Of a DNA stretch of 64,000 bases, positions 1 to 64,000 are shown in pieces (position 1 is the stretch's first letter; every line of letters starts with the position of its first letter). A program made the position numbers and the translations under genes. Under the pieces are notes generated by a model. That model made no database searches, was not told the DNA's origin, and saw only the letters and a program-made list of their open reading frames with translations. Where the stretch lies: positions 62,001 through 126,000 of IMG/VR virus record IMGVR_UViG_3300027747_002221; one strand, 5' to 3'.

Positions 1-403
1 TCATCCCGGCATATGTACTAACAATATCGTGTTCTTGGACACCATATTTTCTAAGACTAATACCCTTTTGCATATTGATCCAACTACTACAAGTATTTAA
101 TCTAACATTGCCTGATAAAAATAAAACAGGGACACCATCTTGCCAGGCATTTAATACAGATGTAGCACAGTTAGTTCCCGCACATCCTGTTGTAGGATTG
201 ACTACTGAGAGTTCACCTGTAAATTTACTCTCACCAATAGCAGCATGACCGGCACCTTGTTCATGATGATAACAGATATAACCTATCTTACCGTGCTTAA
301 TAAAACCATCGTTTAATCCGCTAGCACCCCCGCCCATTAACCCATGGACTTTAGTAATACCTTGCTGGTATAAGTAATTAGCAATCCAATCGCATACTCT
401 CAT
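1..403 (-). CDS. Thiamine-pyrophosphate-binding protein (acetolactate synthase-like / YerE-like), N-terminal part, runs off window
   Basis: Not in ORF track; my translation from ATG at 403: MRVCDWIANYLYQQGITKVHGLMGGGASGLNDG...CYHHEQGAGHAAIG...VVNPTTGCAGTNCATSVLNAWQDGVPVLFLSGNV = TPP-enzyme N-terminal (Pyr) domain with HE motif. Confidence 0.85.
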   Translation of the reverse strand, partial: MRVCDWIANYLYQQGITKVHGLMGGGASGLNDGFIKHGKIGYICYHHEQGAGHAAIGESKFTGELSVVNPTTGCAGTNCATSVLNAWQDGVPVLFLSGNVRLNTCSSWINMQKGISLRKYGVQEHDIVSTYAGM

Positions 404-410
404 ATTTTTC

Positions 411-1733
411 CTAAGTAAATAAACCCATAAATCCATCTACAACTTCACCAATATATTCAATTTGTTCGGGTGTAATAACTGGACTTGTTCCATGGAAGAA
501 TGTGTTTGTCATAACCATTGTTGCAATAGGGAAATTTGCTTTAGCATCTGCAGGATCCATAATATGAGAATACGCAGGTTGTAGCATAATATTACCAGCA
601 AAATATGGCCTTGTCTGAATAAGTTTCTCTTCTAAGTATTCCACAATATCACTTCGTGTAAAAGGAGAACCTTTACGAATAGTTAAGGGGAATGCAAACC
701 AACTGGGATCAGAATGTTCTTGTGGTCTAGGCAAATGGAAATACTCTTCATACTTACTATAGATATCAAATAACAATTTATAGTTACGTCTGCGTAGGAA
801 ATGAATCTGATCTAATTTTTCTAGTTGAACTAATCCCATTGCTCCCTGCATTTCAATTGGTTTTAAATTATAACCAATTTCATCATACACATACTTGTGG
901 TCAAATATTTCACCCGGCATTGTAGGAATCCATTCTTGGAATCGTTTACCGCAAGTACCACACTTTAGTTTGTTGGCTTCAGGACCTACACAATAACAAC
1001 CTCTGCCCCATTCTCTAAATGATCTAGCAATAACTTCTGTCTCATAAGTTTTACATGCTACAAATCCGCCCTCACCCATAGTCATATGATGTGCAGGATA
1101 AAAAGAACAAGATGCCATTTCACCAAATGATCCTAATGGCTTGCCGTCATAAGTACTACCTAAAGCATCACAACAATCTTCCAATAAGATTAAATCATAC
1201 TTATTAACTAATTCCATAACCCATCTCATATTAGGAGGATTGCCTAATACGTGAGCAAATGTAATTACCTTAATATTATGTTGCTTAATTAATTCTTCTG
1301 CTTTGGTTAAATCTAGATTAAGTGTGTCTAATTCAATGTCTAAAAATACAGGTTCAAACCCTAGTTGTAATGTAGGGTTTAGCGTTGTAGGAAATCCTGC
1401 GATTGGCATTAATACTTTAGTACCTTTAGGTAAATTATAACCTCTTTTAGAAGTCAATGTAGCCATCATAAGTAGATTGGAACTTGATCCTGAGTTTGTT
1501 AAGATACCGCGTTCTTTACCAAACTGTTTAGGGAATTCCTTCTCAAACTTTAATGACTTGTCCCCCATAACTAACCAACCATCGAGTAAAGTATCTATGA
1601 CAGACAAATACTCGTGTTCGTCAAAATAGGGGCCTGCGTAATTTACGAAATCTTTACCCGCAGTCCATGTCTTATTTGCTGCCTTATTCTGAAAATAAGC
1701 AGCTACACCATTAATGATATCTTGTTTATTCAT
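411..1733 (-). CDS. rfbH: CDP-4-keto-6-deoxy-D-glucose 3-dehydrase (RfbH/DdhC/E1; DegT family)
   Basis: NSGSSSNLL, EDCCDALG, SFYPAHHMTMGEGG (His in place of the PLP Lys), WGRGCYC..C..C Fe-S motif, YNLKP; start trimmed to MNKQ. Confidence 0.9.
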   Translation of the reverse strand: MNKQDIINGVAAYFQNKAANKTWTAGKDFVNYAGPYFDEHEYLSVIDTLLDGWLVMGDKSLKFEKEFPKQFGKERGILTNSGSSSNLLMMATLTSKRGYNLPKGTKVLMPIAGFPTTLNPTLQLGFEPVFLDIELDTLNLDLTKAEELIKQHNIKVITFAHVLGNPPNMRWVMELVNKYDLILLEDCCDALGSTYDGKPLGSFGEMASCSFYPAHHMTMGEGGFVACKTYETEVIARSFREWGRGCYCVGPEANKLKCGTCGKRFQEWIPTMPGEIFDHKYVYDEIGYNLKPIEMQGAMGLVQLEKLDQIHFLRRRNYKLLFDIYSKYEEYFHLPRPQEHSDPSWFAFPLTIRKGSPFTRSDIVEYLEEKLIQTRPYFAGNIMLQPAYSHIMDPADAKANFPIATMVMTNTFFHGTSPVITPEQIEYIGEVVDGFMGLFT

Positions 1734-1734
1734 A

Positions 1735-2655
1735 TTACCAGTATGCAAAATTAGTTTCTAAAAATTTATAATCCTCGCGCTTCTGCGCACTATCTATGGG
1801 CATAGGATACATCCAATGGTCATTGTACATATTATACCAACCTTTGTAACCATCAACCTTTGTCCATCTATATCCTAGTATACCAAAGAATATTTGTATA
1901 GCTCCACCCGTTTGAATACCTATTTTACCTTGTTGTTTAGCATAGTCTACATAAAAAGGAGACGATGTTGTTGCGCCAGAAAGTAAAACATCATAGTCAT
2001 ATTTAGACATTTCTTCCATAATATAACCGACAGTATCCGACCAACTATTACAACCGGGATATTGTCTATCATCCATCATAGGATGAAATGGACTTCGTAT
2101 AACACCTGCTAGTTCAAAAGGTGCAATTATATCTTTATCCTTGCCCCATATTTGTTTTATACGATTCCATTGATACTTAATTGTTTCTGCGTGCGTGGAT
2201 ATTACTAATACTTTTTTACCCTTGAGGTATTTTGTCCAAGGATCAATACAACCTGGCACATGAGATGCATGACCTAGAATTGCCCCCGGATCCATAACAA
2301 GTATAGAATGCCCAGAATAAATTGGTCTGCCTGCAAAGGTATCATATATGAATTGTTTACTAGGATCGTTGTGCATAGAATTTTCTACATCAACAAATCC
2401 CAATAAATCAGATTGTTTCATTAAGTCAATAGTTGCAGGATAAATGCTATCCAATAGATATTCTACACTTGTAGGAAATACTCCTGCTTGAACTACCGTG
2501 GAATCATTACAAAATTCAGAAGAAGGTTGTTTATTACTTAAGATACATTCTATAATATACTTGGCTGTATTGTCAATACGAAGAATAGATGCAGGATCAC
2601 CTTTAATTAAGGTATCCCTAATTATATCATTCGTTTGTTGATAGCTGATCTTCAT
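1735..2655 (-). CDS. Hypothetical protein, possibly GT-D-fold glycosyltransferase-like
   Basis: 306-aa ORF inside sugar cluster; KGKKVLVIS, DVLLSGA, GKIGIQTGGAIQIFFGILG.RW resemble a family seen in glycan loci. Confidence 0.5.
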   Translation of the reverse strand: MKISYQQTNDIIRDTLIKGDPASILRIDNTAKYIIECILSNKQPSSEFCNDSTVVQAGVFPTSVEYLLDSIYPATIDLMKQSDLLGFVDVENSMHNDPSKQFIYDTFAGRPIYSGHSILVMDPGAILGHASHVPGCIDPWTKYLKGKKVLVISTHAETIKYQWNRIKQIWGKDKDIIAPFELAGVIRSPFHPMMDDRQYPGCNSWSDTVGYIMEEMSKYDYDVLLSGATTSSPFYVDYAKQQGKIGIQTGGAIQIFFGILGYRWTKVDGYKGWYNMYNDHWMYPMPIDSAQKREDYKFLETNFAYW

Positions 2656-3358
2656 AGTATTTTGATAGATTAGTAATGTCTGTTTTAATGAAATAGAATG
2701 CTTCCTTGACGTCTTCTTCTAAGGACTCATACAATTCTGCCATCTCTCTTTCACCTTGATCCTTATTATAATTGGTTCCTGGCGGATGGTCAATAGTATG
2801 TGAATAATCTCGGAGAACTGGTCTTTGACTTAAAAAGCTAAGAGCAGAATAAATTATATCAAAACTCCAACCCATCTTATACGGAGAGAAATCAATTCCT
2901 TTTTCATCTGCCATATTAATAATGTCTTTGTGGATAAACCAACAAGTACAATCTGTATCTGCTACCATTTTAAGATTGGGTTCATCTATATTAAATTGTA
3001 GATCAACTCTGGAAGAATTATACCAAGTATAATCCACATTGGGTGCATAGATTCCCCATTCATAAGTTTCAAAATATTTTTCTGCATCAGCATATAATTG
3101 TTTCCAATTATCGTATGATGCATCACCCTGAATATGAAATAATACGTCACCGTTTTCTTTCTTAAAGATTTCCAAAGCTTTCATAAACTGAGCAGTAAAA
3201 TAACTATCCTCGCCTATGTTATGCCAATCAGGATCGTTATGGTCATCATCACTATTAATTACGATTGGTTCAACTCCCATCCCTCTGAGTTGATCTATCT
3301 TTTTAATTGTTTTGTCGTATTGTCCGCGCCAATTAAATATAAATGTAAGTATTTTCAT
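2627..3358 (-). CDS. Putative glycosyltransferase (GT-A-like)
   Basis: 243 aa; N-terminal beta strand, FHIQGDA (DxD-like), GWSFD, late DHPPG His; sugar-cluster context. Confidence 0.5.
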   Translation of the reverse strand: MKILTFIFNWRGQYDKTIKKIDQLRGMGVEPIVINSDDDHNDPDWHNIGEDSYFTAQFMKALEIFKKENGDVLFHIQGDASYDNWKQLYADAEKYFETYEWGIYAPNVDYTWYNSSRVDLQFNIDEPNLKMVADTDCTCWFIHKDIINMADEKGIDFSPYKMGWSFDIIYSALSFLSQRPVLRDYSHTIDHPPGTNYNKDQGEREMAELYESLEEDVKEAFYFIKTDITNLSKYYEDQLSTNE

Positions 3359-4236
3359 TATTCTCTCATGTCTTGTTTGTTATAAACTACAGACTCAAAC
3401 CAATTTAAAAAATTGTTCAAGATCATATAATCTCTAGGGATGCCTGCTGCTAAAGGAGGCGCTGATATTACTCTGTTATATAGATCCTCATCTGAATCTA
3501 ATCTCATAACAAAATCAATTACTTCTTCATGATTACTAAAATCATGTACATTAATAAAAGATTGAATATTAAAGTCTGATGCTATTGTAGGGCTGCCCCA
3601 ATAGATAGGAATAGTTCTAGCATAAAAAGCATGGAGAATTTTTTCTGTGGCATAACCGGGATAAGAACCAGACTCAAAACATATATTAAATTTACGCTTG
3701 GTCAAGAAATTAATCTTAGCAAGTTCCCCGTCTAGTTTGCTACCTATATTATTGTATAAGCCTCCGCCGCTATCTACCTTCTTTATCTTATTCAATTCTT
3801 TAAAAAATTCATTACGCTCTTCGCAACCTGGATTGCTAACAACAAAAGAACAAAAATCTGTTTTTAGAATTGGATTATGCTCGCCGAGAATGTGATAATA
3901 CTTATGCCCAGTGTTGTGAATAGCATCTAATGCCCACATATAAACTACGAACAAGGGTAAGCGGAAATGCCAATTACTATAGTTATGATCAAAAGTAATT
4001 GCATAATGACAGTCATAATTGTCTGGTCTTTGATTCTCACCTGTATAGAAAATCTTAACACAATCCGATTTACTAAATTTTTTATTATTTGTTCCAAAAT
4101 TACTATCACCGAAGATCAAATAATCAGGATTTTCATTATCTATTTCCACATCAAATCTATTTGCCAATAGACTATGGAAGAATTGTGATATATGCTCGTG
4201 CGTGTCAGCAAAACCTAATTTTATTTTTTTACTCAT
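3358..4236 (-). CDS. Alpha-1,3/4-fucosyltransferase (GT10)
   Basis: KIFYTGEN, FCSFVVSN, VDSGG, KFNICFES.SYPGYATEKI..AF.A.TIPIYWG = GT10 motif as in Helicobacter FucT. Confidence 0.9.
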   Translation of the reverse strand: MSKKIKLGFADTHEHISQFFHSLLANRFDVEIDNENPDYLIFGDSNFGTNNKKFSKSDCVKIFYTGENQRPDNYDCHYAITFDHNYSNWHFRLPLFVVYMWALDAIHNTGHKYYHILGEHNPILKTDFCSFVVSNPGCEERNEFFKELNKIKKVDSGGGLYNNIGSKLDGELAKINFLTKRKFNICFESGSYPGYATEKILHAFYARTIPIYWGSPTIASDFNIQSFINVHDFSNHEEVIDFVMRLDSDEDLYNRVISAPPLAAGIPRDYMILNNFLNWFESVVYNKQDMRE

Positions 4237-4245
4237 TTAATTTCC

Positions 4246-5028
4246 TCAATACTTATTTCTATACTCAATTTGTATCCATCGTCTATCATTCCATTCACAA
4301 TTTATTTGTGCATCATGTTTTATCATAATATTATGAAAGAATAGATCTGCAGATGTTTGATCAACCATACTATCTACAATGCATTGGAAAAAACTTCCTA
4401 CTGCGTGTATCTCTTTTGCTCGCTTTATTAAGTCGACAAAATCAAAAACATTATTAGTTACACCCATTTGTATTTTAACTACTTTAAGATTTTTGTGTTT
4501 AGATACTTGATCTAAAGCTAACGGTAACTGAGAACTAATACTACTATTATCATGTACTAGAATAAAATCTTCTTCATTAGTTAATTGCTTATAAATTTCT
4601 AAGGATCTTTCTGTGGATTCGGGAATTTTAGCATGAGTATATCTAATAGAGAAATGCATGCCAGCCAATTCATAGAATTGACGATCAAAGTTTGTAGCAA
4701 TGTTTCTCATCTCTAACTCACCCTTAGAATTCATTACTATTCTTCCTGGATAGTATAATAAAGGATCACCGACACCTATATACTCAGATTTAGTATCATC
4801 CACTATCTTTTGTATTAGATGCCTACCATTAAGATTGATGTCTATATCTGGCAATGAAACAGGTTCTACTTTATCAAATCCTTTATATAGAGCATTTATA
4901 GATTCACTAAACATCTTTATATGAGGCACATAAACTTTGTCATAGTCTTCGGTAAACGAATGAACCATGCCATTAGTAATGATATGGTCACCTAACCCAG
5001 TATGAGTGTGTAATACTAAAGAGTTCAT
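4246..5028 (-). CDS. Hypothetical protein, putative glycosyltransferase
   Basis: N-terminal HTGLGDHII and C-terminal AKEIH..SFF resemble GT-B fucosyl/heptosyl-transferase-like motifs. Confidence 0.45.
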   Translation of the reverse strand: MNSLVLHTHTGLGDHIITNGMVHSFTEDYDKVYVPHIKMFSESINALYKGFDKVEPVSLPDIDINLNGRHLIQKIVDDTKSEYIGVGDPLLYYPGRIVMNSKGELEMRNIATNFDRQFYELAGMHFSIRYTHAKIPESTERSLEIYKQLTNEEDFILVHDNSSISSQLPLALDQVSKHKNLKVVKIQMGVTNNVFDFVDLIKRAKEIHAVGSFFQCIVDSMVDQTSADLFFHNIMIKHDAQINCEWNDRRWIQIEYRNKY

Positions 5029-5780
5029 CGGTTACCTAAGATACCCGATGCTTTAATTTTTTCTGAAGGCGCACAAAGCATATTTTGCCAATCCACAATG
5101 TGATATTCATAATCCGTTAGACTAGACAATTCTTTTTTAATATTATCCTCGCCTGCCATATTATACTCAATCCAAATCCATGGCCTATGTGCTTCTATAG
5201 TATTAATTGCTCCACGTAATGCTTCACATTCAAAACCTTCAATGTCTAATTTTAAAAAGTCTAATCTAGGAAGTTCCATATAGTCTAAAGGAATAACATC
5301 TACAGAACTATAATCTAACGACCCAGCTGAGTCTGTTGCTTTAATAGTAACCATACCATAATCAGTATTTAAACTATAGTCTACAGGAGATACTTCAGCA
5401 GTAGTTTGTTCACTACCTATTCCTAAATTATATAAAAAGACATTTGGTAATTCATTTAACGCAATGGTTCCGCCCAACGCATAGAATAATTGTTTCTGTG
5501 GTTCAAAAGAAACAACTTTGCTATTTTTTGCCTTTACCATTTGTGCCACAGGAATAGTAAAGAATCCCATATTAGCTCCGCCGTCCACAATAATAGCATT
5601 TTCGGGCAAAGTGTTTATGATTGCGAAGATATTATTTAATTCTTGCTCTATGTGTGTTTTGCCTGTCATCAGCATTACAGATGCCGGATTAGGTGTTGGG
5701 TGACCGGGTGTGCAATTTCTAGGCAAAATAAATTTACCATATGCAGAATCCATTACCATAAAATTGCCTAGTGTGCTCAT
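5025..5780 (-). CDS. FkbM-family SAM-dependent methyltransferase
   Basis: VDGGANMG, SFEPQ, LKLDIEGFE..AL.GA. Confidence 0.88.
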   Translation of the reverse strand: MSTLGNFMVMDSAYGKFILPRNCTPGHPTPNPASVMLMTGKTHIEQELNNIFAIINTLPENAIIVDGGANMGFFTIPVAQMVKAKNSKVVSFEPQKQLFYALGGTIALNELPNVFLYNLGIGSEQTTAEVSPVDYSLNTDYGMVTIKATDSAGSLDYSSVDVIPLDYMELPRLDFLKLDIEGFECEALRGAINTIEAHRPWIWIEYNMAGEDNIKKELSSLTDYEYHIVDWQNMLCAPSEKIKASGILGNR

Positions 5781-6712
5781 ATCATTCCTCGATCTTTTTT
5801 ATACCAATCAATAGTAAGTTTTAACCCGTCGTCAAAACTTGTTTTAGATTTCCATCCCAATTTTTTTAATTTAGTGTTATCTAGTTTGCGTCTTGGTTGT
5901 CCGTTGGGTTTATCCTTATTCCAAACAACCTTGCCTGTAAATCCAAAAGCTTTTGTTAATTTGGTTACAAGTTCTTTGATAGTTAATTCTTCATCACTTC
6001 CGATATTAACAAATTCTTTTTCATTATAATTTTGCATTAACCAAAAGCAAGCATCTGCCAAATCATCTACATATAAAAACTCTCGCGTTGGAGTTCCGTC
6101 ACCCCAACATTCAATACTATCCTCACCATTCTTTATCGCATTATGCATCTTAGTAATAATGCCAGGAATAACGTGCCCATGTTCTGGAATAAAATTATCA
6201 TTAACACCATATAGATTCGCGGGCATACAACTAATAGCATTAAACCCATACTGACGTCTGTAGTATTCGCACATTCTTAAGCCAGCAATTTTAGCAAGAG
6301 CATATCCCTCATTCGATGGCTCAAGAGAAGCTGTAAGAAGATATTCTTCTTTGATAGGTTGAGGAGTAATTTTTGGATAGATACAAGCAGAACCTAAAAA
6401 CAATAATTTTTTAGCGCCACTTCTATATGCCGCATCTATAACATTTGTTTGAATAATTAAATTATCATATATGAATTCTGCGGGGTTAGTTGAATTCCAA
6501 CTAATGCCACCAACTTTAGCAGCACTTAAAATTACATACTCAGGTAACTCTATACTAAAAAAATTCTTGACAGCCCTTTGATCTCGAAGATCTAATTCTG
6601 CCTTTGTCCTAAGAATTAGATTTGTATAACCTTCTTCTTTTAATTTTCTAACAATCGCAGATCCAACTAATCCTTTATGGCCTGCTACATAAATTTTACT
6701 ATTTTTTTCCAT
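5777..6712 (-). CDS. fcl: GDP-L-fucose synthase
   Basis: VAGHKGLVGSAI, AAKVGGI, LGSACIYP, YALAK, NLYG, WGDG.PTREF; start trimmed to MEKN with AAGGA RBS. Confidence 0.95.
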   Translation of the reverse strand: MEKNSKIYVAGHKGLVGSAIVRKLKEEGYTNLILRTKAELDLRDQRAVKNFFSIELPEYVILSAAKVGGISWNSTNPAEFIYDNLIIQTNVIDAAYRSGAKKLLFLGSACIYPKITPQPIKEEYLLTASLEPSNEGYALAKIAGLRMCEYYRRQYGFNAISCMPANLYGVNDNFIPEHGHVIPGIITKMHNAIKNGEDSIECWGDGTPTREFLYVDDLADACFWLMQNYNEKEFVNIGSDEELTIKELVTKLTKAFGFTGKVVWNKDKPNGQPRRKLDNTKLKKLGWKSKTSFDDGLKLTIDWYKKDRGMI

Positions 6713-6719
6713 AAAATCC

Positions 6720-7733
6720 TTAACCAAAATTAATACACATATCCTCTACCAGAGCATCGAAAGTATATTCTGGCTCCCAACCTAAAACGCTCTTAGCTTT
6801 TGAGGGATCACCGAGCAAAGTCTCAACTTCAGCTGGTCTAAAATATTTAGGATCAACTCTAATTATAACTTTACCCGTATTAACATTAATGCCTACTTCA
6901 TTTAATCCTTCGCCTTCCCAACGAATTTTTAGATAGAAATATGGGGCACATTTCTCAATAAAGTCCTTAACCGAATATTGTTTACCTGTAGCAATGACAA
7001 AGTCTTCTGGTTTATCCTGTTGTAACATTAACCACATTGCCTTAACATAATCCTTAGCATGCCCCCAATCTCGTAAAGCATTCAGATTGCCCATATACAA
7101 ACACTCTTGGCGACCTGCACTAATTGCTTCTAAACCATCTACAACCTTCTTTGTGACAAAATTAAATCCACGGCGAGGAGATTCGTGATTAAATAAAATA
7201 CCAGAACAACAAAACATATCATATGATTCACGATAATTCTTTGTGATCCAGTATGCATATAATTTTGCTACACCATATGGCGATCTAGGATAAAACGGAG
7301 TTGTTTCTTTTTGTGGAGTTTCCTGAACTAATCCAAACATTTCTGAGGTAGATGCTTGATATATTTTACAAGTCCTATCCATATTTAAAATTCTAACTGA
7401 TTCTAATATTTTAAGGGTACCTAACGCATCAACAGTTGCAGTATATTCAGGAGTTTCAAATGAAACCTTAACATGACTTTGTGCAGCTAGATTATAAATT
7501 TCCGAAGGATTGTGTTTCTTCAAGACATTCATAATGGATAAGGAATCTGTTACGTCACCATAGTGAAGATGTAATTTTGGATTATTGTAGATGTGGTCGA
7601 TGCGACCTGTGTTCATTGAAGAGCTACGACGGATAATACCATGTACTTCGTAGCCCTTAGATAATAATAATTCTGCAAGATAAGAACCGTCTTGCCCAGT
7701 TATGCCTGTAATCAACGCAACTTTGTTGTCCAT
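6720..7733 (-). CDS. gmd: GDP-mannose 4,6-dehydratase
   Basis: [52 protein letters not shown]. Confidence 0.97.
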
Positions 7734-7761
7734 AGTATAGCCTTAAAATAATTTATAAAAA

Positions 7762-7769
7762 TATTTATA
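7762..7769 (-). promoter_or_regulatory. T4-type late promoter (TATAAATA) upstream of gmd
   Basis: + strand tatttata ~30 nt upstream of gmd ATG; gp55 is present in the window. Confidence 0.7.
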
Positions 7770-7786
7770 TAGTTAAAGATAGGTGT

Positions 7787-7808
7787 AGGGCACCAAGGTG
7801 CCCTTTTT
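7787..7808. terminator. Intergenic hairpin AGGGCACC-AA-GGTGCCCT; T-tract on + strand
   Basis: Perfect 8-bp inverted repeat between AAA gene and gmd. Confidence 0.6.
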
Positions 7809-7826
7809 ATTAGAAATTAAAAAATC

Positions 7827-8993
7827 TTAAAATGCGATTTCGTCATCTATTTCTGTTGGCTCCGGTGAAGAAGCTTCTGATACCGGCGCATTCATTTTAG
7901 CCCAAAGATCCATAAATGCTGTCTTTGTGTCATCATCAAATCGATTAATACAATAATTAATTGCCTCAGTCCGATTTTCAAATATTGAATATGCTTGCAC
8001 AATATTTACCAAACGGCGTGTACTGATAATTTCATCTACACCACCTTCTTTAAAAGTCTTGCGGATAATGTCTGCCCAATTAATTAACTTATCAGCAAAT
8101 TCCGCATCCACTTTACCATAGAATTCCATTTTATTATTGACAATCTTTTTCTCAACAGTTGTACTAGGATATTCTTGTTCAACAGTAATAGGGAAACGCT
8201 CAAGAAATGCCTCATCTAAAATCTGAGCTGCAATAAAACGACCGTCTTCTGTACCTCGACCTTTAGTGTTTGCTGTAGCAATAACATTAAAACCTTGTGC
8301 TGGACGAATAACCTCACCTGTCTTTTTATTGAAGTATGCTTTACCTTCCAACACGCTTTGTAGACACATCAATTTATTAGATCCACGATCAATTTCATCA
8401 ATCAAAAGAATAGCGCCCCGACGCATTGCTGTTAGAACAGGACCTTCACGATAAATTACATTACCATCCTGCAATGTATTGCCACCTATCAAATCCTCTT
8501 CATCTGTTTCCACAGAAACATTAACACGAATACAATCTCGTTTTAACTTAGCAGCAACTTGTTCTACCATAGTAGTCTTTCCATTGCCTGAAAGACCAGT
8601 AATAAAAACAGGATAGAATGTTTTAGATTTTACAATCATTTCCAATTGCTTGAAGAATCCAAACGGAACATAGGTATCATCTTTATCGGGAACTACACTA
8701 TCAATTTCTGTAGTCATTCGCTTTTGTTTGAATGGAAGTACTTGCGCCTGTAATGCGGGAGCCATTTCTTCTTCGTTCACAGTAACTGTCTCACTAGTTG
8801 TATTATATAAATTTAGCATATACATTTTTCCGTTTTTAATGTCTCGGCGTGAGACAAGAAAATGGGGATTAGGTAAGCTGTGTTCAATGCAATAAGAAAC
8901 AATTTGTTCCTTAGTTACACTTGTGCCGTACTTAGCAATTAGTTTTACAACTAATTCTTGTCGGGATTCGTTTGAGAAATGAGATTTAGACAT
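7827..8993 (-). CDS. MoxR/CbbQ-type AAA+ ATPase (phage 'CobS'-like)
   Basis: Walker A GLSGNGKT, Walker B LLIDEID, TANTKG.G, AFLERF, ISTRRL; start trimmed to MSKS with CAGGAG RBS. Confidence 0.9.
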   Translation of the reverse strand: MSKSHFSNESRQELVVKLIAKYGTSVTKEQIVSYCIEHSLPNPHFLVSRRDIKNGKMYMLNLYNTTSETVTVNEEEMAPALQAQVLPFKQKRMTTEIDSVVPDKDDTYVPFGFFKQLEMIVKSKTFYPVFITGLSGNGKTTMVEQVAAKLKRDCIRVNVSVETDEEDLIGGNTLQDGNVIYREGPVLTAMRRGAILLIDEIDRGSNKLMCLQSVLEGKAYFNKKTGEVIRPAQGFNVIATANTKGRGTEDGRFIAAQILDEAFLERFPITVEQEYPSTTVEKKIVNNKMEFYGKVDAEFADKLINWADIIRKTFKEGGVDEIISTRRLVNIVQAYSIFENRTEAINYCINRFDDDTKTAFMDLWAKMNAPVSEASSPEPTEIDDEIAF

Positions 8994-9023
8994 AATATAA
9001 CTCCTGTTCAATGTTCATAATTA

Positions 9024-9052
9024 ATTATAACACCTTTTCCAATAGGTGTCAA
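9024..9052 (-). promoter_or_regulatory. Sigma70-type early promoter TTGACA-17-TATAAT (extended -10)
   Basis: Minus strand TTGACA cctattggaaaaggtgt TATAAT. Confidence 0.85.
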
Positions 9053-11250
9053 GCAATTTTTTCCACAAATCTACTCAAAAGAACTCTGTTGATACCCTTA
9101 CTCTTTTGCATCATCATAAATGCGTGCTTAAGTTGAGTCTTTGAGGCATTCTCATCCACTTGCATTTCTTCATCTTTTGCATCCAAATCTTTTCCACCCG
9201 GGATGATGTAGTAATCGTCATATCCCGCACCATTTATCATAAAGAATTTTTGCCTTTTAGCCGTCTTTAATTTTTCATCAAAGTCTGGCATGTTAGTACC
9301 TGATTTATCGAGTCTCGACATGATTTGTCTTTTATAATTACCAGAACTAATATAAAATCCAATTACATTAACTCCAGTATTAGCTTTCAACAATTCTAGC
9401 AATGCGATAGTTAAATCTGTTTTTGGTCTTGCTCTACCTTCATTCATTGTCTTGGTATCTCTAATAATGATGTTGCTATCACCATATCTACTATTAGGCA
9501 AATAAGCCTTCTGACCTGGCTCGTGCAACACCCTTAGAGTTTCATTCGAATCGCCATCTGTTAGGAATACTGTATTCACGACATCTAAACGATACTTCTT
9601 TCTAAACTCCTTGACAATTTCCATACTTGCAACTACTGCTTCATTTAAGGGGGTACCACCTAAATCTTCAAAATCGGAATTTCTAAAGTCATGAGAAATA
9701 ATATTTGCCGTTTGATATGAATTAATTCTCCAATTCCGACGGTCATACATCTCACCTACGAGTAACCAATATTTAGATGCTTCTTTGAATTCCACACTAG
9801 ACATTTCGCTAGATAAATATTCACGTAATCTAAAAAAGGAACAGTCGTTAAAGTCAAGCTCACCTATATTATTTGAGAACTTAAAGTATTTTTCTCGAGT
9901 AACTCTTCGTTCTTGCTCGTATGTGGCCAAGTCATATCCTAGCTCTTGTGCAATACGTTCAGGTGTATTAGAAGAATCTGTAAATGCATATACGCGGAAT
10001 GGAATATTTACTTTTTTACAGAATGTTGCAAGAATTAAAGTTTGTTCAATTGTTGCACGAATGTTATCATACATAGATCCAGAATAATCCACAAACATAA
10101 CTAAACCATGGGACTTGCCTTTTGGCACAACTGCTATGCGTTTAAATAAGTCGTCATTAGTTTTATACTGATGTATTTTCTTCAAATCCAATTCGCCAGT
10201 TTTTGAAACGGATGCGCGAGCAAACTGTCTAGCATTTCGACGCATTTCAAATTCTTTGATTAGATAAGAAATATATTTCTTATTTGTTTCATTAAAACGA
10301 GCAAATGCTTTATTCTTGCCCTCTTCTATTAATTGTAATGCTTGTTTCTCACCCATATTTATAGGATAAGAAAAATTATTGTAATGCGGTTTGATGTTCT
10401 TGTACGGAACAATAATATGCCTTAAATTTACTGTTGGGCAATTTGCATAATGATATGGTTTAAGACTATCATCTACCAAAGATTGTTCCCGTTGTCTAAA
10501 GTGGCGATCTGTCATTGATTCAGGATCTTCGTCATCGGCCGACGATTTAGAACCGCCCCAACCCCGCTGGCGTTTTTGCCTGTTCCCAATATCATCGTCT
10601 TCCATTTCATCATAATCATACTCAATATCATCATCTTCGGAATCTTCACCATCCAGATCGGCCCATAGGTTTTCAAGTTGTTCTCGTAATTCTTTTTTGC
10701 CGTTAGCATAAAGTTTATGAGCAATAGTTTCAACATCTTCCCATGTCTTCATATTATCGAGCAAATCAATATAGTATTGTTCCTCTTTCGAGAATTGGAT
10801 GTTAAGATATGAACCAACCTTATAGTGAAGATTAATCCTATCAATTAAGGGAAGTCCAGCGATATCCAAATCTTCGGCATACACACCAAAGAAATCTTTA
10901 TCCATTAAATCAGAGTAACCCTTTTTAAAGCTAGTCTTTAGACCAGGGAATTTTTCTTGGATTTTCTTTTCAATACGAACATCTTCAATGACATTCAAAT
11001 ATGTCTTGAAGCCCGGTTTAGTTTTGTCTTTTAGATTGTTGTGCCAGCCGTCATTCGGTGTATATAATGCGTGGCCTGTTTCGTGACCCAGTAGGAGGTC
11101 ATATAGTTCAGAAGACATTTCTTTCCACATGGGAAGAACCATGACTCTGTTCTTAGTATCAAAGTAAGCAGTTACAGTTTTGCGATGCTCGACTGTAATG
11201 TTCTCAGTTGCAAGTAATTTTGCGAGTATAGATTTCGACTGTGCTAGCAT
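9049..11250 (-). CDS. Metallopeptidase-like N-domain + acidic linker + vWA domain protein (CobT-like partner of the AAA ATPase)
   Basis: HETGH (HExxH), NVIEDVRIE, D/E-rich linker, MIDAS DYSGS, GGTPL, LTDG. Confidence 0.85.
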   Translation of the reverse strand: MLAQSKSILAKLLATENITVEHRKTVTAYFDTKNRVMVLPMWKEMSSELYDLLLGHETGHALYTPNDGWHNNLKDKTKPGFKTYLNVIEDVRIEKKIQEKFPGLKTSFKKGYSDLMDKDFFGVYAEDLDIAGLPLIDRINLHYKVGSYLNIQFSKEEQYYIDLLDNMKTWEDVETIAHKLYANGKKELREQLENLWADLDGEDSEDDDIEYDYDEMEDDDIGNRQKRQRGWGGSKSSADDEDPESMTDRHFRQREQSLVDDSLKPYHYANCPTVNLRHIIVPYKNIKPHYNNFSYPINMGEKQALQLIEEGKNKAFARFNETNKKYISYLIKEFEMRRNARQFARASVSKTGELDLKKIHQYKTNDDLFKRIAVVPKGKSHGLVMFVDYSGSMYDNIRATIEQTLILATFCKKVNIPFRVYAFTDSSNTPERIAQELGYDLATYEQERRVTREKYFKFSNNIGELDFNDCSFFRLREYLSSEMSSVEFKEASKYWLLVGEMYDRRNWRINSYQTANIISHDFRNSDFEDLGGTPLNEAVVASMEIVKEFRKKYRLDVVNTVFLTDGDSNETLRVLHEPGQKAYLPNSRYGDSNIIIRDTKTMNEGRARPKTDLTIALLELLKANTGVNVIGFYISSGNYKRQIMSRLDKSGTNMPDFDEKLKTAKRQKFFMINGAGYDDYYIIPGGKDLDAKDEEMQVDENASKTQLKHAFMMMQKSKGINRVLLSRFVEKIA

Positions 11251-11273
11251 ACACTTCTCCTTCGGTTTTCATT

Positions 11274-11302
11274 ATTATAACACCTTTTAGGATAGAAGTC
11301 AA
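11274..11302 (-). promoter_or_regulatory. Sigma70-type early promoter TTGACT-17-TATAAT (extended -10)
   Basis: Minus strand TTGACT tctatcctaaaaggtgt TATAAT, then AAGGAG RBS. Confidence 0.85.
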
Positions 11303-11317
11303 GCCCCCAGTAAGCCA

Positions 11318-11593
11318 CTAACTACGGGTGATTGCCAAAATCTTTTCTATTTGTTTCTCTATAAGAGGAACTCTATTTGGCCAGTGTATGTAATCTTTCT
11401 CAGGATTTTTCATCAAGTTGACCAAAAGCGGTAAAATCATTTTTTCAACTGAAGCCAACTTTTGTTTTATTTCTGCATCTGCACCAGATTTAACTTCAGT
11501 AATGAATGGATCTAATACATCATTTTCATGGACTGCTGTAAATCCAAAATCATTACTTAAGTCTAAATACTCTAAAGGTATTTTGGTTGCCAT
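11318..11593 (-). CDS. Conserved T4-like phage hypothetical protein
   Basis: 91 aa; DFGFTAV...MILPLL.NL.KNP.K.YI.WPNR. Confidence 0.7.
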   Translation of the reverse strand: MATKIPLEYLDLSNDFGFTAVHENDVLDPFITEVKSGADAEIKQKLASVEKMILPLLVNLMKNPEKDYIHWPNRVPLIEKQIEKILAITRS

Positions 11594-11594
11594 A

Positions 11595-12188
11595 TTATTT
11601 CCACTTGGGCCCGTGAATCCAACCTACCAAAGCTTTTCTTGTTCCTTTAGTTACAGGCTTAACTTCGTGTAATGTATATGATGGAAAAAACGTAATTGCT
11701 CCCTTTTCTTTAGCAATTGGAAAGGGTTCTTGAGATGTGATTAGATATGTTTGACCACCTTCGTATTCGGCAGGATCAGTCAATTGCATGGTAAAACTTA
11801 ATTTTCTAGGATATTGTCCTGCACCCTGAAAGTGATGGTCAACGTGAGCATCATAGAAGTCACCCTCATTATATACTGAGAACTGTAAATTTTCTATATG
11901 GTTAAGATCAAATCCAAACCATTGACTGTTTGCTGATAATACTACGTCTGTTAATTTTCTAAACAACCAAGCATTTTCTGCAGTAGTAGGAATCCACGAA
12001 ATCTTTGTCTTTCGTATTTCAGGATTTGCACCGCCAGCTTTGTCAAATGTACCACCTACTTGGGCATCCCCAATTTCTAAAGAGTCACCTAACTCTATAA
12101 TACTTTTGATCATATCATCATCAAAGATATTTTGATAGTAACAATATGCGTTGATTTGATGTGTATGTAGTTGCCATTCATTTGCCAT
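11595..12188 (-). CDS. 2OG-Fe(II) oxygenase (prolyl-hydroxylase-like)
   Basis: Y..HVD, RKLS, Y.GG, FPS..LHEV.PV..G.R..LV.W; start trimmed to MANE. Confidence 0.9.
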   Translation of the reverse strand: MANEWQLHTHQINAYCYYQNIFDDDMIKSIIELGDSLEIGDAQVGGTFDKAGGANPEIRKTKISWIPTTAENAWLFRKLTDVVLSANSQWFGFDLNHIENLQFSVYNEGDFYDAHVDHHFQGAGQYPRKLSFTMQLTDPAEYEGGQTYLITSQEPFPIAKEKGAITFFPSYTLHEVKPVTKGTRKALVGWIHGPKWK

Positions 12189-12189
12189 T

Positions 12190-13908
12190 TTATAATCCTT
12201 GTATTCTAGAAAAGTTTTGGTACTTCTCAAATTTTATAACACTTCTAAATTTATCAAAAAGAAGATCTCCTTTGTGACTAATGACAAAAACATTAGTCTC
12301 CTCTCCTAAAGTATTTATTAGGTTCATTACGTAGTCTGTGCCGTTAGCATCTAAAGAAGAGTCAAAAACCTCATCAAGTAATAGAAGGTTTGTGCTAGCA
12401 CAATTCTTCATTTTGGCGATTGTTCTCCATGTAAATAATAATGCTAAATCAATACGTTGTTTTTCACCTTCACTAAATGAAGCGTATGAGAATTCATCTC
12501 TATGTCTTGATTTAATAGATTCACTAAAAGTTTCATCTAATTCAAAATGACAAAAGAAATCCATTGCCTGTAAATATTTGTTTACAAGTTTATTAATTAC
12601 GGGCAAATACTGACGGATGATCTTAGTCTTAATACCGGTGTCCTTGAGAAGTATGGATGCGATATCGAGGTAATGTTTATCTTCATTAAGCTTCGTTTTA
12701 TCATCTGCATGCGAGACAACTTCCTTTGCCAAAATTTTGAGCTTCCTCTTTTCATCTTCCAGGTTTGTCGTATCTCCAGTGTCTCCTGCCAATTCGTCTT
12801 GTAATTTTTGAATATAGCTTTGTGAGGCAATAATTCTGGAATTGAGTTGTATGATATTGCCCTGATGTTCAGAGATTTTTGTTTCGATCTCAGCAATCTC
12901 ATTAAGTCTAGTTTCAGTATCGTTAAGTTGCTCGGTAAGGGTTTGTATTGCTGTTTGTACTTCTTCGAGTTTATGTGTGTGAAGTGCGATTGCGCTGTGT
13001 TTGAGATCAGGTACCAAATCTTGGCTACATGTCGGGCAAAGGTCATGTTCGTGGTAAAATTGTATGCTACTTTCCTGTACCTTAATTCGTTCGGTAAGTT
13101 TTCTAAGCAAAGTTCCCATTTCCGTATATCTGTCACGTTTCTCAGAAGAGTCTTGTATCGAGGATTCGAGATTTCCCTTCGCTCCCCTTTCTGCATCGAC
13201 CAAGGATGTAAGCTGTGATACTTCCTGATTCGATTCAAGTATTCGCTTTTGTACATCATCTACTTTCCTTTGTTTATCATTTTCTAATGTGCCAATATAT
13301 TGCTGTTGCAATTTAACTTTGTTTTTACCAAGTTCAATCTTAGTATCTATGTCTGTTATTTTAGTTTTAATTTCAATGTTCTTATCTTTAAGAACAGAAT
13401 TCATCACAGTAAAAATTTGAATATCTAAAATATCTTCAATAATTTCTCTTCTATGTCCCAACGGCAATTGCATAAAAGGAGTAAATGATGCACTACCTAA
13501 AATAACAATTTGAGTAAAAGATTTATAATTTAATTTTAGAATAGCGTCTTCAAGATATTTTTGATAGTCCTTAGATGCAGCGTCCTGATTCAATAAGGTT
13601 CCGTTAACATATATCTCAAATATTCCAGGTTTAATACCTCGAACAATTCTATAATCCTTTGAGCCAATAGAAAATTCTAATTCTACCTGTAAATTTTTAC
13701 CATTAATACTGTTCATCAACTGGGGTTTATTGATACTTCTAAATGGTTTATTAAATAAGCAGAAACAAATAGCGTCAAGAATAGTACTTTTGCCGGCACC
13801 ATTTTCGCCCACTACAAGTGTCGTAGTTGCTTTATCTAATTTTACTTCTGTGAATTGTGCGCCCGTGGATAAGAAATTTTTCCATTTAACTTTACTAAAT
13901 CTTATCAT
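12190..13908 (-). CDS. 46: Recombination endonuclease subunit gp46 (Rad50/SbcC-like)
   Basis: KNFLSTG, GENGAGKS, zinc hook CPTC, FSEGEKQR, LLLDEVFD, ISH. Confidence 0.97.
   Translation of the reverse strand: MIRFSKVKWKNFLSTGAQFTEVKLDKATTTLVVGENGAGKSTILDAICFCLFNKPFRSINKPQLMNSINGKNLQVELEFSIGSKDYRIVRGIKPGIFEIYVNGTLLNQDAASKDYQKYLEDAILKLNYKSFTQIVILGSASFTPFMQLPLGHRREIIEDILDIQIFTVMNSVLKDKNIEIKTKITDIDTKIELGKNKVKLQQQYIGTLENDKQRKVDDVQKRILESNQEVSQLTSLVDAERGAKGNLESSIQDSSEKRDRYTEMGTLLRKLTERIKVQESSIQFYHEHDLCPTCSQDLVPDLKHSAIALHTHKLEEVQTAIQTLTEQLNDTETRLNEIAEIETKISEHQGNIIQLNSRIIASQSYIQKLQDELAGDTGDTTNLEDEKRKLKILAKEVVSHADDKTKLNEDKHYLDIASILLKDTGIKTKIIRQYLPVINKLVNKYLQAMDFFCHFELDETFSESIKSRHRDEFSYASFSEGEKQRIDLALLFTWRTIAKMKNCASTNLLLLDEVFDSSLDANGTDYVMNLINTLGEETNVFVISHKGDLLFDKFRSVIKFEKYQNFSRIQGL
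12597..13259 (-). CDS. Candidate overprinted gene (+1 frame) inside gp46, basic 220-aa protein
   Basis: Stop-free for 220 codons; AAGGA RBS before ATGATG; gp46 synonymous codons in this interval avoid creating +1-frame stops. Confidence 0.45.
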   Translation of the reverse strand: MMYKSEYLNRIRKYHSLHPWSMQKGERREISNPRYKTLLRNVTDIRKWELCLENLPNELRYRKVAYNFTTNMTFARHVAKIWYLISNTAQSHFTHINSKKYKQQYKPLPSNLTILKLDLMRLLRSKQKSLNIRAISYNSIPELLPHKAIFKNYKTNWQETLEIRQTWKMKRGSSKFWQRKLSRMQMIKRSLMKINITSISHPYFSRTPVLRLRSSVSICP

Positions 13909-14969
13909 ACTTCCTCATAGTGTTGTGCCTCAACATAAAGTGTTTTTAAAATTCCCTTTAGTCTTTCTTTATCTGCATCTGTTTCAATACTATCCACATA
14001 ATTGGACAATAATGTCATAGTATCTTCTAAATCAATATTTTCATCTATTGCTTCAGATTCAAACTCAGAAAAATCCTCAATAATTTTTAATTCAATTGGA
14101 TTTTCCTTATAGATTGCTTCTACAAATTTATCAAACTTATAGAAGTCTTTTTTATTAACAACAATAATTTTGATTAGCTTAGAATTAAATTTTGTGATGT
14201 CGATAGACAACGGATCTTCTTTTTCGTCATCATAGTAATATTTCTCAAAAATAGTATTTGTATTTTTAATAAATTCTAGGTCCAATGTCTTAGTATCAAA
14301 GATATGAAATCCACGGTCATCCTCAAAGTCATTCCAGAATAATTGATATGGATTGCCTAGATACTGCACATTACCTCGACCATGCTTATGGTGAAAATGT
14401 CCTGAACATACTAGTTTAAAATCTTTAAACAGCGCAGGATCAAATCCGTCGTGTCCTAGATGCGCATCCTGCCCTTTATACATTATAAAACCAGCAAGCT
14501 CTAAATGACCAAAGCAAACAGTTGCTACTTTACCCTCAATCATTTTTGTGGTATGTTCATAATTATCTGTACATATCCATGGCATTAACAGTATCTTTAA
14601 ACCATCATAGTTTACTACTTGTGCTTTATCGTATGTTCTGATATTTGGATATTCTCCCAATAATAAACTAGGGGAATTTACATCATTAGTATTTTTATAG
14701 AATGTATCATGATTGCCGATAATCATGTCCATATCTATACCACGAGATTCTACTTGTTCAAAGAAATATTTTTTACAATTGCTTAATGAATTAAAATTGA
14801 TATATTTTCTACGATCAAAGCAATCGCCTAGATGTATGATCTGAGTAATTTCTCTTTTATCTAATTCGGGAAAAAATATTTCATCATAAAATTTTTTAAA
14901 ATAAGTATCAAATTGTTGCGAATCTGATCTTGCACCGAAATGAGTATCAGTTACTAACGCTATCTTCAT
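13905..14969 (-). CDS. 47: Recombination endonuclease subunit gp47 (Mre11/SbcD-like)
   Basis: DTHFG, LGDCFD.R, GNHD, GHLEL, SGHFH, YLGNPY. Confidence 0.97.
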   Translation of the reverse strand: MKIALVTDTHFGARSDSQQFDTYFKKFYDEIFFPELDKREITQIIHLGDCFDRRKYINFNSLSNCKKYFFEQVESRGIDMDMIIGNHDTFYKNTNDVNSPSLLLGEYPNIRTYDKAQVVNYDGLKILLMPWICTDNYEHTTKMIEGKVATVCFGHLELAGFIMYKGQDAHLGHDGFDPALFKDFKLVCSGHFHHKHGRGNVQYLGNPYQLFWNDFEDDRGFHIFDTKTLDLEFIKNTNTIFEKYYYDDEKEDPLSIDITKFNSKLIKIIVVNKKDFYKFDKFVEAIYKENPIELKIIEDFSEFESEAIDENIDLEDTMTLLSNYVDSIETDADKERLKGILKTLYVEAQHYEEV

Positions 14970-15426
14970 CCACGTACTCCCAAGTTGAATCTCCTTTTTT
15001 AATTACGGATGCAACAAAAGTCAAATGCTCAGGTATATTTCCGCTCCAATTTTTTGGACCAATCAAACTCATTTGATTTTTATCGAGATATGTATTTAAA
15101 TATATGTGGTATTCTTTCCCATAAACAGGATTAAAAGAAAACATTGTTCCATGCACTAAATCTGTGGCATCAAGTCTACTTACCAATTGTTTTGCTTGTT
15201 CTTGTAGTATCTCAACCATTTGCATGATTCTATCATATTCTTGTTTGGCATGTTCTTTTGCAACATTTAATGATATGTCTTTTTGATCTTCAACTTTTAC
15301 AGGAGCAAAAAATGAGGAGCCGACTTCTACAGGATATTCGCTACTACTACGATTAATAAAGGGCACCAATTGTTCCCTAATTATGGCATCTCTACTATTA
15401 ACACCCTTCATTACATTACTTGGCAT
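14947..15426 (-). CDS. DUF2452-like protein
   Basis: YPVEVG...F.P, coiled coil, F.PV.GK.YH.Y, LIGP..W, D.TW. Confidence 0.6.
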   Translation of the reverse strand: MPSNVMKGVNSRDAIIREQLVPFINRSSSEYPVEVGSSFFAPVKVEDQKDISLNVAKEHAKQEYDRIMQMVEILQEQAKQLVSRLDATDLVHGTMFSFNPVYGKEYHIYLNTYLDKNQMSLIGPKNWSGNIPEHLTFVASVIKKGDSTWEYVDEDSVSN

Positions 15427-15454
15427 ATCACTCCTTTAAATACTTCACAAATCT

Positions 15455-15904
15455 TTAGCCTTCGTAAATAGCTGAGTTAGCACCATGTTCTGCACATTCA
15501 ACTTTAACACAATAACAACGATTATTAGATGCATTTCTGATTAACTGATCCGCAAAGTTAAATGCATGTTCAGCAAACTTCTCTACACCCACCCCATCAA
15601 AGATGCGGATCTCTGCCAAGTCCAAGGCTTCAAGTTCCTGGAACTTGGCCAGATGTGGATCTGCTTTATCCAGGGCCAGCTTATGATCAAAGTGATCTTC
15701 CAACCATGCCTTGAGTGGTTTAAGACCACCAAAATCTACTGCCCAATTTTTGTTGTCTAGGGCATCGCATCCAAATGTAAAAGTAAATGCTAAACTATAA
15801 CCATGCAGCAAATGGCAATGACTATGATCTGCGTTAGGTTGTCTAAATACAGCACTTAAACCAATGTTGTGCCCGTAATGTTTTGTTGAGAAATATTTAG
15901 CCAT
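15455..15904 (-). CDS. queD: 6-carboxy-5,6,7,8-tetrahydropterin synthase
   Basis: C..LHGY, WAVDFGGLK, FDH, terminal E in VECAEH. Confidence 0.9.
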   Translation of the reverse strand: MAKYFSTKHYGHNIGLSAVFRQPNADHSHCHLLHGYSLAFTFTFGCDALDNKNWAVDFGGLKPLKAWLEDHFDHKLALDKADPHLAKFQELEALDLAEIRIFDGVGVEKFAEHAFNFADQLIRNASNNRCYCVKVECAEHGANSAIYEG

Positions 15905-15924
15905 CTCTTGCCTCTAATGAGTAA

Positions 15925-15980
15925 GTTTGATGACATGCAGAATTTATATAGCGGGGTGAATGTCATTTAAAGACCGCTTT
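15925..15980 (-). promoter_or_regulatory. Candidate preQ-type riboswitch / H-type pseudoknot upstream of queD
   Basis: P1 AGCGG/CCGCU; loop AUGACAU pairs with downstream AUGUCAU (7 bp); A-rich tail AUAUAAA. Confidence 0.5.
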
Positions 15981-16978
15981 TTTAATCTATGATAATATTT
16001 AGAGTTATACCAATCGTATAACGTTTCTATAATATCATTTAATTTTCTTTTAGGTTTCCACCCAGTATCTGCTAATAATTTTTCTGCACTAGCAATTAGT
16101 GTTGCCGGATCGCCTTTTCTTCGTACATCTATATGACATATAATTCGGTCGTTTATTGCTTCGTTATTGATTAAAAAATCTTCAACTGCAGTAAACACCT
16201 CAAGATTCGAATGACCCTTTAATGTTCCTATATTATATATCCCTTCAATATCTTTGTCAATAGCTAAAACATGAGCATCGGCTATATCTGTTACATGGAT
16301 ATAATCTCTAACACAAGTACCATCTCGTGTAAGAAAGTCTGCGCCATTAATAGTAAAATCATTACCTTGTAAAGCGGCTTCAAACAATTTCGCAAATATA
16401 TGTGTGGCGTCGGGTTCTTGCCCATGTACCCCACCTTCAACTGCGCCACATGCATTAAAATATCTATATGACACATACTTCAATCCGTATGCAACTTTAA
16501 ATCTCTCTAACATCATTTCTGTCATTAGTTTAGATTCACCATATGGAGATATTGGTTTAGTTTCAGAAGCCTCAGTCAATATCATACCTATCGGCTCACC
16601 ATAAACTGCAGCACTGCTACTAAAAACAAACTTAATATTAGGTGCCCACCGACGTATGTAATCTAAATACTTCAATGTTTTTGCCACATTATTATTAAAA
16701 TATTCTGAAGGATTCTCTACACTCGGTCCTACTAAACTTGTTCCTGCACAATGTATAACAGCAACAGGGTTGCGCTCAAGGTGCTCCAATGAAAACGGGT
16801 GTGTAAAACATTCATTGACAAATTGATCTACATAATATTCCATATGCTTGTGTAGTTTTCTTTTGTCAATACCCACTACTTTATAACCATGTTCTTTTAA
16901 TGCAATACATGTAGCGCCACCGATATAGCCGGCAGCACCTGTTACTATAACAGTATTAGTATTTTGATTCTGAGACAT
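15944..16978 (-). CDS. galE: UDP-glucose 4-epimerase
   Basis: VTGAAGYIG, FSSSAAVYG, PYGESK, RYFNACGA, DGTCVRDYIHV.D. Confidence 0.92.
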   Translation of the reverse strand: MSQNQNTNTVIVTGAAGYIGGATCIALKEHGYKVVGIDKRKLHKHMEYYVDQFVNECFTHPFSLEHLERNPVAVIHCAGTSLVGPSVENPSEYFNNNVAKTLKYLDYIRRWAPNIKFVFSSSAAVYGEPIGMILTEASETKPISPYGESKLMTEMMLERFKVAYGLKYVSYRYFNACGAVEGGVHGQEPDATHIFAKLFEAALQGNDFTINGADFLTRDGTCVRDYIHVTDIADAHVLAIDKDIEGIYNIGTLKGHSNLEVFTAVEDFLINNEAINDRIICHIDVRRKGDPATLIASAEKLLADTGWKPKRKLNDIIETLYDWYNSKYYHRLKKRSLNDIHPAI

Positions 16979-18125
16979 TGTTTCTATAATCCTTAGTATT
17001 ACGATACCATTTCTCAGATCCATCAATCATAATGTCAATACATCTGTCAATAGTTCCAGTAGTCCAATTAGATAATTGTCCCATTTTCTTTCTTGGTTTA
17101 ACTAATAAATTATCTAGTTTATTTTTAACATCTTCCATAGACCAAGGAATATATAAACATTCCGCGTCATTAGCAAATGACTCAGGGAAAGATCTATAGG
17201 CGGGATACAAACAATTTGTACCAAGTGCATCTGCTTCTGATGCTGTGTTACTTACCCAATCTTGTAAAGCGCAATTAAACAATACTCGAGAATCTGCCAA
17301 CAATTCATAATATTCATTCTTTTTAAGATTTTCATAGATCTTAAAATTAGAAGTTTTTTCTAATTCCCTTGCGCGATCTAAATACTTTTGATCGTTACTA
17401 CGTAATGGACCGCCCGATAAAACAGCAAACTCTACATCTCGATTATACTTACCATAGTCCTCAACTAGATCCATAAAGAATCCTGGTTGCTTTTCCTGAT
17501 CGAATCTAGCAGCAAACACCACTCGCTTTTTACGAGTAATGAATGGTTTAATTTCAGCAATACGACTTTGTACTTCATCTTTATCAAATGCTAATCCGGA
17601 GATATTATAGATTGGTGCTTTCCAACCTGCGATCCTCATATGTGCAACCATCTCTTCATTCGATGCAAGAATACCTGTTACCCAAGTATCACACATTTTT
17701 TCATAATGCCCCATCCATTCCTGCATATCCCATACATGAAGGAAATCATCTGGGTCTATTGTCTGTGCAAGACAACGAACATAAATCTCAGGTTGATATT
17801 CCCAAGGTAATTGATCCACAATGTAGGGAATTGCTTCAATGCCGGGCGTAAACATATCCTCAAAGAAAATAGTATCGTTCCAGGTAATCTCACCCGACTT
17901 CATTTTTTTAACAAGATTAGCCATCTGCGTTAAAGAATAATAACTACGACCATGTGCATCAAGCACCTGACCTGTTACGATAGATTTGGAATCGTCAAGA
18001 ATATCACCGTGTATAATTTCATAATCAATTCCTCTGCGTTTAAATGCCGCTTCACTCCATTGCTGAAGTTGTAAAGTATATCGACCTTCATAAGGCTCTA
18101 AACCCATATAATATAACTTACTCAT
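16956..18125 (-). CDS. Glycosyltransferase (GT-B, GT4-like)
   Basis: VFAARFDQEKQP, YY.LL..S.VLFN.ALQD...EA.ALG...L.P.YRSFPE. Confidence 0.8.
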   Translation of the reverse strand: MSKLYYMGLEPYEGRYTLQLQQWSEAAFKRRGIDYEIIHGDILDDSKSIVTGQVLDAHGRSYYSLTQMANLVKKMKSGEITWNDTIFFEDMFTPGIEAIPYIVDQLPWEYQPEIYVRCLAQTIDPDDFLHVWDMQEWMGHYEKMCDTWVTGILASNEEMVAHMRIAGWKAPIYNISGLAFDKDEVQSRIAEIKPFITRKKRVVFAARFDQEKQPGFFMDLVEDYGKYNRDVEFAVLSGGPLRSNDQKYLDRARELEKTSNFKIYENLKKNEYYELLADSRVLFNCALQDWVSNTASEADALGTNCLYPAYRSFPESFANDAECLYIPWSMEDVKNKLDNLLVKPRKKMGQLSNWTTGTIDRCIDIMIDGSEKWYRNTKDYRNNVSESKY

Positions 18126-18517
18126 TATCTCTCCTCAAAAACAAGTCTGCATCCATTCTCACCATCTTCTGATACTTCTATAGTATAACATCTTGAAGGC
18201 CATTGCTCAAGACATCTGGCATACAATTCTCTTGCCATCATTTCGCATGATTTATAATCTAATTGTAATGTGCCATCAGAATACCATCGTTCCATAATAC
18301 GCTTTGCCTGAATAAATTCAACATCTCTGTTATCATGAAACACTTCCATTTCAACTTTAAAATGAAAAATATGCCTATGAGGCGTACCTAAAAAGGAAAC
18401 ATCTAACCAATCACCTGTAGCTAACTTGGGGTCAGTTGCAGCTGCAGGATACTTATGGATACCTTCTTTACGAAAGGTTGCCCATATATAACTTTTATTT
18501 AGTGTAAACATACTCAT
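18125..18517 (-). CDS. QueD-paralogous T-fold protein (DpdL-like, putative CDG decarboxylase)
   Basis: EGIH, LGTPHRHIF (LxxxHRHxF rather than QueD CxxxHGH), SCEMMA, VSEDGENG; adjacent to dpdA. Confidence 0.7.
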   Translation of the reverse strand: MSMFTLNKSYIWATFRKEGIHKYPAAATDPKLATGDWLDVSFLGTPHRHIFHFKVEMEVFHDNRDVEFIQAKRIMERWYSDGTLQLDYKSCEMMARELYARCLEQWPSRCYTIEVSEDGENGCRLVFEER

Positions 18518-19803
18518 CCAAATAACTCCTCAAGTGAAGATGGAGCCACAGCATTGACTGGCTCCGAATCCATAAATTTACCGACATGCTTTTCCCAATA
18601 AAGAAAATCCTCGTTTGTCTTTACATCAAATAATGTAGAGTATTCGTTTTCACAACCTTTGTCTCTGCAGAATCTTAAGAAATTTTCTTTTGAATTCATT
18701 AGTTCAGAAACATCCATTGTAAAGTTATGCACATTAGTTAAAATAAATGCCAATCTTGCTTTCATTACATCAATGAATTTGCCACCTTGTTCTAAATATA
18801 GACCAACCGCAATATTCATTAACTTGTGATATTCCTCGGGCGTATATTCTGTGCCACATACAGAATTAATCTCACTAACAACTGTTCTATAAATGTTAGA
18901 ATATTCTCTTCCCATTTTTACTGAAGAACCGCCATAATCACCTGGGCTATTTTTCTTACAGTGTGAGAAGTAAAACAATCCATTGTCCAATGACATAGAA
19001 TGTGTTGTAGAATCATACGAGATATCTACACCATCATATAGACCAGTTTGACTAAATAGCAAATAAGGTAAAATACGTTTAAGTGCACCTACACCTAAGA
19101 CGTGCAAATGAAATGGTCTTTCGAATGGAACAGAATTAACATAAAATGCCCGTTTAACATCTTCAAGGGGTCCCATACCCAATGCAGCTGATCCCATGGC
19201 AACACCACCGATACGATGATGTAGTTCTTTAGGTATTTCAGCTAACATACATTCTGCCCATTTAGCATAAGTATCTGCACCCGAACCTTGCAAAATGGCA
19301 AATGGTTTACACTTGCTCTTTAATGAATCAAATTTTAGAATTTGATCTTTAACATTTCTGCCTGTTGCTCTCGCATAAGACTCAAAATTTTCCATGTCAA
19401 CATATCTACGCTTAGTATCAATCTTTGCTGATACACCACTAGCAGATGTGGATTTTACTGGAATCTCATCAAACGCCATACCAATGTCAGCATATGTGCC
19501 TTGATTCTCATATACTTTGTTTCTTGTCTCTGGAGTATTCTGCAATCCTCGAGTAATAATTTGCAATCCCCCAGAGTCAGCATGAATATTTTTAATTGCT
19601 GGTCTAAACTTCTGCAACTTATTACCAAAGTTCTTTTCTGTAAATCCATTATACAATAATGAGAATTGGTGATTATTTTTATTATGAACAGTTTTATTAA
19701 TTAGATCAATAATCATTTGTAATGTCTCTGGATCATTACATTGTTCTGCACCCAGTCTCAGATATGCTGGACCTGATATTACATATTCTAAAATTTTACT
19801 CAT
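18514..19803 (-). CDS. dpdA: DpdA-like DNA 7-deazaguanine transglycosylase (TGT fold)
   Basis: TGT motifs in order: HADSGGLQ, FDEIP, ILQG, GVAMG, HLHVLG, SYDSTT; no tRNA-TGT zinc motif; que-gene context. Confidence 0.8.
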   Translation of the reverse strand: MSKILEYVISGPAYLRLGAEQCNDPETLQMIIDLINKTVHNKNNHQFSLLYNGFTEKNFGNKLQKFRPAIKNIHADSGGLQIITRGLQNTPETRNKVYENQGTYADIGMAFDEIPVKSTSASGVSAKIDTKRRYVDMENFESYARATGRNVKDQILKFDSLKSKCKPFAILQGSGADTYAKWAECMLAEIPKELHHRIGGVAMGSAALGMGPLEDVKRAFYVNSVPFERPFHLHVLGVGALKRILPYLLFSQTGLYDGVDISYDSTTHSMSLDNGLFYFSHCKKNSPGDYGGSSVKMGREYSNIYRTVVSEINSVCGTEYTPEEYHKLMNIAVGLYLEQGGKFIDVMKARLAFILTNVHNFTMDVSELMNSKENFLRFCRDKGCENEYSTLFDVKTNEDFLYWEKHVGKFMDSEPVNAVAPSSLEELFG

Positions 19804-21164
19804 GCGAATAAGCTTTCTAAAGTATCTGTTTCTTTTTCAGATGGTATGAAGTTTGGATCTTTTGCCAAGTATGTGTCTTTGTCTGTATAAATTATATTAT
19901 ACTTTGACTTATTTGTCAATACACTTTTGACATCATCTATTGCTAAGAATGACCTATTTAGTATGCGAACAAAGTCAATATATTTAATTTCGGAATACTC
20001 ATTTATTTTTGCAGAATCTGATTTTGATGTGACCGAAGGGGCGTATGATTCTACAAAGTCTTTCCAATACTTTGCTGTGCCCGAATCCAAATCTTTAATA
20101 TATTGTAGTGCACCATTACCATACCATTTTTCAGGTTTCATTCCATAAACAGCCTTAATAGCTTCGCCTGCTTCTGATACTGGTTTTCTAATATAATATT
20201 TTTTATCGAAGTTTGTTACCCATTCCGATTTGTCAATAACAACACATGGCATATGACCAAGACATTCAAAGAATGTAAATGGATAATTTTCTCGTAAAGA
20301 AGGATTAAAATGAACTTTTGCAGATTTAATAAAGTCTACTTTTTCGTCACCAACAACTCCTGACTTAATTTCATAATTAGTAATTTCCAATTCTGCGAGA
20401 CGAGCTTCGAATTTTTTCTTACCATTACTATTAGTAATAATCTTTGCAGGCAATCCTGTTTCTTTTATAATTTTAAGAAATGCTTCAGGATTTTTTCTAT
20501 CTTCCCAACGACCAATATAAAGTACACCCTCTCTTGTTCCATTATTTTCTACAAGGAGACCTCGTTCAGACATAGGCATAGGTAATTTTTTAACATTGAT
20601 TCCCCCGTTGCCTGAGATTTCATTCACGTTACGATCAGATTGCGTACCAATATAACAATTTTCAAGATTCATTAAATTATTAAAGAACTCATTGCAACTT
20701 TCACTAAACACCCCTTTGAATTTTCTAGTGTCACGGAACACCATACTTTCCTCATGTGTGTAGAATACAACTGGGATATATTTGTTTAGATCAAAAGATA
20801 AAGCAGCAGGCATTGCTTCTAATGAATTACATACTATCATATCATATAGATTAGTATTAAATGCTTTCATTATAGCATTCCTAAAATTGAGCATCTTCTC
20901 AAAATTAATAGAATCAGTAAATGCAAATGTGCCGGTATGATTCTTATATGACATAGGCGCATCCGAAGTGATTATGTTAGCACCTAAAGACTCAACCAGT
21001 GCACCGAAATCGTTACTTGACGCCTTATCTAAAATTAAATCAACTTTCCAATTTAAGTCTTTAGCCATCTCAGTAAAGCCTTTAGCAAATTGCCCTATAC
21101 CTCCGTGGGGTACAAGATGTTGATCACTAATACAAAAAGCAATACGCTTACTATATATTTTCAT
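19800..21164 (-). CDS. Glycosyltransferase (GT-B, GT4-like)
   Basis: PHGGIGQF, LYIGRWEDRKNPE, NPSLRENYPFTFFE. Confidence 0.82.
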   Translation of the reverse strand: MKIYSKRIAFCISDQHLVPHGGIGQFAKGFTEMAKDLNWKVDLILDKASSNDFGALVESLGANIITSDAPMSYKNHTGTFAFTDSINFEKMLNFRNAIMKAFNTNLYDMIVCNSLEAMPAALSFDLNKYIPVVFYTHEESMVFRDTRKFKGVFSESCNEFFNNLMNLENCYIGTQSDRNVNEISGNGGINVKKLPMPMSERGLLVENNGTREGVLYIGRWEDRKNPEAFLKIIKETGLPAKIITNSNGKKKFEARLAELEITNYEIKSGVVGDEKVDFIKSAKVHFNPSLRENYPFTFFECLGHMPCVVIDKSEWVTNFDKKYYIRKPVSEAGEAIKAVYGMKPEKWYGNGALQYIKDLDSGTAKYWKDFVESYAPSVTSKSDSAKINEYSEIKYIDFVRILNRSFLAIDDVKSVLTNKSKYNIIYTDKDTYLAKDPNFIPSEKETDTLESLFA

Positions 21165-21166
21165 AC

Positions 21167-21676
21167 TTATTCACCTAGTATTTTGATTAGATGTTTAGTC
21201 TGATGCATAGCATCATCTAAAGCATTATGATATGTTCCTTCTCTTGCATCTGCAGGTACCCAATGGAATAATGCTTTAACTGTGCGATAGCAACGATCAT
21301 CCCAGCATTTCCATGGAGGTTCTCTATCAGTGTTAAAATACGCATTTGCTAAAATTGTATTATCGAAGACTGCACCGTTGCCCCATACAGGTAGGCTCTT
21401 AGGTCCGAACCATTCCTCAAATTCATCTAGTGCTTGTTTTAGTGGGATATTATTGCGGGTAAGTTCTCGCAGTGCTTCTTTATTTTGTTCAGACCACCAT
21501 TTGACTGTCTCTTTTGAGATATGCATTCCTGCATCTTTACAAGTCTTAATGTCTACAGTACAATAAAAAGTATCTAGTATTTCTTTACCTTCAAATTTTA
21601 CTGCACCTATTGAGCAAATAGCAGCATTAGATCTTGTTGACATTGTTTCCAAATCAACCATAATATTAACTGTCAT
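21167..21676 (-). CDS. DEDDh 3'-5' exonuclease (DexA / RNase AS-like)
   Basis: MVDLET, IGAV.F, WGNGA.FD, R..RT, HNALDDA. Confidence 0.88.
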   Translation of the reverse strand: MTVNIMVDLETMSTRSNAAICSIGAVKFEGKEILDTFYCTVDIKTCKDAGMHISKETVKWWSEQNKEALRELTRNNIPLKQALDEFEEWFGPKSLPVWGNGAVFDNTILANAYFNTDREPPWKCWDDRCYRTVKALFHWVPADAREGTYHNALDDAMHQTKHLIKILGE

Positions 21677-21684
21677 ATATTGTC

Positions 21685-22620
21685 CTATTGTAATTCTTTC
21701 ACCCATTGTTCCACGTAGTTAGACCAATCATAAGATTTGGCATGTTCTCTTATACTATAACATCTTTCTCTATATTTTTCTGGTCTATCCCTATAGTATT
21801 TTAAAGCATTTACTGCAAATTCCATAAATTCGTTTTCTTCGATTGGTACAGAAATGCCCCCGAAAATACCAACTTTATCGTTCCACCATCCGACACTAGT
21901 ACCAATAACTAATTTACCTGCGGCACCTGCTTCTAATAAAGGCAAACTACCACCTTCTTCAAAACTAGATACAATAATAGCATCAACTGCTTTATAAAAA
22001 CCTGGCATAGTAACAAAACTATTATGATAATTACTTGCTACCCTAAATTCTAACCCTGCTTTTTCTGTAGCTTCACTTGCAAGGTAACCTCTTTTTTTAT
22101 ATCTAGGTTGCGATATAGGACTGTCTATCATTTCTTGAGTAAATTCATTGCGCCCATGATATGCACTGGCATACCCTACTACACGAAGTTGTTCATTCGG
22201 TTCAGTATAAAAAGAATTATAAGTAATACCGATAGGATAAACGACAGGTTCTCTAGGTATACCTATGGTTTTACTATAATCTTTTAAAAAATTACTAACA
22301 ACACCAAAGTTTTTAACATGATTAAAATCTTCGAAACCATATTTATAACCATATTCAGTTAAATCCAAAGTAGCATGACCTATAACAATACACCGCTCTA
22401 AAGGAATACTAAAAGAATTTTTTAATACTGCAAGCCCGTGGGGGTTTGTTACCCAGAAATCTATTAACAAATCTAATTCACGTATTTCTTCTACAGAATA
22501 TATTTTATCCCAAGGAAGTAAATTACAGTTATATCCATAGTTCCAAAGATATTTAAATAGACCATAATGAATAGATCCCAGTGCCCATTCATTATCAAAT
22601 AAAAAAACTACATTTTTCAC
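21685..22620 (-). CDS. Glycosyltransferase (GT-B-like)
   Basis: KKRG, FYKAVDAIIVSSFEEGGSLPLLEAGAAGKLVIGT.VG, YDWS. Confidence 0.8.
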   Translation of the reverse strand: MKNVVFLFDNEWALGSIHYGLFKYLWNYGYNCNLLPWDKIYSVEEIRELDLLIDFWVTNPHGLAVLKNSFSIPLERCIVIGHATLDLTEYGYKYGFEDFNHVKNFGVVSNFLKDYSKTIGIPREPVVYPIGITYNSFYTEPNEQLRVVGYASAYHGRNEFTQEMIDSPISQPRYKKRGYLASEATEKAGLEFRVASNYHNSFVTMPGFYKAVDAIIVSSFEEGGSLPLLEAGAAGKLVIGTSVGWWNDKVGIFGGISVPIEENEFMEFAVNALKYYRDRPEKYRERCYSIREHAKSYDWSNYVEQWVKELQ

Positions 22621-23297
22621 TTACCGCACATTCTTGCAATACTTAAAAATTCATTTCTTGCTGATGGATCTGTTTTAAATCCGCCACCTAAACGAACTGT
22701 AACTGTGGATGAACCTGTATCTTCAACCCCTCTAGATTTGACACAGTAATGTTGGGCGTCAATCATGACAGCAACATCCTCAGTATCAAGAATAAATTGA
22801 AGTGTATGAAAAATTTGTTCTGTTAGACGTTCTTGAATTTGCGGGCGTTTACTAAAATATTCTACAATACGATTGATCTTGGAGAGTCCAAGAACTCGTG
22901 CTTTCGGAACATATGCCACAGTAGCAACACCGTCAATTACTACAAAATGATGCTCACAATTGCTTTGAACATTTACATTTCTTTCTACAACCATTTCGTT
23001 GTAGTTCATTTTATTGTCTACTGTTGTACATTTAGGAAATGCATCATAGTCCAATCCCCAGAAAATTTCATTAACATACATCTTAGCAACACGGTTTGGT
23101 GTTTCTATTAGACTATCATCTGTTAAATCTAATCCCAATGTTCGCATAATAGTACTAAAAGCTTTTTCTATAAGTTCAATCTTTATTTTGCGATCTATAC
23201 CATTGTTTTCGTAAGGTGTTTCAACACCCATTTTAACTAGATGTTCATGAACCTTTAGACCAAGTTCAGAGTCAGTTTTTGTTTTGTTGTATGACAT
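22617..23297 (-). CDS. folE: GTP cyclohydrolase I
   Basis: ETP.RVAKMY, CEHH, GLSKINR, RPQIQERLT, HYCVKSRGV. Confidence 0.97.
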   Translation of the reverse strand: MSYNKTKTDSELGLKVHEHLVKMGVETPYENNGIDRKIKIELIEKAFSTIMRTLGLDLTDDSLIETPNRVAKMYVNEIFWGLDYDAFPKCTTVDNKMNYNEMVVERNVNVQSNCEHHFVVIDGVATVAYVPKARVLGLSKINRIVEYFSKRPQIQERLTEQIFHTLQFILDTEDVAVMIDAQHYCVKSRGVEDTGSSTVTVRLGGGFKTDPSARNEFLSIARMCGK

Positions 23298-23361
23298 TTT
23301 TGAATCCTTCCTTACACGGATATGATAATTGAATTTTGTTACCTTTGTGTAACATTATTAT

Positions 23362-23556
23362 TTATGCCTTTGCTTTAGCCTCAGCACGAGTATTTTTCTC
23401 TTCGGTAATCTCATTACGACGGGCTTTGACAGCTTTGGACAATTCTGCTAATGCCTTACGAGCACGGGTTCCTGCAGCACTATTGCCTTTGGTAAATTTT
23501 TCATTCTCAGTCTCATAAGATGCTAAGCTTGTTTTGATATCGTTATGTGCATTCAT
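23362..23556 (-). CDS. Histone H1-like (Hc1-family) small basic protein
   Basis: KF.KGN.AAGTRARKAL.EL......R.EI. Confidence 0.75.
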   Translation of the reverse strand: MNAHNDIKTSLASYETENEKFTKGNSAAGTRARKALAELSKAVKARRNEITEEKNTRAEAKAKA

Positions 23557-23584
23557 ACTATTTCCTTTTTGTTAATATTTTCAT

Positions 23585-24427
23585 TTATGTTCCCCATTCG
23601 TTTTTGAACAATGGGACTTGTAGTCTGTCACTATATCGCCAGCCTTTTTTCATTGCCAATTCTGCAACTGTTCTGTTATTAAGATTATAAAGTTCTGGAA
23701 CACCGCCACACGGCATAAGATATACAGGACCTTTAAAACCCTTTTTACTATATTCATTTACTGCTTGTTCCGCTTCTTCTGCATCTTCTTTAGTTGCTAT
23801 CACAAACTTCAAATAAGTAAAGCCAGTATTGTAATATTGTTGAACAACATCAGAGCAAATAGCATCTTCCCAACTCTCACCACTGATACTTAGTTTAGGA
23901 CTAACACTAAACGTCAGACAATGTAGGAAACGATGCTTCTTCCAATCATTTAAGAAAGTAACTAATTCAGATTCTAACAACTGTGTACCATTAGTTTCAA
24001 ATGTTATTTCTTGTAAGCCACGCATATTATCATGTGATAATAAATCGGGATAAGCACGTTGCCAACCTAGTAGCGGTTCACCACCCGTGATAACCAAATG
24101 CTCATCTTTCCAACGACCATGAGGGAGTAAATCGGTAATAGTATCAACAATAGTATTGGTGTCGAGAACAGGACTGAGATGTTTGAAGCGTGGATCCCAA
24201 CTCGCATAACTATCACATCCAGTAGATACAAGTGGTAGTGATTTATAAGATTTAAACTTTTCTCCGTCCACCGCAAAACGCTCAACACTTTTTTCTCCCT
24301 TGGACATTCCAAAGCCATCACATTTAAAGTTGCAACCGAATGTTCTCAAAAAAACAGAGGGTACGCCCATATAACGACCCTCGCCCTGTATACTATAAAA
24401 TAGTTCAGATATTTTCAGCTTGCTCAT
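23585..24427 (-). CDS. queE: 7-carboxy-7-deazaguanine synthase (radical SAM)
   Basis: ELFYSIQGEG, FLRTFGCNFKC...(insert)...GCDS, ITGGEP, ETNGT, SVSPK; start trimmed to MSKL. Confidence 0.92.
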   Translation of the reverse strand: MSKLKISELFYSIQGEGRYMGVPSVFLRTFGCNFKCDGFGMSKGEKSVERFAVDGEKFKSYKSLPLVSTGCDSYASWDPRFKHLSPVLDTNTIVDTITDLLPHGRWKDEHLVITGGEPLLGWQRAYPDLLSHDNMRGLQEITFETNGTQLLESELVTFLNDWKKHRFLHCLTFSVSPKLSISGESWEDAICSDVVQQYYNTGFTYLKFVIATKEDAEEAEQAVNEYSKKGFKGPVYLMPCGGVPELYNLNNRTVAELAMKKGWRYSDRLQVPLFKNEWGT

Positions 24428-24686
24428 ATATTGTAGACCATTCCCTAAGTTTATCAAATTTTCTATGTTGCGCTTCTTTGACTTGTAGATAATCTACAAT
24501 ACCATTATCGTAGCATAGTTCAATCATTGCTATAAGATCACCAATTTCTTCAGTCAATCGTTGTCGATTGGTAGCACCATTATATTCACCATCTATTCCA
24601 AAGCGTAAACATTTTGAAATTGCTTGTGTTACTTCTGCACATTCTTCTTGAAGAATAAGCATAACTTCTTTTTTAGAATCATTCAT
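24405..24686 (-). CDS. MazG-like nucleotide pyrophosphohydrolase
   Basis: EECAEV.QAISK..RFG, EEIGDL. Confidence 0.8.
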   Translation of the reverse strand: MNDSKKEVMLILQEECAEVTQAISKCLRFGIDGEYNGATNRQRLTEEIGDLIAMIELCYDNGIVDYLQVKEAQHRKFDKLREWSTIYEQAENI

Positions 24687-24717
24687 AATATAAAGTATTT
24701 AGTTGTTAATATTGTCT

Positions 24718-24746
24718 ATTATATAATATTTAGTCAATCATGTCAA
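24718..24746 (-). promoter_or_regulatory. Consensus sigma70 promoter TTGACA-17-TATAAT heading the deazaguanine cluster
   Basis: Minus strand TTGACA tgattgactaaatatta TATAAT, ~30 nt before mazG-like ATG. Confidence 0.8.
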
Positions 24747-25368
24747 TAAAAGAATTATCTTTTTCTACCAATTTCTTTTTTCTTGTTTTCGTTTCTGAGG
24801 GGGTTTCCCGTCTTTCGGGATCTATATTGTCCAATTGTTTTTTCAAATAATCCACAAGTTGCCTACTTGTTTCTGAATCATCACTATTTTGAATAATCGA
24901 ATCTAAATCTAAATTTTCAATAATTTTATATTTAGTTGCCTGATGCTTTTTTTCTTTTTGGATTCTGCGGATAAAGGCAAAGTAAATAATTTGCGTATAA
25001 TATGCAAACGGATTAGATGATTTTGCTGGGTCAAATTTTGTGGCAGCCGTCAAACAATTTTCTATACCATCAGAAACCATATCATCTTTAAATGTATAAT
25101 TAATAAAATTTGATTTATATGATAAGTGCGTAGCAATTTTAATAAAACATTCGCCTATGTACCTTGGTACTTGGGGAATCTGTTCATTCTTTTCCTTTGC
25201 AGCATCTATACTAGTTTTGTAATCTATAAGTGCAGCTAAGAATTTTTTATTATCTACGTAATGTGAGGTTTGAGGAATCTCAGTGGAGTCTTTTTGTATT
25301 TCTACCGACTCGACCAATAATGATTCCTTCTCCGTATTCTTCAGTTTCTTTGTCTTCATTTGTTTCAT
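24730..25368 (-). CDS. 55: Late-transcription sigma factor gp55 (start uncertain)
   Basis: HYVDNK.F, YIGECF.KIA.HLS.K.NF.NY, DM.SDGIENC, NPFAYYTQI.Y.AF.RRI.KEK. Confidence 0.95.
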   Translation of the reverse strand: MKQMKTKKLKNTEKESLLVESVEIQKDSTEIPQTSHYVDNKKFLAALIDYKTSIDAAKEKNEQIPQVPRYIGECFIKIATHLSYKSNFINYTFKDDMVSDGIENCLTAATKFDPAKSSNPFAYYTQIIYFAFIRRIQKEKKHQATKYKIIENLDLDSIIQNSDDSETSRQLVDYLKKQLDNIDPERRETPSETKTRKKKLVEKDNSFIDMID

Positions 25369-25759
25369 CTCCTAATCTATTTAAAAATTCTTCAATCGTT
25401 TCTTCACCTGTTTCAATAACATCCTCATCATCGTCCGGAATAAGTAAGTCTTCTTCCTTGTCCCGTTCAGATAGATAAGTTAAATAATTATTTTTTAAAT
25501 TTTCTTTTATGTTTATTACAAGCACAATTTGACTTGTTGGAATTGTATAAACTTCCTCACCAGAAAAACTAAATAATGGATACATAATATACGATTCCAC
25601 TACGCCCCTAGAAGAAGGCATACGTATTGCAGATAAGATAACAGGCTGGGTTACTTGTATAATCTTTCTATCGTAAATATCCTCACAATTATCTGTTGTC
25701 ATACAAATGATATTATCACCTGAAGATAATTTTAAATATTTGTAGTAAAGATCTTCCAT
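25280..25759 (-). CDS. Conserved T4-like hypothetical protein (Sm-like N-domain, acidic tail)
   Basis: KLSSGDNII; usual position between uvsW and gp55. Confidence 0.7.
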   Translation of the reverse strand: MEDLYYKYLKLSSGDNIICMTTDNCEDIYDRKIIQVTQPVILSAIRMPSSRGVVESYIMYPLFSFSGEEVYTIPTSQIVLVINIKENLKNNYLTYLSERDKEEDLLIPDDDEDVIETGEETIEEFLNRLGDETNEDKETEEYGEGIIIGRVGRNTKRLH

Positions 25760-27240
25760 TATATTTTTACCTTTACTAATTTGTAGTTGAAATGCTCATC
25801 ATTGTATATTTTAATCCGTTCAACCATATGGAGTAAAGTATAATTCTTTTTACTTTTCCATGTTAGGTCATCCGCAATATCATAAAGGTTACATGATGTT
25901 TTAGTTTCGCTTGTTCTCAAACCTCTACCTATAGATTGTAAATTTCTAATTCTAGATTTTGACGGAGATGCAAAAATAATATTATGTAGATTTTTAATAT
26001 TTATTCCTGTAGAGAATGTTCCATAGCTAGCAACAATAATAGCATCAGGTTCTAGTTCTGTAATTCTACGGATATCCTCGCGTTGTTCTGTATCTGTTCC
26101 ACCGAATACAAAAAAGACTTTTCTATTTTCCGCTTTTTCCTTAATCATCTCATATAATGGTTTGCCGTGCTTTTCAACATATTGGAATAATACTAAAGTA
26201 TTACCCGTCTGCTTTAACGCAAGATTACGTATAAATTTATTTCTTGGTTCATGCTGAACTATAAAATCCATCTCATCTTGATATGACTTGCCCTTTATTC
26301 CTTTTCTCAATTCGTCGCTGTATTCTAATATTATATTATAAATCTCAAGATTTGCCAACTGGTTATCCGAAATAAGTTTCTTAGTTGTGGTAACTTTGTA
26401 TACCGCACCAAATAGTCCTTCAAGAACTAACTTATGTGTTTTGGTTCCATCCAATGTTCCAGTAGTACCAATTCTATAGGGTGATGTAGTACATTTATTT
26501 AGAATACTTGTTAAAGACTTGGCTTTAAAATTATGTGCCTCGTCCCCATAAATTACTTTAAAATCTTTAAAGAAAGGTTTGGGTAGTTTATATAACGATT
26601 GCCATGTACTAATAACAACATCATATTCATTGGATTTTTCGTGACCTCCGTAAATACGATGGCAATGCTCAGATGTTTTCCAATTATTCAAACAAGAATA
26701 ATCTTGGAAATCCGAATACATTTGTTCTACGAGGGAGGTTGTAGGTACAAGGATTAATTGTCGTCTACTGTATCTTTCGTGCCAACGAATAAGACAATAG
26801 ATTATAAGGGATTTTCCTGAACCAGTGGGAGATAGCAAAAGGCGTCTTCCATCTTTAATAGATTGAAAAACTGCATCTACTTGGTAATCTCGAATTTCTA
26901 TAGGCTTTCCCTTTGAGCCTATATTTAAATCTTCACAAAATTTTCTAACAATATCGTAAGTTACGGCATCGCATTCCTGTACATAATTACTGTAATCTAT
27001 AGTATAATCTCTTTCGTCACAGAATCTTTCTAGATATTCTTTTAATCCAACATACAGTTCCTGCGTGAACATAGAATATAGACGAACCTTGCCGTCCCAC
27101 ATACGAGACTTATAGAGGGGATGAAACTTTGCTCCGGGTACATCAAATGAAAAATGATCATTTAATTCCTGTCCAAGAGAAGGTTCACATTTTACTCTAA
27201 GATAAACTTCATCTTTTTTCGATAATACTATATCTGCCAT
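25759..27240 (-). CDS. uvsW: UvsW DNA helicase
   Basis: WDGK.RL, RDYQ, SPTGSGKS, DEAH, GTTGT, QSIGR.LR. Confidence 0.96.
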   Translation of the reverse strand: MADIVLSKKDEVYLRVKCEPSLGQELNDHFSFDVPGAKFHPLYKSRMWDGKVRLYSMFTQELYVGLKEYLERFCDERDYTIDYSNYVQECDAVTYDIVRKFCEDLNIGSKGKPIEIRDYQVDAVFQSIKDGRRLLLSPTGSGKSLIIYCLIRWHERYSRRQLILVPTTSLVEQMYSDFQDYSCLNNWKTSEHCHRIYGGHEKSNEYDVVISTWQSLYKLPKPFFKDFKVIYGDEAHNFKAKSLTSILNKCTTSPYRIGTTGTLDGTKTHKLVLEGLFGAVYKVTTTKKLISDNQLANLEIYNIILEYSDELRKGIKGKSYQDEMDFIVQHEPRNKFIRNLALKQTGNTLVLFQYVEKHGKPLYEMIKEKAENRKVFFVFGGTDTEQREDIRRITELEPDAIIVASYGTFSTGINIKNLHNIIFASPSKSRIRNLQSIGRGLRTSETKTSCNLYDIADDLTWKSKKNYTLLHMVERIKIYNDEHFNYKLVKVKI

Positions 27241-27680
27241 TACATCATGCCATTAGTAAACTTCTGCCATTCAATAGCATTTTTAATATCCCAACCTCTA
27301 CTATTGATGGAACGAATAATTTGTTCTAACTGATATAATACTGTTTTAAAATATTCTACTTTATCTTGCAGGATAACCAAATCTGCATCTACAGTTAAAA
27401 ACTCATCCATTTCATTTTTAAGAGGTTTATTACCTTGCCATTGGCTCCAATTCTCCTCTTCTAATTCTGCTTGTGTCATCTCACCTCTATAATACCGATA
27501 CTTTTTGCGTCGGCAATTTAAATAATCAGATTCAGTTTTACGAAGATTAAGGCGTGTAGAGGAAAGTAGATTCAAATATTTTGCATGAAGGTTAGGAGTT
27601 TTTATAGACTCCTGACCCAAATTCAATTCATTGATTTTACAATCCGCTTCCCAAGTATCTTGCAACTCAGTTAATTTCAT
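27240..27680 (-). CDS. uvsY: UvsY recombination mediator
   Basis: D..I....L..ES...P.LH.KY, YY.G, R...IKNAIEW.KF. Confidence 0.93.
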   Translation of the reverse strand: MKLTELQDTWEADCKINELNLGQESIKTPNLHAKYLNLLSSTRLNLRKTESDYLNCRRKKYRYYRGEMTQAELEEENWSQWQGNKPLKNEMDEFLTVDADLVILQDKVEYFKTVLYQLEQIIRSINSRGWDIKNAIEWQKFTNGMM

Positions 27681-27696
27681 AATATAATGCCTTCAA

Positions 27697-28590
27697 TTAA
27701 CCGACTTGGATAATTTGCTGAGGATTGCCTTGGAAGTTGAATGAACCATAGTGGTTCAAGCTGATAGATGGGTCAAGCCAAATTTCGCCGCCCATATCTT
27801 GCCATCTGCGTGAGAAGGTATAATCTTCAGACAAATACCGCTTGTCCTTCGGATCAATCATAGTATCAAAGAATGCATAGAAGTGAGGATTCAACTCTGG
27901 GGGAGTATTTAAATCGTTGTTATACTTAAGCTCAGGATAATGTACAATCATTTTATCGATAACTTCACGCTTAATCATCATAAAGCCTGTAGCACCATCG
28001 TGTAACCGAATTAAACCATTCTCAATAGCAATTTGTTTAGTATCGCGATTTAAGAATTTAAAGTTGATAGCATAGTCACTACCGAAAGAAGCGATCTGTT
28101 GATCTGAATATCCTTCATCCTTCAGTCTAACTGACTCGCGAATACGCTGCCAATTTACACCCTTCTTAGGATAAGCACCAACTGCTACTTCCTTATTGTG
28201 TGCAATTAATTTAATTACATCCTCAACTTGGAATTCAATGTCTGCATCAATAAACATTAAGCGAGTAAAATCGCTTTGTAGGAAATAAGCAACAAGTACA
28301 TTACGTGCTCTTGTTACTAATGATTCATTTGCAATAGTACCAAATGCCACGGGGATTTGATGTTGGTTGCAGAATGTTAACAATCTAATTGTTGAGCGGA
28401 AATATGCTTCTGTCAACATTCCACCATAACAAGGGGTTGCTATGAAGAGTTTTTCTTTTCGCAAATCATCTAATTTAACTTCCAATTTATTTTCGTTTGG
28501 ATTTGCTGGGGGTGTTAGTGTTGTTGGCACTTTAGGCAATGCAGGCACCTTTGGCAAAGCCATTGGTGTAATCTTCTTTTTTGTATTCAT
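27697..28590 (-). CDS. GT-A-fold glycosyltransferase-like protein with Pro/Lys-rich N-terminus
   Basis: IATPCYGG, ESL..RARN, FIDADI (DxD), YLSEDY.F..RW, HYG. Confidence 0.75.
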   Translation of the reverse strand: MNTKKKITPMALPKVPALPKVPTTLTPPANPNENKLEVKLDDLRKEKLFIATPCYGGMLTEAYFRSTIRLLTFCNQHQIPVAFGTIANESLVTRARNVLVAYFLQSDFTRLMFIDADIEFQVEDVIKLIAHNKEVAVGAYPKKGVNWQRIRESVRLKDEGYSDQQIASFGSDYAINFKFLNRDTKQIAIENGLIRLHDGATGFMMIKREVIDKMIVHYPELKYNNDLNTPPELNPHFYAFFDTMIDPKDKRYLSEDYTFSRRWQDMGGEIWLDPSISLNHYGSFNFQGNPQQIIQVG

Positions 28591-28607
28591 AATAACTCCA
28601 AGTTATA

Positions 28608-29192
28608 TTATAAGGGTTCTACTTCGAAAATAGTATATTTGAACGATGCTATCGCTGTAAAATATTCTACACTTCCTGATGCTATATCAAAGTCCAAAGC
28701 GGACAACGATGTAGGGAACAGGTTTTTAAATATTATATTTACTTTTGCTGTGTTTGTCGAGTCTAAAATCGTTAAAGTTGCATCCGAGTATGCCAAAATA
28801 TCTGAGGTACCATTTGTATTTGTTACAAACGGAAATCTACTTGGCCTATCTTTTACAAAGGTTGAGAACTGGTTATAGTCTTTGGGGAAACCTATAGCCA
28901 CTATCCATCTATATAATTCAAGATAATTTGACATATCTTCCGAAATCAAAAATCTAATTGCAAGCTCACCAAAATTAATCTTATCACCGATAGTAGGAAT
29001 ATCAACAAACGGGGTAGGTTGAACCGCATATCCTAGTTGTATATCTGGAATATTTGCGGATTGACAAGTAAAGGAAACATTAGGTATATCTTTGACACCA
29101 AATCTAAACGCATTTGGTCTTAAATAATCATAAGTTTTTGGTAATGAGTTATAAAAATTACTTTGTAGATTGTTGATGTTTGCTGTATACAT
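28608..29192 (-). CDS. 3: Tail completion / tube terminator gp3
   Basis: L.P..F.F, F.CQS.NIP, GDK..F..L...FL..E.M.NY, SDATL.IL, FP.SL..L.F. Confidence 0.88.
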   Translation of the reverse strand: MYTANINNLQSNFYNSLPKTYDYLRPNAFRFGVKDIPNVSFTCQSANIPDIQLGYAVQPTPFVDIPTIGDKINFGELAIRFLISEDMSNYLELYRWIVAIGFPKDYNQFSTFVKDRPSRFPFVTNTNGTSDILAYSDATLTILDSTNTAKVNIIFKNLFPTSLSALDFDIASGSVEYFTAIASFKYTIFEVEPL

Positions 29193-29213
29193 AAGCTTCC
29201 TTGTTATCTAATA

Positions 29214-29221
29214 TATTTATA
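29214..29221 (-). promoter_or_regulatory. T4 late promoter TATAAATA (gp3)
   Basis: Exact motif upstream of gp3. Confidence 0.8.
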
Positions 29222-29237
29222 GCCTGTGCAAAGGCAG

Positions 29238-29262
29238 AAAAAGGGGGAATTGCTTCCCCCTT
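29238..29262 (-). terminator. Rho-independent terminator after gp23
   Basis: Minus strand AAGGGGGAA-GCAA-TTCCCCC-TTTTT. Confidence 0.9.
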
Positions 29263-29289
29263 AAATTCCGATCTACGCCGGCTACTTAA

Positions 29290-30591
29290 TTACATTAAGT
29301 TTACAACCTTAGTCTTGCGATAATATTGGTTGCGACCAGCAGTAAATCTGTCTGCATCTGCGTCTGATAAAGAATCGCTAGATGTAACATATGGGTTAGC
29401 AATCAAACCATAACGTGTCTTAAAGCCAATCTTTGGTTGGAAGCTGTTAGGATCGATAGCACGAACCATCTGTAGAGGCACATATGGGCAATAGAACATA
29501 CCTGCGTCATATGGGCTAGTACCCTTATAACCAACCATATAGAACTGATTAGACGCTCCAAGGTTTGCAGAATAAGGATCAATGTAAACACGATAACGCC
29601 CGTTCAATACACCTGCGAATGTGTTGCCTGTATCGTCAACATTTAAGTTTGTCGATAGAGCCGGAGTATAGTCTAGAACACCAGACATAGCTAATGCACT
29701 TGCAACGTCTGCGGAACAAACGATGAAGTTACCTTTTCCTCTACGAGTATCTTGTGCAATGTGGTTGGCATCACGTTCAATGTTAAACAATAGACCTTTG
29801 AAACGTTCAACAGACCAACGTCCATTAGAGTCAATGTCTAAGTCAAATGTTCCTGCTGTTGCTGTTGCAGGTGAACCTGTTTTAGCAACGCCATAAATTG
29901 TACGAACAACTTCGCGATTAATTTCAAACATAAATTCTTGTGACAAGATGTTTGACAATTCTGCTTCTGCGTCAAGCCCGTGAATTGCTTTTAAGTCTTG
30001 TGCTAATTCAACAGTGTACTCTGCCTTCAACGCACGTGACTTAGCAGTAACTGTTGTCTTGTCAATTGAGAATGACATCTCATTAAATTGACTTGCAGCT
30101 TCCATAGATGCTGTAGAAACGGCATTGCCTGTAGTGTATGTGCCAAATACTGGGTTAGAACCAGAATGAGCTGGTAATGAACCTGTACCTGGAATAGAAC
30201 CAGAGAATGATGTATTGGCTTCGTTGAACAATGCCTCAACTCTGTTAGTAGTATCATTACGTTCTGTTTTGTAGATTGATCTCATTGCGAAGATCAAGCC
30301 TGTTGGGCCAGTCATTGGTTGAACACCGCAAATGTCATAAGCCATTAGGTTAGGCATAGCACGACGAACCAAACCGATTAAGATTGGGTCATATTTGTCG
30401 ATACCTGCTGTTGCGCTAATGTTGTTTGCTGGAGTCTCGAACAATGCTTGACGCTCTTCGCGTAAAGATTTTTCTTGGTTCTCTAACAATACAGCTGTAA
30501 CTTGACGCTTGTAGTTGTCTTTAATTTGTGGCAGGTCCGGATGATCCAGAATTGCTGACCACTTTTGTTGAATATTCTCTGATAAAAACAT
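29290..30591 (-). CDS. 23: Major capsid protein gp23
   Basis: LLENQ, LVRRAMPNL.A.DICGVQPM.GPTGLIFAMR, SRALKAEY..ELAQDLKA.HGLDAE, FQPKIGFKTRYG. Confidence 0.98.
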   Translation of the reverse strand: MFLSENIQQKWSAILDHPDLPQIKDNYKRQVTAVLLENQEKSLREERQALFETPANNISATAGIDKYDPILIGLVRRAMPNLMAYDICGVQPMTGPTGLIFAMRSIYKTERNDTTNRVEALFNEANTSFSGSIPGTGSLPAHSGSNPVFGTYTTGNAVSTASMEAASQFNEMSFSIDKTTVTAKSRALKAEYTVELAQDLKAIHGLDAEAELSNILSQEFMFEINREVVRTIYGVAKTGSPATATAGTFDLDIDSNGRWSVERFKGLLFNIERDANHIAQDTRRGKGNFIVCSADVASALAMSGVLDYTPALSTNLNVDDTGNTFAGVLNGRYRVYIDPYSANLGASNQFYMVGYKGTSPYDAGMFYCPYVPLQMVRAIDPNSFQPKIGFKTRYGLIANPYVTSSDSLSDADADRFTAGRNQYYRKTKVVNLM

Positions 30592-30629
30592 TTAATGTCT
30601 CCTTGTTGGTAACTGTTTGAACTTATAGT

Positions 30630-30637
30630 TATTTATA
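30630..30637 (-). promoter_or_regulatory. T4 late promoter TATAAATA (gp23)
   Basis: Exact motif upstream of gp23. Confidence 0.85.
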
Positions 30638-30639
30638 AG

Positions 30640-31776
30640 TTATGATCTTTTGATTGTTCTTGATAAGGCTTGTGCATAAGTCGAAACAACATCATTGCCT
30701 GAATAGACTTCAGTTGGTGCGATTTCTTCTATAAGCGCTTGCTTTGCTGTTTCTTTTGTTACAATAGCGCCGCGTGGGAAATAATTTTCTTTAATAACAG
30801 ATACTTTTTCTTTATAGAAATCTGCATTATCGAACTCTACACCCTCTAGAAGTTTTGCTAATTTGTTAGCCTCAGTATCTGCTAGATCTTTAGACATTTC
30901 CTTAATGATAAGTTTCTTTCTTAGATCTGTTACTTCGGTATTTAAATTAACATTATTTTCCAACTGACTGTTTAGTCCTTCTTCCAACTCCGTTACTTTA
31001 TCTTGCAATTCACTAATTACATCATATTTTTCTTCAGGCACTTCAATGTAGTGTTCTTTGAATAGGGCCTTTAGACCTGACATGAAATCTTCGGCAATCT
31101 CTGAACGAAGACCACTCTCAACAGCCAATTTATTTTCTTCTAAGTAATTCTCAACAACATAGTTGAGATACGCGTCAATTTTTTCCACAACGCCTTCGGT
31201 GTATACTGTAAATTCTTCAGCAAATTTTTCTTCCAATGCTGCTGATACTTTTTCCATTTCGTTATTAACGCGAGCAATAACTGCTGCTTCAAAAATGGAT
31301 GTTGCTTTTTCTCTAAAGTCTTCCGATAAATCATCGCCAAAGATTGGGGAAAGATCAATAGGTTCAACAGTAGTTTCTGTTGTCTCTTCGTCCTCCACTT
31401 GTTCTTCCTCAGCTACAACTTCAAGATTTTCTTCTTCAGCTTCTTCTTCATGAATACCTGTATTCTGAGGAATTTGGCTTAGATCTTTTACTGTTGTGAA
31501 GTTTGGTGCTGCACCTACAGGGCCTTTCATCTGGATATTATTTTTAGATATACCCTTGGCTGCAATGGCTCCTTGATTAACGTCATTTTGTTGACGTGTA
31601 TCAAAGCTAGCATCGTCTGAATCGCCTTGTCTTGGCTGACTACTATCGCCAGAGTTGGCAGCTTTAATTGTGGAATCTTTTTGCTTGGTAGGAACCATAG
31701 CCCCAGCTTCTTCATTAACTGAAGTTTTTGCTGTTACTTTTTCTAGCAATTCCTTAACTTTACTTTCTACTGACAT
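30640..31776 (-). CDS. 22: Prohead core scaffold gp22
   Basis: LSE.F..KA..IFEAAV, YL.YVVE..L.EN.LA...GLR.EI.E.F..GLK.LF.EHYI.VP. Confidence 0.93.
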   Translation of the reverse strand: MSVESKVKELLEKVTAKTSVNEEAGAMVPTKQKDSTIKAANSGDSSQPRQGDSDDASFDTRQQNDVNQGAIAAKGISKNNIQMKGPVGAAPNFTTVKDLSQIPQNTGIHEEEAEEENLEVVAEEEQVEDEETTETTVEPIDLSPIFGDDLSEDFREKATSIFEAAVIARVNNEMEKVSAALEEKFAEEFTVYTEGVVEKIDAYLNYVVENYLEENKLAVESGLRSEIAEDFMSGLKALFKEHYIEVPEEKYDVISELQDKVTELEEGLNSQLENNVNLNTEVTDLRKKLIIKEMSKDLADTEANKLAKLLEGVEFDNADFYKEKVSVIKENYFPRGAIVTKETAKQALIEEIAPTEVYSGNDVVSTYAQALSRTIKRS

Positions 31777-31812
31777 TAGTGTCTCCTAAATGTATTGATG
31801 TTCTTCAATTGA

Positions 31813-31820
31813 TATTTATA
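31813..31820 (-). promoter_or_regulatory. T4 late promoter TATAAATA (gp22)
   Basis: Exact motif upstream of gp22. Confidence 0.8.
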
Positions 31821-31827
31821 ATTCTAG

Positions 31828-32478
31828 TTACCTAGACAATTGATTAACAAATTGTTCAAATATTTTTAACTTAACTTCATCCAAGTTTTTCTTAGATGTA
31901 GCCCTTATTTGCTTTTGTGCCGCCTCAATGTGGACTGCTTTCCAAATACCATTTTCGAGTATCCATTCTGCAGATTCCATAATGCCTTGAACAAAAGCCT
32001 CCGGTGCAGAAGGATCAGCCACAATATCAACGGTTGCTAGATGAAAGTCATCCTGCACTTCGTTAATCCCATTTGAGTTCATTTTTAACGATCCTAGCCC
32101 TCTAGTCGATACGCCTAAACGAACCTCATTTTCTATTAAATTTCTTGCAATAACACCCATCGGTGTTTCTAAAATTTTTGCCCTACCATATACATCCTTG
32201 CCTTCCATTTTAAGGCTAGTGATTAGGTGGGAAACCTGATGTAAGTTGATTGAAGGATTCTCCGGATGACCTAGTTCTCCGAGAGATCTTTTTTGTCCAA
32301 TTAAATCTTGATACTTGCTTACTTCTCTTTCCATGATATTTCTACCATAAGAACGATTGTTTTTATTTGCAGTATCTGATTGTGCAAAAATTCCTTCGAT
32401 GTAAATATTCTTGCCGCCGCCTTCTTTGGCTTCAACTAAGTAATTTACGTCTTGTGCTACTTCTTTAATTAGTCTCAT
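31828..32478 (-). CDS. 21: Prohead protease gp21
   Basis: YIEGIF.Q, N.R.Y, GELGHP, GVSTRGLGS, D.VADPSAP.AFV. Confidence 0.96.
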   Translation of the reverse strand: MRLIKEVAQDVNYLVEAKEGGGKNIYIEGIFAQSDTANKNNRSYGRNIMEREVSKYQDLIGQKRSLGELGHPENPSINLHQVSHLITSLKMEGKDVYGRAKILETPMGVIARNLIENEVRLGVSTRGLGSLKMNSNGINEVQDDFHLATVDIVADPSAPEAFVQGIMESAEWILENGIWKAVHIEAAQKQIRATSKKNLDEVKLKIFEQFVNQLSR

Positions 32479-32488
32479 AATTATTCTC

Positions 32489-32893
32489 TTAATGTCTATT
32501 TGATTGTAAATCTGGCCCAGTAAATCCTGCTGGCTTGGATAAAGTCATAAACAATGTTGCACCACCTGCAGGCATTGTTACGTAGATATTTGAACTGGCA
32601 TTTGTAGTATCAGATATTCCATAAGCTTGTGACAGCGACCAGTTATCTGAACTATGCAACATATAAACATTAGCTACAGCAGTTTGAGGTCTCTTAATAA
32701 CAATCGGTGCAAATGATGCATCAGATGCAGACCAAACTAAATTTGTAATAGGTACATTTAAATTAGCCTGTACATCTATAGTATCAGATGATACTGCTAG
32801 GTTCGGCAAATCTATATTAGTAGAACCATCTCCTACAATTTTAATTATAGTTTGTTGCCTAGTATTTTTAAGTATGGTTGTTGTTATTGGCAT
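32489..32893 (-). CDS. Hypothetical virion/head-associated protein
   Basis: 134-aa ORF between prohead core genes and gp21. Confidence 0.65.
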   Translation of the reverse strand: MPITTTILKNTRQQTIIKIVGDGSTNIDLPNLAVSSDTIDVQANLNVPITNLVWSASDASFAPIVIKRPQTAVANVYMLHSSDNWSLSQAYGISDTTNASSNIYVTMPAGGATLFMTLSKPAGFTGPDLQSNRH

Positions 32894-32902
32894 TTTATTC
32901 TC

Positions 32903-33532
32903 TTACTTTTTACGCATCTTTGCTAATATTGCTCCGGCTACACGCTCACCTGCATCATTTGCAATCTTAGAAAAGTTTTTTCCTGGCTTACCTATATCTT
33001 TACCTGCACGAGCAGCCTTTGCTGAATAAGATGCTTCTTCAACAGATTCAACTTCTTCATTATTTGGCTTCTTGCCTGTTTGTGGCACGCCCATTTTCTT
33101 TTGTAAGTTCTTTAATTGGTCTTCATCTGAACCACCAGTTAAAGCCTTTGTTGCTTTCTTTGCCATTGTTTTAACAGCAGTCATTACGCTTTCATCATAT
33201 TTGTTATACTTATCTCTAACTTTATCTAAATCTTTACCCTTTGCCTCTGCATTACGTAAAGCCTTCATACCATCCTTGCCGTATTTCATTATGCCTTTGG
33301 CAGCGCGGCTCATGGTTTTTGTTTCTTCGTCTACTTCAACTTCTTCATTTTTTGATTTACCTTTGGCGCCATAAGAAGCAGCCAAAGCCATTTGAATACG
33401 TTTAGCTTTAGACTTACCAGCAAATTTAGGATTGTCGGAATGCACGAAATCGTGTATATACGTTCCGGCAGGATCCGAGGCTTTTAGTTTCTCTTCTAAA
33501 TAACTCTCTCTGAGTTCTTTAAATTTCTTCAT
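32903..33532 (-). CDS. Putative internal head / prohead core protein (gp68 position), modular and basic
   Basis: MKKFKELRE start; K-rich modules separated by gp21-type V/L-x-E sites. Confidence 0.65.
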   Translation of the reverse strand: MKKFKELRESYLEEKLKASDPAGTYIHDFVHSDNPKFAGKSKAKRIQMALAASYGAKGKSKNEEVEVDEETKTMSRAAKGIMKYGKDGMKALRNAEAKGKDLDKVRDKYNKYDESVMTAVKTMAKKATKALTGGSDEDQLKNLQKKMGVPQTGKKPNNEEVESVEEASYSAKAARAGKDIGKPGKNFSKIANDAGERVAGAILAKMRKK

Positions 33533-33701
33533 GCTCTTCTTGTCCCTGTTCTCTACCAATGTTAGATGCAAGTTCTATTTTCTTTGCATCCAATGCATCA
33601 GTAATTTTTGTTGCCATGATTTCATTAAATTTTTCCATAGCATCAGTTTGCTGATTATTAATAATACTATCTACCATGTGATGAATAACTGACGATTCCA
33701 T
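33519..33701 (-). CDS. Prohead core protein gp67-like
   Basis: 60 aa; A...F...M..KI..ALD.KK.ELA; directly after portal. Confidence 0.75.
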   Translation of the reverse strand: MESSVIHHMVDSIINNQQTDAMEKFNEIMATKITDALDAKKIELASNIGREQGQEEHEEI

Positions 33702-33720
33702 AATTTTTCCTTTACATTAT

Positions 33721-35289
33721 TTATTGAGGCGGTGGTTGTTGATCCTGATCTTGTCCTGGCGGAAGTTGGTTTGGCGGCATACCCGGCATACCAATTTGCG
33801 GCGGTGGAGGTTCAGATTCTATCTGAGTCTTCATAGCTGCAATTTCTTTTTCCGACATTCTTAGTATATTTTTCATAACATAATCTTGACTGTAATATGC
33901 ACCAACAAAAGGTTGAATTTGAGTTAACAGATCAATTCTGTTTCTCATATTCTCAGCATCTTTCATTTCTTCAAAATACTGATCCTGGGTATATCTATAT
34001 TGGATTTTATCCTTTATAATAGTCCAGTCTTTATCAGTCAATACGCCTTTTAGTATTAATTGCGTTCTTAATAAATCGCTAAACAATTCATTAAACTTCT
34101 TGCGCAATCTACCAACAAACTTTGCAAACTTCAACTCATCTCTAGTTATCTCAGTCGCCCTACCAAACGAGATACCTGTCTGTGGTTGCATTCTTGACAA
34201 AGGAACATTCAATGCCTGATATAATTTAGATTGAAAATAATTTACATCTTCAATTTGACCAAGATTTTCTCCTCCGGCCAAGGTGTCAATTTCTGTACCT
34301 CTGCCACCTTCTCTTCTAGGTAACCAAAAGTCCTCAAGTGTAGACATCATCTTACGATCGTCTCTAATTTCACCTGTGTTCGAATCGTACACAATCTTAT
34401 TTCTATATCGAGCCATAATATCTTTTAAATATTGCTCAGCTTTTAACTTAGGTAAATTACCTACGTCAATATAAAATATTCTTCTCTCAGGTGCTCTAGC
34501 TATTCTGTAAATAACTAATGCATCTTCCATCATCTTTAATTGGTTGACAGGCTTAATTGCTCTGTGTAAATGACCAATTACTATATTCTTATCATAATCC
34601 AATAGACCAGATGGCACGAAACAGATTGCATCTGTGTTTATTCTAATACCTTGATTTGCGGTACTAGAATAAGTTGGATTATAAGTTAATCCTTTATCAT
34701 TATAAACAAAAAATTCTTCAACAGATTTAATTAGATCTACGCCAGTATCTCTGTCTTTTTCTTTCTTAACTTCACGTAATTTTTTAATTTTTCTAGGATC
34801 AATTTGAATAAGTTCTAAAACACCTCTTCTTGGATTTTTAGTATCAATGATCTTTTGAAAATATAATCTACCATCTACATACCAACGTCTAAAGATATCA
34901 TAACCTTTATCATTAAAATCTAACAACTGTAGTATCGTGTCGAATTCTTTTTCAATAGTATCTTTAATATCATCAGGTATGTCAAGCATATCTAAATTTA
35001 CTTTGACAATTGCTTCGTCATCTATTGCTGCAATTGCCTCAGTTAAAATTTCATCAATCGCGGAGGTGGTATCTGGATATAATGCGGCTTCTCTATAACG
35101 AGTAATCAGCTCATATTCAGACTTTGTAGTTGCATCCAAGTCAACATACGTACCAAAATATCCACCTGCTTGTACAGTAGACGCGCCATCATCTAATATA
35201 GGTGTGGCGAATCCCTGTTTATTTTTTGTTATCGGTTGATCATCTTCATCATCGCGACCAAAGGTAAAGCCAAATAGCTTAACTGCCAT
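33721..35289 (-). CDS. 20: Portal protein gp20
   Basis: FRRWYVDGR, IKP.NQL.M.EDA.VIYR..RAPERRIFYIDVGNLP, EDFWLPRREGGRGTEI. Confidence 0.98.
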   Translation of the reverse strand: MAVKLFGFTFGRDDEDDQPITKNKQGFATPILDDGASTVQAGGYFGTYVDLDATTKSEYELITRYREAALYPDTTSAIDEILTEAIAAIDDEAIVKVNLDMLDIPDDIKDTIEKEFDTILQLLDFNDKGYDIFRRWYVDGRLYFQKIIDTKNPRRGVLELIQIDPRKIKKLREVKKEKDRDTGVDLIKSVEEFFVYNDKGLTYNPTYSSTANQGIRINTDAICFVPSGLLDYDKNIVIGHLHRAIKPVNQLKMMEDALVIYRIARAPERRIFYIDVGNLPKLKAEQYLKDIMARYRNKIVYDSNTGEIRDDRKMMSTLEDFWLPRREGGRGTEIDTLAGGENLGQIEDVNYFQSKLYQALNVPLSRMQPQTGISFGRATEITRDELKFAKFVGRLRKKFNELFSDLLRTQLILKGVLTDKDWTIIKDKIQYRYTQDQYFEEMKDAENMRNRIDLLTQIQPFVGAYYSQDYVMKNILRMSEKEIAAMKTQIESEPPPPQIGMPGMPPNQLPPGQDQDQQPPPQ

Positions 35290-35311
35290 AATTAAATTCT
35301 TTCATTAAAAA

Positions 35312-35878
35312 TTAAACACTTTGGCCAGACTGCGATAATCCTGTTAAAAGCGCATCTGCGGGGGTGCCAGCAATTGTAAAGGTCTGATACTGGAAAGATG
35401 CGCCGAACGTTGAAATTTGGTCGTTACTACCAAAATCCAATTGCACAGGTCCTATTTCTACGGGAAAGGCATCTCTTAATGTATAGTGTCGTAATAGTAA
35501 ACCATTACGATCCAATTGTCTAATGTCTATAGTGGATTGATAATTTGATGGGTTTTGCGTACCTTCTTTAGTTATTCTATCCTCAATATAGTTCATCCAA
35601 CCCTCTAATGCACTTCTGACAGTAAAGTCGGTGTCGTTAATAATAGAACAACTAAAAGGAGCAAATTCTTTGTCGCCTGCTAGTTTAATTAAACGACCTC
35701 TATAGTAAACCGGAGTAACTCCTAATGTCTGTCCAGGTAATTCTGCGGTAGTTATTAAAAATCGACCGGCTTGCGAAGCATCTCCTGCACCAAATGCAGG
35801 GTATCTGATAGTTACCTCAAACTGATTCGGTCTTGCACCGCCGCCGCCTAATTTAGTTTTAAATGCTGATATATCCAT
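35312..35878 (-). CDS. 19: Tail tube protein gp19
   Basis: GGGARPN.F.V, GR.IK.AGD..F, ND.DF..R..LE.W, QLDR.G, FP. Confidence 0.95.
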   Translation of the reverse strand: MDISAFKTKLGGGGARPNQFEVTIRYPAFGAGDASQAGRFLITTAELPGQTLGVTPVYYRGRLIKLAGDKEFAPFSCSIINDTDFTVRSALEGWMNYIEDRITKEGTQNPSNYQSTIDIRQLDRNGLLLRHYTLRDAFPVEIGPVQLDFGSNDQISTFGASFQYQTFTIAGTPADALLTGLSQSGQSV

Positions 35879-35890
35879 TTGGATCTCCTA

Positions 35891-38572
35891 TTAAGCGCCA
35901 ACTTCTTCGAAAGAAATACCGCTTCTTGTTGCTATGAAATTTAACTGAATAAAATTAATAGCTCTCGATGGTTTAATGTAAATATCTGCAGTAAATTCAT
36001 TTCTGTCTATGACTGCGGGAGTATTATTAGTTTCATCGCAAACTACTTTAAATTCTGTTATGCCTCTGCGACCTTGTACATCTCTTAAGAATGGTTCTAC
36101 AATATTCTTAAATTGATTTCTTGTAAATGGATCGTTGAATTCGAATAACTGGAATTTTGCTGCAGTTGCAATAGACTTTTCAAGAACAATAAACAATCTG
36201 CGAACATTAATCCTATCGAATGCACTTGGTCTTGCTAGAAGAGTCTTATCTCCAAACAATAATGTGCCTTGACCAGGGAATGTTACTACAGGATTAACAC
36301 CGCTCTTGTATAGTGTGTCTCTATCTGTTTTAGTAGGAGAATAGGCTAATTTAACTAAATTCTTAATTACGCCTCTGTTATAACCTGCAGGCGAGAACCA
36401 AGGATCGGATACTAGATCTGTTCTTACTGCAAGACCAGCAATGTCTCCATTTAGAGGAATATATCTGTACTTGTCGTTATACCGGTCATACTGATATTTC
36501 CAACCAGTATCTAGAACTGCATAAGATGAGGATGTTAATTGATTTCTATAAGTGACGATCTTGTCTGCTTGTCCTGTGGTATTAACAATATCCACATAAG
36601 GTGGGGAAGCAAATACTACAGCGTCTCTTCTTGATTCAGCAATAGCAATCGCAGCATTAACAGCAGATACTGCAGTTGTTGGTCCCATTGGAATTAGACC
36701 AATATCATACAATTCGTCATTTGAGAATAATGCATATCCTGTTGAAACATTTCCTGTCGAAACGCTATCCCCTGAAACGCCGCCGGTTAATGTGGTTGTT
36801 ACATTTGCCGCTAAACTTTCAAATGCTGTTGATTTTGCTTCAGCTCCCCAGCTTGTAACTTCCAGTGGATGATCTAAAGACCAAATATATTTAGATTGAT
36901 TATTAATTACATTCTTATAATAGTTGGTTGAGCCATCACTATTCTTAGCATCAGATGCTTTAGATACATATGCATATTTTTCTAATATTGTACCTGCAGT
37001 TCCTGACCAAGATCCATCCACATCTATAACTAAAATATGCACTTCATCATTGGAGCCAGATTTTTCGCTAACATATGCAGATGTACCAGGAGTACCGTTA
37101 AATTGTGATTTATATAACCATGTACTATAAGTTGCAGAATCCGCCATGGAAACTTTAATAGTGTTTCCTAGCGCACCAGGATATCTTGCAGCAAATTCTC
37201 CAAATGTTAACCCACCTGAAGAATAATTTAAAATAAAATTATCACCATTTGTTATAACAAGAGGAGATAAAGATATATTTGTTGTAGTTTGGAATTGTAT
37301 TACATTACTAAGTCTGATAGAAACAGTATTTGCATTGGAAGTATATCCTAACCCGGGATTTGTTATAGTAACAGATTGTAACGGATATTTAACTATTGCG
37401 TTTGCTGCGACATTTGAAGTAATATAATTTAAATCATCTGCCGCGGGATTAATTTGTACGGAAGGTGTACCTACATAACCATATCCATTTGCAGTTAGAG
37501 TTAATGTACTAACAAATGCACTAATACGAGCTTGAACCGCAGCATTTGTGCCGCCCAATAGATTATTTCTATTAATTATTACGGAAGGTATTGTGGCATA
37601 TCCAGCAACACCGGGATTGTCTATAGTAATACTATCTACGTAGCCATATGCAACGTTTGCAACCACGGTTGCATTAGTCCCAACGTTTGCGCTGTTTCTA
37701 TTAATTGTTACGTTCGGTGCACCTATATAACCATTGCCCTGAGTTACTATTGTTACACCGGTAATGTTGCCATTGGTAATAACCAAATTTGCTGTGGCAT
37801 GTACGCCGGTAGCGACAATATTACCAGAGAATACAATATTTGCATTAGCATCATAATTAGATCCAATAACAGAAATATTGGCGTCTCTCATTTTAAATCT
37901 TACTACTAGATTTGCTCGTGCAGATGTTGAAAATTGATTTTCTATTATAATATTTGATGAAGTAGTATAATTATTACCTCCATTTAATACAAATATATTA
38001 GATAGTTGCCCGCTTGATAGTGTCGCAGTTGCGGTTGCAGTACTTGTAGGAGAACCTCCTATTATGGTAACAGTAGGTGCAGTATTATATCCAAAACCAG
38101 TACTGGATACTGTCAAACTTGTTACCTTACCATTACTAGTATTTAAAACTGGAGTGCCTGCCGCTTCAATAACAACAAATTGGCCCGAATCAATGTCGAC
38201 AGTTAAATTTGCGGTAGAGGTAAAATATATTTGGTCGGTTGTATTATTTGCAGGAATGTTAACACCGGTTACTATACCGGTGGGTCTAGTAACCGCGTTT
38301 CTCGCAACACCCTTATCCACTACACGAACTACTTTTAAATTATTACCATACGATAAGAAATTTGCAGCAGTAAAGAAGTATCCTGCAGTAGTATCGTTTG
38401 GTTTACCAAACGCATTAACTAAATTGGTTTCTGAATCTACAGTTGTTACTTCTTCTACAGGACCCCATTGGAATGCGCCTGCGAACCCTCCAGATGTGGT
38501 TGCAACTGTTGGGACAACTGTTGTTCGGTCCTGTTCCGTTACTACAACGCCAGGTGAAAGCTGAAATGCCAT
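35891..38572 (-). CDS. 18: Tail sheath protein gp18 with a large repeat insertion
   Basis: FQLSPGV, F.WGP, FGKP, PWFSPAG..RG, GDKT, FDRINVRRLF, FEFND. Confidence 0.96.
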   Translation of the reverse strand: MAFQLSPGVVVTEQDRTTVVPTVATTSGGFAGAFQWGPVEEVTTVDSETNLVNAFGKPNDTTAGYFFTAANFLSYGNNLKVVRVVDKGVARNAVTRPTGIVTGVNIPANNTTDQIYFTSTANLTVDIDSGQFVVIEAAGTPVLNTSNGKVTSLTVSSTGFGYNTAPTVTIIGGSPTSTATATATLSSGQLSNIFVLNGGNNYTTSSNIIIENQFSTSARANLVVRFKMRDANISVIGSNYDANANIVFSGNIVATGVHATANLVITNGNITGVTIVTQGNGYIGAPNVTINRNSANVGTNATVVANVAYGYVDSITIDNPGVAGYATIPSVIINRNNLLGGTNAAVQARISAFVSTLTLTANGYGYVGTPSVQINPAADDLNYITSNVAANAIVKYPLQSVTITNPGLGYTSNANTVSIRLSNVIQFQTTTNISLSPLVITNGDNFILNYSSGGLTFGEFAARYPGALGNTIKVSMADSATYSTWLYKSQFNGTPGTSAYVSEKSGSNDEVHILVIDVDGSWSGTAGTILEKYAYVSKASDAKNSDGSTNYYKNVINNQSKYIWSLDHPLEVTSWGAEAKSTAFESLAANVTTTLTGGVSGDSVSTGNVSTGYALFSNDELYDIGLIPMGPTTAVSAVNAAIAIAESRRDAVVFASPPYVDIVNTTGQADKIVTYRNQLTSSSYAVLDTGWKYQYDRYNDKYRYIPLNGDIAGLAVRTDLVSDPWFSPAGYNRGVIKNLVKLAYSPTKTDRDTLYKSGVNPVVTFPGQGTLLFGDKTLLARPSAFDRINVRRLFIVLEKSIATAAKFQLFEFNDPFTRNQFKNIVEPFLRDVQGRRGITEFKVVCDETNNTPAVIDRNEFTADIYIKPSRAINFIQLNFIATRSGISFEEVGA

Positions 38573-38624
38573 CGTCTTCTCCTTGATAATTTTATAGATA
38601 TTTGTCTATATTATGATTTCTATT

Positions 38625-38632
38625 TATTTATA
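38625..38632 (-). promoter_or_regulatory. T4 late promoter TATAAATA (gp18)
   Basis: Exact motif upstream of gp18. Confidence 0.85.
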
Positions 38633-38643
38633 AGTACTGTCTT

Positions 38644-40317
38644 TTAGACATTTTCAAGGAATCTTCTTTGAGCTTCTTCAATTTCTTGTGGAGATTTTGA
38701 TGCTGCATTAAACCAAATTGCGTCTGTCATGATTTGAGGTTTTTCTTCGTCAGGTATACCATTTTCTATAATACCAAATGGAGTCAGATTTTCTTCAATT
38801 TGTTTGAATTGTTCCTCATATAAGGCTTTTCTGAGATTGGTGTCGGTTAAGTCTTTAAAGAATAGTTCATTTGTTGCCCATGCAAATAGTACCAGACACA
38901 TTACCAAATCGTCCTGATATCCTTCATCCGCTTTATGGGTTCCCCTAACTTCTATGAATGTAGATATTTCATTAATTATATCGGGGTCGTGAATTAGCAG
39001 TTTGGTACTTTCCACCAAACTCTTAAAAGAAGTACATCCTAGGCGTTTTACCTGTTTGGTAGTCCTAACACCTAGAGTTGCACCCGAAGAGAACCCCCCA
39101 GAAAGATATTGTCCGCTCTTACTATTACTTCCTACAAAGAATACGTTTTCGTATTCCAAATCCATATATAGCGAATCCGCAACCTGCTGCCCGTTATCGT
39201 TGATTTCTATTAAACAATAAGCCTTGTTATAATCTTTCGCCACTTTATATATTATATTTGGAAAAAGAAGGGGGCTGATTTTGTTGTTTCTGTACTTTGC
39301 GACAACGGAATATGGATACGCAGTAATATCAAGAACAGTAAACGCTGAGTAATCTCCACCGACGCCCCTAGAAGTATCTGCAACTAACATGTATATGTGG
39401 TCTTCTTCAGGCTCTACAAAAATATCTAATCCATCTTTAGTATATACATAAGGCTTAACGGACATTTTTCCAATAGTATCTGGGTTGATTAGTGTGTTAG
39501 AAGATCCTAAGAAATTACATAATACCTCTTGATTGAACTTAAGTTCGCCCAGCATTGCCTTTTGTTCTGCAGCCCACTTTTCATCCCTACCAGGAATTCT
39601 ATTATATGGAATAAACATTGGAACAAAACCATTCAATCCCTGTTCCGCTTCATTCCAAAATTTCCAGAAGTGGTTATAACCTAGCGGGGTGGATGTGAGA
39701 AGAATCTTTGTTGTAGTACCCGCAGAAATTGTCGGATAAACAGATGTAAAGAATTCCTCCGCGACATTATTTGGAATAATTGCTGCCTCATCAATATATA
39801 ACCAATTTACAGATTTACCTCGAATACCCGATGTACTCGTTGCTGCTGTAAATACTTTGGATCCGTTTTCAAGTTCAATATCACCCTTGTTAAATGTCTT
39901 AACACCCTGTTGCATCCATATTGGAAGCATCTCATACATCAATTCATATCGAGATAGAACCTCCCGGGCGGCCGATGATTTATTGGCAAGAATAGCAACT
40001 GTCTTATTTTCTTGAAATAATGTATACCATAGGATACATGCTGCAGCTGTAATAGTTTTGCCCTGTTGGCGACCTTCCATTAGAATCACCTTACGATTAT
40101 TTAGAATCGTATGTACTTTTTCTTTTTGGCAATCGTATAATTTGAATGGAATTAGTCCTCTATCCAATGAAACTATCTGACAATAATTTTCAATAAAGTA
40201 AATTGGATCCTGGGAACACTTAATAATTTCCGTAACTTGTTCTTTGGTATACGATATTGTAGTACCAATTTGTTTTAAATTGGGATTACCGTTATACGAT
40301 ATAGGTTTATTGCTCAA
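38644..40317 (-). CDS. 17: Terminase large subunit gp17
   Basis: YNGNPNLK, RQQGKT, YIDEAA, STPLG.NHF, D.SRG.G.DYSAF, DDLVM; no intein evident. Confidence 0.97.
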   Translation of the reverse strand: MSNKPISYNGNPNLKQIGTTISYTKEQVTEIIKCSQDPIYFIENYCQIVSLDRGLIPFKLYDCQKEKVHTILNNRKVILMEGRQQGKTITAAACILWYTLFQENKTVAILANKSSAAREVLSRYELMYEMLPIWMQQGVKTFNKGDIELENGSKVFTAATSTSGIRGKSVNWLYIDEAAIIPNNVAEEFFTSVYPTISAGTTTKILLTSTPLGYNHFWKFWNEAEQGLNGFVPMFIPYNRIPGRDEKWAAEQKAMLGELKFNQEVLCNFLGSSNTLINPDTIGKMSVKPYVYTKDGLDIFVEPEEDHIYMLVADTSRGVGGDYSAFTVLDITAYPYSVVAKYRNNKISPLLFPNIIYKVAKDYNKAYCLIEINDNGQQVADSLYMDLEYENVFFVGSNSKSGQYLSGGFSSGATLGVRTTKQVKRLGCTSFKSLVESTKLLIHDPDIINEISTFIEVRGTHKADEGYQDDLVMCLVLFAWATNELFFKDLTDTNLRKALYEEQFKQIEENLTPFGIIENGIPDEEKPQIMTDAIWFNAASKSPQEIEEAQRRFLENV

Positions 40318-40738
40318 TTATATTACCATTATCTTTATGTTGTTTCAATGCTTTAAATAGTTCTGCAGTTGATCCCGCAAACACCACATTATTCTGAGTA
40401 CCAATTTTTTGTTGCATATCGTCTGCTTTTAATTCTTTAACTTGTTTCTGTAAATTTAAAAGATCTTTCGATACATCGGACATAGTCTTCATAAATTGCC
40501 CTGCAACCTCATATGTCCTAGGATGCTCAGAATTTTTAGATAATTCAATAAGATCATCCAATGTGGTTTCACCCTTCATTAGAAGTTTTCTCATAGTCTG
40601 TCTTGCCAATTGATAATCATCTTCTTGATCTATTTCCTTGTTGGAATTCATTGCTTCCGGAATAGTAGTTAGTTCCATAGATTTGTCTGTCATGGGATCT
40701 AAATTAAATAGATTATTTAGTTGTTCAATATTTTTCAT
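40307..40738 (-). CDS. 16: Terminase small subunit gp16
   Basis: DY..AR, HPR.YEV, F.GST.EL. Confidence 0.93.
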   Translation of the reverse strand: MKNIEQLNNLFNLDPMTDKSMELTTIPEAMNSNKEIDQEDDYQLARQTMRKLLMKGETTLDDLIELSKNSEHPRTYEVAGQFMKTMSDVSKDLLNLQKQVKELKADDMQQKIGTQNNVVFAGSTAELFKALKQHKDNGNIIEQ

Positions 40739-41494
40739 TTAAAAATCTTCAAAGGTATTAAGATATGTTACATTGCCAGCAGGAATAGTATTTGCCAAAT
40801 CGCCGGTTCCTTTTACAATTATTCTAGACTGCTGAGAACTTAGTGCAGCATCTCTGAACGTATTAGTTGTAACCTTATTAATAATGCCCTGTTTATTAAC
40901 GGGTCCATAAAAGTTTAATTTCATAATAAAACTCAATGTCCACATAATTGCTCGGCGAGTTGTCATATCGCCCTCATAATCATCGGCAAATCCTATAGAA
41001 TTTAATATTATGGGAAGATCATTATTAATATTTAATTGAGGAATAGCATGGATTGTTAAGTTATAATCTGGATTAAAGTAGGGCAATATTTGTTCTATAA
41101 TTTGTAAACCGTCATCCTGATTTTTAGCATAAATATAAAGTAATACATTTATGTTATATGGAGTGGGCGCATACTGAGCAGAAGCGGATGTAGAACTATT
41201 AATGGTTCTACTTTGTTGCATTGGACTAATTTTTCTGTTAGGATCATAATCAAGCGAAACCATTTCAAATCCCATTCTAGGAAGAATGACTTGGAAATTA
41301 GTATTATCCACATTGGGCTGTTGTTTAATTTTAGCCAAGAATTTTTGTTGCGGAGAATACGCGAGAGGCACTCGTTGTAGTTGTACTACATTTCCGTCAG
41401 CATCTTTGCGTTCAATGGTAATGTTATTAAACATATTACCAAAAGCAACAATTGACTTGCGTATGGTACCCCAGTAAAATCTTTGATCTAACAT
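40739..41494 (-). CDS. 15: Tail sheath stabiliser gp15
   Basis: FY...IRK....FG..FN.I, VPLAY.P..KF, LPRM.FE, QI.EQILPYF.P. Confidence 0.94.
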   Translation of the reverse strand: MLDQRFYWGTIRKSIVAFGNMFNNITIERKDADGNVVQLQRVPLAYSPQQKFLAKIKQQPNVDNTNFQVILPRMGFEMVSLDYDPNRKISPMQQSRTINSSTSASAQYAPTPYNINVLLYIYAKNQDDGLQIIEQILPYFNPDYNLTIHAIPQLNINNDLPIILNSIGFADDYEGDMTTRRAIMWTLSFIMKLNFYGPVNKQGIINKVTTNTFRDAALSSQQSRIIVKGTGDLANTIPAGNVTYLNTFEDF

Positions 41495-42249
41495 TATTGG
41501 AATACCTCACCAAACGGATTTCTTTCAGAAAAATCTAGCACATCTTTTCCTTCATCAGTAAATGCTTCGTTCTGAGCGCCAATTTGAACATGGCCATCTG
41601 CAGATAAACTATAATTTTCTAGTATAATCGGAGTCAACGCATTTACTTCAAATAATAAAGCATCCCCGGTTTCTAACAATAATTGATGATCTTCAACATC
41701 CAGAGTAGCCTCCGCTGTTAAACTATCAATTTCATAAACACCCGTATTGAATCTTTCATTGGAAAATTGATATAATTCACACATCATTTTAAAGACGTAT
41801 AATTTGCCAACCTGATAAAAAGGTTCTTTGCCCTCAACCTTGCGTATTTCAAAAAACGATTTAGATTTCGGAAAAAATATTATATCGCCTTCTGCTGGAC
41901 GGGGAAGAATAGTTACATTCTGAGAACCAATTACATCTGTCCATCTCTTTCTTGAAACTATAAAAGTACCAGTGTCTCGAATTTCTAAACCAAACTTAGA
42001 CATCAATTCGCCGTCGCCCTCAAACCCCATAGTATTTTCCAAATACATTTCAATAGGATAGGCATAATCAAACGTGTTCAAATAATCTTCTGATAAAATA
42101 GAATCCAAACTGTTAGACTTACGCGGCAAGTAATAGACTTCAAAACCATAAATCTTCATGGATTCGATCATTAAGTCTTCGTACAAACTTTGTTCAGAAG
42201 ACCTACCTATCGTACCACCAGATTGAAAATAAGGGTTAACGGTTGCCAT
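41494..42249 (-). CDS. 14: Neck protein gp14
   Basis: EQ.L.EDL..ES...YG..VYY.PR, KFGLE, RP.EGD.I, PFYQ.GK, DFSE.NPFG. Confidence 0.94.
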   Translation of the reverse strand: MATVNPYFQSGGTIGRSSEQSLYEDLMIESMKIYGFEVYYLPRKSNSLDSILSEDYLNTFDYAYPIEMYLENTMGFEGDGELMSKFGLEIRDTGTFIVSRKRWTDVIGSQNVTILPRPAEGDIIFFPKSKSFFEIRKVEGKEPFYQVGKLYVFKMMCELYQFSNERFNTGVYEIDSLTAEATLDVEDHQLLLETGDALLFEVNALTPIILENYSLSADGHVQIGAQNEAFTDEGKDVLDFSERNPFGEVFQ

Positions 42250-42256
42250 AATTGTA

Positions 42257-42285
42257 TTGACTTTCTATTGACAAGGTGTTATCAT
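42257..42285 (+). promoter_or_regulatory. Sigma70-type promoter TTGACT-17-TATCAT, antisense to gp13
   Basis: TTGACT ttctattgacaaggtgt TATCAT; shares AAGGTGTTA with the promoters at 9024 and 11274. Confidence 0.6.
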
Positions 42286-42319
42286 TTGCTATGTACCCTG
42301 TTAATAAAATACTTAAAGT

Positions 42320-43063
42320 TTATCCTGTAAAGAAATCTACAGGTAATTCGAATCTAGATTGCATTTCAGATTCAATCTGTGTTATTTCAGTTAATGCATC
42401 TTGATAAATCTGATCCGCATTGATTGATACTCCGCCGGGGAGTTGTACTCCGTTAAACTTCTTCAAGTTCTCACCCCATTGACGTTTAATCAATGCAGTA
42501 CAATATCTCTTAAGGAACATATCGTTATATACGTCTCTATATGTCTCTGGATCCAATATACGATAACATTCTACAATAATAAAATCCCCTACGGTAGCAT
42601 CTGCTCCCCAATCCATATCTATATATAGACGATTCATATGTCTATTAAATCTTATAGGTTTGATACCCACTAAAATTTGATTAATTAATTCTAATTCTGA
42701 TTTAACCTGATAATAGTAAATAATGTTAGTAGACATTAAACTATAAAGATCATTTACTAATATTTGATATCGAATACTAAATATATTAGTACCATCTGAC
42801 TTATTACTAAAGGGTAGTACTCTATTTACACCGACTACTGTATCCGGAACAGATATGTACTGGTTATTAATATCGTCGGTTGTAAACTGATGTTTTAGAT
42901 AAACCATTTCTACAGCATCATAATGATATTCTCTATAAAATTGAAACGCATCATCTATGCGATCTTCAATTTGATTTTCTTCAACATTTATTTCAATAAC
43001 GGGTGCACCTAATCGTCGAAGACAATAATCTTTTAGTTGTTCTCTAGTTGTTACGGTTGCCAT
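42320..43063 (-). CDS. 13: Neck protein gp13
   Basis: LKDYCLRRLGAPVI.INV...Q..D.ID.A, K.Y.TAL.K.QWG.NL.KF.G.QLPGG. Confidence 0.95.
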   Translation of the reverse strand: MATVTTREQLKDYCLRRLGAPVIEINVEENQIEDRIDDAFQFYREYHYDAVEMVYLKHQFTTDDINNQYISVPDTVVGVNRVLPFSNKSDGTNIFSIRYQILVNDLYSLMSTNIIYYYQVKSELELINQILVGIKPIRFNRHMNRLYIDMDWGADATVGDFIIVECYRILDPETYRDVYNDMFLKRYCTALIKRQWGENLKKFNGVQLPGGVSINADQIYQDALTEITQIESEMQSRFELPVDFFTG

Positions 43064-43389
43064 TATCGGGTTACTCCTGGATTAACTGTTGCAATACCTT
43101 CTTGTATTCTTATCGTAGTATTTGCAGTATTTGCGGTTATATCATAAACATATCTTCCGTCAAGATTTGCAGTTTGAGATGCAGTTAAAGATATAGAAAT
43201 ATTTCCATTTGATGCGTTGACCAATACTGTTGTAAAAGAAACGGAGTTAGATGAATAGTAAGATTTTCTTAATTGAGCTTTTACATTATACCCAACTAAA
43301 GATATTGGTGTTTTTGAGATATCTAAATATTGAGCATAATCGATAAAAGATGCTCGTTGGTCTATGTTTATATTTTTATTCGTTGCCAT
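43063..43389 (-). CDS. Small Ig-like virion protein (BppU-like)
   Basis: IDQ...F, AQLRKSY.S, G.I.ISLTA..TA.L..GRYVYD, R..EG...V.PGVTR. Confidence 0.7.
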   Translation of the reverse strand: MATNKNINIDQRASFIDYAQYLDISKTPISLVGYNVKAQLRKSYYSSNSVSFTTVLVNASNGNISISLTASQTANLDGRYVYDITANTANTTIRIQEGIATVNPGVTR

Positions 43390-43400
43390 TGTAGTATTTA

Positions 43401-43889
43401 TTAGTTAAATCTTCCGTAATAAACTCGATAGGATATTGTAATTCCGTCATCCCCTATTGCAAATCCTGAGATTCCTCTGTCAAAATTATTAGTGCATATA
43501 AGTTTTAAACTACCTTGATCCTGTATACAATCTAATACTGATGTACCTAACACAGTATTTGTTGTCTGATCTTTTATAGTTCTTAACACAGTAGACCCTA
43601 GAGCAGGAAGAACTTTACCTCCAGTATCAGCAACTCCCCCAGTAATTTTTATTAATGGAAAAATAAAATTATTAGAATTATCTGTAGAGATATAAGTATT
43701 TGCTAATGTTACTAAAGTATCTACTCTTGTTAATGTTTGTTGGCCTATGGATAAAGATAATCCAGGGATAGCCACATTACCTGTAACCTCGTGTAGGATG
43801 TGAGGCATTTTACTATTTAACGAAAATTTAGTACTACCTAAATTATCTGTTATTGTAAAAGCATTATTTTTATTTAAAGATATTCCCAT
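43401..43889 (-). CDS. Hypothetical virion protein
   Basis: 162-aa beta-rich ORF in the tail-fibre region. Confidence 0.6.
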   Translation of the reverse strand: MGISLNKNNAFTITDNLGSTKFSLNSKMPHILHEVTGNVAIPGLSLSIGQQTLTRVDTLVTLANTYISTDNSNNFIFPLIKITGGVADTGGKVLPALGSTVLRTIKDQTTNTVLGTSVLDCIQDQGSLKLICTNNFDRGISGFAIGDDGITISYRVYYGRFN

Positions 43890-43890
43890 A

Positions 43891-45057
43891 TTAAATTATC
43901 CTTAAATAATGTACATTACTAGTAAAATCTATTATAGTTCCGCTATTATATGTTGTACTATTATAATTATAAGTAAAATCTTTACCCGACGTTTTAATGG
44001 TTGGACCATTTTGCCATATGAAAGTACCCGAGGCTAATATTGATTGCGCTGCAATATTATACAATCCTCCGGATAAAGGATTAAAATTACTTGCATTATC
44101 TATTGTTCTGCCTTCGTAATAACCTGTGGTTATATATTGTATAGTTGCATTATAGGTATCATAACCATATTGTGTTTTTAAATCGGAATACTTATTTAAA
44201 TACGCCACAGGATCAAAAGTAATTGTTCTTCCTTCTAACGCCCCAGATCTTGCATAGTGATCTTGTCCTTTTTTATAATCTTTACCAAATGCAACGATAA
44301 GATCTGTATAACTTGCAATGTACCGTAGTGCTTCTTCAGGAGTAATATAAAAAATTGTAATCGGCAATGTTCCTGTTACTTTAGTATTTGCCCCAGGAAT
44401 ACTTTGAACGTATGAGCTTGGATTACTAACAGCAGTACTTGATGTTATTTTTTCACTTCCATTTAAATTTCGTAAAGCCAAATTTAAATCAGTAGGAGTA
44501 TAAACATATACAGTTGGATTTTTTCCGTCTAATCCTACTAACGGGGAAATAAAAGATTCTGCAGTATATAATAAATTTTTACTAATTTCTATGGCATACC
44601 CTAAATCACCTTTTTGCACATATGAATACTTGCCCGCATTCTTTTCCCAATCATAGTGAGTATATTTTGTTAGTTGTCTAATTATTCCTGTAAAGGTTAA
44701 TCCTTGTATTTCAAAATTATAAAAACCTGCTCTAACTGGAGGTTTATCTATTAGTAATAGATTTACAAAATTATCTAAATTTAAATCTCCCAATCTAGAA
44801 TAATTTTCTATAAAGGGTCCGTTAATAGGATCGGTTGGATCTAGTAATTGTCTTGTTGCTGAATCATTATATGATCCATACAGCAATCCATCTTCTGTTT
44901 CTTGATATAGTCTTAATTCAGACGCAACCAATGTTTTAGTAAATGAAAATGTTCCTGTTTCTAATTGATTATTATCTTTAACAATATGGGATTTTAGTGT
45001 GGTAAATACGTTACTTAGTGTGACTAAGTTTGGAGATAAATTTAAAAGATAAGACAT
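43891..45057 (-). CDS. Hypothetical virion protein with two Tyr-rich repeats
   Basis: YIASYTDL...HY...G..EGR / YLNKYSDL...QY...GY.EGR. Confidence 0.6.
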   Translation of the reverse strand: MSYLLNLSPNLVTLSNVFTTLKSHIVKDNNQLETGTFSFTKTLVASELRLYQETEDGLLYGSYNDSATRQLLDPTDPINGPFIENYSRLGDLNLDNFVNLLLIDKPPVRAGFYNFEIQGLTFTGIIRQLTKYTHYDWEKNAGKYSYVQKGDLGYAIEISKNLLYTAESFISPLVGLDGKNPTVYVYTPTDLNLALRNLNGSEKITSSTAVSNPSSYVQSIPGANTKVTGTLPITIFYITPEEALRYIASYTDLIVAFGKDYKKGQDHYARSGALEGRTITFDPVAYLNKYSDLKTQYGYDTYNATIQYITTGYYEGRTIDNASNFNPLSGGLYNIAAQSILASGTFIWQNGPTIKTSGKDFTYNYNSTTYNSGTIIDFTSNVHYLRII

Positions 45058-45537
45058 TTAATTGGAATCCGCGGTATTAGTAAACGCAAAAATATTATAA
45101 CGTCTTGTCATTGAAGGTAAATTTGAAGTAATTGTATTGTAGTTTTCTTTGATATAAAATTTTTCAGAATCAATTAATAATGATATTGTTCTATAAGAAT
45201 CATAGTTTATTATTTGAATATAATTACTATTAGTTAAAACTTCTCTGGTATCTATATCTATCATTATTGCCGCGGGAGGATACCCTAAATTATGATAAGC
45301 AACCGTAGTAATCGAGTTACCTGAATTTCCAGCACTAACATTTCCATAATTATAAGTAAAATTAAATTGAGAAGATAAACTAATATAGTTAAACCTAGAA
45401 TCAAGGTAAATATTGGCTAAATTATTAAATCTATTAGTTAATGGTTTGTTATTACCTTCCTCGCTTGTAGGATTATTAAAAATAGATACTACGGCAATGT
45501 TAGCGACATTACCCGCCCAAAAAACAGTTGTGCTCAT
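45058..45537 (-). CDS. Hypothetical virion protein
   Basis: 159 aa; HNLGYPP motif typical of fibre-associated domains. Confidence 0.6.
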   Translation of the reverse strand: MSTTVFWAGNVANIAVVSIFNNPTSEEGNNKPLTNRFNNLANIYLDSRFNYISLSSQFNFTYNYGNVSAGNSGNSITTVAYHNLGYPPAAIMIDIDTREVLTNSNYIQIINYDSYRTISLLIDSEKFYIKENYNTITSNLPSMTRRYNIFAFTNTADSN

Positions 45538-47102
45538 ATTTCAATTCTAATAAATTTACTATTTAAATCTATAACCATTTTACCGTCAGCTGAACTAAAA
45601 ATTCCTGATACTATATTGCCGGCATTTTGAGATATTTCTGATAATGTATTTGCAGTTACAGCTGTTGCGGGTATTGAAGCTGAGGCCAATTCTCTAGAAG
45701 TAATAGAACCAACCTGCAATCTAGATCCTGGAATAGAATTACTTGCAATCTCTCTTGATGTAATTACTCCCGCCTGTATCTTTGCAGATGTTATACTATT
45801 TGCTGCAATTTTTGTCGCAGTTACTGCCTCATCTTGTATCTTTGTTGAGGTGATAGTATTATCTTCTAATTTACTACCTGTAATAGTATTTGCCAATATC
45901 TTAACTGCAGTTACAGAACTATTTGCTAATACGTTTGTTGTTACTTGTCCTGCAGATAATACAATATTAGTTATAGTATTTGCTGCACCTGGAGTAAATA
46001 ATGTCCAAGATGTTTTTGTTTCATTTAATATATAAGTTCTTCCCCCAACAATTATTAAATCGCCTGCATTATAATATGTTACATCTGCAGGTAATGTCGC
46101 AAGAGTTCTAATACTTGCAGTGCCTGTATTTGCAGTATATTGGGGAATAGTTTTCCAGCCACCATCATATATGTACAAACCAGTACCTGTTACCCTAAAT
46201 AACTCACCAACATTTGCAGATGCAGGCAATGTTGCGCCAGATGTTATACCAGATCCCGTATTTGAAGATGCTCCTGTAATATAGTTGCCTAAATTTTTCC
46301 ATTGCCCTGATATAAAAATATACGATGTTGTTCCGACTACAACAGTTCTTCCAGAATAATTACTAGCATCTCCTACTGCGGGCAAGCTAACCAAAACATC
46401 TAAACCTGCAGGTGCACTTGATGTAATTATGCTGGATAATGTTCTCCATTGTCCAGATAGATACAAGTAAATTGCAGCATTGCCTGTTTCGTAAAATGTT
46501 GTTCCTTCAGGAGCATTACTTGGTTTAACCAAACCAATGGATAATGCTTGATCACCTCTAAATCTAACCCATCGTGAGTCTGACCCCGCGGCTCTAGCAA
46601 TTGTGGAATCTGCACTTAATCCCGAACCATTGCCTATGGGATAACTAGTATATGTCCAAATATCTCCTAGATAATATGCAACTCTACCTTCATAATTGCC
46701 TACTGTTGGTAAAGATGCTACTAGGGGTAATCCTCCGATATTTCCATTTAATATCCCTCCAGTATATGCTGCAATACTAGCATCAACATATCCTTTTGTA
46801 GATAATTCTGCATCCAACCATTTAATAGTTCCTGCTTCATCTAATATTAAATGAGGCGTACCATTAATTGTAAACCCTATTTTACCTGTACCCGCATGGT
46901 ACATACCTGTGTTAGTATCACCATCCCATGAGTATCCGGGAAAATCCTGAGTATCAGATATGTAAGATTTATACTGTCCGCTATTATAAACAGCATTGAA
47001 ATTTGCATTAACCTTTATAAAGGCTTCTCGTAAAACGTCGCCGTCTCCTGCATTTGCAGCTGAACCCACGTTTACGTTTGATAAATTTGTTGTATTTGGC
47101 AT
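45534..47102 (-). CDS. Tail fibre / baseplate-attached fibre protein
   Basis: gp9/10-type N-terminus NVG..AN.G.GD.LR.AF.KVN.NF; LP..G..Y....W repeats; 10-aa (S/A)IT..KI repeats. Confidence 0.78.
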   Translation of the reverse strand: MPNTTNLSNVNVGSAANAGDGDVLREAFIKVNANFNAVYNSGQYKSYISDTQDFPGYSWDGDTNTGMYHAGTGKIGFTINGTPHLILDEAGTIKWLDAELSTKGYVDASIAAYTGGILNGNIGGLPLVASLPTVGNYEGRVAYYLGDIWTYTSYPIGNGSGLSADSTIARAAGSDSRWVRFRGDQALSIGLVKPSNAPEGTTFYETGNAAIYLYLSGQWRTLSSIITSSAPAGLDVLVSLPAVGDASNYSGRTVVVGTTSYIFISGQWKNLGNYITGASSNTGSGITSGATLPASANVGELFRVTGTGLYIYDGGWKTIPQYTANTGTASIRTLATLPADVTYYNAGDLIIVGGRTYILNETKTSWTLFTPGAANTITNIVLSAGQVTTNVLANSSVTAVKILANTITGSKLEDNTITSTKIQDEAVTATKIAANSITSAKIQAGVITSREIASNSIPGSRLQVGSITSRELASASIPATAVTANTLSEISQNAGNIVSGIFSSADGKMVIDLNSKFIRIEI

Positions 47103-47106
47103 GGCG

Positions 47107-47313
47107 TTAACTTATCTTAAGATGATTTTTAATTGTTGCAAGTTCTTCTTTCAATATATTTATTTCCTCTTGCATTGACTGAATTTGTTTTTTTTGCTTT
47201 TGTTTATTTTTATATTCTTGTAATGCGCCATGATCAGTATTTAATATGGCAGATGATTTAGAATCTTTAACATATTCTGAGTAACCTTCTATTGGTAAAT
47301 ATTCGTGTTGCAT
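47107..47313 (-). CDS. Small conserved hypothetical protein
   Basis: IEG....VKD..S.AILN.D...Y, coiled-coil tail; usual neighbour of DUF4815 genes. Confidence 0.7.
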   Translation of the reverse strand: MQHEYLPIEGYSEYVKDSKSSAILNTDHGALQEYKNKQKQKKQIQSMQEEINILKEELATIKNHLKIS

Positions 47314-49031
47314 TAAATTACGGCAGAAGCAATTAATGATTTTAATTTAGGAGGATATAAAGGATCATTTGCATAGAATACTACTTTAATTTGATATGTC
47401 GCAAAATCTTTAAATTTAGCAGTTAGGTTATTATCAGTACTTGTGTATGATAAGAACGGATCTAAAATTTTGTATTTTTCTATATTAAAAATATCTTTAG
47501 TTCCTGAATATGTTTTTGCACCAGGAAATGTTAACGGCATTTTAGTAAAAGGTCTATCATTTATACCATTAGATACAGAACGATCATCTCCAGAAAGAAC
47601 TCTACAGAATACTTCAATATCTGAACCAATTGGTCTACTGACTTCCAAAACAACTTCAATACCAGTTGAATCAAACCCATCCAATAATGTTACAGGCTTT
47701 GAAATATATTTGCATTGCGCTGTTCCGCCCGCTGGTCTTAATTCGCTTTGAGATATGTCATACGAATACGGAGTAATATATGTTTTATATAATTGGGTAC
47801 CTATTAGATCTCTATCTAAAATTGGGGTAACATCTTTATTTTTAGAAGTTAAAGATACTTGAAGTGTTATATCACCCCCAGCTTGCGCAACCATTAATCC
47901 TGATAAATCTGCATTTAATCCTGGCTTAATGGATTTATAACTTGATTTTAATCTGGATCCTGCCGTTGTTGTGGATAATTTATAATCAGTAAATGCAATA
48001 TCTGCTAAACCCACAGTTGTAGCTAATAATCTAAAACGATCATATTCTATTCCTGTAGTGTCCGAAACAGATTTCATTTCTATAGTAACAGTTCCGGTAT
48101 CAAATACCGCTTTTTTTAAAACAAATGTTAAGTCTATACTATCACTAGCAACCCATTCTCCAGTATTTTGCGGAAGATATAATTTTCCAGAAAATGGTTG
48201 TTTTACAGTTTTACCATCTCCTGCTTTTGCTGCAAGTAATTCATACTTATTAGATTTTGTAAGTACACAAAAGGCATATGTGCCAGGGCGCAAGAAAAGA
48301 GGATGATCAAATTGAAAATTAGTTGCTGGAGCAGAACCAGTAGTTCCATCGTATACGTCAATGTATGCAGGATCAACGACTACAAATGAACCAGTAATAT
48401 ATTCTGTTAGTGAGGGGACTCCATTAACAACGGGTCTTATTTCTATTGCTATAGGTAGTGTTGCATCTTTTTGATATAGGAATAAAGATACCCCAGTTAA
48501 ACATAATCCTAACGGATATACAGTTTCATCAACAGTAAATGTTTGAGCAAGTGGATCTAATTTTAATTGAGATACATCTGGACCTACTGCATTTCCTGTT
48601 GGATTGGTTCTGATTCTCGTATTTTGCCTTAACGATGCTGTATCTTTTTCTACAGTACTAACAAAATCTAAACCATAGTTATAAAATATTGATTCTGAAA
48701 TGTATTTGCAATCAGCAACACTTGTAGGAGAATCGCCAAATGTTAAAATAAGTTCACCCACTAAAAATTTAAATTTAGTATTTGGATCACTAGGAATATA
48801 CAAATATCCTGTAGCAGTTCCTAATTGGTTTGTTACTATAGGTTGTCCTACCTGTGCTGTTACTAATACGGGCGCGCAAAATTCTGATATGTTGATATCA
48901 TTGCAATATACGTATATTCTAGTATTAGGTGGCATCTCCAACACTGCAAAACTCATTAATTGTGCAGCGGAATAAATGGGGGTATTATTCAATGCCGAAG
49001 TTTGTATTGCGCTTAGATTGCTTATAGCCAT
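47313..49031 (-). CDS. DUF4815/VrlC-like structural protein, C-terminal half
   Basis: P.TR.Y, DPLAQTF.V, LTGV.LF, DL.F.L..A.F, KYISK.V.L, F..YQIK.V. Confidence 0.75.
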   Translation of the reverse strand: MAISNLSAIQTSALNNTPIYSAAQLMSFAVLEMPPNTRIYVYCNDINISEFCAPVLVTAQVGQPIVTNQLGTATGYLYIPSDPNTKFKFLVGELILTFGDSPTSVADCKYISESIFYNYGLDFVSTVEKDTASLRQNTRIRTNPTGNAVGPDVSQLKLDPLAQTFTVDETVYPLGLCLTGVSLFLYQKDATLPIAIEIRPVVNGVPSLTEYITGSFVVVDPAYIDVYDGTTGSAPATNFQFDHPLFLRPGTYAFCVLTKSNKYELLAAKAGDGKTVKQPFSGKLYLPQNTGEWVASDSIDLTFVLKKAVFDTGTVTIEMKSVSDTTGIEYDRFRLLATTVGLADIAFTDYKLSTTTAGSRLKSSYKSIKPGLNADLSGLMVAQAGGDITLQVSLTSKNKDVTPILDRDLIGTQLYKTYITPYSYDISQSELRPAGGTAQCKYISKPVTLLDGFDSTGIEVVLEVSRPIGSDIEVFCRVLSGDDRSVSNGINDRPFTKMPLTFPGAKTYSGTKDIFNIEKYKILDPFLSYTSTDNNLTAKFKDFATYQIKVVFYANDPLYPPKLKSLIASAVI

Positions 49032-49035
49032 TTTT

Positions 49036-52000
49036 TTAAATTCCTATTAGTGAATAATTTACAGATTTATATCCATTTGGTTGTACTTGTACAGCATTTG
49101 GATATAATTTTTCAACTTCGTGGGCCATAAATCCAATATGTCTACCTAATCCAGCTAATGGATGATTTTTAAATTCTGGTTTATATTCAAATGAATATAA
49201 ATTTAATCCTGGTATTACTTGGTTTATAAATTTAACTTTTTCTTTTGTTCGAATATCTGAGAAAATGTTATGTACATAATCATCAAAATCTGATCCAGCA
49301 TCGGATATAGCCCCTCCAATACCAGATATAACGTCTCCCACGCTATCTACAGTATCGCTTATAAGGCCTACAACGTCAACCCCTGCAATTTGTAGTACAG
49401 CAATAACTGCAAGAGCAGCCCATACATATGGGTTAGCAAGAACCACGTTATACACCCAAGCACTCGCAACACTAATACCAGCAACTACCGTATTATATGC
49501 CGCGGCTACTGATAATCCAATAGCACCTGCTGTTAGACTTGCCGTGATACCTAAAAGCGCAGCTCCACCAAAATAATAATATGTAGTTAATGCAGCAAAT
49601 CCAAGTACAAGAGTTAGTAATAAATTAACTCCGAAAGAGCTTTTTTTACCTAACTTAGATCTACCTCTTCCATTATTAATGCCCCCGGGATTTGGATTCA
49701 CATAATGATTAGCTTCTAATTGACTTGTAAATATTTCCTCAGAGTATTTTGCAGTAATTATTCCATCGTTAATACTATAATTAGTAGCCGAAGTTATTTC
49801 TAACGGCATATCTGTTGCTGTAAATAGAGGAGAACATATACCAGCTCGAACATCAAAAGCACATAAGAAATCTTGGTTAGTTAAATCTGATTTGGAAAAA
49901 TCTGTAAAGTTTTCTATGAGTATACCGGTCTTTAATAAATTATCACCTGCATCATTTAAAACTGGATTTTTAAGATTTGCAATTTCCACACTATGTATTC
50001 TAACTTTTCTGTTTAATGATATTGTTGCTCTTTGTAACTTGTTAATGTCGTTCATAGTAAAACGACGACTGTCCTCATATACAATTTTTACATCAAAAGA
50101 TGAAGTGGCATATGGAGGAATATATAGTGTTGCTATGGTAAGTTTTAATTTATCCTGATAGGAGTCTGCGGTATTTCTTGCATTATTTGCTTCAACACCT
50201 CGTTCCACATATAATCTACTATATGGATTTTCAAAATTTCTTGAATCTGCGGTAACATATAATTTATCTATTCTTGCAAGAAAATATGTTACATCTGCCT
50301 CTGTATTTACTGCAGAGGTTGGAAAAATTGCAGTTTCAAAGTTTAGATATTGGCTTCCATTAACACGTTTTGGTCTAAAATCTAAACAATCTCTTAAGTT
50401 ATATTGTTTTGCATCTATTACAGAAGTATATGCATAAATTTTGGTATTTGCTGGATATGAATTCACAGTACAGGGTCCCTCTCCTGCATGAGTAAAATAA
50501 TCATATGTTATTAAAACATTGCCTGGTAAAGCGGCCGATGAACCTACGTATTGTACATATCCATGATCATACCAACCATCTTTTTGTCCGTTTGATAATA
50601 TCCACAGACTACTAGTAATATCTGTTAATTCTGTCCAAGTATTTGCTCTGGTTACAGCAATATTTGAGCTAGGTATGCTTGCTCTATAGGTAGAACCATT
50701 ATCAACTACAACATCATTATATGTGTAGCTTACATTGGATTGCCAATTTCCCTTAAATTTGTCGGAGGTATTTAATTTAAAAATCCCATTGTAGATTTCA
50801 ATATCTGCAATATTAGTACTATACTTATAATCCACAACATTAACATTTGCAAACTGATATGCATTCTTTACTCGAGTTTTAATTCTAGGAGGAAGGGCGT
50901 TGGATTCTACAACATATTCAATATCAGCCACGCCTGTAAAAGTTGCATCTCCCAAATTTACTGTCAAAATTGTAGAGTCTTGAGAAATTGTAGCAGTACC
51001 TCTTTCAAAATTCCAAACGCCTAATGGGACATTTGCAGTTGCGCCTGTTCGTATGGCAATAATAAAATTGACTCTTGCAGTGCTTGGATTTACCACACCA
51101 TCACCTAATGCAAAAGTTTCAGGATCAGTTACACTTTTACTAAATATGCCTGCAGTAAATATTGCGCCCCGAATCGTTTTATTATATGTTGTTCTTAAAT
51201 TGTCCACAGATTTAACCGAAGTTTTTGGTATACGAAATACTAATAAATCCGATGATCTAGGATCTGAAATAATTAAATTATTTTGAGCATCTATTGCGGA
51301 AGCTGCAACATTTGCATAAAATATTGGATCAGTATATGTCGCGCCGGTATAATGGGATGTTTGGTTATTTGCTACACCAATAATACTCTTAACCTGATTT
51401 ACATTTAATAATCCATCTATAAATGGACTGCCGTTATTAAAAGAAAGAAATGCTTTAGTATTGGATAACATTCTGGCACTATCTGAATTTGTGGGAGTAG
51501 CTAATAGATAGTTAGCAAATCTTGATTTTGTTTTTTCAATATCCCGGCCATCCAACCCATGCCATGTATTATACCAAAATGCTACCCCGCCGGAATCTGG
51601 TTCTCTATACAATGCAAAACACGGTGTACTAGCAACGCCATACTTCCCCAATAACGTATTAGCAGCAGGCGAAGAATATAATACGTTTGCAATATATTGG
51701 CCATCTGCAACAGATATACCATACTCAGCACTCCATGCTGCCCACGTAAGTGGTGCTTCAATTACGGGGGAATAATAATGGTAAAATAATTTAAATTGTG
51801 TTTTTGAATTAGCGCCCAAGGAACTATCATACTCTAAACTTTTAAATAATAATGTTCCTACTTTTGTGTTTGCAGAATTTGCCGAGGTTGGATTTGTGAC
51901 ATTATGTACTTCTAAATACATTTCTCCCTGTACTTTGGTTTGTATTATTGGTAATTGCATATTACTGCCAGCATAATTAAGATCAGTTATTTTAATATAA

Positions 52001-53370
52001 TTACCTTGTGATGTAGTAATATTATATCCTGTTTTAGTATCAGTTGCAGTTACTTTAGGTAAAGATATTTCTGTACCAGAAATAGTACTTATCTCGCGCC
52101 CTGCAACATATGCCCTACCGCTGGATACATTAAACAATAGTGTATCATCCTCAACAGATCCTGTCGGAGTAATGGTAAATGGTTTAACTACGTAATTACC
52201 AGATTCATCAAATGTTCTTTGTTCTATTTGTTGTTGTATTTGACTAGATACTGTTGTTTCAGGCACATATTCAATTAACCCCTTATTAAAAACGAGCAGA
52301 GGTATAATTATTTGTTCTGTGTCTGCTTTTCTATTAATATCCATATCAAAACTTGTTAAGGATAAATCAATTTTTAATCTATCTGCCCCTGTTGCAAAAT
52401 AATTGGAACTACCCAAAGCAGGATCTAATAGGGATACATCATCATCGCTTGTAATTATTTGTTCTGTAACATATAGGCCAATAACTTTAGAAGGATAAGA
52501 TGTGTTTTTGTCTGGGACAATTTTTTGTCTGGGACATTTAACTAAAAACCCATTTTTATAAAAATAAGTTTCATCTTGGGTTACTATTGATGATGGGCAA
52601 GTTGATAATTTAGTAAATTGAATATTTTCGCCAGAAAATGATGTTGCTGGCGTTTCGCTTATAGCATACTGTGTTTGATTAATTATTTCAGTTACATAAA
52701 TTGTTTTAGTTATATTTGGATGTACAACTAAATCTCCAACCTCAATAGATGTACTAGCAGTGGATATATTAATTATTTTGGAAAAAGGTGTGCAAGTACC
52801 TATTGCATTTTTAACAATATTATTTTCTACAACCGAAACCAAAGACGTTGTTATACCATTTAATGCCTGAGAATAGGTATCATGAAAATATAAAGTATCG
52901 CCTTCTGCAAATATTCCATTATTTGTAGTGTTATACCTTTTTAAACTTATAACAACCGATGGCAGATCATCTATTACAGGGTCATCTTTTTCATATACAA
53001 ATTCAACATACCCCACAATTTCAGAATTTAAACTAGTAACATATTTTTCTAAACAATCGTCCAATGTTATAGGTTGACCTATAGTATTTCTGCCTGTTAT
53101 CCTTACAGTACGTACATCTAAATTTACACTTGGTTTAGATCCCGTTACTTTTTGACCGTCACTAAAAAGATAATCACCTACTCTTTTAATTTGATTCTGT
53201 AATATGGTTTGCGTTTGTGTTAATTCTCGAGATTGAACAGCCACTCCCGGTTTAAACAATACGCGGTGAAAGTTTTTATCTTCAGAATAATCATCAAAAT
53301 ATGGAGTAACTTTAGTTGCTTCGGGTGTAGCTAAAGCAGTTACTAAATTTAATGTTGCAGTCGTTGCCAT
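49036..53370 (-). CDS. DUF4815/VrlC-like structural protein, N-terminal half, ending in a hydrophobic segment and a peptidase-S74 chaperone domain
   Basis: PYFDDY..DKNFHRVLFKPG.AVQ.RELTQ.Q.ILQNQ, GADRLKI, RTFDESG.Y, DFRP, R.TM.DI..L; C-terminal SDIRTK...GFMAHEV...V.Y. Confidence 0.8.
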   Translation of the reverse strand: MATTATLNLVTALATPEATKVTPYFDDYSEDKNFHRVLFKPGVAVQSRELTQTQTILQNQIKRVGDYLFSDGQKVTGSKPSVNLDVRTVRITGRNTIGQPITLDDCLEKYVTSLNSEIVGYVEFVYEKDDPVIDDLPSVVISLKRYNTTNNGIFAEGDTLYFHDTYSQALNGITTSLVSVVENNIVKNAIGTCTPFSKIINISTASTSIEVGDLVVHPNITKTIYVTEIINQTQYAISETPATSFSGENIQFTKLSTCPSSIVTQDETYFYKNGFLVKCPRQKIVPDKNTSYPSKVIGLYVTEQIITSDDDVSLLDPALGSSNYFATGADRLKIDLSLTSFDMDINRKADTEQIIIPLLVFNKGLIEYVPETTVSSQIQQQIEQRTFDESGNYVVKPFTITPTGSVEDDTLLFNVSSGRAYVAGREISTISGTEISLPKVTATDTKTGYNITTSQGNYIKITDLNYAGSNMQLPIIQTKVQGEMYLEVHNVTNPTSANSANTKVGTLLFKSLEYDSSLGANSKTQFKLFYHYYSPVIEAPLTWAAWSAEYGISVADGQYIANVLYSSPAANTLLGKYGVASTPCFALYREPDSGGVAFWYNTWHGLDGRDIEKTKSRFANYLLATPTNSDSARMLSNTKAFLSFNNGSPFIDGLLNVNQVKSIIGVANNQTSHYTGATYTDPIFYANVAASAIDAQNNLIISDPRSSDLLVFRIPKTSVKSVDNLRTTYNKTIRGAIFTAGIFSKSVTDPETFALGDGVVNPSTARVNFIIAIRTGATANVPLGVWNFERGTATISQDSTILTVNLGDATFTGVADIEYVVESNALPPRIKTRVKNAYQFANVNVVDYKYSTNIADIEIYNGIFKLNTSDKFKGNWQSNVSYTYNDVVVDNGSTYRASIPSSNIAVTRANTWTELTDITSSLWILSNGQKDGWYDHGYVQYVGSSAALPGNVLITYDYFTHAGEGPCTVNSYPANTKIYAYTSVIDAKQYNLRDCLDFRPKRVNGSQYLNFETAIFPTSAVNTEADVTYFLARIDKLYVTADSRNFENPYSRLYVERGVEANNARNTADSYQDKLKLTIATLYIPPYATSSFDVKIVYEDSRRFTMNDINKLQRATISLNRKVRIHSVEIANLKNPVLNDAGDNLLKTGILIENFTDFSKSDLTNQDFLCAFDVRAGICSPLFTATDMPLEITSATNYSINDGIITAKYSEEIFTSQLEANHYVNPNPGGINNGRGRSKLGKKSSFGVNLLLTLVLGFAALTTYYYFGGAALLGITASLTAGAIGLSVAAAYNTVVAGISVASAWVYNVVLANPYVWAALAVIAVLQIAGVDVVGLISDTVDSVGDVISGIGGAISDAGSDFDDYVHNIFSDIRTKEKVKFINQVIPGLNLYSFEYKPEFKNHPLAGLGRHIGFMAHEVEKLYPNAVQVQPNGYKSVNYSLIGI

Positions 53371-53379
53371 TTGTTTTCC

Positions 53380-54678
53380 TTAAAATTCTATTACAAGGTG
53401 TAAATTATCTGTCTGTTCTGTTGTTCTAGTTATAGGAGACTTATTTTCTATGTAAAGAATATCGCCTTTGTTTTTCATTACTTCGGGATACAATAAATTT
53501 GAAACTGTTGCTATTGCCCCTGATGTTTTTCCTATAATAGTTTCGCCGGGAATAAAACTACTATAATTACTTGTTAAATCAAAATTTTGAATAAATTTAA
53601 CATAACCATTTCCTCCAGTTATATTAGACACAACTACGTAGGCATTTGCGTTACTAAGCCCGCCTTGTACATATTCATACTGGTTAAAATTGTTAGATGC
53701 AGATCTTAGTGTTATACCTGATAATGCATTTAGTGTTGTTGATGTAGAAACTAATCCATTTGCATTTATTGGGTTCTTTACAATGCCCAATATGCGATAG
53801 GAAAAACTTCCAGGGAAATCTCCAAATCCTTCGGTATAAGTTGTCTTGCAGTTTATCATTAACAGACTTGCATTTAATTCTAAAACAGGATCATACCCAT
53901 GTCCATATTGAGGACTTATTACTGGTTGTATGTTTGCATATCTTCCACTACCTGTATTATCTATTAATCTTCCTGTTGCATATCTATAATTTATTCCCGT
54001 ATTATAGTAAACAACATCATACAATACACCTAAATCTATTTTAGGTGCGACTGAAATAGATGAACCATCACCATCAATTACTATAACAGATGTGGGATCG
54101 TAACCAAATCCAGTATTTAATATTTTTATGTTTTCAATTGCTCCAGGGTTTGCACTTGAAATCACAAGATCATCTGATAATACCGGCATCCATCTATTAG
54201 TTAAGAATTTTAACCTATCACCTATACCTATGGAATACATATATTTCCAACGGTATCCATCGGATAGAGTTACTATATCTAAACTATTACTCGTTGGCTC
54301 AATTATAGATTGCCGATCATTATTATTATGTATACATTTATATACATTAAATTCAGAATTTATAACATAAAAAGATTTACTAAAAAGATCTGGATCTAAA
54401 TTATCATATGCCGCATATGTTGTAAATTTTTCCCAATTTATTCTTTTAACGACATGCGCAATATCCAACGGTACTATTCTTTTTAAACTTATCATCTCGT
54501 CCCAAGTTCTGGCAGTATCCAAAGAATAATCTAGCGGATTAGGTACCGTATCATTTTCTGACCAGGGCGACGGCTTAGATAAAAATAAGTATAAAGAATT
54601 TCCTGAAGTCAAAGACACTTCGTTTTTAAAATTCTTAGCATTATCTATTCTTAATTTATTGGTTACTATATTAGGCAT
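53380..54678 (-). CDS. 8: Baseplate wedge gp8
   Basis: FYV.NS..NVYKCI.N, DGY.WKYMY, GHG.DPV.EL, GDILYIEN..PI.R...Q. Confidence 0.9.
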   Translation of the reverse strand: MPNIVTNKLRIDNAKNFKNEVSLTSGNSLYLFLSKPSPWSENDTVPNPLDYSLDTARTWDEMISLKRIVPLDIAHVVKRINWEKFTTYAAYDNLDPDLFSKSFYVINSEFNVYKCIHNNNDRQSIIEPTSNSLDIVTLSDGYRWKYMYSIGIGDRLKFLTNRWMPVLSDDLVISSANPGAIENIKILNTGFGYDPTSVIVIDGDGSSISVAPKIDLGVLYDVVYYNTGINYRYATGRLIDNTGSGRYANIQPVISPQYGHGYDPVLELNASLLMINCKTTYTEGFGDFPGSFSYRILGIVKNPINANGLVSTSTTLNALSGITLRSASNNFNQYEYVQGGLSNANAYVVVSNITGGNGYVKFIQNFDLTSNYSSFIPGETIIGKTSGAIATVSNLLYPEVMKNKGDILYIENKSPITRTTEQTDNLHLVIEF

Positions 54679-54685
54679 CTATTAT

Positions 54686-56212
54686 TTATTGTGGGTTATT
54701 TTGTAAAGAGACAATATCTATTACTAAAGGATACTCGCCCGTAGCATTGATATAAGTAACATTGCTAATATTAAAGAATCCAAGTGTACTATCTATTGTA
54801 GTTGTGGAAAAAGTAAAAATTTCAGAATCATCAGGGGAATTTACACTAACATCATTAATATAATTTGGATCAGTCTCATTATTTATTTCACTAAATAAAG
54901 CAAATCCTGCAGGATGTAGTACTGTTTTGACAGATTCTTTCCATTTATCTATTGATAATGATGACCGTATTACATATGAAAACGGTTGATATAATACCAA
55001 AGATTGTTCTGTAGCATCTAGAGATTTGCCCTGCAATACCATAGCGTCAGATATCTGTCCGGTTGTATCTATCCAATATCCAGGTTTATTTGATATTGCT
55101 CCAACATTTGCTTCCAATATAGCTTTTTCTAAAAATGATAACGTCACATTTCCAGATGTTATTTGATTTGGTTGTATTAAAATATTTCCAGAATCAAGTA
55201 TACTTATTATATCAGAGGAAATTGGATCGTATAAACTGTCGGGGGTTGCTACAAGATAAAAATATTCTGTTGGTTCAAATACAAAATCATCTCTTAAATT
55301 AAAAGTAACACTGGCAACATTTGCCGAACCGACTGTTGCAAGAGGAGGAAATGTTCCCAAGAAAGATGTTAAATTACTAAAATCTTCTATTGATGGTGAA
55401 ATTATTTGTCCTGTTGCCAAAATAAAAGGTTGTGGTACTATTTGATACGTAACATTAGATCCTGCAGGAATATCAATACCTTCTATAGTAAAAGTTATAC
55501 TTTCACCTTCTCTTACTTTTGTTTTATTTGTTGTTATTATTAGATATCCCGAATTTTCCTTTGATGTATCTAATATTGTTGTTGTTCCGCTTACAACCAA
55601 AGAATATGCAAACGTTGGATATAACAACATTGCTATATTTTCAGTTCCTTCAGTTTTACGATCTTTAATTGTTGTTAAAGTAATACTTGCTATAGTATCA
55701 TAACTAGAATTAGCAGTAAAAGTTAAAACACCTGTCAGTGCAGTATTGTATATGTCTGATGCTTGGATGCCGTAAATTTGATACGCAACATTAGATCCTG
55801 CAGCAACATTTTCTCCTCTTACAGTAAAGACAACAGAACTGCCTTCAGCTATAGATGCAGAATTTGTGGTAATGTAAAATTGAGCAGTTGCATTAGATGG
55901 TGTAGATGTATCTAATATTGTAATACCTATACTTTCTGTTCTACCAGTTCCTGTTAATCTAAGTATAAAGGATTCAGTGCCTTCTGTTTTTAAATCTTGA
56001 GCGAGATTTAACGTAATTGTACCTACCCCATTTCTTATAAGAAAATTACCCGTAAGATTAGCTAAAGATAAAAAATCATAGGAGGAGATGTTCGTACCTG
56101 ATATAATAAATGGTACAAGTGTTCCGTTAGGTAGACCCGTATTACTTAAAGTAATAGTTACAGAAGATCCTTCTGAAACTATTGAATTACTATAACTTAG
56201 AGAATATGCCAT
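54686..56212 (-). CDS. gp7-like baseplate wedge C-terminal part with three Ig/Calx-beta-like repeats
   Basis: 3x EG.S..FT....N....Y.I.G repeats; YQPFSYVIRS......W...VK..LHPAGF. Confidence 0.7.
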   Translation of the reverse strand: MAYSLSYSNSIVSEGSSVTITLSNTGLPNGTLVPFIISGTNISSYDFLSLANLTGNFLIRNGVGTITLNLAQDLKTEGTESFILRLTGTGRTESIGITILDTSTPSNATAQFYITTNSASIAEGSSVVFTVRGENVAAGSNVAYQIYGIQASDIYNTALTGVLTFTANSSYDTIASITLTTIKDRKTEGTENIAMLLYPTFAYSLVVSGTTTILDTSKENSGYLIITTNKTKVREGESITFTIEGIDIPAGSNVTYQIVPQPFILATGQIISPSIEDFSNLTSFLGTFPPLATVGSANVASVTFNLRDDFVFEPTEYFYLVATPDSLYDPISSDIISILDSGNILIQPNQITSGNVTLSFLEKAILEANVGAISNKPGYWIDTTGQISDAMVLQGKSLDATEQSLVLYQPFSYVIRSSLSIDKWKESVKTVLHPAGFALFSEINNETDPNYINDVSVNSPDDSEIFTFSTTTIDSTLGFFNISNVTYINATGEYPLVIDIVSLQNNPQ

Positions 56213-57598
56213 TTAACTTCCGGGATATGTAAATCTTATTGAACGAACATTTGGTATAGATGTTACTACAATATTTTGAATAGTATTATTAACTGGGCTT
56301 AACACATTACCTGTATATTTAACTGCTACCTGTGTATTTTTCTTTATACCGTGGATATTCGGAAATTCTATAGTAACCACATTGTTTACTATACTATAAG
56401 TACCTTGCAAATTTCCTGTAGGTAGTCCAATATTAACTATAGTATCACTACTATAATCTATTCCTGAATTATCTATTTCTATGGAAGTTATAGAACCATA
56501 TTGATTAACCCCGGAGATTTTTGCTTTTGCAAATATTCCGCTACCAAATGGATCAGATATAGTTGTAATACGCGCACCTTTCTCATACCCCAATTTTCCA
56601 TCAATCACATCTATTTTAGATAAAACAGAATATGTTGTAGCAATTAAATTTGATGTATCTATTACGTTATTTAACATTACAGATTTTGATGCTGTTATTT
56701 TTTCGTTGGGATAAAAGTAATTGGTAATACTATTTGGATCTAATAATAATTCATATATTTCATACCCACCTAATATTATTTTTTGTACTTTATTTACTAC
56801 AGCAGTTGCTTTAGATACCTCACCGACAACTAACGTATTTTCAAAATCAAATATATTTTGTAGGGGATCTATTTGTTTTACTTTTAGTGATTTAGGTAAA
56901 TACCATTTACCCGAAGATGATTTTAATACTATTTCGTAGGGATAGAAAAATTCTATAGTTTCCTTATATAAGATATTAAATAAAATGCGGTAGGCATCCT
57001 CGGTACCTTTTCTGCTATAAATGTCTCTAATTTTTTTAATTAAGAATGTATTGTCCGACACGGGAGATTTAGTAATATCATAAGCATAATTTTCAAAAAA
57101 TTTGTCAATTAAAAAACTAGAAGTTTGATCTATATCTGCATATTTGCCTATATTTTGTAATAGTTCCTGAGCTTCGTTTCTCTGTTCTAAAAATTCGTAA
57201 TATGCTTTTATAAAAGTTATAAACCTACCATAGTCTGTTTGTACAAATTCTGGTAACTGAGTTTCTACTAACAGAGATAATCTATTTTTTATATTATTAA
57301 AAGGATTTTCTGCACCTGCTCCCGCATATAATGTGTATACTAACGGTTCCTTACTGTTACCATAATTACCAAAACTATCTGGCACATAAAATTCTCCGTC
57401 TTTATAATAGAAAGTTATTACTTGATATATGCCGTTGCCGCCTTTTTCTATATCTGCTTGTATTGCTTCTTTCCTAGTTAGGTATAACGGATAAAACCAA
57501 CCAGTTAGATTACCATTAGTTTGACCGGGTTTAGACTGACCATATAATTTTAATGGCCCAAGTAATGTTTCCAAACTAGGAAGTGTTTCGTACGCCAT
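56213..57598 (-). CDS. gp7-like baseplate wedge N-terminal part
   Basis: QLPEFV..DY..F..F.KAYYEFLE, Y..KGT..AY..LF..LY, S.GKW. Confidence 0.75.
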   Translation of the reverse strand: MAYETLPSLETLLGPLKLYGQSKPGQTNGNLTGWFYPLYLTRKEAIQADIEKGGNGIYQVITFYYKDGEFYVPDSFGNYGNSKEPLVYTLYAGAGAENPFNNIKNRLSLLVETQLPEFVQTDYGRFITFIKAYYEFLEQRNEAQELLQNIGKYADIDQTSSFLIDKFFENYAYDITKSPVSDNTFLIKKIRDIYSRKGTEDAYRILFNILYKETIEFFYPYEIVLKSSSGKWYLPKSLKVKQIDPLQNIFDFENTLVVGEVSKATAVVNKVQKIILGGYEIYELLLDPNSITNYFYPNEKITASKSVMLNNVIDTSNLIATTYSVLSKIDVIDGKLGYEKGARITTISDPFGSGIFAKAKISGVNQYGSITSIEIDNSGIDYSSDTIVNIGLPTGNLQGTYSIVNNVVTIEFPNIHGIKKNTQVAVKYTGNVLSPVNNTIQNIVVTSIPNVRSIRFTYPGS

Positions 57599-57599
57599 A

Positions 57600-59456
57600 T
57601 TATTCTGTTAGTATTGTAACCGTTAATCCGGATATTCGCTTGACATCTGTATTTGTTGCGGTATCGTCCACTACCAATATCATATCATTTGTAGATGTTA
57701 CATCCAATTCCTCTGCCTTTGCATATATTCTTATATCAGACGAATTTTCAACATATCCTGCAGGATTTAAACTGCTGAATGATAAGATTCCGGTAGAATA
57801 ATTCACAGTCCCAATACCATTAACTAAAATTTGATTTGAATAAAAATCAATTAAATTTAAACTACTTGTTGTATTTGTAGATAACGTATCTTGAATATAA
57901 ACTTTGTCTATAGTAATATTACCTGTAGTAGAAGTATCATAGTAAAATGCAGTAGATGCTATACTACCTGTAACTAATTTATTGGCAAATTTAATTACGT
58001 TGCTACCAGCATACCCATTTTCTGCGTTTATTATGGGTTGTATTCTTTTTTGTAGTTTTATATTTAACACACTACCTATAATAGATTGGTTAATAGAATC
58101 TATTAACTTGGATAATTTAGAATAAATAAAATTTTTATTAAATTTTTGTAACTCTTGTTTAAAATAATCATTAATAATTTGTTTAGTTAATAATTCTATT
58201 TGCGGAGCACTATATTTAGAATTTTTTGCTGCAAATTTAACCTTGGAATCTATGTTGATGTAGAGATATTTTGGATCCACAAATTCAGGAATAATTGACA
58301 TTACTTTCTTATTTGCCAAAATATTTTTAGTTATATTTGTTTTTACGGTATCACTAACAACATACCCTTCATACGGTTTTAACGATATCATAACTTTACC
58401 GTACATGGGGGGATCGTTATCTTCTCCTCCCCAAACTGAAATAGATTCAACTAAGGGATAATTTGCTTCTATTATAGCTTTATAATCTGTAGCAGTAACT
58501 GCTCGATTGGTAGAGGATGCAAATCTTGGGGCTTTAAATTTTATTTCATCAATAGTATCTTTAACATCTCCACCCGAAGAATTTGTAGTTGCTGTTATAC
58601 TAGTTCCAAGTATTACGCCGCCTATAGAAGCACCTAACGAAAAGTTTTGCGTAATTGTACTTGATACGTTACAAATATCACCGTTGCTTGATAAGTATTC
58701 TATTATTACTATATTACCTGAGCTTAATTTTTTGCCTAAACTATCATCACCAAAAAATATTTCAAAATATCCGGAAGGATTTTCTTCCAGATAAAATATT
58801 TTGGATGTGGGAGTTATACCATATAAATCATTTGCAAGTGTGTATTGTTCTGTTGTAGTATCCGTATAAGAATTTTGTACTGTTACTCGTATAGATGTAG
58901 TATCTACATTTACATTGGGTATAGTATATTTTTCGGATGGACCAGACAAATCTACTCTATAAGAATATTGTAAAGGTTCGCCTTCTACTATTTCGATATC
59001 GGTAAAATTGTATAATCCATCTATTGGTTTAATTGTGATTGGATCCAAATTTACAAAAGTATAATTTGTGCCATTTATATCTGTAGTAAATCTCGAGTAT
59101 CTGGGCAATGTTAAAGTAGTAGGATTATCTACAGGATCGGGCACGGAGAAGGATAACTTTGCTTTTGCACTTCTAAAGGACATTGGAGTATATCCTAAAT
59201 GTTTTGCAATAGATACTGCGGATTGTCTTTTAACTGCAGAATCTAAAAACATTTCATTCGCAACCATATTGGCAAGATACGCATTATAATGAGTATTATA
59301 CGATAGGAGGTCTAATAGTATAGACAAACTAGATGCATCAAAATCATAATCTTTAAAAACAAGATTATTATCTTTATCTCTATAGTTTGTTAAGAATTGT
59401 TTTAAATTATTTTTGATTCCATCAAAATCTAATTCTGATATTCTATAATTTGCCAT
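57600..59456 (-). CDS. 6: Baseplate wedge gp6
   Basis: LDFD.IK.NL, DYDF..S.LS.LLD.L.YNT.Y, E.FLDSA, RAVT..DY, WGGEDN.PP.YG. Confidence 0.95.
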   Translation of the reverse strand: MANYRISELDFDGIKNNLKQFLTNYRDKDNNLVFKDYDFDASSLSILLDLLSYNTHYNAYLANMVANEMFLDSAVKRQSAVSIAKHLGYTPMSFRSAKAKLSFSVPDPVDNPTTLTLPRYSRFTTDINGTNYTFVNLDPITIKPIDGLYNFTDIEIVEGEPLQYSYRVDLSGPSEKYTIPNVNVDTTSIRVTVQNSYTDTTTEQYTLANDLYGITPTSKIFYLEENPSGYFEIFFGDDSLGKKLSSGNIVIIEYLSSNGDICNVSSTITQNFSLGASIGGVILGTSITATTNSSGGDVKDTIDEIKFKAPRFASSTNRAVTATDYKAIIEANYPLVESISVWGGEDNDPPMYGKVMISLKPYEGYVVSDTVKTNITKNILANKKVMSIIPEFVDPKYLYINIDSKVKFAAKNSKYSAPQIELLTKQIINDYFKQELQKFNKNFIYSKLSKLIDSINQSIIGSVLNIKLQKRIQPIINAENGYAGSNVIKFANKLVTGSIASTAFYYDTSTTGNITIDKVYIQDTLSTNTTSSLNLIDFYSNQILVNGIGTVNYSTGILSFSSLNPAGYVENSSDIRIYAKAEELDVTSTNDMILVVDDTATNTDVKRISGLTVTILTE

Positions 59457-59854
59457 TATCTTACTCTACTTATTAGTGTTGAAATTGTAACCGGATTACT
59501 AGTATTCTTTAAAGCAAAAATAATATTAACAATCAAATCATTCGTATCAACTGATTCTTCTATTTGTACGTCTATTAATCTAACACGAGGTTCATATTTT
59601 TCTATAGAATCAATTATTGTTCGCTCCATTGCAAGTTTGGCTGCGGAGGAAAAATTTTCAAACAATAAGTAATGTATTTGTGTTCCTATTTCTGGATGAA
59701 AAGATCTTTCAAAGTTCTTAGTTCTAATTAAATGTTTAATCGCAGTTTTTACTGCATCCTCATCTGTTTTAAGATAAAGATCTTTAGTAAATGGATTAAT
59801 CTTAAAGGATAAATCCAAATCTGTAAATTGTTTTATTTGTTTACTGGTTGCCAT
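59456..59854 (-). CDS. 25: Baseplate wedge gp25
   Basis: DLDL.F, AVK.....L..T...ER.F.P..G, LFE, YEPRV. Confidence 0.93.
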   Translation of the reverse strand: MATSKQIKQFTDLDLSFKINPFTKDLYLKTDEDAVKTAIKHLIRTKNFERSFHPEIGTQIHYLLFENFSSAAKLAMERTIIDSIEKYEPRVRLIDVQIEESVDTNDLIVNIIFALKNTSNPVTISTLISRVR

Positions 59855-59866
59855 ATTAGATATTTA

Positions 59867-62434
59867 TTATGCTAAATTTACCAAAGATTTCGAAACAGGT
59901 GTATGATTAGCAAATGTCTGTACTGGAGGGTTGGATGTTTTAACTATTGCCCCGTTTGCAGTTAAGAACGCAATGTGTATCCACGCCGATCTTAATTTAT
60001 TATTTCCAGACTCAAACGCATATTCCAGAATAATTTGTCTATGTGGAATATTTTGTACTATCCATTGAGCTATGTCGCTGTAATCTTTAAATCTAGTATT
60101 TGTAAATTTTATATCTGCAGCCGCACCTAATCCATGATCACTTGTCTCAGAATTACTCCCAGTAACTATAGTTGTTACTGGTCTAAACACACTATTAATT
60201 TTCATATCAGGAAATTTTGCCTTAATAGGATCTAAACAATTTACAGTTAATTGTTTTAAGTTATATACTATTTGTTTCTCTGTCAATCCTCGTTGAGCAA
60301 CCAACCCGCCATCTTTTAACATATCATCCAACGTAAATATTCTGTTATCTTTATTGGATAATATAAATGATCTTGGGAAGAATGTAAATTTATTAATATC
60401 CGCATCATTTACTTTTATTACAGGAGTAGCTGCAGAAAGTATTGCCTCACCCTCAACTACTTTAGGAACAATACTAGTGTTAATTAAACCTAGTTGTTCT
60501 AAGCTTAATTTATAGGCATCTGTTCCCGCATCCCCGGCGTCATGGTAGAATGTTGCTTTGGATACTACCTCTCTTTGTAATAAAGGAATAGGTGTTTTAT
60601 CTGGTGATTTTTTCTCAGGTAATTTATCTATTGGACGATCTATTTGCTGAATACTCACGGCACCTGATTGTTGTTTTACGGTAGCGCCTTCTATTAAAGT
60701 TTCTAATCCCCCGTTTATACTCATAGTAGATGCTCTACCAGATTCCATTAAGAAATCTCCGGAAGCTTTTTGAACAATATCTCCATCTTTGGAGTAAAAA
60801 TTTATTCCTTTACCCTGCATACTAATGGGACCCTCGGATACTAGACTAAAACTCTTAGCTGCGGTAACCCTTAAATTTTCGGATATGATACTTGTTTGGC
60901 CGGCACTTTGTACCAACGTATTTCCATGACTTGTTACTGCCAGGTCACCCTCTACTTGAATTTTTGCGTCATCCTTAACTAATATACTAGTTTTGCCTTC
61001 GACCGTTATACATTGAGCCCCTTTAACATATACTAGATTATTACGATCTATAACCTCATAATTATCACCTACGGTTTTTCTCACCATTGATCCATTTACG
61101 TCAATCTCAATATATGTGCCTGTCTTATGAAATATATGTATTCTTTCTGCGCCCGGTGTGCTATCTAATTCTATTAAATGCCCGGCCTCAGTTTCTGTAA
61201 CTTGATTATACGGGTATCCCGCACCATACGCAGAGTCGGGTTCGTTCCATGTTTGTTTACTATTGGCTAATTGAATATTGTCTATTTTCTTATTCTTTTT
61301 TACGTTAAAACTTTTATGTGTTACATCACCGACTGCTAATTTATTAATATCACTAACCCCCGTATAATCTAAGCTTGGATATTTTTTATTTGGATCTTGA
61401 AATCCTTTTATATTATTTAAAGCAGAATTATTTAAAGCAGCATTGTTTGTATTTGTATTATTTGTACTTGGTAAAAAATTACCTGCGGCGTCTAGTTTAT
61501 ATTCAAAATCTCTTGCATTTCCGCCTAGAGCAGTATTAACGGCAACAAAATAATCCTTAGCTAATTTTCCATTAATATCTTTTTTATTTAATTTGTCTGC
61601 ATTAGTTACACCCATTGCTAATGATGTGGCTAATAATCCAGCAACATCTTTTGGATCATCTTTATCTGAAATTTTTCCCATTTGTAACAGAGTATTATAA
61701 TTAATTTTGGATGCCGCAACAACTGCAGATTCCTGTATTGCAGTATCTTCTAAAAATTTTGTTTTACTTGTTATGCCATCCTTACCTGTCCAATTATTAG
61801 AATCAGCAGTCCATGTAGCTGAAACTATATCTTCCGGACATCTTTTAACATATCCCAAATCAATTAAAGCATTGACACTTAACTGATACTTACCTAAATC
61901 TCCTGCAGAACTTTCCTTAGCATAATTTCCACCTGATACTTTTTCAGAAAATGTTTTAAGAAATGTATTTAAATCTGTTTGTGTCAACGGACCTAAATTA
62001 GGTTGAGAATTTTTGTCAGTTTTTACCACATAGGTATTATCCTGATTAACTAAAGCTTCCCCGCCGGAACTTTTAACAACATTATTTATGGATTTATCCT
62101 GTGCTTGTCTAACCAATGATGCTACAGACGGAGAGGGTTTGCCCGCAAGTGTTCCTATAATTAACGGGCGTTGCATCTCCGATCCATCCATAAACCAACC
62201 CACAACCCAAGTTCCTGGTACTATACCTACAGGTGCAGAACCTACTCCTGACGTTGCTGCAGATGTTATAGACTGCATAGGTAGGGCCCATGGTAAATCT
62301 GAGGTAGGCAATGCTGTAGTATCCGCAGTATGATGACCGAATACTCTTACCCGGCATCTTCCTAGTTTTTCTGGATCGTCTCTATCCTCAACAACTCCAG
62401 TCCACCAGACAAGCTCATTATTACCAAATATCAT
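59867..62434 (-). CDS. 5: Baseplate hub/needle gp5 with lysozyme-like insert and C-terminal peptidase M15
   Basis: WW.GVVEDR.DP..LGR.RVR..G.H, LPWA; YPYN.V.ETE.GH..E.D.TP..ERI; SDH..G.AADI...WIH. Confidence 0.9.
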   Translation of the reverse strand: MIFGNNELVWWTGVVEDRDDPEKLGRCRVRVFGHHTADTTALPTSDLPWALPMQSITSAATSGVGSAPVGIVPGTWVVGWFMDGSEMQRPLIIGTLAGKPSPSVASLVRQAQDKSINNVVKSSGGEALVNQDNTYVVKTDKNSQPNLGPLTQTDLNTFLKTFSEKVSGGNYAKESSAGDLGKYQLSVNALIDLGYVKRCPEDIVSATWTADSNNWTGKDGITSKTKFLEDTAIQESAVVAASKINYNTLLQMGKISDKDDPKDVAGLLATSLAMGVTNADKLNKKDINGKLAKDYFVAVNTALGGNARDFEYKLDAAGNFLPSTNNTNTNNAALNNSALNNIKGFQDPNKKYPSLDYTGVSDINKLAVGDVTHKSFNVKKNKKIDNIQLANSKQTWNEPDSAYGAGYPYNQVTETEAGHLIELDSTPGAERIHIFHKTGTYIEIDVNGSMVRKTVGDNYEVIDRNNLVYVKGAQCITVEGKTSILVKDDAKIQVEGDLAVTSHGNTLVQSAGQTSIISENLRVTAAKSFSLVSEGPISMQGKGINFYSKDGDIVQKASGDFLMESGRASTMSINGGLETLIEGATVKQQSGAVSIQQIDRPIDKLPEKKSPDKTPIPLLQREVVSKATFYHDAGDAGTDAYKLSLEQLGLINTSIVPKVVEGEAILSAATPVIKVNDADINKFTFFPRSFILSNKDNRIFTLDDMLKDGGLVAQRGLTEKQIVYNLKQLTVNCLDPIKAKFPDMKINSVFRPVTTIVTGSNSETSDHGLGAAADIKFTNTRFKDYSDIAQWIVQNIPHRQIILEYAFESGNNKLRSAWIHIAFLTANGAIVKTSNPPVQTFANHTPVSKSLVNLA

Positions 62435-63774
62435 TTTCTAGCCTTGTTATATTCTGTCTTTGAAAAAGAATCCTTAACCACATTCATAGTAATATAATGT
62501 GTTTTTGGATTTATTTTATGAGATAAATTTGTTATTAGGTAATACCCGGTATATGCCTCATCTCGTTTTGAGGATGTTTTATCCTCGGATGTAGGTGCAC
62601 CCGGTTCTCCTTTTGGAAAAATTATTTTTATAATGTTTCCTACTTCTACATCCGTTCTTCCGGGAATTACAATTTCCATTTTAAAATTATTTAATTCCAG
62701 CAAATTTGATCTTCTATTACCAAACGTAACCTTTGGTATTTGATCAAAATTGTTTTCCACCTTAGTGAATAATTTAGGAGTACTATAATTAGTTTTTTGG
62801 TATGAGTATGGATTTCTTAATATATTCTTATCAAACATTGGGTAGGAATCTTTACTATTTAGATGTGCGTATTTGTCAAATTCCTCGGGATGTTCATATT
62901 CTTTTATCTCATATGTTTTGTTGTACACATCGATATCTACTAAAGAACTTGCAAGATATCCTAGTCTACTGTTGTCCAATTGATTTACTGCGGTTTCCAC
63001 AGATAAGGATTTTATCGCATACATAGCCTTGTGTTTTTCATCTACAGATAAAGTTTTTATATATGCCTCAGAATAAACATATTCACCTATTGAGAATGCC
63101 TCTAAATTGGATAATATACTATCCATACTACCAAAATAAAATCCTTTGGTAGTTTCCCAGAATAAAAAATTTGCAGCTTTTCCTGCAGATGGTAAGCATT
63201 TTCCTGCCAACCAATTAATACATTGGATTGGTGTCCACCCGGGACTAATAAATTTTAGTATATTTTTTGGATATTCTAAAAACGTTAAAGTAGTCTTTAT
63301 GCTAGGTCCTGTAATTATATTCCTATTAGCTTGTATGTAATCTATAAAAATATCGTTTATTACTTTTGATGGAGTTCCTTCAAAAGATTTGTATATGGGA
63401 TTTAACACATCATTAAATCCCTCAGTAGACATGATACCTAATTCATAAATTATTGTACTACTATCGTTCACATAATTTTTATTTTCTAATGAATATATTC
63501 TAAAAGTTTTATATATACTATCTTTGTCAGTTAAGCTGGGGGTTTTTACATTTATAAAAAGATATTCATCTCCTATTAATGGAAAAAGTGAGGTTAAATT
63601 TCTGCTATCAGATAAAATTATTGATCCTGTAACAATAGGATCGAATACGCTTTCATAAAGATTAATTTCTACAAGATAATCTAAAAGACTTATACTTATA
63701 CCTTTATTTAATGAAATTAACTTGATTTCATTTATTTCTATTTGCCCGGGGGCTTGTAATATTTCTTGAGACAT
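62431..63774 (-). CDS. Baseplate hub / tail protein (gp27-like)
   Basis: I..YES.F...VTG...L.DS, F.FWET..G..F.S, IPG...VG, G.YL...L.H; position between gp53 and gp5. Confidence 0.7.
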   Translation of the reverse strand: MSQEILQAPGQIEINEIKLISLNKGISISLLDYLVEINLYESVFDPIVTGSIILSDSRNLTSLFPLIGDEYLFINVKTPSLTDKDSIYKTFRIYSLENKNYVNDSSTIIYELGIMSTEGFNDVLNPIYKSFEGTPSKVINDIFIDYIQANRNIITGPSIKTTLTFLEYPKNILKFISPGWTPIQCINWLAGKCLPSAGKAANFLFWETTKGFYFGSMDSILSNLEAFSIGEYVYSEAYIKTLSVDEKHKAMYAIKSLSVETAVNQLDNSRLGYLASSLVDIDVYNKTYEIKEYEHPEEFDKYAHLNSKDSYPMFDKNILRNPYSYQKTNYSTPKLFTKVENNFDQIPKVTFGNRRSNLLELNNFKMEIVIPGRTDVEVGNIIKIIFPKGEPGAPTSEDKTSSKRDEAYTGYYLITNLSHKINPKTHYITMNVVKDSFSKTEYNKARK

Positions 63775-64000
63775 TATTGATTTATTAATGCATTATAATC
63801 TGCAAGAACTCTCTCAACAATAGGTGCCTTTAAGATTTTAATTAATCTATAACTCTCATTAGTTAATTCCTCTACCTCATAATTACTTTGAAAATCTGTT
63901 CCTATTTCCGATTCTTTATATGCAATGGGTGTATTAATACCACCATCATCGGGAGTTTCTATGATTAATCTTTTTGGATTTTTGTGTGTAGAGTCTTCCA
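63774..64000 (-). CDS. Baseplate wedge gp53, C-terminal part (runs off window)
   Basis: My translation ...DFQSNYEVEELTNESYRLIKILKAPIVERVLADYNALINQ*, matching the gp53 tail pattern. Confidence 0.7.
   Translation of the reverse strand, partial: EDSTHKNPKRLIIETPDDGGINTPIAYKESEIGTDFQSNYEVEELTNESYRLIKILKAPIVERVLADYNALINQ

What the first reader, a model, noticed from the sequence alone, without database searches (positions are those of the whole stretch)
42257..42296. Phage early-type promoter pointing antisense into the late neck operon
Seen: the 70-nt gap between gp13 and gp14 holds, on the + strand, TTGACT-17-TATCAT with an extended -10 TG, plus a nested second TTGACA. Its spacer ends AAGGTGT-TA, the same signature as the minus-strand promoters at 9024-9052 and 11274-11302. 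No credible + strand gene follows. Inference: it makes an antisense RNA that silences premature late-gene expression, or it primes an R-loop replication origin as T4 origins do.
Basis: partly seen in the sequence, partly recalled or inferred. Interest (0 to 1): 0.65.

Follow-up and report, generated by a model that had tools for sequence, protein, structure and literature searches.

The report
Conserved backward-facing early promoter, neck operon
Between two neck genes of an uncultivated T4-like phage sits a short non-coding element, strongly conserved in its relatives and present twice per genome, that reads as a host-type early promoter firing against the direction of the genes; what its untranslated transcript does is still unknown.

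Summary
The 70-nt gp13-gp14 gap (42250-42319) carries TTGACT-17-TATCAT on the + strand, with a TG-extended -10 and a nested TTGACA.

It is not chance:
- It fits the phage's own early-promoter grammar, TTGAC-N14-RTGTTATNNT. That pattern has 18 exact hits in the 222-kb genome and none for the reversed control.
- The 52-nt core is 85-100% identical in relatives whose neighbouring four-fold sites are only 37-59% identical.
- All 25 distinct variants keep the 17-nt spacer, the TG, and T1/A2/T6 of the -10. Only -10 positions 3-5 vary.

Other findings:
- The gap exists only in one clade; more distant T4-like phages have gaps of 0-11 nt.
- A second copy lies 80 kb away, also facing against the genes.
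- The two copies share genome-specific variants.
- No conserved ORF, RNA fold or Rfam family follows.

Best reading: a selected sigma-70-type antisense promoter module. Its role is inferred to be early antisense or convergent transcription. An R-loop origin is the rival, with little support: no skew shift, and no AT-rich stretch downstream of the second copy. No RNA data could be obtained.

The parts
42250..42319 (.). 70-nt gp13-gp14 intergenic gap that holds the element
   Evidence: A gap of 65-112 nt occurs only in one clade: gp14 at least 52% identical in the protein search, plus further members at 57-61% found by DNA pattern. More distant T4-like loci have gaps of 0-11 nt.
42257..42262 (+). 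-35 hexamer TTGACT; it is part of the distal TATTGAC repeat (42255-42261)
   Evidence: It reads T(T/A)GA(C/T)(T/A) across all clade members.
42266..42273 (+). Second TATTGAC repeat, 11 bp after the first, containing the nested TTGACA (42268-42273). It lies in the promoter spacer.
   Evidence: It is as conserved as the -35, which a plain promoter model does not explain. It gives no usable second promoter, because the -10 candidate TATGTA lacks T6.
42277..42285 (+). TG-extended -10: TGT then TATCAT (42280-42285), 17 nt after the -35
   Evidence: In 25 of 25 distinct variants the TG and T1, A2, T6 are invariant, while positions 3-5 vary (TATCAT, TATTAT, TATACT, TAGTAT, TATTCT).
42289..42306 (+). 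Conserved downstream box starting CTATG. The predicted transcription start is at 42291-42293 (inferred from the distance to the -10).
   Evidence: It is identical in the second copy of the same genome. It differs between lineages but matches between copies.
41494..42249 (-). gp14 neck protein gene; it starts 7 nt from the -35 and runs away from the promoter
42320..43063 (-). gp13-like head-tail adaptor gene; the predicted transcript is antisense to its 3' end
43395..43402 (-). Late-promoter variant AATAAATA heading the operon: 108-aa gene, gp13, gap, gp14, gp15, gp16, gp17
   Evidence: The perfect TATAAATA motif occurs 31 times on the gene strand and 4 times on the other.
9024..9052 (-). Sense-oriented early promoter of the same family (comparator)
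11274..11302 (-). Sense-oriented early promoter of the same family (comparator)

Best explanation
The gap holds a selected cis-element of about 52 nt. Its core is a host sigma-70-type promoter of the phage's early class: TTGACT, a 17-bp spacer, TG, then TATCAT. It faces against the flow of the genes.

Shown:
- The element is under purifying selection.
- Its variation follows sigma-70 rules.
- It fits the phage's early-promoter pattern.
- It has a paralogue 80 kb away in the same antisense orientation.
- The two copies are kept alike within a genome.

Inferred:
- Unmodified host RNA polymerase fires from it early in infection, starting near 42291-42293.
- It makes an untranslated transcript complementary to the 3' end of gp13. 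This transcript is probably short-lived because it is untranslated and C-rich.
- The transcript, or the convergent polymerase traffic itself, acts in cis. It would damp or cut off sense transcripts running from gp13 into gp14-gp17 until sigma-70 promoters are shut off and gp55-type late transcription takes over.

The second TATTGAC repeat and the copy-matched downstream box point to a further partner, either a protein or the RNA 5' end. That partner is not identified.
For: - The pattern TTGAC-N14-RTGTTATNNT has 18 hits and 0 in the control. Fifteen hits are on the gene strand directly before ribosome-binding sites and starts. Three are on the opposite strand, including this site.
- The 190-kb relative has the same three opposite-strand sites.
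- Core identity is 85-100% (71% at 55% gp14 identity), against 36-59% at four-fold sites of gp14.
- 25 of 25 variants, chosen without reference to the -10, keep TAnnnT at 17 nt together with TG.
- Distant members swap hexamers but keep the architecture: TAGACA-17-TAACAT, TTGATT-17-TATAAT, TTGATT-17-TAAAAT.
- A second copy lies at G000:C1:23793-23821.
- The flanking genes of that copy vary among relatives, but its orientation against the genes does not.
- There is no conserved RNA fold on either strand and no Rfam match, so a structured sense RNA is unlikely.
- Precedents: both T4 strands are transcribed at several sites at different times (PMC2988020). Phikmvvirus phages have a conserved antisense promoter, and PAK_P3 has antisense RNAs (PMC10914365).
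Against: - No transcript data.
- Conservation covers nearly all 52 nt, more than a promoter needs.
- The -10 is held at a sub-consensus TATCAT, whereas every sense family member has TATAAT.
- The predicted RNA does not overlap the gp14 start, and it has no recognisable terminator.
- The upstream genes at the two copies (gp13 and a DUF6321 gene) have nothing obvious in common.
- The nearest sense early promoters lie about 40 kb upstream of this copy, so early read-through into gp14 may not be a real problem.
Confidence: 0.5

Rival explanations
1. R-loop replication origin of the T4 oriF/oriG or oriE kind. The antisense transcript stays hybridised to the DNA and primes rightward leading-strand synthesis. 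The TATTGAC repeats act like iterons.
For: - T4 minimal origins are a promoter plus a downstream unwinding element.
- T4 has several origins per genome (PMC3016281).
- Here there are 2-3 backward-facing early promoters per genome, at conserved places.
- Two direct repeats sit one helical turn apart.
- The first 100 nt after the start at this copy are 71% A+T, against 64% for the genome.
Against: - No GC- or AT-skew inflection at 104.3 kb or 23.8 kb; the skew follows gene strand only.
- Downstream A+T at the second copy is 60% and at the third site 57%, both below the genome mean.
- There are only two 7-nt repeats, not an array.
- The start of the RNA is C-rich, which does not favour stable RNA-DNA hybrids (general knowledge).
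- T4 origins share no sequence, whereas these copies are homogenised.
Confidence: 0.17
2. A DNA site for a sequence-specific protein, or for polymerase itself as a stable roadblock or marker. The binding is the function, and productive transcription is incidental.
For: - Conservation spans about -42 to +20, roughly a polymerase footprint, including a spacer repeat and a downstream box that a promoter does not need.
- The downstream box is lineage-specific but matched between copies, as expected if it co-evolves with a binding partner.
- The element sits where a terminator would: 6-20 nt after the upstream stop codon.
Against: - CTATTGAC is not enriched in the genome: 8 found, 8.7 expected.
- No candidate binding protein was identified.
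- Copy matching can be explained by gene conversion alone.
Confidence: 0.18
3. A sense-strand signal in the late mRNA, such as a translation, processing or alternative-promoter signal for gp14. Its promoter look on the other strand would be incidental.
For: - The element always lies just before a sense gene start. That is 8 nt before the gp14 ATG, and overlapping the ATG of a downstream gene in L097 and L106.
- gp14 has no Shine-Dalgarno sequence.
Against: - Lacking a strong Shine-Dalgarno sequence is common here: only 97 of 244 ORFs have one.
- No conserved RNA structure.
- No sense sigma-70 or TATAAATA promoter in the gap.
- An AAC-N16-GTC reading on the sense strand fails in L044 and L045, which lose AAC but keep or improve the antisense -10.
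- In this genome's second copy the next start is 26 nt further on and has its own GGAG.
- The invariant positions are exactly TG, T1, A2 and T6 of the antisense -10.
Confidence: 0.1
4. Chance promoter-like sequence, or a neutral remnant of an old insertion.
For: Generic promoter-like matches are as common as in shuffled sequence.
Against: - The core is conserved far above four-fold sites.
- The specific pattern has no control hits.
- There are two conserved copies per genome.
Confidence: 0.03

Closest known systems
The phage's own early promoters, which resemble the PeSL terminator-promoter cassettes of T4-like phages (PMC2839356, PMC4122927)
   Same: The same grammar: TTGAC, 17-nt spacer, G-R-TGT, then TAT..T. 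It is a repeated, conserved short motif in a T4-like genome.
   Different: It faces against the genes. No gene or ribosome-binding site follows, and no stem-loop precedes it. The -10 is sub-consensus rather than TATAAT. It carries an extra repeat in the spacer and a conserved downstream box. It sits in a core late operon, not in a hyperplastic region.
T4 replication origins oriF/oriG (middle promoter plus unwinding element) and oriE (early promoter plus iterons) (PMC3016281)
   Same: A host-polymerase promoter with no coding task, in or near late genes. There are several per genome, and direct repeats are present.
   Different: There is no clear AT-rich unwinding element at the paralogue, only two repeats, no skew signal, and the copies share sequence.
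Antisense promoters and antisense RNAs of virulent phages (LUZ19 and other Phikmvvirus P001, PAK_P3 asRNAs; PMC10914365), and T4 sites transcribed on both strands (PMC2988020)
   Same: A conserved promoter opposite to an otherwise one-directional genome, overlapping structural genes. The proposed role is to limit unwanted transcription.
   Different: Those cases were mapped experimentally, and LUZ19's promoter uses the phage polymerase. This one is a host sigma-70 type, is known only from sequence, and comes as homogenised paralogous copies.

Membership tests
Sigma-70 extended -10 promoter | -35 close to TTGACA | tested here: met
   TTGACT, 5 of 6. The motif T(T/A)GA(C/T)N is kept in all clade members.
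Sigma-70 extended -10 promoter | Spacer of 17 +/- 1 bp | tested here: met
   Exactly 17 in 25 of 25 variants, and also in L041, L044 and L045.
Sigma-70 extended -10 promoter | -10 TAnnnT with TG one base upstream | tested here: met
   TGT-TATCAT. T1, A2, T6 and TG are invariant in 25 of 25 variants. Among the more distant members, L041 keeps TG, while L044 and L045 lack TG but have TAAAAT and TATAAT.
Sigma-70 extended -10 promoter | A transcript starting 6-8 nt after the -10 | not testable with these tools
Early promoter family of this phage | TTGAC-N14-RTGTTATNNT | tested here: met
   Exact match, one of 18 hits, with 0 control hits.
Early promoter family of this phage | Consensus TATAAT and an A-tract (AAAAG) before GTGT | tested here: not met
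   TATCAT here, and TATACT in the paralogue. AAGG is not conserved in relatives, which read ACGG, CAGG, TCGA or ATGA.
Early promoter family of this phage | Co-oriented gene with a ribosome-binding site within about 30 nt | tested here: not met
   The + strand ORF from ATG 42291 is 37 aa here, 56 unrelated aa at the paralogue, and 4 codons in relatives.
PeSL cassette | Terminator stem-loop directly upstream of the promoter | tested here: not met
   The sequence upstream of the -35 is the start of gp14 coding. No hairpin was found.
T4-type R-loop origin (oriF/oriG) | Promoter followed by an A+T-rich unwinding element | tested here: inconclusive
   A+T over the first 100 nt after the start: 71% at this copy, 60% at the paralogue, 57% at the third site, 64% for the genome.
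T4-type R-loop origin (oriF/oriG) | Replication starts there | not testable with these tools
   Cumulative skew is monotonic, with no inflection. This is uninformative in a genome with 228 of 245 ORFs on one strand.
T4 oriE-type origin | Cluster of evenly spaced direct repeats (iterons) beside an early promoter | tested here: inconclusive
   Only two 7-nt repeats, 11 bp apart, and they lie inside the promoter.
Cis-antisense RNA | A defined RNA with its own 3' end, complementary to a target mRNA | tested here: inconclusive
   Complementarity to the gp13 3' end follows from position. The nearest downstream terminator-like site is a weak one about 580 nt away. There is no Rfam family and no conserved fold.

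The most novel reading that the evidence does not exclude
The backward-facing promoters would form one system. This genome and a 190-kb relative each have three of them. Two carry a double TATTGAC repeat and a lineage-specific downstream box that matches between copies. Under this reading they are either the phage's replication origins, with an initiator that reads the box, or the source of short RNAs with a shared 5' end that act in trans. This system would be specific to a clade of uncultivated T4-like phages and is not described for T4.
Probability: 0.2. Interest if true: 0.7.

Novelty: new variant of a known kind. Interest (0 to 1): 0.5.

Why it matters
T4-like phages normally couple gp13 and gp14 tightly. 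One clade has broken that coupling to keep a 52-nt non-coding element as conserved as protein-coding positions, so the element must do something important.

If it is an active antisense promoter, it is a clean, sequence-defined case of host-polymerase antisense transcription built into a late structural operon. It would come with a natural paralogue for comparison.

If it is an origin, it would give the first sequence-recognisable origin motif in this large group of environmental phages.

Either way it is directly testable with a short synthetic fragment.

Tried and rejected
- **Leaderless + strand ORF from ATG 42291 (MYPVN...).** It is 37 aa here and 56 unrelated aa at the paralogue. It stops after 4 codons in relatives with the extra G. 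Rejected.
- **Sense mini-ORF of 6 codons starting at the ATG inside ATGATAACA.** It is absent at the paralogue and in L046. Rejected.
- **Conserved RNA structure.** Consensus folding gave 0.0 kcal/mol on the sense strand and -0.5 on the antisense strand, no better than column shuffles. A by-eye hairpin (CAGGGT with ACCTTG) fails in the paralogue and in L023.
- **Rfam.** No match down to E = 1.
- **Single-sequence fold of the predicted RNA.** The z-score is -2.7. It is antisense to coding sequence and not conserved, so I give it no weight.
- **Sense-strand promoters.** There is no TATAAATA-type late promoter in the gap, no consistent sigma-70 -10, and the AAC-N16-GTC reading fails in L044 and L045.
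- **Second promoter from the nested TTGACA.** The only -10 candidate, TATGTA, lacks T6.
- **Missing Shine-Dalgarno sequence of gp14 as a clue.** This is common in the genome.
- **GC and AT skew.** No inflection.
- **Genome-wide enrichment of CTATTGAC.** None.
- **Further copies by nhmmer.** Only two in the genome.
- **Fur, DnaA and IHF box resemblances.** I looked at these only by eye and from memory. They were weak and were not tested with a tool.
- **RNA evidence.** I did not try it by another route, and read laying was not used.
- **Megablast to named phages.** Nothing. The nearest cultured relatives are at most 40% identical in gp14.
- **Papers not held.** Two look-ups, of the T4 genome review and the repEA/repEB paper, found nothing held.

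Full report
**What the window is**

The window is bases 62001-126000 of a 222,055-bp IMG/VR virus record with 35.6% G+C. It is a T4-like phage.
- The ORFs around the finding match the T4 tail-sheath stabiliser gp15, the T4 neck protein gp14 (head closure Hc2), a head-tail adaptor (gp13 position), and the small and large terminase subunits.
- No named phage matches at the DNA level. The best cultured relatives are at most 40% identical in gp14.
- 228 of 245 crude ORFs lie on the - strand.
- Late promoters are of the T4 type. TATAAATA occurs 31 times on the - strand and 4 times on the + strand, mostly just before genes.
- The variant AATAAATA at 43395-43402 heads an operon that runs: 108-aa gene, gp13, the gap, gp14, gp15, gp16, gp17.

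**The observation**

- gp14 ends its upstream side at 42249, and gp13's stop codon begins at 42320. That leaves 70 nt.
- On the + strand: TTGACT (42257-42262), 17 nt, TATCAT (42280-42285), with TG at 42277-42278 and a nested TTGACA at 42268-42273.
- The promoters at 9024-9052 and 11274-11302 share the AAGGTGTTAT stretch.

**Is it more than chance?**

Generic promoter-likeness is not significant: 71 sites against 71.4 in shuffles. The specific grammar is.
- AGGTGTTATNAT occurs ten times in the genome. Nine are on the - strand, each with TTGAC at the same distance and a ribosome-binding site plus ATG a few bases downstream. One is on the + strand, and that is this site.
- The looser pattern TTGAC-N14-RTGTTATNNT has 18 exact hits and none for the reversed control. 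Base composition predicts about 0.05.
- Fifteen of those hits are on the gene strand and three on the opposite strand:
  - this site, called A below;
  - a second site at G000:C1:23793-23821, called B;
  - a third at 153234-153262, back to back with a sense promoter.
- A complete 190-kb relative has 15 hits. Twelve are on its gene strand, and three are opposite, at the homologous three places.

**Conservation**

Eighty relatives were fetched through gp14.
- All loci with gp14 at least 74% identical keep the gap almost unchanged.
- Loci at 52-61% identity keep a gap of 65-112 nt with the same architecture but different letters.
- The 31 more distant loci whose gap could be measured have gaps of 0-11 nt. 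The element is therefore an insertion specific to one clade, and it broke the usual gp13-gp14 coupling.
- The 52-nt core is 85-100% identical in relatives with 74-93% gp14 identity, where four-fold degenerate sites of the adjacent gp14 are only 37-59% identical. It is still 71% identical at 55% gp14 identity, where four-fold sites are at 36%. That is purifying selection as strong as on first and second codon positions.

**Which strand is read?**

I collected every distinct variant using features that do not include the -10: two near-TATTGAC repeats 11 bp apart, plus CTATG downstream. This gave 25 variants.
- All 25 have TAnnnT exactly 17 nt after the -35, and all 25 have TG one base before it.
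- The hexamers are TATCAT (16), TATTAT (3), TATACT (3), TAGTAT (2) and TATTCT (1). Only positions 3-5 vary, which are the positions sigma-70 cares least about (established knowledge).
- More distant members read TAGACA-17-TAACAT, TTGATT-17-TATAAT and TTGATT-17-TAAAAT. A weaker -35 goes with a better -10.
- A sense-strand reading has no such logic. There is no late promoter and no consistent -10 on that strand. An AAC-N16-GTC reading is lost in L044 and L045.
- There is no conserved RNA fold on either strand and no Rfam match.
- The variants are related by descent, so these counts are not independent trials. The pattern of what changes and what does not is the evidence.

**The second copy**

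nhmmer finds exactly two copies in the genome.
- Copy B lies after the stop codon of a DUF6321 gene and before a 38-codon ORF with its own GGAG. It is again oriented so that the promoter (TTGACT-17-TATACT with TG) faces against the genes.
- B-type copies in other contigs have different neighbours but the same orientation.
- Within this genome, A and B share 21 identical bases downstream of the -10.
- Within the 190-kb relative, A and B share that relative's own variants over about 50 nt.
- An A-type copy (L221) and a B-type copy (L100) from another lineage share a different downstream box. Those two are on separate contigs, so this case is only consistent with the pattern.
- Either gene conversion keeps the copies alike or both must match a common partner. 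I cannot tell which.

**What the promoter model does not explain**

- The second TATTGAC repeat sits in the spacer and is as conserved as the -35.
- The downstream box (42289-42306) is conserved within lineages.
- The -10 is held at TATCAT, while every sense promoter of the family has TATAAT.
- These features suggest tuning or a binding partner. CTATTGAC is not enriched elsewhere in the genome.

**What the transcript would be**

- The start is predicted at 42291-42293 from its distance to the -10.
- The RNA runs away from gp14 and is antisense to the gap's distal part and to the 3' end of gp13.
- No conserved ORF follows. The ATG at 42291 gives 37 aa here, 56 unrelated aa at B, and 4 codons in most relatives.
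- No convincing terminator follows.
- Beyond the first 100 nt, which are balanced in C and G, the RNA is C-rich and G-poor. Being untranslated as well, it would be a natural Rho substrate. This is an inference from general knowledge.

**Mechanism**

The shown part is a selected, duplicated element with promoter grammar that faces against the genes.

The most likely working, inferred, runs as follows.
- Host polymerase fires from it early.
- The antisense RNA or the head-on traffic limits sense transcripts that cross from gp13 into gp14-gp17.
- This ends when sigma-70 transcription gives way to late transcription.

Precedents exist:
- T4 transcribes both strands at several sites at different times (PMC2988020).
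- Phikmvvirus phages keep an antisense promoter that is thought to block unwanted elongation, and PAK_P3 makes antisense RNAs (PMC10914365).

Weak points:
- No RNA data could be had.
- The RNA does not cover the gp14 start.
- The nearest sense early promoters are about 40 kb upstream of A.

**The origin idea**

T4 oriF and oriG are a promoter plus an A+T-rich unwinding element. oriE depends on an early promoter and has direct repeats (PMC3016281). Measured against that:
- A+T over the first 100 nt after the start is 71% at A, 60% at B and 57% at the third site. The genome is 64%.
- Skew shows no inflection, though in a one-strand genome that says little.
- There are two repeats, not an array.

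I keep this as a rival at about 0.17.

**Comparison with known elements**

The element works like a sigma-70 extended -10 promoter and fits this phage's early class. It is not an ordinary member of that class:
- there is no gene behind it;
- there is no upstream stem-loop, as PeSL cassettes have (PMC2839356, PMC4122927);
- the -10 is sub-consensus;
- it has extra conserved parts.

I file it as a new variant of a known kind: an antisense promoter in a phage late region. The two-copy, copy-matched architecture is the new part. I found no description of it in the papers searched. That is a limited search.

**Verdict**

- Observation: confirmed.
- Interpretation: partly supported.
- Function: open.
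- Interest: 0.5.

Noticed in passing
G000:C1:23793-23845 (L089 about 3775-3845), outside the window: A second full copy of the element. It lies after a DUF6321 gene and before a 38-codon ORF, with TTGACT-17-TATACT facing against the genes. It shares 21 identical bases downstream of the -10 with the window copy.
   Followed up: yes
G000:C1:153179-153262, outside the window: A third backward-facing early-type promoter (153234-153262, +, with perfect TATAAT). It stands back to back with a sense promoter (153179-153207, -) and overlaps a GGGG...CCCC stem. No + strand gene follows. The homologous pair exists in the 190-kb relative (45791-45874).
   Followed up: partly
window 9024-9052, 11274-11302 and 13 further sites on the gene strand of the genome: A tight family of near-consensus early promoters (gcTTGACa, 10 nt, AAAAGGTGTTATAAT). 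Several are preceded by terminator-like hairpins, resembling the PeSL cassettes described for T4-like phages.
   Followed up: partly
G000:C1:28018-33784 and 138861-139233, outside the window: ARAGORN finds 25 tRNA genes in one cluster on the gene strand, headed by an early promoter at 33847-33875. It also finds a tmRNA-like gene with tag ANDEQFALAA.
   Followed up: no
window 42249 (gp14 start) and genome-wide: Only 97 of 244 crude ORFs have GGAG, GAGG or AGGA before the start, and 103 have no GGA at all. Many genes of this phage, gp14 included, would be translated without a classical Shine-Dalgarno sequence. The start calls are crude.
   Followed up: partly
L097 1928-2030, L106 2430-2520: In some relatives the B-type element ends in the ATG of a gene beginning MK(N/S)IKE. 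In this genome and in the 190-kb relative, only a short stretch similar to a later part of that gene remains after the element, as if its start had been deleted.
   Followed up: no
window 31774-31759 (-): A 2-mismatch match to the double repeat (GTCAGTAGAAAGTAAA) is the start of a coding sequence just after a TATAAATA late promoter. It is conserved in relatives because it codes, and it is not related to the element.
   Followed up: yes
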